A stretch of DNA of 64,000 bases from Octopus vulgaris (lineage: Eukaryota), in contig OX597816.1 in NCBI GenBank assembly GCA_951406725.2, positions 93,372,001-93,436,000 on the forward strand. The letters run 5' to 3'. Below are positions 1-64,000 of the stretch, in pieces. The translations under genes were made by a program, and so were the position numbers. The notes below the pieces were generated by a model. That model had not been told where the DNA came from. It worked only from the letters and a program-made list of their open reading frames with translations, and did no database searches. Every line of letters begins with the position of its first letter. Position 1 is the stretch's first letter.

Positions 1-730
1 CATGTTTGGGTTATCTCTATCTCCAGATCTTTGTAATTCAAGAGTTTTGCCATTTCTTTTAGAGATACATTGTCATTTGCTGGGATTAATACGTTGATTA
101 CAAGACACTGTCAACTATATCCAGTTATTACCTGTGTATATTGGCATATCCCAGAGTATGGTTGCTTTGTCCTTTTCAGAGACTTTTTACGCCTATACCA
201 TCTTTTCTTTTATCATGCCATAGTGTTGGCAAAACTTCCAGTGTATACAGATCCCAACTCTGTCATGTCTGTGGATATATTCCTTCTTAGCCAGAACTGG
301 GCTGCCAGTGACAATATGATTTATTGTTTCTTCCCCATCACCATATATTCCGAAGTTACTTATAGTATTTTTCTTCATTATGTGTTTCTAGTGGTTTCTG
401 TAGAGAAGCTTTGATCTTGTGCTGCAATTAAAAATCTTTCAGTCTCTAGTTTGAGTCATGAGCTTTTCAACCATTGTGAAGATTTTACTTTTTCTATTCC
501 TTCACTGTTTAGCTTATCCCAGTATTTCCCATGTAAGGGCTTTTCTTGCTATCTTTTTATCATGGTATTTTGTTGTTCCAGTTTTAGTTTAGATTTCACT
601 TGCTTTACAGCTTTTGCAATTTGCTCATTTTTTTCATAGTTGTCAGGTACTATGACCTCTTTCTTGTATTTTCCGGCTTCTTTAAAGACAGAAAACATTT
701 TTCCTTTGCTCATTTTGTGGTTATTTGAAC
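1..730 (-). mobile_element. Decayed Dong/R4-clade (RLE) non-LTR retrotransposon, C-terminal fragment
   Basis: ORF 193..378 reads GDGEETINHIVTGSPVLAKKEYIHRHDRVGICIHWKFC, the zinc-knuckle/RHD region preceding the restriction-like endonuclease of R4/Dong; many stops and frameshifts. Confidence 0.8.
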
Positions 731-889
731 TAGTTTTCCTTGGTTCTGATCATCATCATGAAAAATCTCAACTGGACATGATGGAAAGTGTCAGTAGACT
801 ATGGTGATCCTTGTTTACTGATTGTGCTTCAATAACCCTGCAGAGAACTCTTGAAATTCCAAGCAATGAGGATTTTGTATGTGTTCTAT

Positions 890-1990
890 CTTTACATTTG
901 CTTCAATCTTTTTGAAGCCATGTTGATAGCTGGGTACTGATACTCCCAAGTGTACCATTCACTATTGTTATCATGTTCCCTTTCTTCAGTGTCCACAACC
1001 TGTATATTTCCCACTTTTATTCATCAAAGTTCTTCACTTTTTCTTCTTCTTTCTCTTCACTCCTGTTGTCACCAGGACATGTTGTATCAATTATCAGGCA
1101 TGTTTTTTACTTTTTTGTTCATTTCAACTATGTCAGATTTTTTATCTTTAACCTGTTAGTCAGACTCAATCATTGTATCCCACAGGATTTTGCAATCCTC
1201 ATTCTCAGTAACTCCTTCTGAGATTTAGTCATACCACATCTTTGATCTTTCTAAGCCATAATTTCCACAAAGCTCCCAATGGGTCATTCTTGCCACACTG
1301 TCATGTTTCATTTTGTATTAATGTTGTGCCAATTTCGGGCATTCACTAACAATGTGCCATACTGTTTTACCCCTTTTAACACACATTCTGAATTTGTCAC
1401 TCTCAGTTGTTTTATCAATTCTGCATTTCACATACTTTGTTCTCAATGCTTATTCTTGTTCCATACTTATGTAATTCTGTTTCTATCTTCAAGTCACTCC
1501 TCCACATCAATAACCACCAGAACTTCCGTATTTGTCTTTGCACTCATATCTCTTGCAAACTGACTGAACATTTTTTTCCTTTCCGATGTCATTTCTTTTT
1601 ATACGTATGCTCTTTTCCTTGTTAAATTTCTCTTTCTCCAAACAATTATCAGTTTGATGATGCCTGATTTCACATGCATCAACAATGGTTCTACTGAATT
1701 TTTTGCATACCACCCTAAACTGTTTTCCTCTGATTCAACACAATCATGACAACCGGTTAAATCTCTGCCACACTTTCTTCTGGAAAAGTGCAACTAATCA
1801 GTGTCACTGTTGGGATGAAATACTCTATACAATATGAATAATTTCTGTTTCTTCTTATCCATACTCATCAGTTTATCCTTCTGCTAGTTTTATGATTCCA
1901 TCATGGAAGATTTCTTATATCTGCATATCTAAAATGCTGAATCTGTAGATTCATTTAAACATTCATTAAGATATGCTGTGCCATAAGGTG
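890..1990 (-). mobile_element. Second decayed Dong/R4-clade fragment (thumb, zinc knuckle, RLE)
   Basis: Minus-strand remnants: GCHDCVESEENSLGWY, TVWHIVSECPKLAQ, and CLIIDTTCPGDNRSEEKEEEK (PD-(D/E)xK nuclease region). Confidence 0.7.
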
Positions 1991-3662
1991 ATACTTGAAA
2001 ATAAGTGACTGGGAGTATTTTAAAAATAATAACAGCTATAGCATGGGTATTTTCAATAGTTAGCATAAGGTATCCATCCATCTCAAGGCGAAAAAGTTAA
2101 ATATTTATATCCTGCTATAAGCACTATAATGGACACCAGCTGAGATTTCTGAATGCTTTAGGCCTAATTAATCAGGTAACAGAGTAATTCAGTAAAAGAA
2201 CGGTGATTTGCAGTGATGAGTTGAAATCTTTTCATGGCATTTTTAATTAGGGTCTGATTTAGGCTAAAATATTTTAAATTAAAGAAAAAAAAAAAGATTC
2301 ACTGATGAAGTTATGGCACCATCACTAGTAATATTACAAAGTAGTAGCAGAAATACCATCATTCTTGCCTTCAAGACTTATTTATGTTTGTATTCCGCTG
2401 TCTGAAAATGTTATATTTAAAACATTATTATTCATTCTTTGGCATTGTCATGGAGATACATTCCAACAATTCCCACCTTTTGGTTTAAGGTTAAATGCAA
2501 TAATCAATCATTTTTGTGAAATGACATTTTTCTCCCTTCTGTTAGACATTTTTCTTTTTAATTCTAAAAACAACATTACCTTTTGGAATCTTTTTCAATT
2601 TCTTTTTTATACTTCTTTTAATTCTAAAGAAAACAGACCTAGTAATTTTTTTCTTTGCTTTGGTTTTAGTAAGACTTCATTAAAATGCAAACTTATATTT
2701 TAAGCAAATGGTAATGCTATGGATGCAACTTCTGAAGAAGTTTAACACGGTTCTAACTTTACTATATCAAAGATAATAAATAAATGAAATTTATATTATA
2801 CGAGCTGTATTTCTCTGTCCATCCATTACAAACTAATCTCAGATTAAGATGATATTCAATTTATTTAAAGTAAACGAAATAAATTTATTCACTGAATTCA
2901 CATATACAATGTAAGGAAAAATAAGGTTTGTGTTTTATTTTCGATCAAAGTTTATTTTTCCAAACATACCACAAAAAAAAAAAATTACCATGACTATTTC
3001 ACTTTCAAATACAACAATAGATGGTGTGATAAAAATGAAAAGATAAAGATGGAGAGACTAGAAGAAGAAAGAGAAAAGTAACAGAAATAGCAATAGATTT
3101 ACTAAAACCCTCAGTAAAATAGTAAATTCTGCTGTAAGCCTATTTTCATTTACTGAATGCTGTTCTTTCTACTACTTGAATCTACTTATTTTTGAGCTGA
3201 GTAAACTATTTACAAAAAAAGCTTTCAGTCAATAAAGCAGTCAATTCTGTTGTTTGTGAGGTAAATATATTATTTTCCACTTAAATATTTGTTGATATAC
3301 AAAAATTGTAAAATTTTAAAATGTCATTAAAACATTCATTATTGTGAATAAAAATAATTCACTGAAACTTGTTAACCACATTGATTATGCATGAGGAAGT
3401 TTTGGCTCAGATATTTCATCTTATGTTGTGAACAAAATTATTATTTAAAAATTCTCATTGCCATTTATCATCTGTCACAAATATCACTAATATACACACG
3501 CACATATTCACAAATGGGATATTGTTTATGTAGTCATTCAGCTTGCTAGAAATAGTGGCCACATCTTCATAAAATCAGCAAGGAAGACACATCTTAATGA
3601 TAAAAACAGAATCTTGTCTAGGTTCTGTTTCAACCATTATGATGTTTCTTCATTAAGATGAC

Positions 3663-3950
3663 AGAAACTGAAAGAAGCCCGTCATATATATATATATATA
3701 TATTTATATGTACATATGTATGTGTGTGTGTATCTATGTCTGTGTTTGTCCCCCATCACCACTTGGCAACTGGTGCTGGTGTGTTTACAGCCCCGTAACT
3801 TAGCAGTTTGGCAAAAAGAGACCGATAGAATAGGTGCCAGGCTTAAAGAAAAAAATAAGTCCTGGGGCAAATTTGTTCAACTAAAACCCTTCAAGATGAT
3901 GCCCCAGCATGGCTGCAGACAAATAACTGAAACAAATAAAAGAAAAGAAA
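3663..3950 (+). mobile_element. Octopus-type tRNA/CORE-like SINE, 3' half
   Basis: GAAACTGAAAGAAGCCCGTC-(TA/TG)n-TGTTTGTCCCCC...CCCCGTAACTTAGCAG...CCAGCATGGCTGCAG...GAAACAAATAAAAG. The same family recurs at about 14519, 14836, 19890, 31485, 33270, 61380 and 63885. Confidence 0.75.
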
Positions 3951-4612
3951 AAATGTCATCTACGTAGATGTAAATTTCATAAAATATATGTGCTGAATTT
4001 GCAGAAAATAAAATAGGTTTTGAAAATATATGTTTTTAGTTAAAAGAAGCTTATTTCTTAAGCCTTTGTTCAGAAAGGCAACCTACATTTCAATAATTCA
4101 CCTAATTAAAAAGTATCTAATATAAAATCTTTTCTTCTGAAAATAAAAATAGAAGGAAAGCTAGTAAGTTTTTGATTCTTTTAAAACTCTTTGTAGTTGA
4201 ACTGAATATATTAAAGATAGTATTTTAAATGAATAGACATTTTAAATTTAAAATGTTGCCATCTTCATATCTGCAATGCTATTAGTATCAAACTAGTAAT
4301 GATAATTTGACCTTTAAAATATTATTTTTATTTGGTCATTTGTTTGTTTATTCATTTAATATCCACTTTTGCGGGGGTTGAACAGGGACTTATTTAAATC
4401 AGGATTTTATGGCCAGCTGCTCTTCCTGTCACCAACACTTAACTGTTCTTCATGTAAATGATTTCACATTTTGTTTTATTCCTAAGATATTCGAAAGCAT
4501 TGAGTAATATGTCAGTATTCATGCACATTTGTATGCACATACACACACATACATACACACACACATTAGTGTACACACTCACATATATACATAGCCACAC
4601 ATACACTCACAA

Positions 4613-4649
<37 letters not shown>

Positions 4650-5269
4650 GAAACTTGTCTCACACACATAAAAAACATCCACTACTCTTGGTGTAGTTTG
4701 CGTTAGGAAGGGCATACCAAATCCAACTGGAACCTGGTACAGCTCTCCAGCTTACCTATTACAGTCAAGCCATGCCAGCATGGAAAGCATATGCTAATTG
4801 ATGATGATGATGATGAATTATCTGAACATAGAAAAAGGATTAGTTTGTATTCTTTGTTACTTATTAGTTCTTAGATCTTTGCCATTTTGGTGTTCAAGCA
4901 TTTAAATGCATAGCAACTGGCTGCCTTTCTTAAAGCTAACTTCTCAATTATGAAGGAAAAGTAGTTTCTAATTTCAATTAAGTTAATGCTTTTTTATCAA
5001 CTAAAATTGGTGGGAGTGTCTGAAATAGAGATCAGACAAGAAATGATAAAAAGAAAAAGACTGAATATTTTTTATTGACTTCTAATATTAATTTTTGGTT
5101 TATGTTTAATATTAATTCCATTTCAGTTTTTAAATATATTTTAGAATTTTATTTTCAAGTATGGAAACATCACACTTTTACCATTTTGAAATTTAATCAT
5201 TAAAAGAAAACAAATCTGAAAGAACAGAATTTTTACTGAAATTTCTTTTTCTGTAGATATATGTAAATA

Positions 5270-5484
5270 TTCTTTCTAATTTTTGGCACACAGCCAGTAA
5301 TTTTGAGGGTGGGGGGAAGCAAATTACATCCACCCCAGTGCTCCACTGGTACTTACTTCATCAAAACTGAAAGAATAAAGTTGAAGTCAATTTTAGCAGC
5401 ATTTGAACTCAGTATGTAAAGCCTGAAGAAATGTTGCTAAGCATATTGTCCAGAGCACTAATGATTCTGCTAGCTTGTGGCCTT
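5270..5484 (-). mobile_element. tRNA-derived SINE (head shared with the 14270 SINE, different tail), CpG-decayed
   Basis: Reverse complement reads GCTAGCAGAATCATTAG...TGAGTTCAAAT...AAGTACCAGTGGAGCACTGGGGTGGATGTAAT...CCCTCAAAATTACTGGCTGTGTGCC. Confidence 0.75.
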
Positions 5485-5496
5485 AGATACAAAGAT

Positions 5497-5826
5497 AAAG
5501 ACTCCCTTCAGTCATGAACGACCATGGGATTGCACCTAGAAAGTTCCCTTCCAAGACACAAGTCCAGGCAAGGTTGTTTATGGAAGACCAGTAGTCACTC
5601 ATGCATACCAGCCTCCCTCTCCATGCCATCAATGTTATTCAAGGGAAAGGCAAAGGCCAGTACAGCTCGGCAGCAGTAATGTCACAACTTATTTCTACAG
5701 TTGAGTGAACTGGAGCAATGTGAAATAAAGTGTCTTGCTCAAGAACACAACACACAGCACAGGAATCAAACTCACTACCTTATGATTGTGAGCCAGATAC
5801 TCTAACCACTCAGCCATGTACCTTCA
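5497..5826 (-). mobile_element. tRNA-derived SINE of a different family
   Basis: Minus-strand A-box-like TGGCTGAGTGGTTAGAG, B-box-like GTTTGATTCC, and central TTCTTGAGCAAGACACTTTATTTCAC motif. Confidence 0.6.
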
Positions 5827-5839
5827 CTATATTTATATA

Positions 5840-7121
5840 CCAGCAAACACACCTGTCCTTTGAATGGTTTAAGTTGCTTTAGTGGTATTTTTTCACCAAA
5901 TAATTGAACTACCAAGAAGGTTTACAAGTAGCACGGCAATCTATATTTCTGATTAACCTAGGAATGGAAAATCAAATTGAAGGCTGGTTATTGTAGAGGT
6001 CATTGCACTTTAATAATCATAGAACATATAAGTTTGCAAGCGATGCAAAATAGAGCTACTGAAGTGGTTGAAGAGCAGATTATGGATAATGACTGCAAAA
6101 TATAGCTGTTTTACATGAAAGCGAAATTTCTTGTCAGAAACAGCCACATAAATGGTGTAAGGAAATTGAATGAAGAATTTGAAACTTCCCCTCTGTGAAT
6201 TTATTTTTTTCAACAGCAAAGGGAGCTATTTTTTCAGAGAGATAAGCTAACAAAAGCCCCTTTATTCTATCCTCCCACATAACCTGCACATTAACTAACA
6301 GGGAATGCTACATAAAGTTAAATTGGTATGGAACTTTTGCTAGTAGAACCAAAACTCTTATTGAAAGGTCGATTCTTAGGAATGAATCATATGTGATTGT
6401 TTAAAAAAGCCCAGAACAACAATGCTAAAATATGTTTAGAACAATGGACAACAGTTGAAATATCATAATGGATAGGTAAATTAGCATCCTCAAAGGGAAA
6501 TAACGCATTGGTGGGTAAACAAATGTATCAACAAATAGAAGAGAGGGAAGGGAACATCACCTTTAAAGTAACTCAGAATAGTAATGGTAAGCTTGCCAAA
6601 GTTTAATGCAGTTTAAATATGGAGATTAAGATTGTTTGGTATTGGATATTCATTGCATACAGTGTTCCTAGTCAATTTAATCAGTATGGTAGGTGGACAG
6701 TTGAAAGAAATAGACAAAATTCTTTTGCTTTTATAAAAAGATTTAAAAAGTATGAAAGACCCTACGTACGAAAATACTATGTCCATTTAGGTCCACTGAC
6801 GCAGGAGCTCTGGGCAAGTTTCAACAAATGGAAAAGTGATATTCAGTAATATCATGGTGGGGTACTTATCACAAAGCATGGAAAGAAATGCAGACTTCTT
6901 TGATCATTCCATGCATCTCACATATGACTGCTGTTGCCTTGGCAATGCTTTGCTTCTGAATAAGGAGGTAACTGATGAGAGAATGACGTTGAACATCCAG
7001 CACAACCCTCAATCATTATAATCAATGTGCAACACAAGTTAACACTATAAAAGCTTTGTGAGAAAGCAAAGGAAGATACCAAATAGCATATGATTTTGTA
7101 GTATCATTGTTTTATTATAGA
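5840..7121 (-). mobile_element. Possible old non-autonomous Helitron
   Basis: Minus strand begins TCTATAATAAAAC at 7121 and ends in a degenerate hairpin plus CTGG-T (CTAG-like) at 5840; interior unrecognised. Confidence 0.4.
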
Positions 7122-8049
7122 AGTGTTGCCTACATTTTGCATGAGAATATCATGTGACTTAACTTGATAGTCACATAATGAAGACAGTTTAACATGGCAG
7201 CCCTTTTCTGTGTCAAAAAGGTGTTCTTTAATGATATCTGAGGTGAGTAGGACAGAAAAAAAGAAGCAAGGAACACCCAAAGATGAGAAAGAGAAAGCTG
7301 ACTGCTATCAGTGAGCCAAGATCCAACAATCTTGTACAAAAACTGTTACCAAATATTTCAAATAAATCTGGGTTATCAGTTATGTGTGAATCCATGTTTA
7401 AAGCAAGCAAAAAACAAAACAGGTATTTGAAGTGGGTAGGACAACTTCTATGATTGAAAACGACCACAAAACAAGAATCTGTGCGACTTCAGTTTTACTT
7501 CATTATTCAGTTGATAAAGGCCAGCTGAAGTAAGGGGTTATATGTAATTACTTTAATAAGCATTTTACTGTGGGATTCTGTTAATAGTTTTGAACAAGCT
7601 TATCTGTCCAGGGAAATAGATACAATCTTCCTTGCAATAGTAATTTCTTCTAAATGATGACTTGAAAGATATGATAATTTTTTAAGACTAAAGGGTGTTA
7701 TTTAATAGAAATTGGATCACTATTTCTAGCAGGTCAAACAGCCTCTTATATGCTTCAGTGTTGATCTATTTGGTAACGACCAGAAATGTAAGGTTGTTTC
7801 TGTACTCTTGTAAGTTAGTCAGTGAAATTATAATTTATTGTTGCTAACTTTACTGCTTTAATCATCATCCACTTTAGCACTACCTTCAAATGGCATTCAG
7901 TTACCTTTAGCAGAGCTCTCTCTCTGTTGCAAGCATTCAGGTCAGGTCTCAGGTTTAAGGATAACATTCTCTCTTCATCCACCAATCTAAGAGGCACTCA
8001 AAAAATCATGGATATTGTCCTTTTCCTTCAAAAATTTTTTTAAAAATTG

Positions 8050-8314
8050 GGATCTTTTCAGTTTGAAGGCCAGATTTTCTTAGTTAACTAAACAATTTGA
8101 AACTTCGTATACTGGTAGAATGTGTCAAAAGAAAACATAATTGTAAACCAAAATGAAAACGGAATTGTAATTTCTAAGTTTAACGTTGTTTAATAATTCG
8201 AATTTTAACCAATGATATTCTTTCTTTCGACCTCATATTATTTACTGCCTCTCAAAATATTGTTACTGTGACGTAAACAGCTATTTTGTGACGTAGTTAA
8301 CGTAAACATGTAAA
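8050..8314 (+). repeat. Left long terminal inverted repeat
   Basis: Reverse complement of 30514-30778, 256/265 identical by hand alignment; no nearer partner TIR seen. Confidence 0.92.
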
Positions 8315-8963
8315 CAGACCTACAGATTCGTTTGTAACGTAAACATCCGTTCATCGTAAATAGCTAAATTCGCTTGGCATCGTACACAGCTTTTTCAGTT
8401 CCCTAGAATTATATTTCAAAGAAAATAAAAAGAAAAAGATTCATACGCATAAATATCCATCCTTAGACATCAGAAAATGAGTGTTTAAATTATTTTCCAT
8501 TGTTTGCATTGCTTACACACACACACATACATACATACACACATACTAAAATTACATCGTTGGAGCAGTAATTTATTTATGTATTTTTTGTTATACAATT
8601 TATTTTAAAGCTGAATCCCTATCCTGCCATTAACCCCTTTCTTATAAAATAGTTGAAGAATCTGGGGTGTAGGTATTGGGCCAGTATTGGAACTTTTAAC
8701 TTCTTGCTCTCTATCTTATGATCTCCGAAATTTAAGAATCTTGTGTTAACTCGGCTCTTATTATTTACTCTGACTCTGCCACCACCTCAATGCAAAGACT
8801 ATCAATATCAGAATCATCTTCACAACCACCACTACAACCATTACTACAACCTCGAATGCCACCACCACAACCATCTTCTGCAACCACAACCCCAAGATCA
8901 ATACCAGCATCATATTCAAAATCACCAATTTCACCACCACTACACTCTGCAATGTCTTCAACT

Positions 8964-9145
8964 CTACCATCCATGAGACATCCTAACATAATCAATGCTA
9001 CTACTACTATCATCATCATTATCATCATCATCCACTGCCGCCACCACCACCACCACCTCTACAAAAACACCAACACTATAATTTCTGCCATCATACACAT
9101 CCACTGTCACCACTACACCACCACTGCCATGATAACCACATCTAC
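8964..9145 (+). repeat. Segment duplicated in inverted orientation at 29048-29236
   Basis: CTACCATCCATGAGACATCCTAACATAATCAATGC...GATAACCACATCTAC recurs as its reverse complement; differences are mostly microsatellite length. Confidence 0.92.
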
Positions 9146-9229
9146 CACCTCCAACACCATTGCCACCACTATCTATGAGACATCCTAAGTTAGAAACTAC
9201 TTTCACTTTCTAGTTGCTCTTTGAGTTTA

Positions 9230-9599
9230 TCTTTATATATAAAAGAGAGGTTGTGTGTCTGTCTCCTACGATTTAGATTCCTAACTACTCCCACATTTTG
9301 CGGTGCAGTTTAACCAAAACCGGGTATCTTATAGTCGTGATTCATATCGAGCCCTTCTGAGTATTAGCGTGAGTCTACGATTTAAAAAAAAATTTACCAT
9401 CATTTTTTTCCATTTTAATGCATTTTTTCGATATTATATAAGGGAAGTAACTCTCTAAAAATGTCTACGATGAGTCAACGATTTAAAAAAAAAAATTTAC
9501 CATCATTTTTTTTTGCTATTTTTTTGGCTATAACTCTCTAAAAATGCTTATATAGTTATTTCCCTTACAAACCCGAGCAACGCCGGGCGATACTGCTTG
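9230..9599 (+). mobile_element. Non-autonomous Helitron
   Basis: Inserted between A and T; starts TCTTTATATATAAAAG; ends with hairpin CCCGAGCAACGCCGGG then CTTG (CTAG variant). The same 3' hairpin occurs at 28389-28416. Confidence 0.8.
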
Positions 9600-10104
9600 T
9601 TATATCTAATCTATCTCTCTAAAAGATGCAAAGCAAGTAGCATTAAATGGTGAATGGATGTGAGCAGAAAGAGAGTAAGTTCCATTCCAGTTTACAACAA
9701 TTATAGAATTATTTTCAAACCATAAATGAAGGGTGGAGAGGAGTGAAGGAGGAGTCATGTTTCCTCTGAGGGGTTACAGAAGTAATAAGCACTGAAAAGT
9801 GGAGTTTGCGTTATTATTTTTGTTTCATAGTTTACAATTATTTCTACAAATTCATTTTGACTTATCTTCAATCATGTTTATAAACGTGACCGCTGTGCCG
9901 TCCACTATAAACATTGATTAATGTCCTATATTTAAGCGATAGACAAACACTTCAGCATATTATTTTTTGTAGAGAGTTGCGAGGGATCATTTCTATGAAC
10001 GGGGTATCTGTACAACGGATATGACTACATCATAAATTGTGGAGTCGTTTAAAAACACGATGCAAGATTAAGTCAACATGGAATTTTTGAAACAATCATA
10101 AATT

Positions 10105-10270
10105 GTTCTATATTTTAGAGATGAGGAATTCTGTACAATATTTACATTTTTTATATTGGACGGATATTTGTCCTCATCTTGTTTGTTGCTACCACAAAAT
10201 TTCGGCTGATTTACTCTCCAGCCTTCATCAGGTGTCCTGGTAGAATTTTGATTCCAGCCCTAGGTTCTAA
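10105..10270 (-). mobile_element. Penelope-like terminal fragment with decayed minimal hammerhead (10192-10235)
   Basis: Minus strand ACAC-CTGATGA-A-GGCTG..CAGCC-GAAA-TTTT-GTGG; downstream sequence matches 49400-49480, which follows a GIY-YIG ORF. Confidence 0.65.
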
Positions 10271-10706
10271 GGTGCCACGCAGTGTGAATGAACCCGAAAC
10301 TATGTGGCTGGTATGGCCGGTCGGGGAGTCACCTTTGCTTTCGCGCCTTTTACGTTCTTAGCCGTGGGAGACGTCTATATTGCTAAGAGTATAAAAAGTG
10401 TGAAACCAATGGTAACGTCCTGACTGGTCGTAAACCACAACTACATTAGATATTACTACGATATATCTAAAAAAAACATTTACTTGTCTCAGTCATTCGA
10501 CATATTCTATCGGTTAATTTCGTCGAACTTCTAAGTTGCGGGGATGGAAAGGAAGTCAACAAGCGGTTGTCTGGGACAAGCACGAAGCTAGCCCCCTCCG
10601 GCCCACAAACACGTATATACGACGGGCTTTTTTCAGTTTCCATCGTCCAAATCTATTTGACCTAGTGACCAGGCAGCAAACTTCTTGTCACACAGTCACT
10701 CCTACG

Positions 10707-10748
<42 letters not shown>

Positions 10749-10755
<7 letters not shown>

Positions 10756-11348
10756 ATCCTACAACGGCGCGCGCGCGCGCCGTCCATTTGTATTTCGCGC
10801 GTGTTGGTGCCTTCACCAAGGCACAGAAAGGAAGGGCCCTCTCGCGCATGCGCGAACCACCGGAAGCACGACCCGCTTGCCTATCGTGGTAGTTAGCGAG
10901 GCAAGGGGGTCGTAGAACGTTTGACCACTAGCAGCAGTCATCGAGGACTTGGGACCCAGCGATTGAAGGCAACGTCACGCGATATATTTTCTCTCCGTTG
11001 GAACTAGCTTCTAGCAGTCCTTACCAAATTGTTGCAGACCAACATCGTCTCCATTGTTCGACGCCATCTTGACCCCTTTCCGTTTTTGGGCTGAAGATTG
11101 TAAATATTACAATCTATTAACTTTCAGCCTTGCGCGCCCAGAATCAAGGACATCAGATAACACACTTATTGTTATTGTTTACCAAGAAAGAGAATAAAGT
11201 AGTTATATGTATATTTTACGTCTGCGTCTTGTTGTTTCTGACTAGTAGAATTCTGGATTATTAAAGCAACGGCTAGTGAGAGTGATTGCTTTCTTGTACC
11301 CCGAAAGTACAAGACAAGGACAGTCACACACTCACAAGTTCGTTTTCA
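10749..11348 (+). mobile_element. Solo LTR (600 bp) inserted in (TA)n
   Basis: TG...CA termini, CpG-rich 5' part, internal AATAAA near 11193, (TA)n on both sides. Confidence 0.7.
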
Positions 11349-12037
11349 TATATATATATATGTATATATATACACGTCCCCGTAGCTTAGCGTTTTGGAA
11401 AAAGAAACCGATAGAATAAGTGCTAGGGTTCCAAAGAGTAAGTTCTGGGGTCGATTTCTATAACTAAAAAACCTTCAAACTCTGCTTGTTGTTCTTTCAC
11501 CTGTCTTCGTCGTTTGTTTTCTGTAAATTTGAACTACACACACGCGCGCGTGCGCGCACACACACACACACTCACACACGCACACATACACACGCACACA
11601 CATATATATATAGGTAAAAGATTAATGAGTGCGTGCGTTACATAAATAATATCTTCAGGATTAAATAAAAAGACAACAAACGGAAAATATGACATATCTA
11701 TATATATATAATTAAAAATAAACGTATTGTAAATAAACAAACGAACACATACTAAATGCACAGGCGAACAGAAAACACACAAGGTCACAAATTCTTCATC
11801 AGTTATCAGCAAGAGGAGTCAAACGCAATTTCGGGCATTATCGATGCTATTGTTTCTTTCGCTGTTCGCAAAAAAGTTCGTATTCCATATTTTCGTATTT
11901 CGTATTTCCTGTTGTTTACCTTCTGTGACGTCCTGAACCCATATATGCATATGTATATACATATATATGTAAGTATATACATACACACATACATACATAC
12001 ATACATACATACATACATACATACATACATACATACA

Positions 12038-12106
<69 letters not shown>

Positions 12107-12622
12107 GACATTATCTATAAACATTACAATTGTTTCGAGACATTTTTAGACTTGTTCATTGGTGAGATGTTGTGTAATCATTATCACCAATTCAAGGTGT
12201 GAAATGCACCTTCTTTGAGTAAGACTTTATACGAGCTTTATATAGCATACCACAAGGGTTTTACCCGTATATTTACTCGCGTATGTGTGTATATGTATAA
12301 AAGCGGAGCAAGAGTACACACGAAGACAGAAAGTGTCGCTGAAGAGTTCACAGAGGTGTGACGAAAGATTTCCGGACGATAAACATAAATTAGAATAAGA
12401 ACAGTAATAAATGAGTGAAAAGGGAATTATATAGTGCGCCTGTTTATTTGGCAAAAAGAGGGAAAAAATAACTATCTCGAAATACAACAATATCTGTTTC
12501 AACGCACGGTTTCACATCAAGAATCTTGCAGCACACATATATATTTACAGAAAACAACAAAAGACGAAGACAGGTGCAGGAATAACAAGCAGATGCATTA
12601 GTTTGACTGAATATATATAGAG

Positions 12623-12723
12623 AATACCAAACGAGTTCCCTATGGATACCGTATTTATTACAACAAGTGGCTTGTAAACGAGTTGTAATAAATACGGTAT
12701 CCATAGGGAATGAGTTTGGTATT
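12623..12723. repeat. About 100-nt near-perfect hairpin
   Basis: Perfect 29-bp arms 12636-12664 / 12682-12710, a 17-nt loop, and 10-bp outer arms AATACCAAAC/GTTTGGTATT. Confidence 0.9.
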
Positions 12724-12826
12724 TTATTTATTACACACAAATAAACGACCATATTTTATTAACCCAATAACTAAATTCTTCACGTTTAGTTGTAACTTAT
12801 GAATGACAAAAGTAGTGCCGTCACCG

Positions 12827-12861
12827 TGACGTCGGGTCATCACCATGGATTGACCAATCAG
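12827..12861. promoter_or_regulatory. CRE-like site and CCAAT box in a CpG-retaining patch
   Basis: TGACGTC at 12827-12833; GACCAATCAG (NF-Y consensus) at 12852-12861. Confidence 0.35.
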
Positions 12862-12934
12862 AAGCAGCGCTCGCAGTATCTGACATATGTTAGATACCAA
12901 AAATATCTCAAAGTGTTCTCACTCACATGTGTGT

Positions 12935-12983
<49 letters not shown>

Positions 12984-13234
12984 AAATTAGAAAATGGAGA
13001 AACATACTTAAATCAAACATCAACCAACAGATCAATACTTTATTACACCATTACATAACAGTAAAGGCATTATACAAAATATATTGTAAATATAATTAGA
13101 CAAGGAAATAGAAATATAAAATATAATATGTTATCCCATGGTGGGTTGAATTTTCAACCCCTATCTCATTTTATATATATATATATATATTTAGTGTAGG
13201 AAGAAACGAAGATTTAACAAAATTCCTTTTTATT

Positions 13235-13320
13235 ATTTTCTACATATGTTTCAAAGGTTGCAAAGTCCCTAATTCGGATTGAATAAGGAGTCCATTTTGC
13301 AGCCTTCTCTTCAGGAAAAT
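13235..13320 (-). ncRNA. Type I minimal hammerhead ribozyme (Penelope-associated)
   Basis: AUUUUC-CUGAAGA-GAAGGCUGCAAA..UUUGCAACCUUU-GAAA-CAUAUG-UA|GAAAAU: complete core, 6-bp stem I, palindromic stem III, GUA cleavage triplet. Confidence 0.85.
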
Positions 13321-14269
13321 CCAGGAACTTAATTCTCCAACAAAATGCACAGCAAGCTTTTCACAAACGCTCACGAGGAGCCCATGGAATAAATGGCACA
13401 AACTGTCTATCTATATGCGTTGACGCCAGGCTGGGTGAAAGCAGACGAGAATGTCCGTTAAGATAGTTCAAGGTCAGAATCCGGTTAGGAGAAGGGGGGT
13501 ACAGGAAAATCAAAGAGTGTGAATGTATTTTGTATGACTGGTGTTTATATTTGAATTATTTTAAGAATGAGTGCTAGAGTGTTTGAGTGTGAGAAATTGC
13601 TTTCATGTATGTGTGTGTGCGTCTATGTATGTGTGGCAGTGTGTTTCGAAGGCAGCAAGAGAGAGATATATAGCAGGTATTAATGGTCAAGCAACAGAAA
13701 AGACTGTATATATATATATATATAAATTAGAAAAAAAACACCTTTTATCAATTCATGATATATACGATTTATTTATTATTTTGCACATTACTTAATCATC
13801 GGTATATTATTATTTTATATTTAATATTTCTATTATATGTAATTTTCTAGATGGTGTAATTTAATTGTTCATTTTGAATTGATAAAAGGTGTTTTTTTCT
13901 AATTTTATATTTCTTCGTGAAAGTCCGTTCGTCGCTATTTTTCGCGACCTTTTCAATAGCTTGTCCTTTCTCTTCAACGTCTGCCCTGAAATTTGGCCGC
14001 GAATTAATTTTATGTCTGCGTGCATGCATGCCTTTCTATGTGTGTGTAGATGTGTGTTTGCTTAGAAGAATAAGGGTGAGAGGAAAGGAGATTATGTGCG
14101 TGCGTGCGAGTGTATATGTGTGTGCGTGCGTATGTGTGTGGTTGTGTGTACACTCGTGTGACTACTTGCATGTGTATGTGTACGTGTGTGTTAGTGTGTG
14201 TAGCCATCCATGACTAGGTATGTGTATGTATAACTGTGTCTATATACGCACATAGATTTATATGCAAGA

Positions 14270-14494
14270 GGCGGCGAGCTGGCAGAAGCGTTAGCACGCC
14301 GGGCGAAATGCTTAGCAGTATTTCGTCTACGTTCTGAGTTCAAATTCCGCCGAGGTCGACTTTGCCTTTCATCCTCTCGGGGTCGATAAATAAAGTACCA
14401 GTTTCGCACTGGGTCGATGTAATCGACTTAATCCGTTTGTCTGTCCTTGTTTGTCCCCTCTATGTTTAGCCCCTTGTGGGTAGCAAAAGAAATA
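14270..14494 (+). mobile_element. Full-length, CpG-intact tRNA-derived SINE with Tx1-like 3' tail
   Basis: Head GGCGGCGAGCTGGCAGAA, B box GAGTTCAAATTCC, central GGTCGACTTTGCCTTTCATCC..GGGGTCGATAAA domain, tail TTGTCCCCTCTATGTTTAGCCCCTTGTGGGTAGCAAAAGAAATA. Confidence 0.88.
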
Positions 14495-14518
14495 TATATC
14501 ATGAATATATGTGAATAG

Positions 14519-14754
14519 AAGCAGGCGTGACTGTGTTGTAAGCTGTTCCGGGTTCAGTCCAGCTGCGTGGCACTTTGAGCGGGTGTTTCTACTATAGCCC
14601 TGGGTCGACTAAACCCTTGTGAGTAGATTTGGTTGACGGAATCTGAAAAAGCTTGTCATATATGTGTTTATCAATATTTAGCAGAAGCAACAGAGTGACT
14701 CGGGGGGCGAGAGTTTCGTTCATTGACACTTGTCAAACTACACACAGACACACA

Positions 14755-14809
<55 letters not shown>

Positions 14810-14975
14810 TCACACACACACATACATATGCATGAGTGGCCGTGTGGTAAGTAGCCTGCTTACCAACTACATGGTTCTGGGTTCAGCCCCATTACGCGAC
14901 GCCTTGGTCTTCTACTAGAGCCTCAGGCCAACCAAGGCCTTGTGAGTGAATTTGGTAGACGGAAACTGTGTGTGT
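14519..14975 (+). mobile_element. Two CORE-like SINE 5' fragments (about 14519-14660 and 14836-14975) around a (CA)n tract
   Basis: GGGTTCAGTCC..CTACTATAGCC..CCTTGTGAGT..ATTTGGTAGACGGAAACTG motifs. Confidence 0.7.
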
Positions 14976-15106
14976 GTTTGTGTTTGTCCCCCTGATGGTG
15001 GCATGTATGTACATAATGTTATTGTTCTTTCTTGCGAAATATATAGAATTACTTTAAAGAAGTGTTCGGGTCGAAACAAGTAAAAGAATAAAAGAAAGAA
15101 AAGAAA

Positions 15107-15169
<63 letters not shown>

Positions 15170-15234
15170 TTTTTACTTTTATATACATATTTATATTTAT
15201 TGCATATCTTTTACTTTTTTATATTTATATATAA

Positions 15235-16641
<1,407 letters not shown>

Positions 16642-16940
16642 GATAGATACACACACACATGCACACATACAAAGATAAATTGATAGATAGAACTGAGTGA
16701 GCAAACAAAAATATGAGACACAGCCTAGTGCTTTTTTTATGTTGATAAGCCTAGTACTTACTCTATTAGTTTGTTCTTGTGAAACCAGTAAGTTATGTGG
16801 ATGTAAATAAGTGAACAGCAGTTGTGAAGCAGTGATGAGGGCGAAACACAGAGACAAAGACACACACATACACTTACATATATACATACATATATATACG
16901 ATTTATTTGTTACAGTTCCTGTCTACGAAATCCATATATA

Positions 16941-19638
16941 TTGTTGTTGGCATCCTTTTTGTCTCGGGAGACAATGGAGTTGCGCATAAAATAATCTTGT
17001 CCGGCTTTTACATTTCATGTCCTAATACATCTCTTGCTGTGGCTGTGTAGTCCTATCCGGGACAAACACTCCCTCTGGCAGGTGCGAAGACTTTGCCTGA
17101 CTGGTTGTAATGTCATAGTTTCTTGTTGACGTCTTTTCTTGTCTTTCCATTTCTCCTTTCTCACTGTGTCACTCCTTTGTGTTCCCTCTTTCACGGTACG
17201 TCGCCAATCTCCACGGTTGCTGGCAACTACTTCCCAGTTGGTAATATTGATGTTGCAGGCATTCATGTCCCTTTTGCAAACATCCTTGTATCGTAAGAAC
17301 GGTCTTCCCACAGACCTAGTGCCCCTAGCAAGCTCTTCGTTGAGTATGTCCTTGGGGATTCTGCCATCTTCCATACGGCTAACATGTCCAAGCCATCTCA
17401 TACGTCTTTGTGTGAAGAGTGCAAACATGCTTGGTATTCCTGCTTGCTTGAGAACATCTTTGTTAGGGACATGATTCTGCCATTTGATGCGATGGATTTT
17501 CCGGAGACAGCGCAGGTGAAAGATATTTAGGCGATGTATGGCGTCGTATGGCGTGTGTATGGCGTCAAAGTCATACAGTAGAGTGCTAAGTACACATGCC
17601 TGGTAAATCTTCATTTTTGTGGTCTTGGTCAGCTTATTGTTGTCCCATGCGCGTTTGGTGAGTTGGGCCATCACAGCAGCTGCCTTGCCAATGCGTATAT
17701 TGAGCTCAGCATCAAGGGATAGGTTGTAGGTGACGGTAGAGCCAAGATAGGTAAACTTCTCCACCTCCTATACTCTGTGGTCTCCAATATGTATGTTTGG
17801 GATGTCCGATGTAGCCTGACCCATGATGTTGGTCTTCTTGAGGCTGATAACTAAGCCAAAGTTGCCAAATGCTTGCTCAAAACAGTTGCTGAGCCTTCGT
17901 AGGGCTTCTTCTATGTGTGATACCAGAGCGGCATCATCAGCAAATAGCATCTCCTTGATCAGGATGCTTCTGAAATTTTGGTCTTGGCACGCAGACGCGA
18001 GAGATTGAACAGTTCCCCATCACTTCTACTGTGCAGAAACACTCCATCATCTGATGTCTCAAAGGCATGTGACAGCAGCAGCGAGAAGAAGATGCCAAAT
18101 AATGTAGGAGCAAGGACACAACCTTGCTCTACCCCATTTTTTATTTGGAAGGCGGCTGATGTTGAACCATTGTGCTGTATGGTGCCTTGCATATTAGCAT
18201 GGAATGATTTGATGATCCTCAGCAGCTTTGGTGGACATCCGATTTTTTGGAGCAGGATGAAGAGGCCTTTTCTACTTACCAAGTCAAAGCCCTTTGTCAG
18301 ATCAATGAAGGCCATATATAATGGCATGTTCTGCTCTCTGGACTTCTGAAGTTGGCGTATGGAGAATATCATGTCAATAGTTGATCTGCTTCTAAAGCCA
18401 CACTGCGATTCTGGATAAATTCGAGAAGCAATTAGTTGCAGTCTGGACAGGATAATGCAAGCAGAGGCCTTTCCAACTGTGCTTAGAAGAGATATTCCAC
18501 GGTAATTGTTACAATCATCACGTTCACTTTTATTTTTGTAAAGCGTAATGATGTTAGCATCCCGCATATTCTGAGGGACTGTACCCTCTTACCTGCACTG
18601 ACACAGAAGCTCATGAATGTGCCGAAGCAGGATGGTGTTTTTGCAGGTTTTGATGATCTCTAAGGGGATGCCGTCTTTTCCCGGAGTCTTGTTACTTGCT
18701 AGGGAGTCAATAGATTTGGTGAGCTCTGCTATAGATGGCAGACTGTCAAGTTCACACATGACTGGCAAGATCTTGACACCCTCGATTGCAGCCTCAGCTA
18801 CCGTGGTCTCTCGTGAGTAGAGATCCTGGTAGTACTCCATCCATCTATCCATTTGCTTGCTTTGGTCCCTGATGAGATCTCCAGTAGTTGATTTCAGAGG
18901 GGCTGAGGTATTTGCGGATGGACCGAGGGCCTTCTTCAAACCGGCATACATCCCACGGGTGTCGCCACTGTCAGCAGCTGACTGGATACTCTGACAGATT
19001 TCCTTTCAATACCCATTTGCATAGCGTCTGGCAGTCAGTTGGGTTTTATTTCTTGCCTTTCTGAGTTCTTCGTGTGACTTTGTAGAAGAACCACTCTTGT
19101 ATTGCATCAGAGCTGTACGCTTTGCTTCGATAACTGGTTCCAGCTCTGAGAGCCCAGCACTGAACAAAATCTGGGTTTTACCTTTCTCTCATTCCGAAAG
19201 CATCTATTGATGTGGTATACAAAGCTTCCCTGATATAATTCCACCTACTTTCAGCAGAGGAGGTTGGGCAGCTACTGAGGGCAACCTTGATAAAAACAGC
19301 AAAACATTGTCGCAGTGTAGGGTTCGAGGTTCTGGCAGTGTTAATGCGTGGTTGGCTAATTTTCTTGGAGTGATGGACTTTTTAGGCAGAATCCTCACCC
19401 TTCTTATTAGTGAATGATCTGTCTCACAATCCGTGCTACGGGTCAGTTGAACAGAATTCAGAAAGGATCTTTGTGTAATGATGAGATCCAACTGATGCCA
19501 GTGGTGAGATCTTGGATGTCTCCAAGATGCCTTGTGGGATGTCTTGTTAGGAAAGAATGTGTTGGTGATGCACAGGTTATGGTATGTGCAAAATTCAAGT
19601 AGTCTCTGGCTATTGTCATTCATGTTGCCAATACTAAA
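16941..19638 (-). mobile_element. 5'-truncated RTE-clade LINE (end of APE domain + RT), frameshifted
   Basis: WRHPRSHHWHQLDLII, NYRGISLLS, PESQCGFR, FIDLTKGFD, QGCVLAPTLF, LFADD, RWLGHVSRM, SRIGLHSH; (CAA)n tail at 16941. Confidence 0.95.
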
Positions 19639-19706
19639 ACACATACACTTACATATATACATACATATATATACGATTGAATTGTTTCAGTTCCTGTCCA
19701 CGAAAT

Positions 19707-19769
<63 letters not shown>

Positions 19770-20330
19770 CATACATATATATATGTATGTACACACACAC
19801 ACACACAAAGATAAATTGATAGATACAACTGAGTGGGCAAACAAAAATGTGAGACACTGCGTAGAGCTTTTTTAAATTTTGATAAGCCTGGTACTTATTC
19901 TATCAGTTTCTTCTTGTGAAACCAGTATGTTATGGGGATGTAAATAAACGAACACCAGTTGTGAAGCAGTGATGAGGGAGAAACACAAAGACACATACAC
20001 AGACTTACATACATACATACATACATATATATACGATTGATTTCTTTCAGTTTCTGTCTACAAAATCCACTGACAAGGCTTTGGTTGGTCTTAGGCTATA
20101 GTAGAAGACACATGCCAAGTTACCACACAGTGGGACTGAACTGAGAACCATGCGTTTTGGAACCATAAGAATACTTATGCATAAATCTAAAATCTTAAAT
20201 AATTTCTTTGTTATTGTAGTATATATCAGTAAAAAATGGAATATTCCCAAAATTGCATGATTAACTAAATGATTTCCATTTCTTATTTAAACGTGGCAAT
20301 CCTCTTGAAAAAATTGTGAACCCGATAGGA

Positions 20331-22184
20331 GGTTTGAGTTCGGTAGGAACACGTGTCGGAAATATATGCGTGTTGTTATCTGTGACTAGACGGTGAAATT
20401 TTTTCTGTGTAAATTGATTTGATATCGCGCGAGGCGTTTGCCTCCACGTGTGGAAACCTTCCGAAGAAGGTGAATTGACCCTCTAGTCATGGCGACTTAC
20501 GCGGGGGTCACCGGGAAAAATAACGATTCGTCGATAATCATAAAGGAGGTTTTCTTTGAGAAGGATAAACTCAAAGAATATGAAAAGCTCTTCAAAAGGG
20601 AGGGTGATAGCGTGAAGCTAATCACCCCGCGAAAGCAAAAGAGGATAAAGAAAGCAAGACAGTGACATACAGAACCCAAGACAAAAATACGAAGAAACTG
20701 GCAAGAGTGGAGATAGTCGAAATTGAAAAATGTCTGGGAGACATAATGGGGAAAATAACCTACGTGAGTAGAGGCAAGAAATTTGGTACGGTGGAGGTGA
20801 GATGTGCAACGGAAGAAATTGCGACCTCACTGGCTACCACCGTACTAAGAGCCGAAAAATTCACAATGTGGCCCTCATACAAGGGAAGAAGAGGGGTCCG
20901 GGTTAAAATCCCGAATATACCCCCAGAAGTGAAAACAGAATGGCTGGCAACAGCTATTCTAGGAGCAGCAGAAGAGGAAGTGGAGGTGGAATCTATTAAG
21001 GAGTCCAACGCGGTAAACTGGAGAGGATATGGGGTAGAATTGTGGTTGATGGCCACAAAAGAGGATATTGAAAGGTTTCCATACAGAATTGAAATTGAAG
21101 AGGAAAAAACCCTCAGCGTATTTGTAGAGGGGAGAAAACCAAACTGTTACTTGTGTGGGACAAGGGGGCACATTAAAAAAGAGTGCCCGTTATACGAATT
21201 CGTAGCGGAGTGCGAGCAGGAACTTGAAGAAAAGAAGAATACTGTAAATGAGAAAGAAAACATAGAAAAGGAAACAAAACAACAAGAGAAAGGAAATAAT
21301 AAGTCAATGAAGGAAAAAGAAATAAAAGAAAAGAAAGAAATAGAACCAAAACAGAGTCAGGAAAAAAAAAAAGGAGAAAGAAACAGAGAAAAGGAGTCAG
21401 GAAAAAAAAAAGGAGAAAGAAACAGAGAAAAGGAGAAAAAAAAAGGAAAAAACAAGAGAGGGATCAGAATCAAACGAAAAGAAAAGACGGCACACAAAAG
21501 GAAAAAGAAAAGGAACATAAAACACGAGAGAAAGAGAGAACAGAGAAAGAACCAAAAAGACAAGAGAAGGAAGGAGAAAGAAAAGAAAGCAAAAAGAGAG
21601 AAAGAGAGAAACAAAGAGAGGAGAACAAGGAAGAAATAAGCCCGAAAAGGAAAATGAAGGAAAACGTAGGACGGAAACAAGATTACTATTACTACAAGTT
21701 AGTAACCTTCCATTTCTGCCCTGAAATGAAAGACTTGACATGTAAAACGGAGGGACATATATGGGTCAACAGGATGACCGATCGGTGGCGGGAGACTGCT
21801 CTAATCTCCGAAGAAAGAGTCGCTGAGTTCCTCAGAGCTGCCGGAGAGAGTGTAATATTTTACACGAAGGTTCGAATGAGAGAGCGGCTGCCTGAGGGCT
21901 CAGTGATAGACTTCAGAGAAGTGGAAACTATGATAGAATATGTATAGAATTGTGTAAAGAAAAAAAAAAAAAGAGAAAAAAGAAAATTTTGTGAAATATA
22001 TGTGACGAAAATGTAACCTCTCGACTCCGGGGATCGAGTGGGCATTTACATCTCATTGTAAATATTCTTTCATATGTCATTTTTTACTTTTATTTTTTCC
22101 TTTTCTTGTCATTCGCTTTCTTATTTTAAGTTCCCCGATTGTATTGTCCCCTCTATGTGGCCCCTAGTGGGTAATAAAGAAATA
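20331..22184 (+). mobile_element. ORF1-only non-autonomous Tx1-related retroelement (half-LINE)
   Basis: Begins GGTTTGAGTTCGGT like the LINE at 22194; the last 48 nt are identical to 27374-27421; flanked by CCGATAGGA (20322-20330, 22185-22193); no endonuclease or RT sequence. Confidence 0.85.
20489..21947 (+). CDS. Tx1/L1-type ORF1p (RRM-like region + CCHC knuckle + K/E-rich linker + distinct C-terminal domain); frameshifts in A-runs
   Basis: MATYAGVTGK start; core in ORF 20662..21639 with VFVEGRKPNCYLCGTRGHIKKEC (CX2CX4HX4C); tail domain in ORF 21654..21947. Confidence 0.8.
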
Positions 22185-22423
22185 CCGATAGGAGGTTTGA
22201 GTTCGGTCGTGTTTTTTTGCGTTTATTAGTAAGTTGATATATTTTTGCTCTCGTATTGTTATCTCTGTTATTCTATACTGTCTGTCTACCTGTTTTGTTC
22301 ATTGTTGTCTAACTGACGAAGTCAACCTTCGCGCGAGGACTTCGCGTTGGTGTTCCCCCTCCGTGGGGGAAAACTACAATTAATTTGGATTTACCAAAGG
22401 CTTGTTAAAGCCATTTGCTCAAG

Positions 22424-23773
22424 ATGGAGTCCCCCATCTCTTATTCGCCCGTGACGAGCGAGGATGAATACCCGGCGTTGTCGCCAAGAAAAAAAGAGGC
22501 GTTGTCGCCGAAGAAAAAAGAGGCGGCGTCGCCCAATAAAATGGAAAAACCAGCACCAGCATCAACTCCAGCGAAAAAATTCGCTGAAGTGGCTGGGAAA
22601 AAGATTAAAAAAATAAATGTAGAAAATTTGGAAAAATTTTCAGACTGTGTAAAAAAAGAGGGCACAGAAGTGACTGTGGTCACAAACGTACAAAAACAAG
22701 ATATAGAAAAAAAAGAATAATATATAAAACTTACAACACAACGACAAAAATGATTCAAAAAATCGAAGAAAAAAAAATAGAGTTTTGTCTAAAACCTTTA
22801 ATGGATAAAATAACCTATATAAACAGAGGGAAAAGATACGGCACAGTGGAGGTGCGTTTTACTACTGAGGAGATAGCGAAAAAACTATCGATGGAGCCGA
22901 TCAAAGCAGAAAACATTGTTTTACTACCATTGTATAGAGGGAAAAGGACGTCGAAACTTTCAATGAACAACATTCCCCCAGAGGCAGATGCAGAATGTCT
23001 GGTGGCAGCAGTGATGGTAGGCCTGGAGGAAAAAATAAACATCCTCCAGGCCACAGTGGAGGAAGAGGAGTTTTGGAAAGGGCAGAAAATAGTGATAGCC
23101 ATCCAGGCGGAGGTGCAAACACTGGAAGAAATTCCAGAAACGTTAAAAATTAGTGAAGACGAGAAAATAACAGTTTTCGTGGAGGGCAGGAAGCCGAGGT
23201 GCTTCGGCTGCGGCAAGAAGGGTCATGTAAAGGCGGAATGCCAACCCCAACCCAAACCGCAGGAAGCACCTAAGCCAAGAGAAAAAGAAGATAATGTGTC
23301 ACCAGAAGCAGCGTCGGACGGCCCAGAAGGGAAGACTGAATGTGTGGAGGTGACGGTGACAGCAGAACCAGCGGCGGAGGAAAATAAGAGCGAGGAAAAG
23401 ATAAATGAGGAGGGGTGGGCAAAAATTAGCGGAAAAAAAAAGAAAAACGGAAACCACCCCTCCCAGAGTAATTTTAAAAAAGAAAAGAGAGTCAATGAAC
23501 TCGTATATGGCCGTAAAAGCAGCAAATAGCAGACTCGGAAACGTGTTGGCAGCTATGGCCAAAGTGGAGAAAGTAGTGAAAAAAAACGACTTTGTAATTT
23601 ACAGAATAGGCCGGAAGGATTACGGGCGGATAAAGTCCGAATTCTTCCATGACGTAGGCCCACTTAGATTGGATGTGACATCTCCACATATATTCGAGGG
23701 CCTACGTCAGACTCCCCCACGAGGCCCAGAAAAAGAGTTAGAAGAACAAGAGAAAACCGAACCACTGATATAA
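22424..23773 (+). CDS. Tx1 ORF1p (CCHC zinc knuckle); two frameshifts at A-homopolymers
   Basis: ORFs 22415..22720, 22750..23529 and 23405..23773 join at A-runs; VFVEGRKPRCFGCGKKGHVKAEC. Confidence 0.88.
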
Positions 23774-23782
23774 AGGTAAGTA

Positions 23783-26700
23783 ATGGATTACATTTATGTT
23801 GGTTGTTTGAATGTGCGCGGCCTGGGAGCAGGCTGGAAGCAAGGTCGCTTCCTGCATGATATCAGGTCGCGTAATTTAGATGTTATTGTTGCTACAGAAA
23901 CCCGGTTAGAGGGGCCAAGAGGTCTACTCCCGCTGTTTGACGGCTACGAGAGTTTTTTCTCTCCTGGCAGTCCTACTGGCGGAAGTGGGGTGTTGGTCCT
24001 AATAAAAAGAAACCGGGTTTCTGAGAAAAAGTTAATTTTTGCAGATCCAGAAGGTAGGCTGGTCGTCATGGATTTGACGTTCAGTAACGGTAAAGTTATC
24101 AGACTGGTTGCAATTTACGCACCCAACCATACCGGGCAAAGTGATTATTTTCGTGAACTAGAAAACTTTCTTGGTACTTCGCATTCATTAGTTGTGCTGG
24201 GAGATTTTAACACAATTTGCAAAGCGGATGTAGATTGTGTTGGCTCGCGTTCAGATAGAAAAGGTAACAGTGGCTTCATGGAACTGCTAAGCCGCTTTGA
24301 GCTAGCAGATCCTTATAGGCTGGAATTTCCGAACGCTCCATTGTGGACATGGTCAAACAGCGACGGATCTTCCAGGTCATATTTAGATAGAATACTAATT
24401 AGAAAAGTAGACAGAAAAATAGCTAAGTGTCCACAGTTTTACCCGATCAGCTACAGTGATCATAAAATGGTCACCTGTAAGCTTGACATAGATAAGGTTA
24501 AAAATAGAGGATCCGGTTACTGGAAACTTAATACGTCCCTTTTGGCGATTAAGGAGTACAAAGACCGGATTAGGACTATAATTCAGAGGGCACTATCTGG
24601 TACCATCATTAATAACAAATGGTGGTACGCCCTCAAACGAGCCATCAAGTTCGAGTCAATTAGATATAGCATAGGAGTAGTGGCTAGAGAGGCTAGGAGA
24701 AACTACTCTAGTTAAGGAATTAGACGAAGCCTTGAAAACTGGCTCTGCGGCTCAGGTGGCGTCCAAGAGACTGGTGTTAAACCAGCACCTCGAGGCCAAA
24801 CACATGGGCTGCATTGTCAGGGCTAGGATCCGCGCAATAGGATGTGAAGGAATCAACGCCGTGAGATGGGCCCGAGTGGTGGAAGCCAAGCGTGGTAACG
24901 ATGCCACGATTCGATCTATGACGAACCAACAAGGTGAGTTGATAAACGAGCCCGAGGAGATGTGTGAGGCCTTTCAGGAGCACTTCGCTCAGCTTTTCGG
25001 TGAGTGCGGCGGACTGGATAGGAGGAGGGCCTTTACGGACCTACTCGACGGGCTGCCGCGCTTATCGGGGCGAGATGCGGAGGGCTGTGAAGGGCCAATC
25101 ACGCCTGAGGAAGTGGTTGAGGCAATGGCGGACTGCGGCGCGGGCAAGGTGCCGGGTTTGGATGGTCTACCCTATGAGTTATATAAGAGTATGCCAGACT
25201 TGTTCGGGCACCTACTGGCGGAGGTCTATGCGAACTGGCAGCAGAACGGGCTTATACCCAGATCTGTGCGCCGGGGAGTAGTGACACTCGTCAGAAAGGA
25301 CCCGAGCAAGGGGGAGTGCATTGATAATTTCAGGCCCATCACTCTGCTAAACACAGAGTTGAAGATTTTGGCCAAAGTGTTATCGAAAAGATTGGCGCGT
25401 GTCGCGGATGGTCTGATCGGGGAGGCACAGACATGTGCCGTTCCGGGCAGAACTATTCAGGATAATCTCCATCTAATGCGGTACACTATAGAGGGGTTTA
25501 ATAGTGATTCTGGCAAGGGTGGGGCACTGGTCCATTTAGACCAATCTAAAGCATTTGATAGGGTCGACCATCGGTACCTGGTATCTGCCCTGGCACAGTT
25601 CGGGCTGAGCCTTGGCTTCCTCAGGTGGATTATACAAATTTACGATAACGTCGACTCGGTAGTTCGGGTGAACGGCTTCTTGTCGAAGCCGTTCAACATC
25701 AAGCGCTCGGTTCGTCAAGGGTGCCCGCTCTCCCCGCTTTTGTACGTGATGGCTCTTGAGCCATTACTGCGAAAACTGAGCGGCATCCCGAGACAGCCAG
25801 GTAGTGGAAAATCGGTGTCAGCGTACGCGGATGACATCACCATCATCGTAACCGAAATGGACCACCTATGTAAAGTAGGCAAGGCCATAGAGGTCTACGA
25901 GACGGTGACAGGAGCAAAAGTTAATCGCGAAAAGTCAGTCGGCTTGCAACTCGGCACCTGGAGAGGCAAGTCGATGCCTCCTGACAGCGTCGTGGGACGT
26001 TGGACGGAGGGTCCGATTAAATTGCTAGGGGTCTGGTTCTGTCCAGACCTCCAAATAGAGAAGAATTGGGGCGAGGTAACGAGCAGGGTGGCTACAGTAA
26101 CCAAGACCTGGTCTTGGCGGTGGTTATCCCTGAAAGGGAGGGCGGAGGTGGCCAATGTGTTTATCGCATCGGTTATCACCTACCGCCTTTCCGTCGTTCC
26201 TTGCCCTGATTCGTGGTTGATCAAGTTGGAAAGACAGCTCTTCTACTTCTTGTGGAAGGGCGGCAAACCACTTGTGAAACGCTCTACTTGCTGTCAACAA
26301 CCGTTAAAGGGTGGGCTAGGGATGCCTTGGCTGATGATGCGCAGACATGCGCTGAGGTTAAGACATCTGTGGCTCTACCTGGATGGTGAACGGGTGTGGT
26401 CTCCGCTAGCAAAACTGATGTTTCCCAAGTTCACTAGTTTCGGTGGATGGGAAACCTGGCTGAATCGTAGATCGAAACTTGGTACTTGATACACGGAGTG
26501 TCGCAAGGCTCTCCTGCTATTCCGTCGCTCGGGCAACGCCTGCGGTGGGGGTTCCACCACATTCTTCTATAGAGGGTTGGTAGAGGCGGGATGTGAAGAT
26601 GCCTTGGGGGAAACCCTAGGTCTCGACGATAATCAGCTGGCCAGTCTGTTCCGACGTACGTTCAAGCCGAAGACACTGGACAACTTCCAGAAGTCTCTGG

Positions 26701-27176
26701 CATGGCAATGCTACAGAGGAGCTCTACCTGTTCGGGATAAACTCGCAAGGCACGGTGGCCGAGACAGTCCGATATGTCCAAGATGCGGGCGGGATAGGGA
26801 AACCGTCCCGCACGCTATTGTTCATTGTCCGGACGTGTCTGAGGTGTGGGTTTATGCCGAACAGCTGTTGTCAAGTACACGAAGAGTACAGCTGTCAACT
26901 GAGTCGATTACAAAAATTGACCCACCGGATTTCCTCGCGAATGAAGGTAAGTTTCGTTTTCTCGTTGTAGTAGCAATTGCGAAAGAGGTGATATGGAAGA
27001 CGAGAATGAAAGGTCTACAGTCAGGCAAGTTCATCTCCGGCCCTGGTTTGATGAATTATTTCATCTTTCACCTGAAAAGGAAGATAGGGCTGGAGAGAAT
27101 ATGCCTGACTAAGAGAGTGTATAAAGAACGATGGAAAGATGTAGCACGAAAGTTGCGAGTGAATGATACAACATAA
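23783..27176 (+). CDS. Tx1 ORF2p: AP endonuclease, reverse transcriptase, C-terminal zinc finger; one frameshift (~24700) and one in-frame stop (26487-26489)
   Basis: LNVRGL, TETRL, LGDFN, YLDRIL, SDHK; PGLDGLPYELY, FRPITLLN, LDQSKAFDRV, RQGCPLSPLLY, YADD; CPRCGRDRETVPHAIVHC. Confidence 0.95.
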
Positions 27177-27668
27177 ATGTAACACCAAACGAAACCAAAA
27201 GTATCAGTGGGGAGGCGGGGCTCGTGGGGTCTGAGCTAAACCCGCACCCACTCCACCCGTAATGTCTTCCGGTCTGTTCCAACATTCGATTTCTTGCTAT
27301 TTTTGTAAATTTCTGTAAATTTTTAAAATTCGCTTTTTTGTAAAACCCATTCGTGTGTCTGACCCCATCATCAGATTGTATTGTCCCCTCTATGTGGCCC
27401 CTAGTGGGTAATAAAGAAATACGATAGGATGTTACTTATTCATCGATACTCAAAAACTGAACTTTCACCAACTGAATACTCGTCATGTAGTGCCTTACTG
27501 CTTTCTGCTGGATTTTACCTCGAGAAAGGAACCCTGAGGAAGGAGGGCTGAATTTCGAATACTTCGTACAACAAACGGCTGCAGGTTAGGAAAAAAAATT
27601 TAATCGCCTCTTTCAATTTAGGTTTTCATTTTTCATGTTTTTATTTGTATTTCATTGTTATGTTTATA

Positions 27669-27883
27669 TTGGGTTGTCCGGAAAGTTCGTTCCGATTTTT
27701 AAAGGAAAGTACATGGTCACTAAATACTCTTCCCAGAATTGGGGTGGTTTCAAGGCAAATAATTCATCAAGGTATCTTTTTACGTCATCTAAGGAATTGA
27801 AATTTTCACCATTAAGACTATTCTACAGAGACCTGAATAAGTGGAAATCCGAAGGAGTAATATCTGGTGAATATGGAGGGTGG
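27669..27883 (-). mobile_element. Mariner transposon 3' fragment with TIR
   Basis: TA + TTGGGTTGTCCGGAAAGTTCG terminus; minus strand encodes HPPYSPDITPSDFHLFRSL (YSPD motif). Confidence 0.85.
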
Positions 27884-28415
27884 CGAAGGCAAAATACCAG
27901 GGTATGAAAATGGTAATATTGCCATCGATTCCATTTGTACCATTGTTAAGACGCCTCCTGATCTCAGAGATGCAGTGTTCCCAGATCTACAAGCTAATTA
28001 TCAGAATATGGATTGGATTGGCAAAAAGGCTATACTGGCCCCGAGGAATAAAACTGTTCACCATATTAATGATGAAATGCTAAAACTCATTCCTGGGGAA
28101 GTCTATGTATATCAGTCTATCGATACAACTCCTGACCCAGAGGACGTCATCAACTATCCAATAGAGGTACTCAATTCCTTTGAGCACCCCGGACTACCAC
28201 CACACTTTCTCAAACTTAAAGTTGGTGCCCCTATAATGCTCATCAGAAATTTGGTTCCCCCAAAACAATGCAATGGCACACGTTTGATCGTTAAGTCCTT
28301 ATCTCCCACCGTAAACTTATATCAATATTTGCCTGAATAATCATCATAATTCAGTGCAATCATTAACAGTACTTTCAAGCAATTCAGCCCCGAGCAACGC
28401 CGGGCAATTCTGCTA

Positions 28416-28416
<1 letters not shown>
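27882..28416 (+). mobile_element. Helitron 3' fragment (PIF1-like helicase + terminus)
   Basis: AILAPRN..INDEML..YQSID..LNSFEHPGLPPHFLKLKVGAPIMLIRNL..CNGTRL; terminal hairpin CCCGAGCAACGCCGGG + CTAG-T. Confidence 0.92.
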
Positions 28417-28471
<55 letters not shown>

Positions 28472-28725
28472 CTGAAGTTGTCTGGATATATGTATGTATG
28501 TATGTGTGTGTGTGTATACGTATGTATGTGTAGAGACCTCTTTTGGCTCCACCTGAGTTTTAAAACTGAATGGGTAAATTTCCCCCTAACTATAGAGCCT
28601 TATTGTTCTGTTGAGGAACAATGTTGTTTTATTCAACCGATGGCCTTCCCAACATTTGATTGATGTATTTTCCTCTTGACCCATAACCCTTCTAGTTTGT
28701 AAAGGGTTTAAATAAATAATATAAG

Positions 28726-29040
28726 GGATCTTTACCCTTTCAACGGCAGATCGAGAAATATATTTTTTGTAACTAAACACTTTCAACCTTCGGACACTAA
28801 CCCTAACCCTAATGTGTCATATAAAACATATTTTACTTTTAATGTTACTCTTGACCGCGGCCATGCTGGAGCATCGCCTTTAATCGAGCAACTCGACCCC
28901 GGGACTTATTCTTTTTGTAAGCCCAGTACTTATTCTATCCTTAGCCAATCATATTGTCTGTTTTCATTTGAAATTATTAGCTGCATAGTGTTAATGTGAC
29001 GTAGATAGCTATTTTGTGAGTGGGTAAGCAGTAAGCAAAC
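28726..29040 (+). repeat. Diverged third TIR copy related to 8050-8314, interrupted by a SINE fragment
   Basis: GGATCTTTACCCTTTCAACGGCAG..AACTAAACACTTT..AATGTGTCA..TGTGACGTAGATAGCTATTTTGTGA. Confidence 0.7.
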
Positions 29041-29363
29041 AGCTGTAGTAGATGTGGTTATCATGGCAGTGGTGGTAGTGGTGACAGTGGATGTGTATGA
29101 TGGCAGCAATTATAGTGTTGGTGTTTTTGTAGAGGTGGTGGTGGTGGTGGTGGTGGCGGCAGTGGATGATGATGATAATGATGATGATAGTAGTAGTAGT
29201 AGCATTGATTATGTTAGGATGTCTCATGGATGGTAGCGTTGGTGTGTGTGTGTGTGTGTGTATGTATGGATCAAAACAGTTTGATTCAAATTCTGTGGTT
29301 CTTATATATTCATACATACATATACATGTAGATGTAGATAACATATATATATTGTATGTAAAC

Positions 29364-29403
<40 letters not shown>

Positions 29404-29477
29404 GTATGCATCTATAATACACACATATTATAAATATATACACATATATGCATATGCATTAGAATATGTGTGTATAG

Positions 29478-29511
<34 letters not shown>

Positions 29512-29517
<6 letters not shown>

Positions 29518-30312
29518 AGATAGGGGTTGAAAATTCAACCCACCATGGGATAACATATATCCAATATACTGCTAGATAGGTACCCAACAAGACTAATACA
29601 TAGATGTTAAAAATTGCCAAACAATCAGTTCATCTATTGTATTATATGGGTAAAGGTAATAATATTACCGTAAATTAATACTACAAAATTAGAAAATGGA
29701 GAAACATACTTAAATCAATAAAACATCAACTATCAGATGATACCCAATCAAAACTTTATTACACCATTACATATCAGTAAAGGCATTATACAAAATATAC
29801 AGTAAAGGTAAATAGACAAAGAGATATAAGTATAAAATTTCAAATATAATATGTAATTAAATCATATCTGACAGCTGTTTCGGCAGCAAGGGCAGTCATA
29901 CCTCATTTAACCTATAAGCCATAAAGGCAGGTATAAATGAGGCATTAACAAGGATGCCCCACGGCCTCATCAGAGAATTAAATTTGTTATAATTGTGAAA
30001 AAATTATTTTTCCATATACATATAAATATAAAAATATAAAAATGTAAAATATGAAAACTTATGCATAAACTTCATAATGCTACACTTGTATAATATAATA
30101 CTCATTGGTACAATAATGCAAGGTAAACAAAACAAAATAAAACAAAATATATATCAGTGTATATATTAATATTAATAAGCACAGTTATTATACATATTTG
30201 GCTAATAGTTTTAAAAAAACTAACACATAGGGAGATGAAAAATAATAATTAAAACCATGGTTCAGTTCATAAAATTATAAAGCTATAAAAGTCAATAAAA
30301 ATTTCTATTAAT

Positions 30313-30343
<31 letters not shown>

Positions 30344-30388
30344 GATACAGTTAAGTTTGCACCAAGTCCATCCTTTCAAGATCGAACT

Positions 30389-30390
<2 letters not shown>
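29512..30390 (-). mobile_element. Penelope-like non-coding terminal fragment in (TA)n; related piece at 12981-13172
   Basis: Contains a hammerhead; 29683-29850 matches 12981-13125 directly, and 29512-29556 is the reverse complement of about 13129-13172. Confidence 0.65.
29867..29976 (-). ncRNA. Type I minimal hammerhead ribozyme with long stem II
   Basis: UCU-CUGAUGA-GGC..(about 80-nt foldback)..GCC-GAAA-CAGCUG-UC|AGA; palindromic stem III, GUC triplet. Confidence 0.85.
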
Positions 30391-30453
<63 letters not shown>

Positions 30454-30513
30454 TATGTTTGTATACATGTGTGTGTAGCTATTTAGGATCTAGTTAGCTA
30501 TTTTAGTTAGCTA

Positions 30514-30778
30514 TTTACATGTTTACGTTAACTACGTCACAAAATAGCTGTTTACGCCACAGTAACAATATTTTGAGAAGCAGTAAATAATATGAGGCCG
30601 AAAGAAAGAATATCATTGGTTAAAATTCGAATTATTAAACAACGTTAAACTTAGAAATTACAATTCCGTTTTCATTTTGGTTTACAATTATGTTTTCATT
30701 TGACACATTCTACCAGTATACGAAGTTTCAAATTGTTTAGTTGACTAGGAAAATCTGGCTTTCAAAAAGAAAAGATCC
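30514..30778 (-). repeat. Right long terminal inverted repeat
   Basis: Reverse complement of 8050-8314, followed directly by AAAAATTG. Confidence 0.92.
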
Positions 30779-33449
30779 AAAAATTGAATTATGATTTAGC
30801 AATATACCCACAAACCTCCATTGTAATAACATCCAAATAGCTAAGATGGATTACACTTTCACTTATCTCTATAATTATCTCTTTAATTTTATGATCTATA
30901 ATTCAATATCTAACTTCAATGGAGTAATGCTAATTTTATAACTGATTTAGTAATATGACAATAATCAATCTTCTTCAATAGTGAAATAATGAAGACTAAT
31001 ATACCACATAGGTTACAGTTTAATTCATCCCTATAATCATATATTTCTGTTGAAGGTTACAGAATAGCAGAAATGGTAGAGCAATATGTCTAAAAGCATT
31101 ATAATATTTGGTTTAAAATTTCTTTGTTCTGAATTGACTTTGAATTTTATCCTACCAACTCTAATAAAACAAATACCAGTTATATAAATTTATACCTATC
31201 AATTCTGAGATATCTTTCTCATCCTTGAAATATCCTTTATTCCTCTAAGTGTATAATTCCAGTTTATGGTTCTAATATCACTGACTATTTAGCAACATTT
31301 TAACCACAGAATTGTCCCAAAACTTATACTGACAAAATACTGAAGTACTTAAACTTTAACATGTAAGTAAAGTTTCTCTAAATTACTGATTGTCATATGT
31401 GGAAGAAAAGATTTGATTTAACTTAATGTTTAAAATATTACTAACCTTTATGGTTGTTGTATGTTAGAAATATACATAGCTTAAGGCACAGGCATGGCTG
31501 GTGTAGATGTGGCTGGGAAATCCTGAAGTTTGCTTTCCAATCACTTAGTTTCAGGTTCAATACCAATGCATAGCATCTTGGACAAATGTCTTCTACTCTA
31601 GCACAGGGTCAAACAATGCTTTGTGAAGAAATTTGATTAATGGAAACTGTAAGAAGCTTGCTATGTATAAATATGATGTGTGTGTGTGCGTGCATGTGTG
31701 TGTGTGCGCATGCACGCATGTGTGCATGTGTGTGTGTGTGCATGCAACAACATCTCAATATTGATAACCCACAGTTTTACTTGAGTCAAATGTTGATATA
31801 ATGTTTATGACCCTTATTGGCATTCTGACTATGCAGTGAAATTCAAATTTCTTGATTGAAGAAAAGGTAAAGGTTCAAGACAGGAAAAGCATCCAACAGT
31901 AAAATTCTGCCTAAAATATGACAGCATGGAAAAATAAACATTAACTAAACAAACCGAAAGTACAGAAATTTTTAAAGAAATTTTACAGAAGATAAAAAAA
32001 AATACAACATTAATGAAAATATCTTTCTGCTCTCTCTTTAAAATATTTGTAAAACATCTAAAATAAAGTGGAGCATTTCTGTGGTAACAGCTAAATATAG
32101 TTATACAACTTTCATTTTAAAAGAGTTGAGGTCAGAAGAATCATATCATAGACATTTGACTAAACAGAGCAGGAAGAAAAAGATTAGGTATGAAGAAGAA
32201 TGAGATAAAACAAAGTGGTTCTATAAAAATAGATGAGGCACTTAGCAATGCATCGGAAAGAAGATAAATAAATTATTTGTGTGAGTCAAAAGTCAATGCT
32301 ATTTAGAAGCCAAAAGATTTTCCACCCAAATCTCAATCCATTAAGGCTGACACAAACAAAAGAATATTTGTGATTCAATTGAAATTTAAACTATTTCCTC
32401 ATATAGCTTTCAAAAAGGCACGAATCAATTCTGATATTCTCAATATATCTGTCTGTTTAAATGTTTCAGTATATCTATGTAGCCATTTACATATGTATTG
32501 TGGCCTGTATGCTAGAATGAAGAAGTGTACCTGTGTGTGTGTGTGTGTGTCTGTGTGTGTGTGTCTGTGTGAGTGTGTGTGTTTGTGCACGTGTGTAGAT
32601 GCATACATACATATATATAGGAAGTAAGCTCAAACATGCATTCGCTTATGAACATAAGTACGTATATATGCTTAATGTATGTACATATACACACACACAT
32701 ATATACACACACATACATACATATATATATATATATACACACACACACAAATATCTTCATGCATATTATGTTATATCATCATCATCATCATCATACTCAT
32801 CATCATTTTACGTCCTTCTTCTAGGCTGATATGGGTTGGATGGTTTGACAGGATTCAAAATGCTGAAGGATTGCTTTGAGCTCCAACATCTGCTTTAGCA
32901 TAGTTTCTACTGTTGTATGCCCTTCCTAGTGCCAACCACTTTACATGTACTGAAAGTTAGTGTTTTTCTTCATTTTGTGACACATTAACATGAACAATTA
33001 ATTTAGTTTCCGAAAATTATTGAGAATTTTACATAATTGGGATACCTCCACAAATTACCTTTCTTCTTTCACACTAAATATTCATATTATATAATAATTT
33101 TTCCACAGATACTCTTGGACTTATGTATGAATAGTTACTTCAGGAATGAGCTGCTGATGCACTAATCTGGACTTCTCCATATAATATTTTCATTATATTC
33201 TAATCAAAGATGGTGAGCTGGCAGAATCATATTTGCACACTAGATAAAATTCTTATTTTAAAGTCTGGTACTTACTCTACTGATCGCTTTTGCCAAACTG
33301 TTAAGTCATAGAAACATAAACAAACCAACACCATTTGTCAAGAGGTGGTGTGGGGCAAACTCAAACACTAAGACACATACATAGATATAAATATATATAA
33401 ATACATATAAATATATAGATATAAATACATACATACATACATACATACA

Positions 33450-33483
<34 letters not shown>

Positions 33484-33504
33484 CATACATACATACATAT
33501 ATAC

Positions 33505-33732
33505 TCAAAATAAGCAACAAGGATATCCAGAGGTAATGCAGTACAGTACGATCATTTCATGCGACTCCATTTAATCAAACAATGCAAATATTACATCAGT
33601 TTTAAAATGTAGAGCAGTCTTCAGCTGCATAAAAATATTAAAACTGATGTAATACTGCATTGTTCAATTAAATGGAGTTGCATGAAACAATCGTACTGCC
33701 TTACTTCTGGATATCCTTGTTGCTTATTTTGA
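33505..33732. repeat. Foldback with about 100-bp arms inside a SINE microsatellite; probably an inverted Penelope terminal junction
   Basis: TCAAAATAAGCAACAAGGATATCCAGA..TTACATCAGTTTTAA / TTAAAACTGATGTAA..TCTGGATATCCTTGTTGCTTATTTTGA; the spacer has a minus-strand CTGAAGA. Confidence 0.7.
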
Positions 33733-33814
33733 TTATAATCACCCCATTTTGAATTATATGGATAATACCATACCAAATTCTGGTGCCTTTAATTTAAGTA
33801 CCATATTCAACTGA

Positions 33815-33899
<85 letters not shown>

Positions 33900-34142
33900 T
33901 GTATATACACAACAGGTTTCTTTCAGTTTCAATTTACCAAATCTACTTAGAAGGCTTTTGTTTACCCAAAGTTATAGTAGAAAAAATGTTTGCTCAAGGT
34001 ACCATGCAATGGGACGGAACCCAGGACCATGTGGTTGGGAAGTAAATTAAAAAACCACACAGCCACCCCTGTATCTAAAAACACCAATGCCCAGAGTATG
34101 TGCATTTATTCATATATATACATATATATATCTATCTATCTA

Positions 34143-34189
<47 letters not shown>

Positions 34190-34661
34190 GTATATATATG
34201 TATGTATATATGTATATATGTATAAGGAACAAATGAATGAATAAATAAAAAACTTTTTAATTTACTTATTTCAGATATGATATGTATAGAAATATCACTA
34301 CTATTAATATAGATATTACGATAAGTAGTCTCATGCAAATCAATACATGATTGATAAATGTATTTCTTGTCTAGTGTACATATTGGATACATCAATCTGC
34401 CACAATGTGCTGAATTGCATCATTGGTGTCTATACTTATATGTATTTCAATTGTACCAGATGGAATTTTCATTATTAGATTGACACAGGACGTAGAAAGG
34501 TGTGGGAGGCTGGTAGCAAAAAAAAAAAAATTATGGTTTCAGATTTAAATAATTAATTGCAAAAAATAAGTAAAGATTATATATGCATGTGTGAATAGAC
34601 ATGCATGTGTATGTGTGTAGATATATATACTATAAATATAAATATATACATATATACTTAC

Positions 34662-34704
<43 letters not shown>

Positions 34705-34855
34705 CATAAACATGCACATACATATAAATATATGCATACGCACACACACATACACAGTATATATGTAATAATTAAGTTAAGAGGTTGATTCCTCTCTCTC
34801 CCTCTCCTCAGCCTTTGCTGGCTGCTTTTTGTTCTGTCTGTCTGTCTGTCTGTCT

Positions 34856-34903
<48 letters not shown>

Positions 34904-35624
34904 ATTTCATTTTTCTTTTCACACTATTTCTCTCGTTTGTCTTTACTTTCACCCTCTACTCATTAATGCATTTTACCTCAAGATTCCTAGCAGATATTGG
35001 CTTCAAATGTAATGGAATTATAGGAAGCTTTGGTAATCTTATATTCTTTAGGATTTGCAACAAAAGTTTTTATCACAACTATTAAAGTAAGCAACAATTT
35101 GGCAAAGTCAACTGAATATTTTGTGGAGTTTGTTCTGATGCTCGACACTAGGAACTTAAATCTTGCTAAGATAAACTTTGCCCTTTTATTTTCCTGGGAT
35201 CAATAAAAAGAATCAATCAAAGGTGATGGATTGGCAGTAATGGTAGAACATCAGACCACATGTCTTGCTGTATTTGTTCCAGCTCTTGGCATTCTGAGTT
35301 CAAATACTACCATATTCTACTTGAGGGGCAGTCTTAATCTGTTGGCCAGTTTGACCAGAGCTCCTGGTACTTAGAGAACTCTTGGTGCTGTCTATTTTGT
35401 TACAAGCATCAGACCAGGTCTCTGGATTGAAGATATCTCCCTCCTTCCTTCTCACCAGTCTCAATGGCTATGTGAACGATCATGGGAATTGCACTCATGC
35501 TTGAATGCATAAGGTGTTCAAATATATAAAAAAATAAGGTATTAGTATGTATGCACATGTGTTTGCACATACATACCTCCACCATTGATGGCATGTGCTG
35601 CTCTCTTACTCAATAATAATAATA

Positions 35625-35832
35625 TTGGCACAAGGTCAGCAATTTTGGAAGGGGGGTAAGTCGATTACATCAACCCCAGCATTCAACTGGTACTTATGTT
35701 ATCAACCGTGAAAGGATGAAAGGTAAAGTTGACCTTGGCAAAATTTGAACTCAATATGTAAGAACAGACAAAATGCTACTTTGCATTTCACCCAGTGTAC
35801 TAACAATTTTGCCTGCTCACCGCTTTACAATG

Positions 35833-35888
<56 letters not shown>

Positions 35889-36080
35889 TAGGATGATCAT
35901 TTCTACTGTAGGTACAAAGCCTAAAATTTGAGGGAGGTGGGGTGGGCTAGTCTATTACATCAACCCCAGAATGGATGAAAAAGTCAACCTTAGTGAAATT
36001 TGAACTCAGAATGTAAATAAAGATGAATTGCTGCTAAGCATTTTGTCCAGTTTGCTAATGATTCTGCTGACTCATTGCTT
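35625..36080 (-). mobile_element. Two SINE copies (head as in 14270, alternative tail) separated by (AAT)n
   Basis: GATTACATCAACCCCAG..GGATGAAA..TTTGAACTCA motifs occur twice. Confidence 0.75.
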
Positions 36081-36189
36081 GAATAATAACAACAAAAACA
36101 ACAACAGCAGCAGCAACAATAATAGTAGTCATTTAATGTCTGTCTTCCTGCTGGTATGGGTTAGCTGGTTTGACAGGAGCGTTTTGCAC

Positions 36190-37190
36190 AAAACATCACT
36201 GAATAATAGAGGATGGAAAAGAAACTCATATGGCTGTAAAGACCAGTTATTAATAAACCATACAGCACTCAAAAATTGCTCACTGCAAAAATGAAATCTT
36301 GGCACAGCATGGATTGACTATTGTAAGGTATTTGAGTGACCCACACTGCTGGATCTTAAAAGCACTAAATATATACAAGATATCTCCTTTCATAAAAGTT
36401 TTCTGCAACATAGAATGGGACAATGGAACACAAAATTGTTTCACAACCATCAAGAAGGCTTGAATGTGTCAGAGAATATAAAAATAGATCTTGGAATATT
36501 CCAGGGCAATTCACTCTCTCCTCTTCTCTTCTATCTTTCCCTCATTCCCTTGTCCCATGAGTTGAGTAGAACAAATTACAAGTATAAAATATTTGATAAG
36601 GATCATCTCACATTTGTTCTGCATGGATGATTTGAAAATATATACAAAAGATGACAATACCTGAAAGGGCTATTGATAAGTGTGAAAAAATTCAGTCATG
36701 ACATCAATATGGAATTTGGCCTTGATAAGTGTGCAAAAACTACATTCAAACGGTAAACTGACAGATAATATCTCGACCCAACTGATACAACTATCAAGCA
36801 TCTTGACCAAGAAGGCTTTTATGTGTATCTGGGGGCTAATGAAGGGAAAGGGGTTCAACATGGGTCAATGAAAGGGAAGACAGGAAGAATATTCTTCTCT
36901 ACTCTAGGTGCAAAGCCCGAAATTTTGGGGGAGAGGGCCAGTAGATCGACCTCCGAAAGGATGAAAGGCAAAGCCAACCTCGGCGGAATTTGAACTCAGA
37001 ACATGAAGACAGATGAAATACCACAAAGCATTTCACCCAGCGTGCAAACACTTCTGCCAGCTCGCCAATGTCAGAATGGTCCTGAATACTAGGCTGAACT
37101 TCCAGAATAGAATTGCAGCAATAAACTCCCTGACAGCACCAGTTGTCCAGCATAGCCTTAATATCATCAACTGGAATGCCACCAGACAGA
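36190..37190 (+). mobile_element. Decayed Dong/R4 RT fragment interrupted by a young SINE (36893-37066, minus)
   Basis: SYGCKDQLLIN, GIFQGNSLSPLLF, MDDLKIY, NRIAAINSL. Confidence 0.8.
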
Positions 37191-39282
37191 AGAACACTAC
37201 TAGTCCTTCTTTGGTAAACACCACTGAATAATAAAGGTAGGTGGTAGAGGAGATCCTCATGATGAACTTTACCAATAGTTAGATTTGTCCTACACAGAAC
37301 AACAGCTATTCAACTTAATTTCACAAGTTAGCAATGCCCAGTCAGACACTGCTCAAATGCATGCAGCATGGTTTTGTTGCTCTGCCTGTATCTTGGCCAG
37401 TCCCGTGAGCTTATTGTATACAGTGTTTATGTACTCTATAACTCAAATGAAGAATAACAATGGTGTCAGAAAACAGCCATTAGTGGAGTTAAAAAAGATA
37501 GTAATGAAAGCTAAAAGTACATGCACTGTACACAGAATAAAACATAGAAAGATGGAAAAGTGAACAGAAAAACAGCCATGCAGAAGAAAGGGTGCATAAG
37601 CACATCAGGAATAATGTTATCTAATTTCATAAAGCATGGAATTTTTAAAGGGTACAGTGTCATGCCAGTTAACAACTGATACAAGTAGTTTATTCCATGC
37701 TTCAACAATTCTGAGCATGATAAAATGTTTCCAGAAATCATGGGTACTGCGCTGTTTTTTCTTTTTTATTCTATAAGCATGTCTATGGGTGGTAGAGGTA
37801 TTGAATTCAAAAAGGTGGCCAAAGTAATTGTTGGAATGGTAGTGGGTAGGTATTCTTGTGGGCTTCTACCAAGTCAGTTGCTAAATATTGACATTGAAAT
37901 TTAGTGTTTTTGTATGTGTGTGAGAGAGAGAGAGAGAGAGAGTGTGTGTGTGTGTGCTTAGGTGAGTGCATACAGCTGGGGCAATTGTATATGTATATGC
38001 ATCTGATTGAGTCTGTGTGTATGAACAAATGTATATGTATGTTTATATATGTGATTGAATGTATATGTGTTTGTTAGTGGGTTTGTGCTTTTGTGTGAGT
38101 TGTTGCATTTTTGTAACTGTCTGAATATGTATGTGTGTATGTATGTATGTATGTATGTGTGTGTGTGTGTATGTGTACACACACACACACACATATAATA
38201 TATATGCAACAGTGAATGAAGAAGCATATGTGTGATTGCACATATAAGTGACTAGGCAGGAACGAGTGTGAATCTGTATAGTTGAGAAAGCGGGAGAGAG
38301 AGAGAGAAACAGAGAGTGTGTGTGTATATGTGTATGTGTGTGTACATGTATGTGTAAATATGACTGCATATCAATGAGTGTGCATGTGTGAGTGACTCTG
38401 TAACTGACAGTGTAAGAGAATGAGTGGGAATATGAATGAGAAAGAAAGAGAAAAAGAGTGAGAGAAAAAAACGTAGGCATATGCCTGTGTGTTTTTGTAT
38501 ACATATTTGCTTGTGTATGAATGTGCATATGTGTATATGTATGTTTTCGCAAGTGTGTGTCTTTATGTGTGCATATGTGTTTGTGCATACTCCCATGTGA
38601 GCATTTTCAATCTTGCTTGTGTGCGTTAATATTCTTTATAAAAAGCACGGCAAAGGGAGATTAGAACTTTGTACGCAACAAGTGTGAATGTGGTGAGGGC
38701 TGGTTGTAGTTTCAAGCAGTGAGATGAAACTAACTAGTAATTTACAATGCTGTAGTAAAGAATGAAATTAAAGATGAAAAAGCTTCAGAGGGATGAAAAA
38801 AAAAATATTTTCTGTCAAGAAAAAAAAAAAATATTCAATCAAAATTTTTAACAATTAGTTTTCGAAATGAAATAGAATTACAAGTTTCAATCATTGAATA
38901 AAAAATAATTATTCTGATGGCATCATCATTGTTACCATCATCATCATCATTGTCTTAGTCGTTAGTGGTGGTACTACCACGGTAGTTGTCATTATCAGCA
39001 GTAGCAGAGGCAGCAGCAGTACCAGCAGCAACAGCAGCAACAGCAGCAACAGCAGCGTTGTCACTGTTGTCATCATTGTCATCATCAACATCATTGCTAT
39101 CATCATCATAATTTTCACCATGTCCTCACTGTCATCATCATCATCATCTCCCTACTACTCCTCCTTATCATCACAATTGTCATTATCATTGTCATCAGCA
39201 GCAGCAATATTACCATCATTGTCATTAGCATTTAATTCAGTAGTATCAATGGATATTGGAAAGTTTAAAGATAATATTGATA

Positions 39283-39323
<41 letters not shown>

Positions 39324-39929
39324 CAGAAGGAGGGGGAGTTGGTCAATGACTGTACAGTTGGTGATGGTATAGGTGATGAACATGGTTGCAGTGGCAGTCG
39401 TAATGAATGACAATGATAATGATGATAGTAATGATGATAGTGATGACATTGGTGTTGAATGAAAAAAAAAAGTATGCTGACAATTACTTCTTTGATTAGG
39501 CAGCTGACCAGTTATCTATGCCAAAAGCATTATGTGTGGCTGATTAAATTGACTCCAGTGTCACTTAGTATTTGCACCTGTGCTAGCCATTCTTGATGGG
39601 ATAAAACACAGAGTTAAATTTGGCAGGATTTGAACTCAGGATAATTAGGTATTAAGCAAGGTTACATTAAAAATTGTTTTTTTGTCACAGCTATCTCAAC
39701 CAAGAATGGGGATTGGAGTCAATAGTGGAGCCTGTATGAGGTTCTTCAACCTGCTACAAGGAATAGTAAATTCTTCCCAAACCACATCTTACAATTTTAA
39801 AAATGTAATGAAGCACTGGGTTATGCAATCCTACATATAAGATATAGGGTCCAAAAATAAGATGTGATGGTCATAACTGGGATGTCTTGATCATAGATCT
39901 GTTTTATGAGAGCTATTGAAATCAAATTC

Positions 39930-40322
39930 GATGACTGGCATCCATGCTAGTGGAGCACTAAGAGCACCATCCGAGCATGATCGTTGCCAGAGTGGCTAAC
40001 TGGCATTCATGCTGGTGATACGTAAAAAGCACCATTCAAGCATGATCATTACCAGTGTCACTTTACTGGCACTTGTGTCGGTGTGCAGGTGACACATAAA
40101 AAAAACATGATTTCCCGTGACCATTGCCAGTACCGCCTGACTGGCCCTCATGCCAGTGGAACATAAAAGCACCCATCACACTCTCGGAGTGGTTGGCGTT
40201 AGGAAGGACATCCAGCTGTAGAAACTCTGCCAAACCAAGGTTGGACCTGGTGCAGCCATCTGGTTCGCCAGTCCTCAGTCAAATCATCCAGCCCATGCTA
40301 GCATGGAAAACGGATATCAAAC

Positions 40323-40330
<8 letters not shown>
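39930..40330 (+). mobile_element. SINE body with internal repeats and RTE-type tail ending (GAT)n
   Basis: GAGTGGTTGGCGTTAGGAAGG..CATCCAGCTGTAGAAAC..CCCATGCTAGCATGGAAAACGGA. The same tail occurs at about 4680-4815 and 54620-54750 and on the LINE at 62440. Confidence 0.75.
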
Positions 40331-40387
<57 letters not shown>

Positions 40388-42390
40388 GGAGGAGGAGGAG
40401 GAGGAGGAGGAGGAGGAGGAGTATTGGTCTAAACAACAAAACAGCAATGTCAATAAAGATTTCTTACTGAGGCTTGATACAAACTTTGTAGAAGAGTTAT
40501 AATTGATTATTCCGAACCTACTACTACTGCAACTTCTACTGCTATTGCTGCTGATGGTACTATGGCTGCAACTTGCAATAGAGGATATCTTGGTAAGAGT
40601 ATATACCAGACCTTTGCTTCAGGCTTTTAGGTAGATTTTTGTCCCTCCTACCTTTGATTCAGAGGAATATCCATGATGTGACAGCTAGAGAGAGAGAAAG
40701 AGAACTGCCCCAACACAGAGATAATATTTTATTTACCAGCATTTGAAAGGATGAAAGGAAATGTTGACCTTGGTGGGATTTGAACAGAGAGCTGGGATAA
40801 ACATCCCTATTCATTATATTAGCTTATCTAAGAATTTACCAATAATCTTTCATCAACAAAATATATTCACCAACAGGTTGTCCCTCTAGTGAGTTCAGAG
40901 AATGGCAAAATTGAAGTTGGGATGATAACATCTTTGCAAAAGATATTACAAAATTTTCCAGCATACAACTTGATGTAGTAAATAGTGTAAACAAGTAGTA
41001 TAAACATTCAAACATTGTCTCCATCTTTCCACTCCTGTTGCATTTCACATGGAATTTTTGATCCTCCAAAGGCATTATGGTGTATAAATGTACTACCTTT
41101 TTTGGTTGTAAATTTCAGTCTGAAAACTTCATAATGTATCCTGGAAAATATGGTAACAGAGAAAGTTAAACAGCTGTTGTTTATTTGATGACAAGTTTCA
41201 ACCACTGCACTATAGACATCCTGGGATGCCATCACTGACCCCAGAACTAATTTCAGTCTGCTTTACTGATCTTCATTTGTCAAATGCCTAATTTGCAGAA
41301 CATAAAGGTGGCAGTATCAACACAAAATCAGGTTTAACAACTGTACAGTCTCAGAAAAAACAAACATGTGCTTACAGATACTCACCTATACAGCTATATG
41401 CATGCATGAAAATTTACATTTATTCCAATAATAATTGGAGCACTTGGTTTTTTAAGAAAATGCTTAACTGTCAGTCTGGATAGGCTTGAATTTTCAGAAA
41501 AAGAAATCAACCAACTGACTTACACATTACAAATAGAATCTGTAAGCAGAACAGTAAGACTATGCAAGATTTTTCTCAGGTTTAAAATGTGACATTATTT
41601 TCTTTATCTATGTTCCAATGATGGAGCTTTGTATCTTTGTTAGAAACCAGCTCCTTCTTCAGGGAAATAATTTAAATGATTAAAAATAGATGAGAAACAT
41701 AGGTGACTTGTCTATGGTCCCCACCATGATTATAAACACTAGAATCTCCACTAGCAGTCCTTCCACTAATCAGAACTTAAGAGTCCACTAAATTTTAACC
41801 ACACTAAACCACATACATATGCATATGTAGCCATACATGAGGATAATGGCTCAGGCACCCAACTAATCTACCCTCCAACAAACATACATATCAACCCTCG
41901 CAAAAAAAAGGCTTCCACACATATCACTGCCATTCAAATGTTGCTGGCTTCACAACTCATTCAAGATCAATTTTTTTTGTGTGTGTGCAAGAGACGTAAC
42001 TCATGACAGATCCCTCTCATGATTGCCTCCTACGACTTTGTTTCAGCACCCACATACTGCATGTGACTCTTTCTCACCTTCAGAAACCATTTGTTCCATA
42101 AAGCAATCTCTGGTAATTTGGTTATCTAATATCAGATGTGAAGCTTATTCATAAGATCAGCTCTAACAGATCAATAATACTGTATACTTTGATTAGTATG
42201 TTTGTGTGTATACATACATACATACATACATAGATATGTCATGCTGAATCTTCCTAAGAACTATATTAAGAGAAAGCGCGTCTGTGGAGTGCTCAGCCAC
42301 TCACATGTTAATTTCATAAGCATGCTGTTCTGTTGATCAGATCAACTGGAACACTTGTTGGAACTGACGAAGTGCCAATTATATATATAT

Positions 42391-45300
42391 GATGGCCGTC
42401 CACTCGTGACCGAGGAAGACCATTGCCGACCTTCAGGAACATTGTGCGCTCTAGGACTAACTTAGATTTTGCATTTGTGGCTCCGTTGGTGGCTAATGAG
42501 CCCTGCTCTTGACAAGCATAAACGACTGCAAACATTGCAGACCAAGCTTTTCCCATTCACTATACGAGCCGTGCGCTTTCACGCAGCTCGCTTAAGTTCT
42601 TCATGCTGGATACGTGCTCTCTCAAAAGTGTCGATCCCCTCCTTAACCTGCTTATTCCATCTGTGGTGATGACAGGCATTGTTCTCCCAGTCAGTGTCCT
42701 GCATATCAAAGGCCTTTAACAAGGACTTGACACAGTCCTTAAATTGCAGCCTTGGTTTCTGCCGGAGTCTCCTTCCATTCACAAGTTCTCCATAGAGCAT
42801 CTGCTTAGAAATCCTTCTATCCTCCATTCTAATAAGGTGTCCAGTCCAACGCAACCGGTGCTTGTGTACCATCACCTCAATAATCAAGATATCAGCTGTC
42901 CTCAGGATCTGTGTGGCTGGAATTTTTGAGGTCCAGCCAACATTGAGAATGTGTTTGAGACATCTCTGATGAAAACGTTCAAGGACCCTTACCTGACGTT
43001 TGTACAGAGTCCATGTCTCACATGAGTAGAGAAGCGATGTCAGTACACAAGCACGGTACACAACAACTTTTGTTCTCCTTGCGATGCCATGTTGGGACCA
43101 GACACGAGACTGAAGAGACCGGAAGGAATTAGTTGCTCTCTGCAACCTGAAAGATATTTCTTCATCCAGGGAGCAAGAACGGCTGAGTGTGCTGCCCAGG
43201 TAGTCAAACTTGTCTACTACCTTCAGAATTGTTCCTTCAACCAAGATAGCTGGTTCTATATATGGATTTCCTGGTGCAGGCTGGAACATTACAACAGTCT
43301 TGTCCAGGCTAATGCTGAGTCCAAATATCCTGCAAGAAGCAGAAATGCAATTCATGAGCATTTGCATGTCATCCACTGTATGAGTGACTAAGTCACAGTC
43401 ATCTGCATAAAGGAGGTCACGAATAATAGACTGGGAAACCTTTGAATTGGCAGCAAATCGGCGTAGATTAAAGAGGCGGTCAGAAGATCGATATCTGACA
43501 TATATATTTCCAGAGAGCTAACCTTAGCAAAAGCATGAGTAAAAGCAGCAGCAAAGTACAAAGAAAAGAGAGTTGGGGCAAGGATGTCACCCTGCTTGAT
43601 ACCATTCTCTACAGGAATGGGTCCCGCCATGGCACTACCAACATTGACCCAAGCCTCCATCCCATCATGAAATGATTTAATTATAAATACAAAGTGATCT
43701 GGACATTCAAGTTTGCCAAGTATTTTCCATAGAAAGGCCCTATTTACAGTATCAAAGGCCTTAGTTAAATCAATGAATACCTGGACAAGATCCATATTCT
43801 GCTCATAGCATTTCTCCTGCATCTGTCTTGCTGTGAAAATCATATCCATTCTCCCTCTACCAGATCGGAAGCCACATTGAGATTCAGATAGGACATCATT
43901 TACGAGACACCCATTCAGACGGGTAAGAAGAATATTTGCCAGAACCTTGCCAGCAGCTGAGAGTAGAGCAATACCTCTGTAGTTACCACACATTGTTCTG
44001 GCTCCTTTTCCTTTATATAGAGGAAGAATAATTGCATCCTTCCAGTCCTTAGGGATTGCACCATCCCTCCAGACTGCACTAATAAGTTCATGAAGGGACT
44101 GTGTGATGCAATTACCACCAAATCGCAAGACCTCAGCACAAATTCCATTCTTTCCAGGTGCCCTACCAAGATTCAATTTACTTATTGATGTCATTACTTC
44201 ATGTATTGATGGCGAGGAGTCTAAGGAGTCAATGATAGGTCTTTGTTTCATAGTATCAATCACTGTTTCATCCACAACTGACTCATGGTTTAGGAGTTCA
44301 AAGAAGTGTTCGATCCAGCGACCTGTGATTTCTGTTGATTTAGTAAACAGAGTGGAAGACTCCTTGGAAAGCAAAGGAGCTGATGTGGAGCTCTTAGGTT
44401 CATAAGCTCGCTTCATAAGATGGTAAAGCTTCTTGCTGTCATTTGCATCAGCAGCAGCCTGAACATCACGAGCAAGATCCTCCCATCAAGTGTTCTGCAT
44501 CTTCCTGAGAGATCGCTGCAGTAGTGATTTTACACTGGGCAAGTGCTAGACTTCGCTGCACAGTAGACAGTTCTCTGTGCAGCAACACACTGTGGGCATG
44601 GTGCTTCCCCACTAATAGTCGTTGAATTCCAGCATCATTCTCATCAAACCAGTCTCTGTGTCTGGCAGTAACATACCCCAGTGTTTCGGCTGCACATTCA
44701 ACAACCTGGTCTTGAAAATCTTCCCATGCTGCAGCAGTTTCAATGCTGGACAAGCGAGTCTGAACAGGGAGCTCTTCCAACTTCTTCAGGATATTAGATC
44801 GGACTGCAAAACCAACACCAGCCTCTCTGCGCTCCTCCTTCTGCCTTCCTTTCCAAAAAAAGGTGTATCTGCCTCCTACTTCCTCAAACTGACCATCACC
44901 TTCTATACGAGTCTCTGAGAGTGCAGCTATATCAATTTTATAACGGTTCAGCTCACGAGCAACAAGTGCAGTGCATCTTTCAGGCCTCCAATCACTCTTG
45001 TTGTTCAACAGAGTACGTACATTCCAACATGAAATGTTTAAGTTCCGTCCAGATTTTATAGATAAAAGACTCTTTGTTTTTCGAGCGCAGGGTGGACATC
45101 CGTCAGGCGTGCTAAACTGACCAGATATGGAAAGACAGGCAATTTTTGGTTCACCTTTTCTAGAACCTCCCCGGTCTCCAGGTGAGCAGTGCCCTCTCCA
45201 AATGGAGCTGCTCAGACACCCATGCAGCAACCGAATCCTACCGCTGTCTTGGGCAACAAGGAGACGACTTTATATCTAGCATGGGCCACCTACGAGCAGG

Positions 45301-45969
45301 TCACTGACTACATGCTTCCAACCCATCAGGTCTGCATGCTTCACCACCTTCCCATCGCTGCAGGACTTCCGAATATAAAAAAAATGTACTAAAAATGAAG
45401 AAAATATATACTAAAAATAAGATAGATATATATAGAATAACAAAAAAAAAAAGAGACCGGCAATGCCTGTGCAGAGTTTTAGGTCCAATAAGGCTTGCAC
45501 AACACCTCATAGACCCTCTCCACTTTATTGACATTATCCAGAGACAAACCGGAGCAAGATGTCTGGTGCCAATATGAGTTGCAGGCTCAGGGATGTGGGA
45601 GCGCCATGATCTGTAGCACAAACCAAAGATCCCCAAAATGTTCAATGCCATTCCCTGCATATCTGGTTTTACATCAGAGTGACCTTCTAGAGACGTGCTT
45701 TAACAAAATCTGAGGGGTGCCTCACTCCCAGTGGTCTTTCAGCACGCCGGACACCACCTCGGAATTTCTATGTACTCATGCTAACATTTATTGGATGGCC
45801 GTTGACTCTCAAGAGGTCCTCTGCCCTTTGACGGGTTTTGCTTTTCATCCCGCAGGGTGTCCAATAAACATCCTCCTCATCAAGCAAGCTTGGTGGGGTT
45901 GCCGGTTTAGTCGCCGACGACCCGACCATGCAACAGGTTGTACTGGGTTACATGTTACCAGTAGCACCC
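42391..45969 (-). mobile_element. RTE-clade LINE with long 5' UTR; internal deletion in the APE domain; frameshifts
   Basis: SCWNVRTL, IDIAALSETR, NYRGIALLS, SESQCGFR, FIDLTKAFD, KQGDILAPTLF, RLRWTGHLIRM. Confidence 0.95.
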
Positions 45970-46116
45970 ATGAAATATACAACCAAAAGAGCTACTAATA
46001 GTTTCATGCCATTATGATACTTGAACATATTTAATAGCAAACCATCTTTCTCTTCATCTTTTACTCTGAAAGCAACTGGAGGTGGCAGGCACTAACAGTT
46101 GCCAGTCAAAATTCCC

Positions 46117-46149
<33 letters not shown>

Positions 46150-46563
46150 TGTGCATGCATGTGTGCATGTGCGCGTGTGCATGTGTGTGTATGTACAGTG
46201 ATGGGTTTGAGGGTTTTGTTTACTTACGAATTGATTTCTTTATTTCACCACAGTATAAATACCTATAATGGTGAGACTTAAAAAGAAATAATAATTAATT
46301 CAGTTCAATTAAAAAGCATGGGTAAGCAATGCATTGTAAGCCACACTATAATTAGCGAAAACATTTATCTGCGTGCAGGGTATACATTGCCCCTCCAATG
46401 CCATTTTTCATTATTATTATTATTATTACTATTATTAAATTGGTTTGGCTCAGGTTTGGTCTTATTCCTGGTCGGAATTATGTGGATAGCAGATTACTAC
46501 CTGTAACCTTAGGTATCCACAAGTTTTCAACAGTCTTTCAAATGCTTATTATTATCATTATTA

Positions 46564-46656
<93 letters not shown>

Positions 46657-46862
46657 GTTACAGTCAGCATCCCATTTTTATGTCCTGAGCTTCTTTGTTA
46701 AAAGTGTAGGTCAGTTAATTTTCAGTGTAGGTCAGTTAATTGGAAATCTGAATGTTCACTTTTCCAGCCAACAAATACAAAAGGAACCTAGGGTATTGAA
46801 ATGGAATTCTGACTATAAGTTACATAATAAATGGTAATTTACACTCTCTTTCTCTGTCTGCC

Positions 46863-46921
<59 letters not shown>

Positions 46922-47719
46922 ATATATATATATGTGTGTGTGTAGATATATGTGTGTATGTATATCTATATATGTTTATATATAAGCAGATATATAAGTA
47001 TCTACGTGTGTGTGTGTGTGTAATTAATATGATATATTATGTTTTATTTTATTGATTTTATTGAAATTATAGTGGTTAAAACTTTTGAAGCATTTTATTC
47101 TTGTAATTTTTTTTCTTCTTTTCATTTGATACATTGATAAATAGATATTATAGTTTTATGTAACTCATCAATCTTATACAATTTGTTTCCTCTCTAAGAA
47201 TCTATCATCATTTTGCCAATATATACCATAAATCATTTTCTCACAAGAACAATATATAACACTTCGTTAGAAACACTAGAAATATTCAGTTGATCTAAGT
47301 TGAATTTTGACAGTAATTATAAGACTTTTTCCCTTACTTTTTACAAATTCCAGAACATATGAATTCTGACAATAAGTGTTGTTTATCAAGACAAAGTGAA
47401 CAATTAACAGTGTCACCAATGAATGCATTTGTTTTAGCTGACAAAAACCTACGAGGGAAAAAATGAGGTGAATTATTCATATGATTAATACAAACTTCTG
47501 TGTTTTCTTTCCTCATTTATCATGGCTATGCAGAAATACTATATAAATATCTGTACTCATTGATACTACAAATTAAATGCAAGCAGCTCTATATCCTTGC
47601 ATAATAGTGTTTAAATCAACTAGTCCCAAAAATGATTGCAATGTATCTGGAAGTAGGTACTATGAGAACACATACGTAGTGATGGGAAAGGAAATGGAAG
47701 GAGGCAGTTGGCCATGCAG

Positions 47720-48141
47720 GTATTTGGTTAGCAAAATGTGGAACCTGAAGACTAAAACAATACCTGTTGTCATAGGTGCCCTGGGAATGATAGCAAAAGG
47801 GGCTGATTGCTACCTAGCTCAGATACCAGGAAACCCCAAAATGGCAGAAATTCAAACGATAGTGCTCAAGGGAACTGCTCATATCCTACGCAAAATAGTT
47901 TCTATGTAATCTCAAGTTTTAAAACAAGCATAATTTTCTTATGGTTTCTTAAACATTCTCTAGAACAACACTATGTACAAAACCAAATATATGGCATCCT
48001 AGGCATAACACCTACATGAACTTCCAACTTGTTGTCTCTTGAGGTCTCTGGGTGAGACTTGGAGCCAACTTGTGCAAATGTAAAGCAAAAGTCAAACATA
48101 AAATAATAATAATAATAATGATAATAATAATAATAATAATA

Positions 48142-48197
<56 letters not shown>
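47720..48197 (+). mobile_element. Dong/R4 3' end (RLE C-terminus, 3' UTR, (TAA)n)
   Basis: KMWNLKTKTIPVVIGALG..IQTIVLKGTAHILRK followed by a long (TAA)n, the known Dong-type target/tail. Confidence 0.85.
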
Positions 48198-48415
48198 CAT
48201 CTTTTCTACTAAAGGTACAAGGCCTGAAATTTTGGGGGAGGAGATTAGTCAATTACATCAATCTCAGTACTCCACTGGTACTTAATTTATTGACCCCCAA
48301 AAGGATGAAAGCTGAAGTCAACCTTGGTGGAATTTAAACTCAGAATGTAGAGATCGGCAAAATACCACTAAGCATTTCATCCAGTGTGCTAACAATTCTG
48401 CCAGCTCACCCACTT
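48198..48415 (-). mobile_element. SINE (head as in 14270, alternative tail) in (AAT)n
   Basis: GGTACAAGGCCTGAAATTTTGGGG..GGATGAAAG..TTCTGCCAGCTCACC. Confidence 0.75.
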
Positions 48416-48449
48416 AATAATAATAATTATAAAGATTTTTTTATTTGCT

Positions 48450-48855
48450 GTTTCCTTAATGCAATATGATGCAAGTGTTGTTAGAAAGAATGGGCTTGAG
48501 GAAATGGATAAAAAAAATCAGGAATGTGATGGCAATTAACAAGGAGCTCCACCCAAAAAGCGATATTGATAGATTGTATGTGCCTAGGAACAAGAGAGGA
48601 AGAGGCCTCAGAGGATGCAAGATTTGTGTTGCCAACAAGAACAGTCAAGGATGGTACATCAAACAGCAGAGTGAATTCTTGTTTGCTGCTGTTAGAAATA
48701 ATGACATGATACCTACCGAAAATGTGATACACCCAAAAACATTTAAGAAACAAGATGAAGAAGGAAGACTAAACAATTGGAAAATGAAAACAACACATGG
48801 ACAATACATCACAGGAATCACAGGAAAGACGAGATCAACACCTGGAGATGGCTAA
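48450..48855 (+). mobile_element. Dong/R4 thumb-region fragment
   Basis: LHPKSDIDRLYVPRNKRGRGL; WKMKTTHGQY. Confidence 0.8.
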
Positions 48856-49480
48856 GAAAAAGTGCATATACTCCATCCCATGCAGCTGTGGTAGGTTATA
48901 CAAAGGCAAAACATGCCGCTCCCTCAAAATAAGGGTAGAGGAACATCGCAAAGCTGTGACAAGAGGAGATATTGATAAATCGGGTATAGCTGATCATGTA
49001 TGGAAAAATGGAGACCACCTTCCCCTGTAGGATGAAGTTAAAATAATAGACAAAGAACACCAGTGGAAAATACGAAAACTAAAAGAAGCAACACATATGC
49101 TAGGACACAACAACCTCCTAAGCAGACTGAGTGCAGATATGACTAGCATATGGGAACCAGTATTAAGGAAGGTTAGGAAAATATTAGATTTATAAACCCT
49201 AAACTTCACTCCATAATTGCCCACGGGCATATAGTGTAGTGGTTAAGAGCACGTGCTACTAACTCCAAGATTCTGAGTTCGATTCCAGGCAGTGACCTGA
49301 ATAATATTAATAATAATAATAACAACAACATGAGAACCCAGGTTTGAAATTTACCCAAGACAGCTGGAGGTTAGAGGGTGTATCAGATATAATCAGATAT
49401 AACAAAATGAGGACAAATATCTGTCAAATGTAGATAATGTAAATAATGTACATAATTCCTCATCTCTTAAATATAGAACT
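48856..49480 (+). mobile_element. Penelope-like element 3' part: GIY-YIG endonuclease remnant, tRNA-like box, terminal repeat
   Basis: CIYSIPCSCGRLYKGKTCRSLKIRVEEH..SGIADHVW; tRNA-like 49225-49295 (TAGTGTAGTGG, GTTCGATTCC); the 3' end matches 10105-10180. Confidence 0.8.
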
Positions 49481-49739
49481 TTCATTAAATTTTGATGTTT
49501 TGATGTGTCACTTCATCTTGAAATGTCTGTTGTTGAAGGGTGGTCATTGCAGCATCAGAACCCTTATTACCATATTTACAAATATACTTAATTTACTTTA
49601 TAAAATTACAATATTCAACATTTATGTGTGTTTTGAATATCTTAAACAAAAGAGTAAGGTACTATCCATTGATTACCAATTTTCGTTTCAAAACCTCCAC
49701 CCTTTGGTGCCATTCTTCGGTATGATGGATATCCATCAT

Positions 49740-51900
49740 TACTCCTTTGCGTTTCTTTAATGAAAATTTTAGTATAATGTTTCGTACACTTCTTGTCTTT
49801 CATGCAAGATGCAGTTGGACTAAAGTCACCGATTTTACAATTTCATAAATTTCTTTGTCTTTTGTGAGGTTTGGAATTTCTGCTGAGATTATGGAATCAA
49901 TCTCATCAGTTTGAATTTCGGCAAAAGCCAGATTAATATAAGTGTGTGAGATAGGCCTCCTTTTTTGCCATTCAATGGTATACATGTAGCAACAAACTGG
50001 TCGAAATATGTAAGGCTTAGTTATGAAGTCCATCAATTTCGAAACCTTCAGATGAAAAGTTCTTGCAATTAGGTCGTGTCTGTTGATGTATAACTGTCCT
50101 GGAAAAAATTAAGTTTGGATTTCGTTCCATTTGGGATTGCAAGTAAAAGTGATGAAAAGATCAGGACGTTCATAATTACGCACGTAAGTCGTGGCATCCT
50201 GTGTCCTCTCGAGCATATATCTTGGGCTTCCTGTAAAACTGGATGGGAAAATACATAATAATCCATACAAGATCCTGTTCTTCTGAAAGTGATTCTTCCA
50301 ACTTGTTGTGTACCAAAGTCCATCTTCTCCGTCAGCAAAAAGCAAGGGATAATGTAAAGCTTCATATGAATGATGAGTTTCATTTATGAACGTGATGCTA
50401 TTGTCATGATATTTCAAAACACTAACTCGTTTACCATGTTGTTCTCCAACCATTATAATAGCCACTTCATTACACTTAAGAACATTGAATTGACGGATAT
50501 GTTCTCCTGCTGGTCTTTTATTGGCATCAATGACAACTTGAAAGTCCGCAGTTGAAGTATATTCTAAAGCATACTGAATTCTTTTCGTGAAGCATTTCTT
50601 GCTGTTTAAAAATAAGTTCTAATCTTGTACTTGGACAATTCTTGTTGCAATACTGTGCTTCCTTTTGAATGTCACCTATAAAATATATTTGTAAAAATTG
50701 TGGATCTTTATTCTGTAAAGGCTTAAGAGAGCCAATTCTGCGATAAAATTGTCCTTGCACGTTAAAAGTCGGCATAAACCCACTTTCCCTAATAATTTTT
50801 GCCATAAATAATGTCATTTGAAAAGCACAATTGTACGCTCGAATATTTCTAAGAAAGTGTTTTGATTCTGAAGTGGTACTCAAAAGTTCTGGAGACTCAA
50901 TTATTTGTAAATGGACTTACCTTTAGAACAACACATGCCTAAAGATTCCTTGTCCCACTTCCCAGCGCCACACTTTTCACATGTTTTGCACATAGAGCCC
51001 AGGGAGACAATTTTTCAGATGCATAATTACGATTAGGATCATAATTAAATGCTAAGCCTTGCCATTGAAATCGTCTATACTTTTTCTGCTGATTTTTTCT
51101 GGAAATCTCTCCTTTTTGTCGTATTTTTCGGTAGCTTTCACTTTCTTGTTTTCTATTTATTCTGCCTTTTTCTCTCCTTTTTTGCAATCGTATTCTTTTG
51201 TCTTTTTTATTTTGTTGTACTTTTTTATTTCTATAATTTTCCATCTTTCTCTGCAATCTATTTCCCTCTCTTATCACCTTCTTGTTCTCTTGTCCTCTCA
51301 TATCCCCTCATTTTTTGCAACCTAACTTTCCGATGTATTTTTTTCTTTCTTCTACAGTTTTCATATTAAGTGTTTGAATTCTCATTCTTTTGTCTTTTTT
51401 TACTGTCTTATGATATTTCATTTCCTTCTACATTTCTTTTGCGTTCATGACTGTTTATGGGAAAGAGAGCATCGTAGTGGCCGTTGTCAATTTCGCCACT
51501 ATATAACACTGAAATCTTTCTTTCTGTAACTGTTCGACAACAAACGGTGAACAGAGGAAGAATAATTTCATCATTTTCGTGATGGACCTGAATTGCAACA
51601 TTGTACAATACCCTAATGGCAACTAATTCAACATTATCGCCATATGCTCCATCCCTACTCATGTATGCTTAGTATTCCTGCACTATACTATCAGGAATAA
51701 AAGAATGAAAGTACTTCCAATTATTGCATATGTATCGTACGGACTCTTTCCGGAGAGTTGAGTAATTTCTGTTGTTTTTGAGCAAGAGTGACACAGCTCT
51801 GAACATTGTTACCATCACCCATGACTTTATTAAAGGTGTGAATTGATGAATTAATGTAGTTATTGAATATTTTTTCAATAAATTCAGTAAGGGACTTCAC
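49740..51900 (-). mobile_element. Decayed autonomous-type Helitron: OTU-like cysteine protease + Rep domain
   Basis: OTU remnants VMGDGN..FRAVS..YGDNVEL..GHYDAL. Rep-region remnants NIRAYNCAFQMT, QGQFYRRIGSL, SFTGSPRYM..PDLFITFTCNPKW, YTIEWQKR. Confidence 0.88.
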
Positions 51901-53143
51901 CTTCAGTTTAAACTTTAGATGGTTTTGTGAACAGAATGTGATGGAAAATTGCAATACCAAAAGGGATAAGATAGCTAAGTCATCTTTGCGATAGATGAAT
52001 GAATGATTATAATTTTGTAAATAATAAAAACGAAATTAATAAGGTACTTCACGTTCAATGTTGACATGAGACGTCGTATTCGTCAAAAGAAAAGTAAATT
52101 GACTCTCAAGTATTTAACCGGCGATAACTTCTTTATCATCTGTTCATAAATGGAAAAAAAAAGGAATACTTCGGTTATTTCCGGAGAATTTCAGTTTAAA
52201 CGTCAAATACTTGTCTATAGATTTTTGAGTGTGTGTATGTGTGTGTTACAGAGAGAGTGAGACAGACAAATAATCATCAGGACCTGCCTATGATCACGTT
52301 GGTGCTTACAACCTACCTATTCTGTATCACAATGCAACAGATTAATATAACCGTTATATCACTCCCAAGTTCTTCTTGACCATATATTGTAGCATTTTCT
52401 AGTGGATCTTGTGGGCCTTGTGGATAATGTGCGGTACACCGTCTCAGCATGTTACCTCACCTTACCTTGGTTTGGAAAACCAAATGTAATACATGGAAAC
52501 TATAATATTCCATATATTAAACATGCTTCTTTAGAAATCATTCTGAAAGCTCATCCACCTTTTGATAGGCAGGAGCATATCACTTGACTTGTTGCCCTTT
52601 CTTCAATAAAACAGTCAGACAAGAAAACAGGTTTTATGACATATCTGTCCCATATGCTTTATTCTTCAGAGTGTTAATCCATGTTCAGAATTACCTTTTT
52701 GCAGGCAATATTGGAAAAATGTATATATCTTTTGTTACCATCTATATTGTGCCTTGTCTTTTCCGACATTTTTTTAATACAAATGTCTGCTTTACTTCTC
52801 TAAGTCTTGGCAGTTTTTCATTCTGTTTGTCAAATTTGTTTTTAAATGCATGTGCATATTTACAAGATGTACAAAAACCTGTATAAAATTGTCAAGAGCA
52901 TGTAAATCAGGCAAAGAAGATATGTTGCTACAAATGTAAACAATTATCTGCAAAATAAACCATAAATTTCCAAAAGCAAACCGTATTGTTTCTACTCCAA
53001 GCTAAAAAGAAAATAGAAAACAGATACTCAAATGTTCCAAAACGTAATAATCCAAAAATTATTTTTCCATTAAGTACAAATACAATAAATAATCTTACAC
53101 TTCTATAGTGTTCTGTTGAAATGCATTCCCTCTTCTCAAAAGT

Positions 53144-53197
<54 letters not shown>

Positions 53198-53209
53198 CAG
53201 TAGCAGCAG

Positions 53210-54400
53210 CAATATGGACAACTCACAAATGTTTATGAGGAATAACACTGAACTACAAAATCTTTTAAAAATTGTCCAACCTCATACTCATCATTATGTC
53301 CATAGATTTACAGAGGAGGAATATGAACTCAGACAAGCATTCCAATGCAACTTTAAGAGGAAACAAATTAACCAGTGCTGAGGAAATGATATTAGGAATA
53401 GACATTAAAATCACAACAATCACACACACTAGAACAGAGGAAACAGCTGGAAAAGTAAGAAAGAAATAGAAAAGAATGTTACAAAAGAGTTTGACTAATA
53501 TTAAAAATTGGATTCAATGCTAGAAATAAGATAATAGGTATATAAATGCTAGCCATGTCAGTTATAAACTCAAGTATTTGACTTCAGTATTATAAACTCG
53601 AGGCTAAATTAGTTGAAAAATTTGGACAGTAAAATCATAAAACAAGTGATAATATGCTAAATTCACCAATCGAAGCAGATACAGACAGAATATACCTAGC
53701 CTGCATATAAGGTGGATATGACACAAATAAAAAGAAACTACCATAAAATAACAAATATCAGACTGGAAAATACTTAGAAACAAAAAGCAGAAGATTGTAC
53801 TGAAGAAACATGAAAAAGAAAAAAAAAAACAACAAAAATTTTTTTTTCTATGTAGAAAGAAGCGATAAAATACAAAGCGGAAGCAAACTATACTGAAATG
53901 ATAAATTTAGATAACAATGCAACAAAATCGTTAGAGACAAAATATAAAGATGTAAAGAGAACTGCAAAACATACTAAAGAAAAAAATGGAGGGAAAAAAA
54001 ACCATGAGACTTGACACAAGAGTAGTTAAGAGAAAGCCAACAATGGCTCAAAAGTTCCAGACTACATGCAGAAACAGAACGATCGGTTCTAGATGCAAAA
54101 GAACAATACTGACTACAAGCAATTATAAGAACAAAGTAATAGAAACATTTCCAAACACCAAATGCAAAATATGCAACCAGCACATTAAGATACTTGACAA
54201 CGTTTTTGTAGACTGTGAAGAACTTACCAATTTCTGAATATGTACATAGGCATGATCAAGATGACAGCTATATCCATTGTGCAATATGCCAACAATTTAA
54301 TATAAAAACAGACAGGAAATTGTATAAATGTGTATCAAATACAGTATATAAGATCTGACCACAATCATCTAAGATATTCTCATTCAAATTGGCAATGGCT
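53210..54400 (+). mobile_element. Heavily decayed Dong/R4 fragment
   Basis: KCKICNQHIKILDNV..C..L followed by YVHRHD; upstream ADTDRIYL remnant. Confidence 0.55.
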
Positions 54401-54760
54401 TGCAGGACAGCCTGCTGTGCTAACCTTGGATCGTAGAATGACCCATTGTTCTTGAGGAGACCTATTGAGTCAAGTACACCAACACCAACATCAAAATAAA
54501 AATCAAATGGAAATTATAGTTAAGATACCCGTGCCAGTGACACGTAAAAAGCACCATCCAAACGTAGCTGATGCCAGTGCTGCCTGACTGGCGTCTGTGT
54601 TGGTGACACGTAAAAAGCACCAACTACACTCACGGACTGGTTGGTGTTAGGAAGGGCGTCCAGCTGTAGAAACACTGCCACATCAGACTGGAGCTTGGTG
54701 CGTCCAACCCATGCTAGCATAGAAAACGGACGTTAAACGATGATGATGATAATGATGATT
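54390..54760 (+). mobile_element. SINE with RTE-type (GAT)n tail
   Basis: Same body repeats (GTGACACGTAAAAAGCACC) and tail as 39930-40330. Confidence 0.7.
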
Positions 54761-55817
54761 AAGGCAAACAGATATGAAAACTGATGTCTTAGAAAACACA
54801 TGCACATTGAAAAAAAAATCTTTTTTGACCAAAATATTGCTCTAAAAGAAGTGAAAAACTGTAACAGCCTCCAAGTCAGAAACAATAAAATGAAGGAATA
54901 TTTTGGTCACATTTATATGCATGAATACAAAAGTGGACCATGCCCTAGAAGTAGGGTTAGCACTAGGTTAGTTTTATGACATGGTTTCTGTATATATTAC
55001 CTTAGTGACATGCACTAATACAGTGTGATATATAGTACCACGTAACAGGGTAGAGACCAACTGTTTCCACTTAATGTATTCCCAATTACTCTGCCAACAA
55101 CTGTAACCAATTCAAAACAACTTCTCAACAATTTCCTGCGACTTCACGAACGACACCTTTTGACTTCTTGCGATTTCTCATCTCCTGCTCTCAGTCAAAC
55201 ACACTGCTACTTAGACAAGTTCAGCTAGTCCATTCTCACAGGGGGCGTCAATTCTTGCCATAACAGTTAGAAAGAAAGTCTCTTACTATTATATAAGTTT
55301 AAAGAGAGCTTTGTAAGGGATCAGAATTGATTAAAGGTGAGGTGGGGTTTTTTACAATAGCCTTTGGAGCCTAGCCTTTGGGATTCACTTCTTTAAAATG
55401 GATATTGTTCGAACATAAGAAGAGAGTAATTAAAGATTGCTTCTTTGGTAATTGTAATAACTGAAGAAAATTAGGTTGTCATGCTCATACCGGGGGTGTT
55501 TTGAGGTCTCAGTTTCAGGAAGATGCATTATACATTTAGTGTGTGGTACCAAAAGTTGCTTCTATAGGATGCCTAAGCAGAATATTAAGGAAGAATGAAT
55601 GGTGGTACCAGCTATAGTATACAGTTGACATTAGCTTTTCTTAGTTCATTTTCATAGTTTTTTTTTTAAGGTATTGATGATGTACTGTTAAAATCATATT
55701 TTTCATTATTTCTGCCATTAGTTCAGAACTTTTAAGCCATTGTTAGCTTCCATAATGATTCACTTCCTCTCTGTCCAGCCATGCAGGATAATGAACATTT
55801 GATTTTGTCTTTGTCAT

Positions 55818-55891
<74 letters not shown>

Positions 55892-56507
55892 TTTCTGTGA
55901 GTGTATCCGGCTGTTGTCATGTCCCTCATCTAAACTTTTCCTCTGTGTAATTAGGTTCTAGTTTGTACTTTAATATTTTCTAGATAGAGAGAGAAAGCAT
56001 TTTTTTCTGCATTTTGTCATGTTCGTTTATTATATCAATCAGTACATATTTGTTTGCTTCAAAGTATTCTTCTAAACCCATTACAGTTACTTTGTATCTG
56101 TTCACTGTTTTTATCAAGCCCACCCAACTCTATACCTTTGCTAAATGTATCCAATCTAAACTAGTTTTTAGAATAAACGGCTAAGAAAATAATATCCAGT
56201 TTTCTGTTTTCCTCCCTTAATCTCTTCAGTTGATTTAACATTCAATTCATTAAGCTGAAGCAAAAGGTTATAACTGGTATGACTTAAGTCTTTAGTCTTT
56301 AGTTCATTCCATCAATAACCTGCCATGTCTATGCTTGAGTTGTAAAATTTTACTTTGATTTGTTTAAATGGGTCTTTTGATTTTTCTGGCAAACCCATTT
56401 TTATAGCACATCTTTATTTATTCATTTATTTTTTTTTTGTACTGGGGCTTGGATTCAACTAGCTCCCACATTTGAATGATGATAACAAGATAGAGACCAG
56501 CTGATTC

Positions 56508-56561
<54 letters not shown>

Positions 56562-56951
56562 AGAGAAAGAGAGGAATTAACACTAATACTTTATTTTATT
56601 GATGTCAGAAGAATTAAAAGTTAAGTTGGCTTTGATGAAGTTTGGACTCAGAATGTAAAGAGTTAGAGCAAATACCTGAAGTGCCTAGTTTGTTTATACA
56701 TATAATCATATTTTTGCATTGAGTGTTTTCAAATATTCATCTACTCTGTGTTTGTGTGTGTGTGTGTGTACACATATACATATGAAGTTCATAACATAAT
56801 TTCTTATACCTTTGTCATTTTAATTTCTTATTACGTCTCTGTACTCAACTGGTGCTTTGTTCTAAAGTATGGCCACACACACACATACACACACATACAT
56901 ATATATATATACACACATGCATATATATTTATATATATATATATATACAAA

Positions 56952-57035
<84 letters not shown>

Positions 57036-58802
57036 GTTAAATACATATACTAATGCATATGCTTTGTGTTTTCTTAATTTTCTCTTTCATGTCTGTTACA
57101 AATAATGAGTATCTTTTATTCCTTTCTCTGAATCCAATGTCTGAATTTACCTTAATATTATGTGCTTTTGTTATAGTTTTTAAAACACTTCCTATAGTAG
57201 CCTTAACACATTTATATTATTCTACACGTATGTTGCTACCATTGAATTAATGTACAGTTTTTAGTAGGTTCTCCATCAGGGTATTTTCTCTTGTATATTG
57301 TATTAAATGATCCAAACAGAGAAAGAGATTTAAAGTTTGTCTATAGTAGTTGTAATAATTGGTGGCTTGATTCATTTGATTCATTAGTGGTGTCAAATCT
57401 AGAAAGAAGAGAGGTGATGATGAGATGTTGCCTCTCTCTCCCAGTAAAAATTATTTCCTCATGAGATGAAGATGGTTTGTATCATCTTCTTTTAATCATA
57501 CAGTATTATTGATCTTGCCCCCTTTTAATGTAGTATGGTTAATATTCTGCTTTGGTATTGGAACTGACTTGTTTATGTATGGTGTCTCCAATATACAGAA
57601 ATGTGATAAGCAAGTGAAGGCTTCTTAGTAATAAATCCATGTCTTACTTGGATATTTGTTCTTTTTTCAGCTAGCAGCTCAGATTACAAATAGCTATTCA
57701 TTACATCCATACATCCTCATCTGACGTGATTTCTACTCATCTGGTAATATATATTACATTCTAAATAAACAGCCTGTTGGAAAGTGTAGATATCAGGGAT
57801 TCGAATAGTGTTGATAAGCAGATTATTGGTTTGTAGTCTTAAGGGTTCATGATGATTTTGTTTTGGAGAGGGATTAATATTGTTTTTCCCCTCTAGTAAT
57901 GAATTGGTTTTACATTCCGGTCTTTTTTAGTAATTTATTGAATTTGTAATGTGTTGCCATAGCTCCATTTATATTGGTTAAATACTTTAACAAAGAAATT
58001 AGGGAGTTTATCGACTCTAAGCACTAGCAGTTTTGCTTGTGTTGCTATGGGCTCAATCAACCATCAATTCAGATATGAAAAAAAATCTAATTAAAAAGTA
58101 TTGTTCACTACTATGCTATCAGTCATGGCCATGTGGTGAAATCTGCTACTAGATATTTTCAAATTAGTGACATTTCAAAGCACATTTGGGTATCAACGAA
58201 GATCTAAAGTTGTATAACAAATCTATTTCTATGGTAACATGTTGTCCCTCCCAGCATTCTAAATAGATTTAAGTTATGACAGTAATTGCTGCTGCTTTGA
58301 ATGTTTTTAGTGTATACCATGCCATAAAGAATGACAGTTATTTCAATCATATTCTTTACATGATATTTCCTTAGATTTATAAAATTTTCTTTATAGTTAT
58401 TTTCATGAGTTTCCCTTATAGTTATAAAATTTTAACTTATTTTTTCCTTTCTATTCAGACTCTTTTAACCAAATCTTCTTTTCCATCATGCTGGTAAACA
58501 TCAAAGCTAAGAAGAAAAGACATTTTAATTTGAATTTTATATTTTTATAATTATATTGTTTATGTCATGAACAAAACTTATTCTCAAGAGTTATCTTTCT
58601 TAGATAACTATGTTGTCACACACCTTTATACCAAAAGTATATCTATAGGATATTATGAAATTAACTTCCATAAAGTTGTACAATCTGCTGTTAACAATAA
58701 TACTTTTTAATGCAGTAGAGTAGGCAGTGACGATAGTTTTACAGTGGCAATAACATAGAAGGTAAAAACAAAATTCTGTTAAAGCAATAAAGCTAGATTT
58801 AC

Positions 58803-58955
58803 TTGTACAATCTGGAAAACCATTTTAAATCTTTTATTATAAAAGGGCTTTGTGCAGTAATGTTTATTCCACAGTCTTTCCATTTGGCGGGTTCCTGCAG
58901 CTAACCATAATTCTTTTTCATATTGGTAATGCCATGTAAAATCTTTGAATGGAAA
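58803..58955 (-). other. Candidate host exon (153 nt, phase 0-0), unidentified
   Basis: CAG|FPFKDFTWHYQYEKELWLAAGTRQMERLWNKHYCTKPFYNKRFKMVFQIVQ|GTAAAT; only one frame is open; no homology recognised. Confidence 0.2.
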
Positions 58956-59085
58956 CTGGATGAATTCCAACTTAGAGATTAAAGCCAATATATGTTTGGT
59001 TAAAATGGAATTAGCCATAGCACAAATTACTAAACACAACTCAGGAAGAATTTGTGGGTCTGGTCCTGACATCACTGCTGGGAAA

Positions 59086-59132
<47 letters not shown>

Positions 59133-59639
59133 ATAGTGGCGGCAGCAGTAGTAGTGGGGTGGGTCATCATCATTGTTATCATCGTCATCATCATTGTCCA
59201 CATCATCATCAACATCATCATCATCATCATCATCATCATGGTCATCGTGGTAGCTGTGGTGGTTGAAGCGGTAGCAACAGCAGCAAGAGGAGGAGGAGAA
59301 GGAGGAGTGACAATAACAGCCAAAATAATTGCATTCATTGTTATTGTTATCTTTGTATTTTTATCCAGTGTACAACCATTATCATACCATTCCCTCAAAA
59401 CCCACCATCATCAAATTTTACTACTGTTAGAAACAGGTATAGATATGTAACCTAGAGCTTCACTTAGCAATCAGCATGCTTTTGGGATTCAGCCCATTTT
59501 GCAATATTTTCACAGTCACCTCAGACTGACCAATGTTTTATGACTGGAATTTTGTGGACAGAAAGTGTGTAGAAGTTTGTACCATGTATCTATACAGATA
59601 TATAAGGTGCATGTATGTGTGTGTATATGTTTGATTTAT

Positions 59640-60741
59640 TAGTAGTGTTGCTTAATATGTTTTGCTAAAATTGCTGTTTCTTTTCAGATATCATCAGACA
59701 TATCTATTGGACTTTCAAAGAGATCAAATTGTTGGTACTCATATGGCAAGTGTAGTGTAACAAAAACAGCTGAAAAGTTTGGTGTATCAAGACGTAATGT
59801 CTCAAAAGTAATGACAGCCTTTGAGAAGGAGGGAAAAACCTTCTCAGAAGTAAAACTTCAGAAGTAAACCAAAACTTTCAGATAGGGACCACCAACTCTT
59901 ATGTGAATTGTTAGAAAGGATCACAAAAGTAAAGCTCCCAAAATTACTGCAGAGCTTAATGACCACCTCAAGAACCCAGTTTCCTCAAAAACTGTTTGCC
60001 GGAAGCTGCACAAAGCTGGATTTCATGGGAGGGCTGCAATCAGAAAACCACTACTTTAAAAAACATATGTTACAAAGCATTTAGAGTGGAGTAAAATCCT
60101 AGAGAATTGGTCCCTAGAGCAGTGGAAGAACGTCATTTTCTCAGATGAGTAATCCTTTACCTTATTTCTGACCACCAGCCAAGTATATGTGTGGAGATAG
60201 TCAAAAGAAGCATTTAACGCAGACTGCCTTCTTCCAACTGTTAAACATGGCAGAGGATCTGTGATAGTCTGGGGCGGGGGGAGTGCTATATCTTGGAAGT
60301 CTGTTGGCCCAACGGTTTCCCTTCATGGCAGAATTAATAGTCAAGACTATTTAAGCATTTTATCTGATCAAATTCATCCTATGATAATGCACCAATCCAC
60401 ACAGCTAAAATTGTTACTGAGTGGTATGCAGAACATTCTAGTGAAGTTGAACATCTTCTCTGGCCACCACAGTCCCCAGATCTCAATATTATTGAACATT
60501 TATGGTGCATTTTAGAAAAACAAGTAAGAAGTCAACATCCTCCACCATCATCACTTCGAGAACTAAAGACTGTTTTAGCTGAAGAATGGACAAAAATTCC
60601 TTTGGAAACAATTTAAATTTTGTATGAGTCCATACCTCATAGAATTTACACTGTAATTACTGCCAAAGGCAATCCTACACCATATTAAAATAAATTTGTT
60701 TGAAATTTTAAGGTGTTTCCATTATTTTATCCAACCCCTAT

Positions 60742-60742
<1 letters not shown>
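59640..60742 (+). mobile_element. Decayed Tc1-like transposon
   Basis: DFQRDQIVG, WKNVIFSDE, VKHGRGSVIVWG, WPPQSPDLNIIEHLW; right TIR GGTGTTTCCATTATTTTATCCAACCCCTA + TA. Confidence 0.9.
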
Positions 60743-60793
<51 letters not shown>

Positions 60794-60899
60794 CATTTGT
60801 ATATATGTATAGATAGATAGGTAGACAGGCAGTCAGACAGACAGACAGACAGACAGAGAGATAGCTAGATAGATAGAGAGATAGACAGACAAGGTAAGA

Positions 60900-60952
<53 letters not shown>

Positions 60953-61681
60953 TAGTATGTCTTATATACATGGCACAAACATTATTTGACTTTGAAGATA
61001 ATACTTCAGGTAGAATGAAAAAAGATGTCTATTAAATAAAAAGAGTTACATTCTACTTTGAGTTTCACCTGGCATCTGGTGTAATTTCTTTTATATAATA
61101 AACATATATACATATGAGTGTTTATGTGTTTATATGTGTGTGTCTATGTCAGTCTCCATATCTATGCTTCTGTCAACTTGTGTAAAATTAGTGTTGTATC
61201 AAAAAGAGTAATGTAGTGATTCGGTGTATTACATTATGTTATAACAATTATATTATATTTTATTATATTACATTCTACTATATTATATTATACTACATAT
61301 TATATTATATCATATTATATTATATTATATTATATATTAGATTAGATTAGATTATATTATACCTTTTATCTTTTGCTTGCTTCATGACTGGGCATGCCCA
61401 TGATGGGCACCGCCTTGATGGGCACCATCTTGAAGAATTTTTAGACAAATGAATCGACCCCAGTGCTTTTCTTTTTTAAGCCTGGTGCTTGTTCTATTGG
61501 CTATTTTGTTGAAGTGCTAAGTTACAGAGCTATACACACACCAACACCAGTTGTCAAGTGGTGGTGGTGGAGGTGGTGGAGGCATCAAACACAGACACAA
61601 TAATACACACACACAAACGTACACACACACACACACAACACACACACACACAAACACAAACACATACACAAAACACATACA

Positions 61682-61731
<50 letters not shown>

Positions 61732-62053
61732 GGGTTTCTTCCAGTTTCCATCTACCAAATCTACTCAGAAGGCTTTAGTCAACCCAAAGCTTAGACAACA
61801 GTTACCCAAGGTACCAAACAGATGGACTGAATTTAGAAGCATCTAGATGGGAAGCAAACTTCTTACCACACAGTCACAAATGTATGTATATATGTATATA
61901 TATGTATATATATTATATTAAATTAGAGATAAAACCACTATTAGGCAAATCAAACAATGAAAAACATAACCCAATACATAAAATTAATTAATTTATATTA
62001 TTTTAAATATATATCAAAAGTATTAAAAGTTTAATAAAAGACAAAGAGTAAAA

Positions 62054-62122
62054 CACTACGATCGTTTCATGACTGTACAATTCGTAATAATTTGAGTTAT
62101 GGTTACAGTCAATCTTCAGGTA
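62054..62122 (-). ncRNA. Type I minimal hammerhead ribozyme variant in a Penelope-like fragment (about 61915-62150)
   Basis: UAC-CUGAAGA-U-UGACUGUA..UACAGUCA-U-GAAA-CGAUCG-UA|GUG; palindromic stem III; U-U pair at the base of stem II. Confidence 0.8.
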
Positions 62123-62150
62123 ATTGAAATATTTATCTTAGCGAGGTTTA

Positions 62151-62232
<82 letters not shown>

Positions 62233-62254
62233 CTATTTGTATATATATATATAC

Positions 62255-62386
<132 letters not shown>

Positions 62387-62391
62387 GTATG

Positions 62392-62436
<45 letters not shown>

Positions 62437-62439
62437 TTA

Positions 62440-63680
62440 TCATCATCATCATCATTTAGCATCTGCTTTCCATGCTGACATGGGTTAGACAGTTTGACTG
62501 GAACTGTTAAGCTGGAGATCTGCACCAGGTTCCACTCTAATTTGGCATGGTTTCTACAGCTGGATGCCCTTTCTCATGCCAACCACTCCAAGAGTGTAAC
62601 GAGTGCTTTTATGTGCCACTAGCACAGATGCTGATTATGTGACACCAGCATTGGCCACGACTACAATTTCACTTGGCTTGATGAATCTTCTGAAGCACAG
62701 CATATCGCCAAAAGTCTCAGTCACTTGTCATCACTTCTGTGAGGCCCAACATTCAACGATCATGCTTCACCACCTCATCTCATGTCTTTCTGAGTCTACC
62801 TCTTCCACAGATTCCCTTCACAATTAGAGAGTGACATTTCTTTTCACAACTGTGCTCAACCATATGGCCATACTATGGCAGTTGTCTCTCTTGCACACCA
62901 CATCTGATGCCACTTACACTCAACGTTTCTCTCAAGACGTTCACACTGTTAAACATGCACACTGACATTGCACATCCAGCAAAGCATACTAGCTTAATTT
63001 CTTTCACACCTACACATGTCTTCAGTGGTTACAGCCCCTGTTTCACAACCATGTAGCATGGCTGTTTGCACACTGGCATCATGCAATCTACCTTTCTCTC
63101 TGAAGGAGAAGCCCTTAATTACCAACAGGGGTAGGAGCTATCTGAACTTTGCCCAGCTTATTCTTATTCTAGCTGCTACGCTCTCAGTGTATCCACCTCC
63201 ACTACTGACTTGGTCACTTAGAAGCTATCAACTACTTCTAGGTATCCTGGTATTTGATGCATGTTTTTCTGTATATTTCTAGTGTTTATTATACCTGTGT
63301 ACCTGCCACACACAAAGACTATCTTCCCTGTCAATCTTCCTCTGATATTGCTGCACCTCTTGTGTATCCACAGTTTGCACTGAGTACATCTTATGAAGTT
63401 TCTACCTATTCCTTTTCTACATACTGATCAGGGCCATCTACCTCAAGGGATTTGTGATTTGTCCTCTTTCCTACTTACTAAGACTTTGGTGTTTGCTAAA
63501 TTAACTCTTGACTTTGCTTCCACACCTGAAATTTCTTCTCTAGTTCTGGTAATGATTCAGCAATAAGAACAAGGTCACCAGCATAGAAGAGCTCCCAAGG
63601 ACAGAGCAATTTAAATTCCTCTGTTATTGCCTGGAGGACTATGATGCACAAGAAGGGGCTGAGGACTGAACCCTAACAGA
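62440..63680 (-). mobile_element. Decayed RTE-like LINE 3' portion with (GAT)n tail
   Basis: Minus-strand GSVLSPFLCIIVLQAITEEF and PWELFYAGDLVL (decayed YADD); the 3' UTR matches the SINE tail at 40190-40330. Confidence 0.75.
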
Positions 63681-64000
63681 CTAGCTTGTTATGAAAATCT
63701 TTATAAGAGACAAAACAGTATCTATACTGAGAAGTAATGTTTATTACCATCTAAACATGGGTGTTCTCTGAGAATGGATAATATTATTTTAACCCCTGGA
63801 GGATGCCTCCTCCAGCAGATTGTTCAGTGCACTTCACACTTGATATATATTGCAAGCAGGGAGAGAACTCCCTATCATTTTCCTTTCTCTTTTACTTGTT
63901 TCAGTCATTCAACTACAACCATGCTGGTGCACTGCCTTGTGTATATAAATATATACATAATGAGCTTCTGTCTGTTTCTATCCAACAAATCCACTCACAA

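Follow-up and report, generated by a model that had tools for sequence, protein, structure and literature searches.

Non-autonomous LINEs that retain ORF1 are known from the L1 group (HAL1), from Jockey (HeT-A), and from CR1 (Ag-Sponge) (PMC5786205, PMC5753468). About 40% of the telomeric elements of Drosophila are ORF1-only, and these fall into small ORF1-only clades (PMC13534243). For Octopus vulgaris, a survey of repeats lists 13 families of L1-Tx1 and 8 of Helitrons as recently active, and ORF1 is not mentioned in the excerpts of that paper that we used (PMC13282606); the excerpts of another paper just list L1-Tx1 (PMC8967140). In the literature that we searched, we found no ORF1-only element from the Tx1 clade or from cephalopods; Repbase, Dfam, or the supplements of PMC13282606 may hold these families among their unnamed consensus sequences.

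Here we analyze a window of 64,000 nucleotides from O. vulgaris in which an ORF1-only element (A) stands head-to-tail in front of an autonomous-type LINE (B). Our preferred explanation, which we consider very probable, is that A belongs to an old ORF1-only family that has many copies and is under selection; A likely uses the endonuclease (EN) and reverse transcriptase (RT) of B-type elements via its 3' tail. Under this explanation, the position of A ahead of B results from their use of one Helitron-type site, where new insertions would enter at the 5' junction, so that arrays probably grow in the 5' direction.

Layout of the locus

The features of the locus are as follows (window coordinates, all on the + strand).

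19736..20321, +: host repeat of site class T1, upstream arm, 98-99% identical to the empty copies L066, L071, and L330
20322..20344, +: 23-bp junction ahead of A (9-nt repeat plus 14-mer), identical to 22185-22207
20331..22184, +: element A, an ORF1-only non-autonomous LINE and a copy of subfamily W, 1854 nt
20489..21947, +: ORF1 of A, 466-469 amino acids in intact copies and frameshifted in the window copy
21142-21189, +: CCHC knuckle of A ORF1
22137..22184, +: 3' tail of A, 48 nt, the same as B's, with a predicted 4-bp stem-loop immediately before AATAAA
22185..22217, +: A-B junction, the 9-nt repeat and then the 5' leader of B; about 24 nt match the 5' end of family C
22194..27421, +: element B, an autonomous-type LINE of the L1 group (likely Tx1), broken copy, 5228 nt
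22424..23773, +: ORF1 of B, 448 amino acids in an intact copy; its core is about 40% identical to A's
23783..27176, +: ORF2 of B (APE endonuclease, reverse transcriptase, zf-RVT), with one frameshift and one stop
27374..27421, +: 3' tail of B
27422..27440, +: 19-nt segment 3' of B, missing in the closest empty host copies and matching the leader start of another B subfamily
27441..28416, +: downstream arm of the host, a Helitron-type repeat, with a Pif1 2B fragment at 27861-28340
28387-28416, +: terminal hairpin and CTAG of the host repeat, adjoining (TA)n

A preliminary description of this DNA gave these positions for A and B, along with their shared 14-nt start and 48-nt tail, and sequence comparison bore it out. 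GGTTTGAGTTCGGT occurs exactly twice in the window, at 20331 and 22194; CCGATAGGA precedes both A (at 20322) and B (at 22185), and CGATAGGA, which holds 8 nt of the 9-nt repeat, follows B (at 27422). In the empty host copies L066, L071, and L330, the base that corresponds to 20321 is joined straight to 27441. The homology of the upstream arm to another, filled copy extends back to 16709.

As DNA, A and B have a 14-nt prefix and a 48-nt suffix in common (100% identity, E = 3e-20); beyond these termini, a single 81-nt stretch aligns at 72% identity and the rest is unalignable. Their ORF1 cores align in ungapped tblastx blocks at 41% identity (over 110 and 56 residues), which agrees with an earlier hand count of about 40% without gaps (61/153). 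A matched zf-CCHC in Pfam (E = 7e-5), and the scan found neither EN nor RT in it; B matched Exo_endo_phos, RVT_1, and zf-RVT.

In the assembly, neither element of the window is intact. One nucleotide is lost from A near 20622, and its A-runs at 21364-21434 contain gains that are out of frame; in B, the frame of ORF1 shifts near 22712 and again near 23432, EN/RT has a frame shift, and there is a stop at 26487-26489. In short-read contigs, which pool the family, part of the depth shows one additional C at 20624. Contigs that we guessed to be RNA span the 5' part of A, which is no proof of transcription. Sampled words of this stretch are also present in sequencing runs under four organism labels, and none of the runs on record with these words is listed as RNA.

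B has an APE endonuclease, an RT that is nearest to L1 ORF2p, and a C-terminal zf-RVT. In a structure-linked sequence search it matched human L1 ORF2p at E = 5e-50, versus 5e-24 for R2, and its sequence places it in the L1 group of non-LTR retrotransposons. Within this group B is likely a member of the Tx1 clade; in the searches made, none of the matches bears a Tx1 name. B prefers a repeated sequence or DNA transposon as its target, as do target-specific Tx1 elements (compare PMC4494074).

A multicopy ORF1-only family

A DNA search of its own genome placed A at 242 candidate places, 40 of which scored 92-100%, and the best 150 matches of a protein search were at 70-100%. In 30 loci that we excised, A is about 1.8 kb long and ends in the tail; its 3' neighbor is a B, a further A, an ORF1 element of another kind, or DNA of the host, and in none of the 30 is A followed by its own ORF2. 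A is found alone or in runs of up to 22 copies. The solo copy at L301 lies between both arms of an otherwise intact T2 host repeat (described below) and is flanked by a 12-bp duplication, so A does exist as independent copies with their own site duplications. Among annotated proteins, those of Octopus vulgaris are up to 98-100% identical to A ORF1, and one from O. bimaculoides is 53% identical. Three divergent A-like matches represent a further subfamily, with no A-to-G editing.

In intact copies, A ORF1p consists of tandem RRM-like domains (predicted), the CCHC knuckle, a charged linker, and a family-specific C-terminal domain. A model of the core had a pLDDT of 86.6, and its best structural matches were tandem RRM proteins (E = 6e-5, with low TM-scores); because of the confident model and these matches, we predict that A ORF1p is an RRM-RRM-CCHC protein. 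A search of the ESM Atlas gave only CCHC and ZCCHC3-like leads.

A ORF1 is under purifying selection. We computed dN/dS over the 178 codons of the core. Intact A copies differ from one another at 0.10-0.15, comparisons of A with the related family E give 0.11-0.16, and values across family F are mostly 0.06-0.24 (higher for an edited copy and for a few close pairs). Among 73 A copies, broken ones included, the variants common to two or more arrays comprise 11 nonsynonymous and 42 synonymous changes (pN/pS of 0.08), versus 18 and 12 for singletons (pN/pS of 0.43; P = 6e-4, Fisher test). An ORF that is complete from the first ATG onward is present in just 3 of the 73 sampled copies. Frameshifts of A cluster near homopolymer runs (93 of 201, versus a background of 12%; these values depend on the reference).

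A is therefore neither a single-copy sequence nor one that is always followed by ORF2, and its ORF1 does not evolve neutrally. With ORF1 as its only coding sequence, many copies, site duplications of its own, a selected ORF1, and a shared 3' end, A is a non-autonomous LINE of the ORF1-present kind.

Relatives of A and the loss of ORF2

We examined 20 arrays at first and 10 later. They contain other families that likewise have only ORF1 and end in this tail, namely E1 and E2, whose cores are 66-78% identical to that of A, and C, D, and F, at 31-41%. A search with F gave at least 150 matches, down to 50% identity. In 39 regions around F-type matches, we found no case of an endonuclease after the F-type core; in one region, an RT fragment truncated at its 5' end comes after the core, and another region was without any match. 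The preliminary description had treated A and B as a private pair, which does not hold: at least five ORF1-only groups stack with B. There is also a second autonomous clade (G), which shares arrays with F-type half elements; we count this against our preferred explanation.

Among 233 intact ORF1 cores, 158 are from half elements, 74 are from autonomous elements, and 1 could not be assigned. When these cores are clustered at 90% identity, each cluster is either all ORF2-bearing or all ORF2-less, with one exception. The one impure cluster was due to a B copy shortened by a SINE, which we relabelled. None of the sampled A, E, or F clusters has an ORF2-bearing member.

We also built a tree of ORF1 with 40 rows, leaving out the hyper-edited F copy. 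A single branch (support 91/91, not starred) separates 29 ORF1-only rows (A, E, C, D, and F) from 10 autonomous rows. A/E groups with F (99/98), and the O. bimaculoides protein, whose element structure is not known, is sister to A/E (97/96). The simplest reading of this unrooted tree, which includes two autonomous clades and may lack other autonomous families, would be one old loss of ORF2. The number of A copies and this split uphold the proposal that A is an old, separate family rather than a recent deletion of B.

Insertion sites in probable Helitron-type repeats

The host of the window array (T1) has 1801 candidate places, and a second host (T2) has 1909. By eye, empty T2 copies have TC at one end and a hairpin plus CTAG at the other; for T1, we saw the 3' hairpin, CTAG, and a Pif1 fragment, and the 5' end was not located. 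Helitrons are marked by a 5' TC, a 3' hairpin plus CTAG, and remains of Rep/helicase; from these features, we read T1 and T2 as probably Helitron-type.

A and B use the same insertion sites in these repeats, and the insertion points mostly follow ...AAC. Of 15 T2 copies from the target search, 11 are empty, which shows the site before insertion, and 4 have B as the last element. Of 12 T1 copies, 4 are empty, 5 end in a B-type element, and 3 end in A. The arrays are at internal positions of many contigs, not at chromosome ends.

Order within arrays

Several observations suggest that arrays likely grow at the 5' junction, with the newest element in front. Subfamily Y is nested in M and is thus derived; Y lies 5' of M in all four arrays that hold both, and 5' of W in both arrays with those two. 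The distance from Y increases toward the 3' end in 10 of 12 arrays. Also, neighbors from different families have a longer common prefix at their junctions (mean of 9.5 nt, versus 4.7 nt when permuted; 17 pairs, P = 5e-5).

The families also have a preferred order. In arrays picked via searches with half elements, A/E precedes B 19 times, C/D/F precedes A/E 7 times, and the reverse order is seen 3 times (B ahead of A/E twice and ahead of C/D/F once). B is the 3'-most element in 15 of 17 mixed arrays, versus 6.8 expected after collapsing runs (P = 2e-5). Exceptions to the order include arrays C10a, C10b, C13, C15, and C10d as well as L026, where A is ahead of a C/D-type leader. The order may reflect either waves in time or matching of leaders.

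Some arrays contain identical units: six A copies in C7, further copies within C22, and two D ORFs that are four units apart in C10c. Block duplication or assembly effects therefore add to the length of arrays.

Probable capture of leaders and a shared tail

The preliminary description stressed identical termini. This is correct within the window but not across the family: most A tails are 81-90% identical to the B tail, and a genome of 2.8 Gb contains AGGAGGTTTGAGTTCGGT just 4 times. It also claimed that A keeps its ends matched to an RT donor. We find this for the 3' tail, but the 5' 14-mer is part of the 23-bp duplicated junction and comes from family C. A 17-mer across the start of B has 5 occurrences in the genome, and in 4 of these it begins a C element at its 5' end. 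An 18-mer across the repeat and the 14-mer has 4 occurrences: one each at A and B of the window, and the other two at copies closely related to this A. Given these distributions, the ancestor of B likely took its leader from ORF1-only family C, and the 23-bp repeat would be the site duplication that formed when A landed before B. At L026, leader capture can be seen in place.

A 16-mer from the 19 nt after B has 13 occurrences, 12 of which are at element junctions. Because these 19 nt have no counterpart in the closest empty hosts and begin the leader of another B subfamily, the landing site in the window is itself an earlier junction, left by either element loss or 3' read-through. None of the empty copies matches the landing site of the window exactly. 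We also considered whether CCGATAGGA might be pristine host DNA and rejected this, as it is absent in empty copies.

The families have the 48-nt tail in common and can swap it; a hairpin is predicted in it, and it is only this 3' end that behaves as a matched recognition end. Exact tail variants recur across families. A stem of 4 bp or more precedes AATAAA in 25 of 30 distinct tails, versus 7.9 expected from shuffles, a count that is not a probability because the tails are related. There are two classes of stem, which differ on both sides of the stem. The youngest F copies have a B-type stem, and their closest relatives have another stem, another target, and another partner; we read this as a probable change of RT donor by a tail swap.

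A likely edited copy and the proposed mechanism

One F-type element (L216) shows 128 differences that agree in comparisons with two relatives, and 122 of these are A>G on the sense strand. L216 is likely a fossil of RNA editing, an A-to-I edited RNA that was copied back into DNA, with ADAR as the presumed cause. This suggests that cephalopod RNA editing may be written back into the genome.

From the shared tail, the shared sites, and the edited retrocopy, we infer that A is moved in trans by B ORF2p. The RNA of A would be coated in cis by its own ORF1p, with its two predicted RRM-like domains and the knuckle. B ORF2p would recognize the tail hairpin and AATAAA in trans and nick after ...AAC. 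If the upstream motif is kept only at the 5' junction, then each new copy would land in front. Each would duplicate the first 5-23 bases of the current junction, and if transcripts start inside this duplication, then each copy would bear a short leader that stems from previous sites of landing. For the window, this means that B would have arrived first, with its leader from family C, and A second.

Alternative explanations

A bolder version of this account is conceivable, but we hold it only tentatively and think it unlikely. It states that a single ancient loss of ORF2 gave a hyperparasitic ORF1-only lineage, which has radiated over tens of millions of years. Its members would change donors by swapping the hairpin tail of about 50 nt, and their landing would be set by inherited RNA leaders, a heritable targeting code that would yield stacks of F/C/D, A/E, and B in Helitrons.

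It is rather unlikely that the ORF1p of A is a helper that B needs or gains from, so that the relationship would be cooperative instead of parasitic. The strong purifying selection on A ORF1 and its constant co-location with B fit such a role, and there is a precedent in Drosophila, where HeT-A Gag targets TART (per the excerpts of PMC5537684). However, B retains its own ORF1 and builds arrays at T1 sites without any half element in the 10 kb examined, and selection on an ORF1p that acts in cis accounts for the dN/dS without any benefit to B. A helper role is compatible with our preferred explanation, as a possible addition to it.

We find it quite improbable that arrays are mainly products of DNA-level events, in which unequal exchange or the copying of filled Helitrons spreads A-B blocks and A seldom retrotransposes alone. 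The identical copies inside C7 and C22 and the four-unit duplication in C10c are of this type, and some A-B pairs are mutually nearest on both sides (C15/C10d and C23/C13). But across 20 A-B pairs, the distances between A copies and between B copies were not significantly related (rho = 0.10, P = 0.18, Mantel test), so this comparison does not support A and B moving as one unit as a rule, and near-identical A copies (0.3-0.8% apart) stand before B copies that are 20-27% apart in their 5' region. We also rejected the idea that the T1 loci holding A, of which there are four, were copied from a single filled Helitron, as their host flanks share no derived variants. The solo A with its site duplication and the A-to-G edited half element also argue against spread at the DNA level.

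Finally, we give almost no credence to the idea that a recent internal deletion, or a single recombination event, produced A from B or from an autonomous element closely related to it. Window A and B do have the same tail and start, but with ORF1 cores at about 40%, other DNA that is unalignable, A grouping with E and F instead of B, and the ORF2-less A/E/F clusters among those sampled, this is refuted for B; descent from an unsampled autonomous sister of A is conceivable.

Comparison with known systems

A and its relatives extend ORF1-only LINEs from L1, Jockey, and CR1 to a site-specific system, likely of the Tx1 type, in a mollusc, and they show that mixed arrays like those of HeT-A exist outside telomeres. 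Such arrays amount to a record with dates, as many loci preserve the order of insertions, captured leaders, and variants of the tail. They make it possible to test why ORF1 is kept in cis when ORF2 is not, by what route passengers change their RT donor, and whether homology at the 5' end guides the synthesis of the second strand and the choice of site; the last question bears on gene-delivery tools based on site-specific retrotransposons. More practically, repeat libraries that merge the half families with B would misdate and miscount L1-Tx1 activity in octopus.

The preliminary description likened A to HAL1 and HeT-A, and the analogy holds. HAL1 is an L1-group derivative that encodes ORF1p only and needs an autonomous relative. 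However, HAL1s are described as having several independent origins, whereas the 29 octopus representatives lie on one side of a single branch, and the excerpts of its descriptions mention no site specificity, stacking, or tail swapping (PMC5753468, PMC5786205). A is not HAL1 in the strict sense: it is from octopus, not from mammalian L1, and it combines a CCHC knuckle with predicted tandem RRM-like domains. Similarly, Ag-Sponge of Anopheles is an ORF1-present non-autonomous LINE, but it belongs to another clade (CR1), and no arrays or target site are described in the excerpted text (PMC5786205).

Tx1-type insertion into DNA transposons is also seen in crocodilians, where tandem SINEU-3 copies are parted by a site duplication, which was read as sequential insertion, and where SINEU-2 has 5' extensions. 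The passengers there are non-coding SINEs, though, with Mariner, Harbinger, piggyBac, or LTR elements as targets; the relevant excerpts describe neither an ORF1-coding passenger nor a Helitron target (PMC4494074).

The telomeric Jockey elements of Drosophila also resemble the octopus arrays: ORF1-only families lie head-to-tail with ORF2-bearing partners (PMC13534243, PMC5537684, PMC5786205), ORF1-only lineages spawn new ones, and ORF1 is under selection. As far as the excerpts of these papers describe them, they belong to the Jockey clade, are found at chromosome ends, lack site duplications, form clades of 2-6 families, and are randomly ordered within arrays. In contrast, the octopus elements belong to the L1/Tx1 group, occupy many internal Helitron sites, have a duplication at each junction, and form ordered stacks.

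Other units with this tail or one close to it

An abundant tandem unit of 184 nt, SINE-like in character (L038, L134-L136, L149-L150 and L157), ends in a hairpin and an A-rich terminus that are nearly the same as the LINE tail, a resemblance which suggests that the unit may also use the reverse transcriptase of these LINEs. Insertions of about 50 nt that consist of the tail only lie between a B-type element and A (L073-L076; head-to-tail arrays C10a and C10b), and in these two arrays each has its own junction repeat.

Rearranged copies and a probable edited copy

Array C10c (L160-L161) contains at least 12 consecutive copies of D, an ORF1-only family, with a four-unit periodicity; two identical D ORFs are spaced 6697 bp apart, and C-terminal domains have been swapped between D and the related family C. 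In array C15 (L044 / L310-L311), a B copy has lost its interior from about 722 to 4982 while retaining both ends. This copy is a recent deletion derivative, in contrast to A.

A copy of the ORF1-only family F (L216, G000:C7:29251599-29259599) differs mostly by A>G changes on the sense strand (122 of 128), and its ORF remains open. It is likely a DNA copy of an edited RNA.

Host repeats and relatives

Other features of the window:

18073-18699, - strand: distant reverse transcriptase fragment (29% to B), within the host repeat and upstream of A
16599-16934: resembles the part of the host that lies upstream of the insertion site (84% match)
8040-8317 and 30511-30788: inverted repeat pair of 278 nt, 95% complementary

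The inverted pair probably represents two copies of one interspersed repeat.

T2, a Helitron-type host repeat, contains a degenerate ORF1 fragment akin to these LINEs; its main landing site lies within that fragment, and a second site is about 290 nt downstream (L164, L166 and L170).

Outside the cephalopods, a related ORF2 occurs in a limpet, Patella caerulea (cluster of P0076); its many adjacent locus tags hint that a relative forms tandem arrays there.
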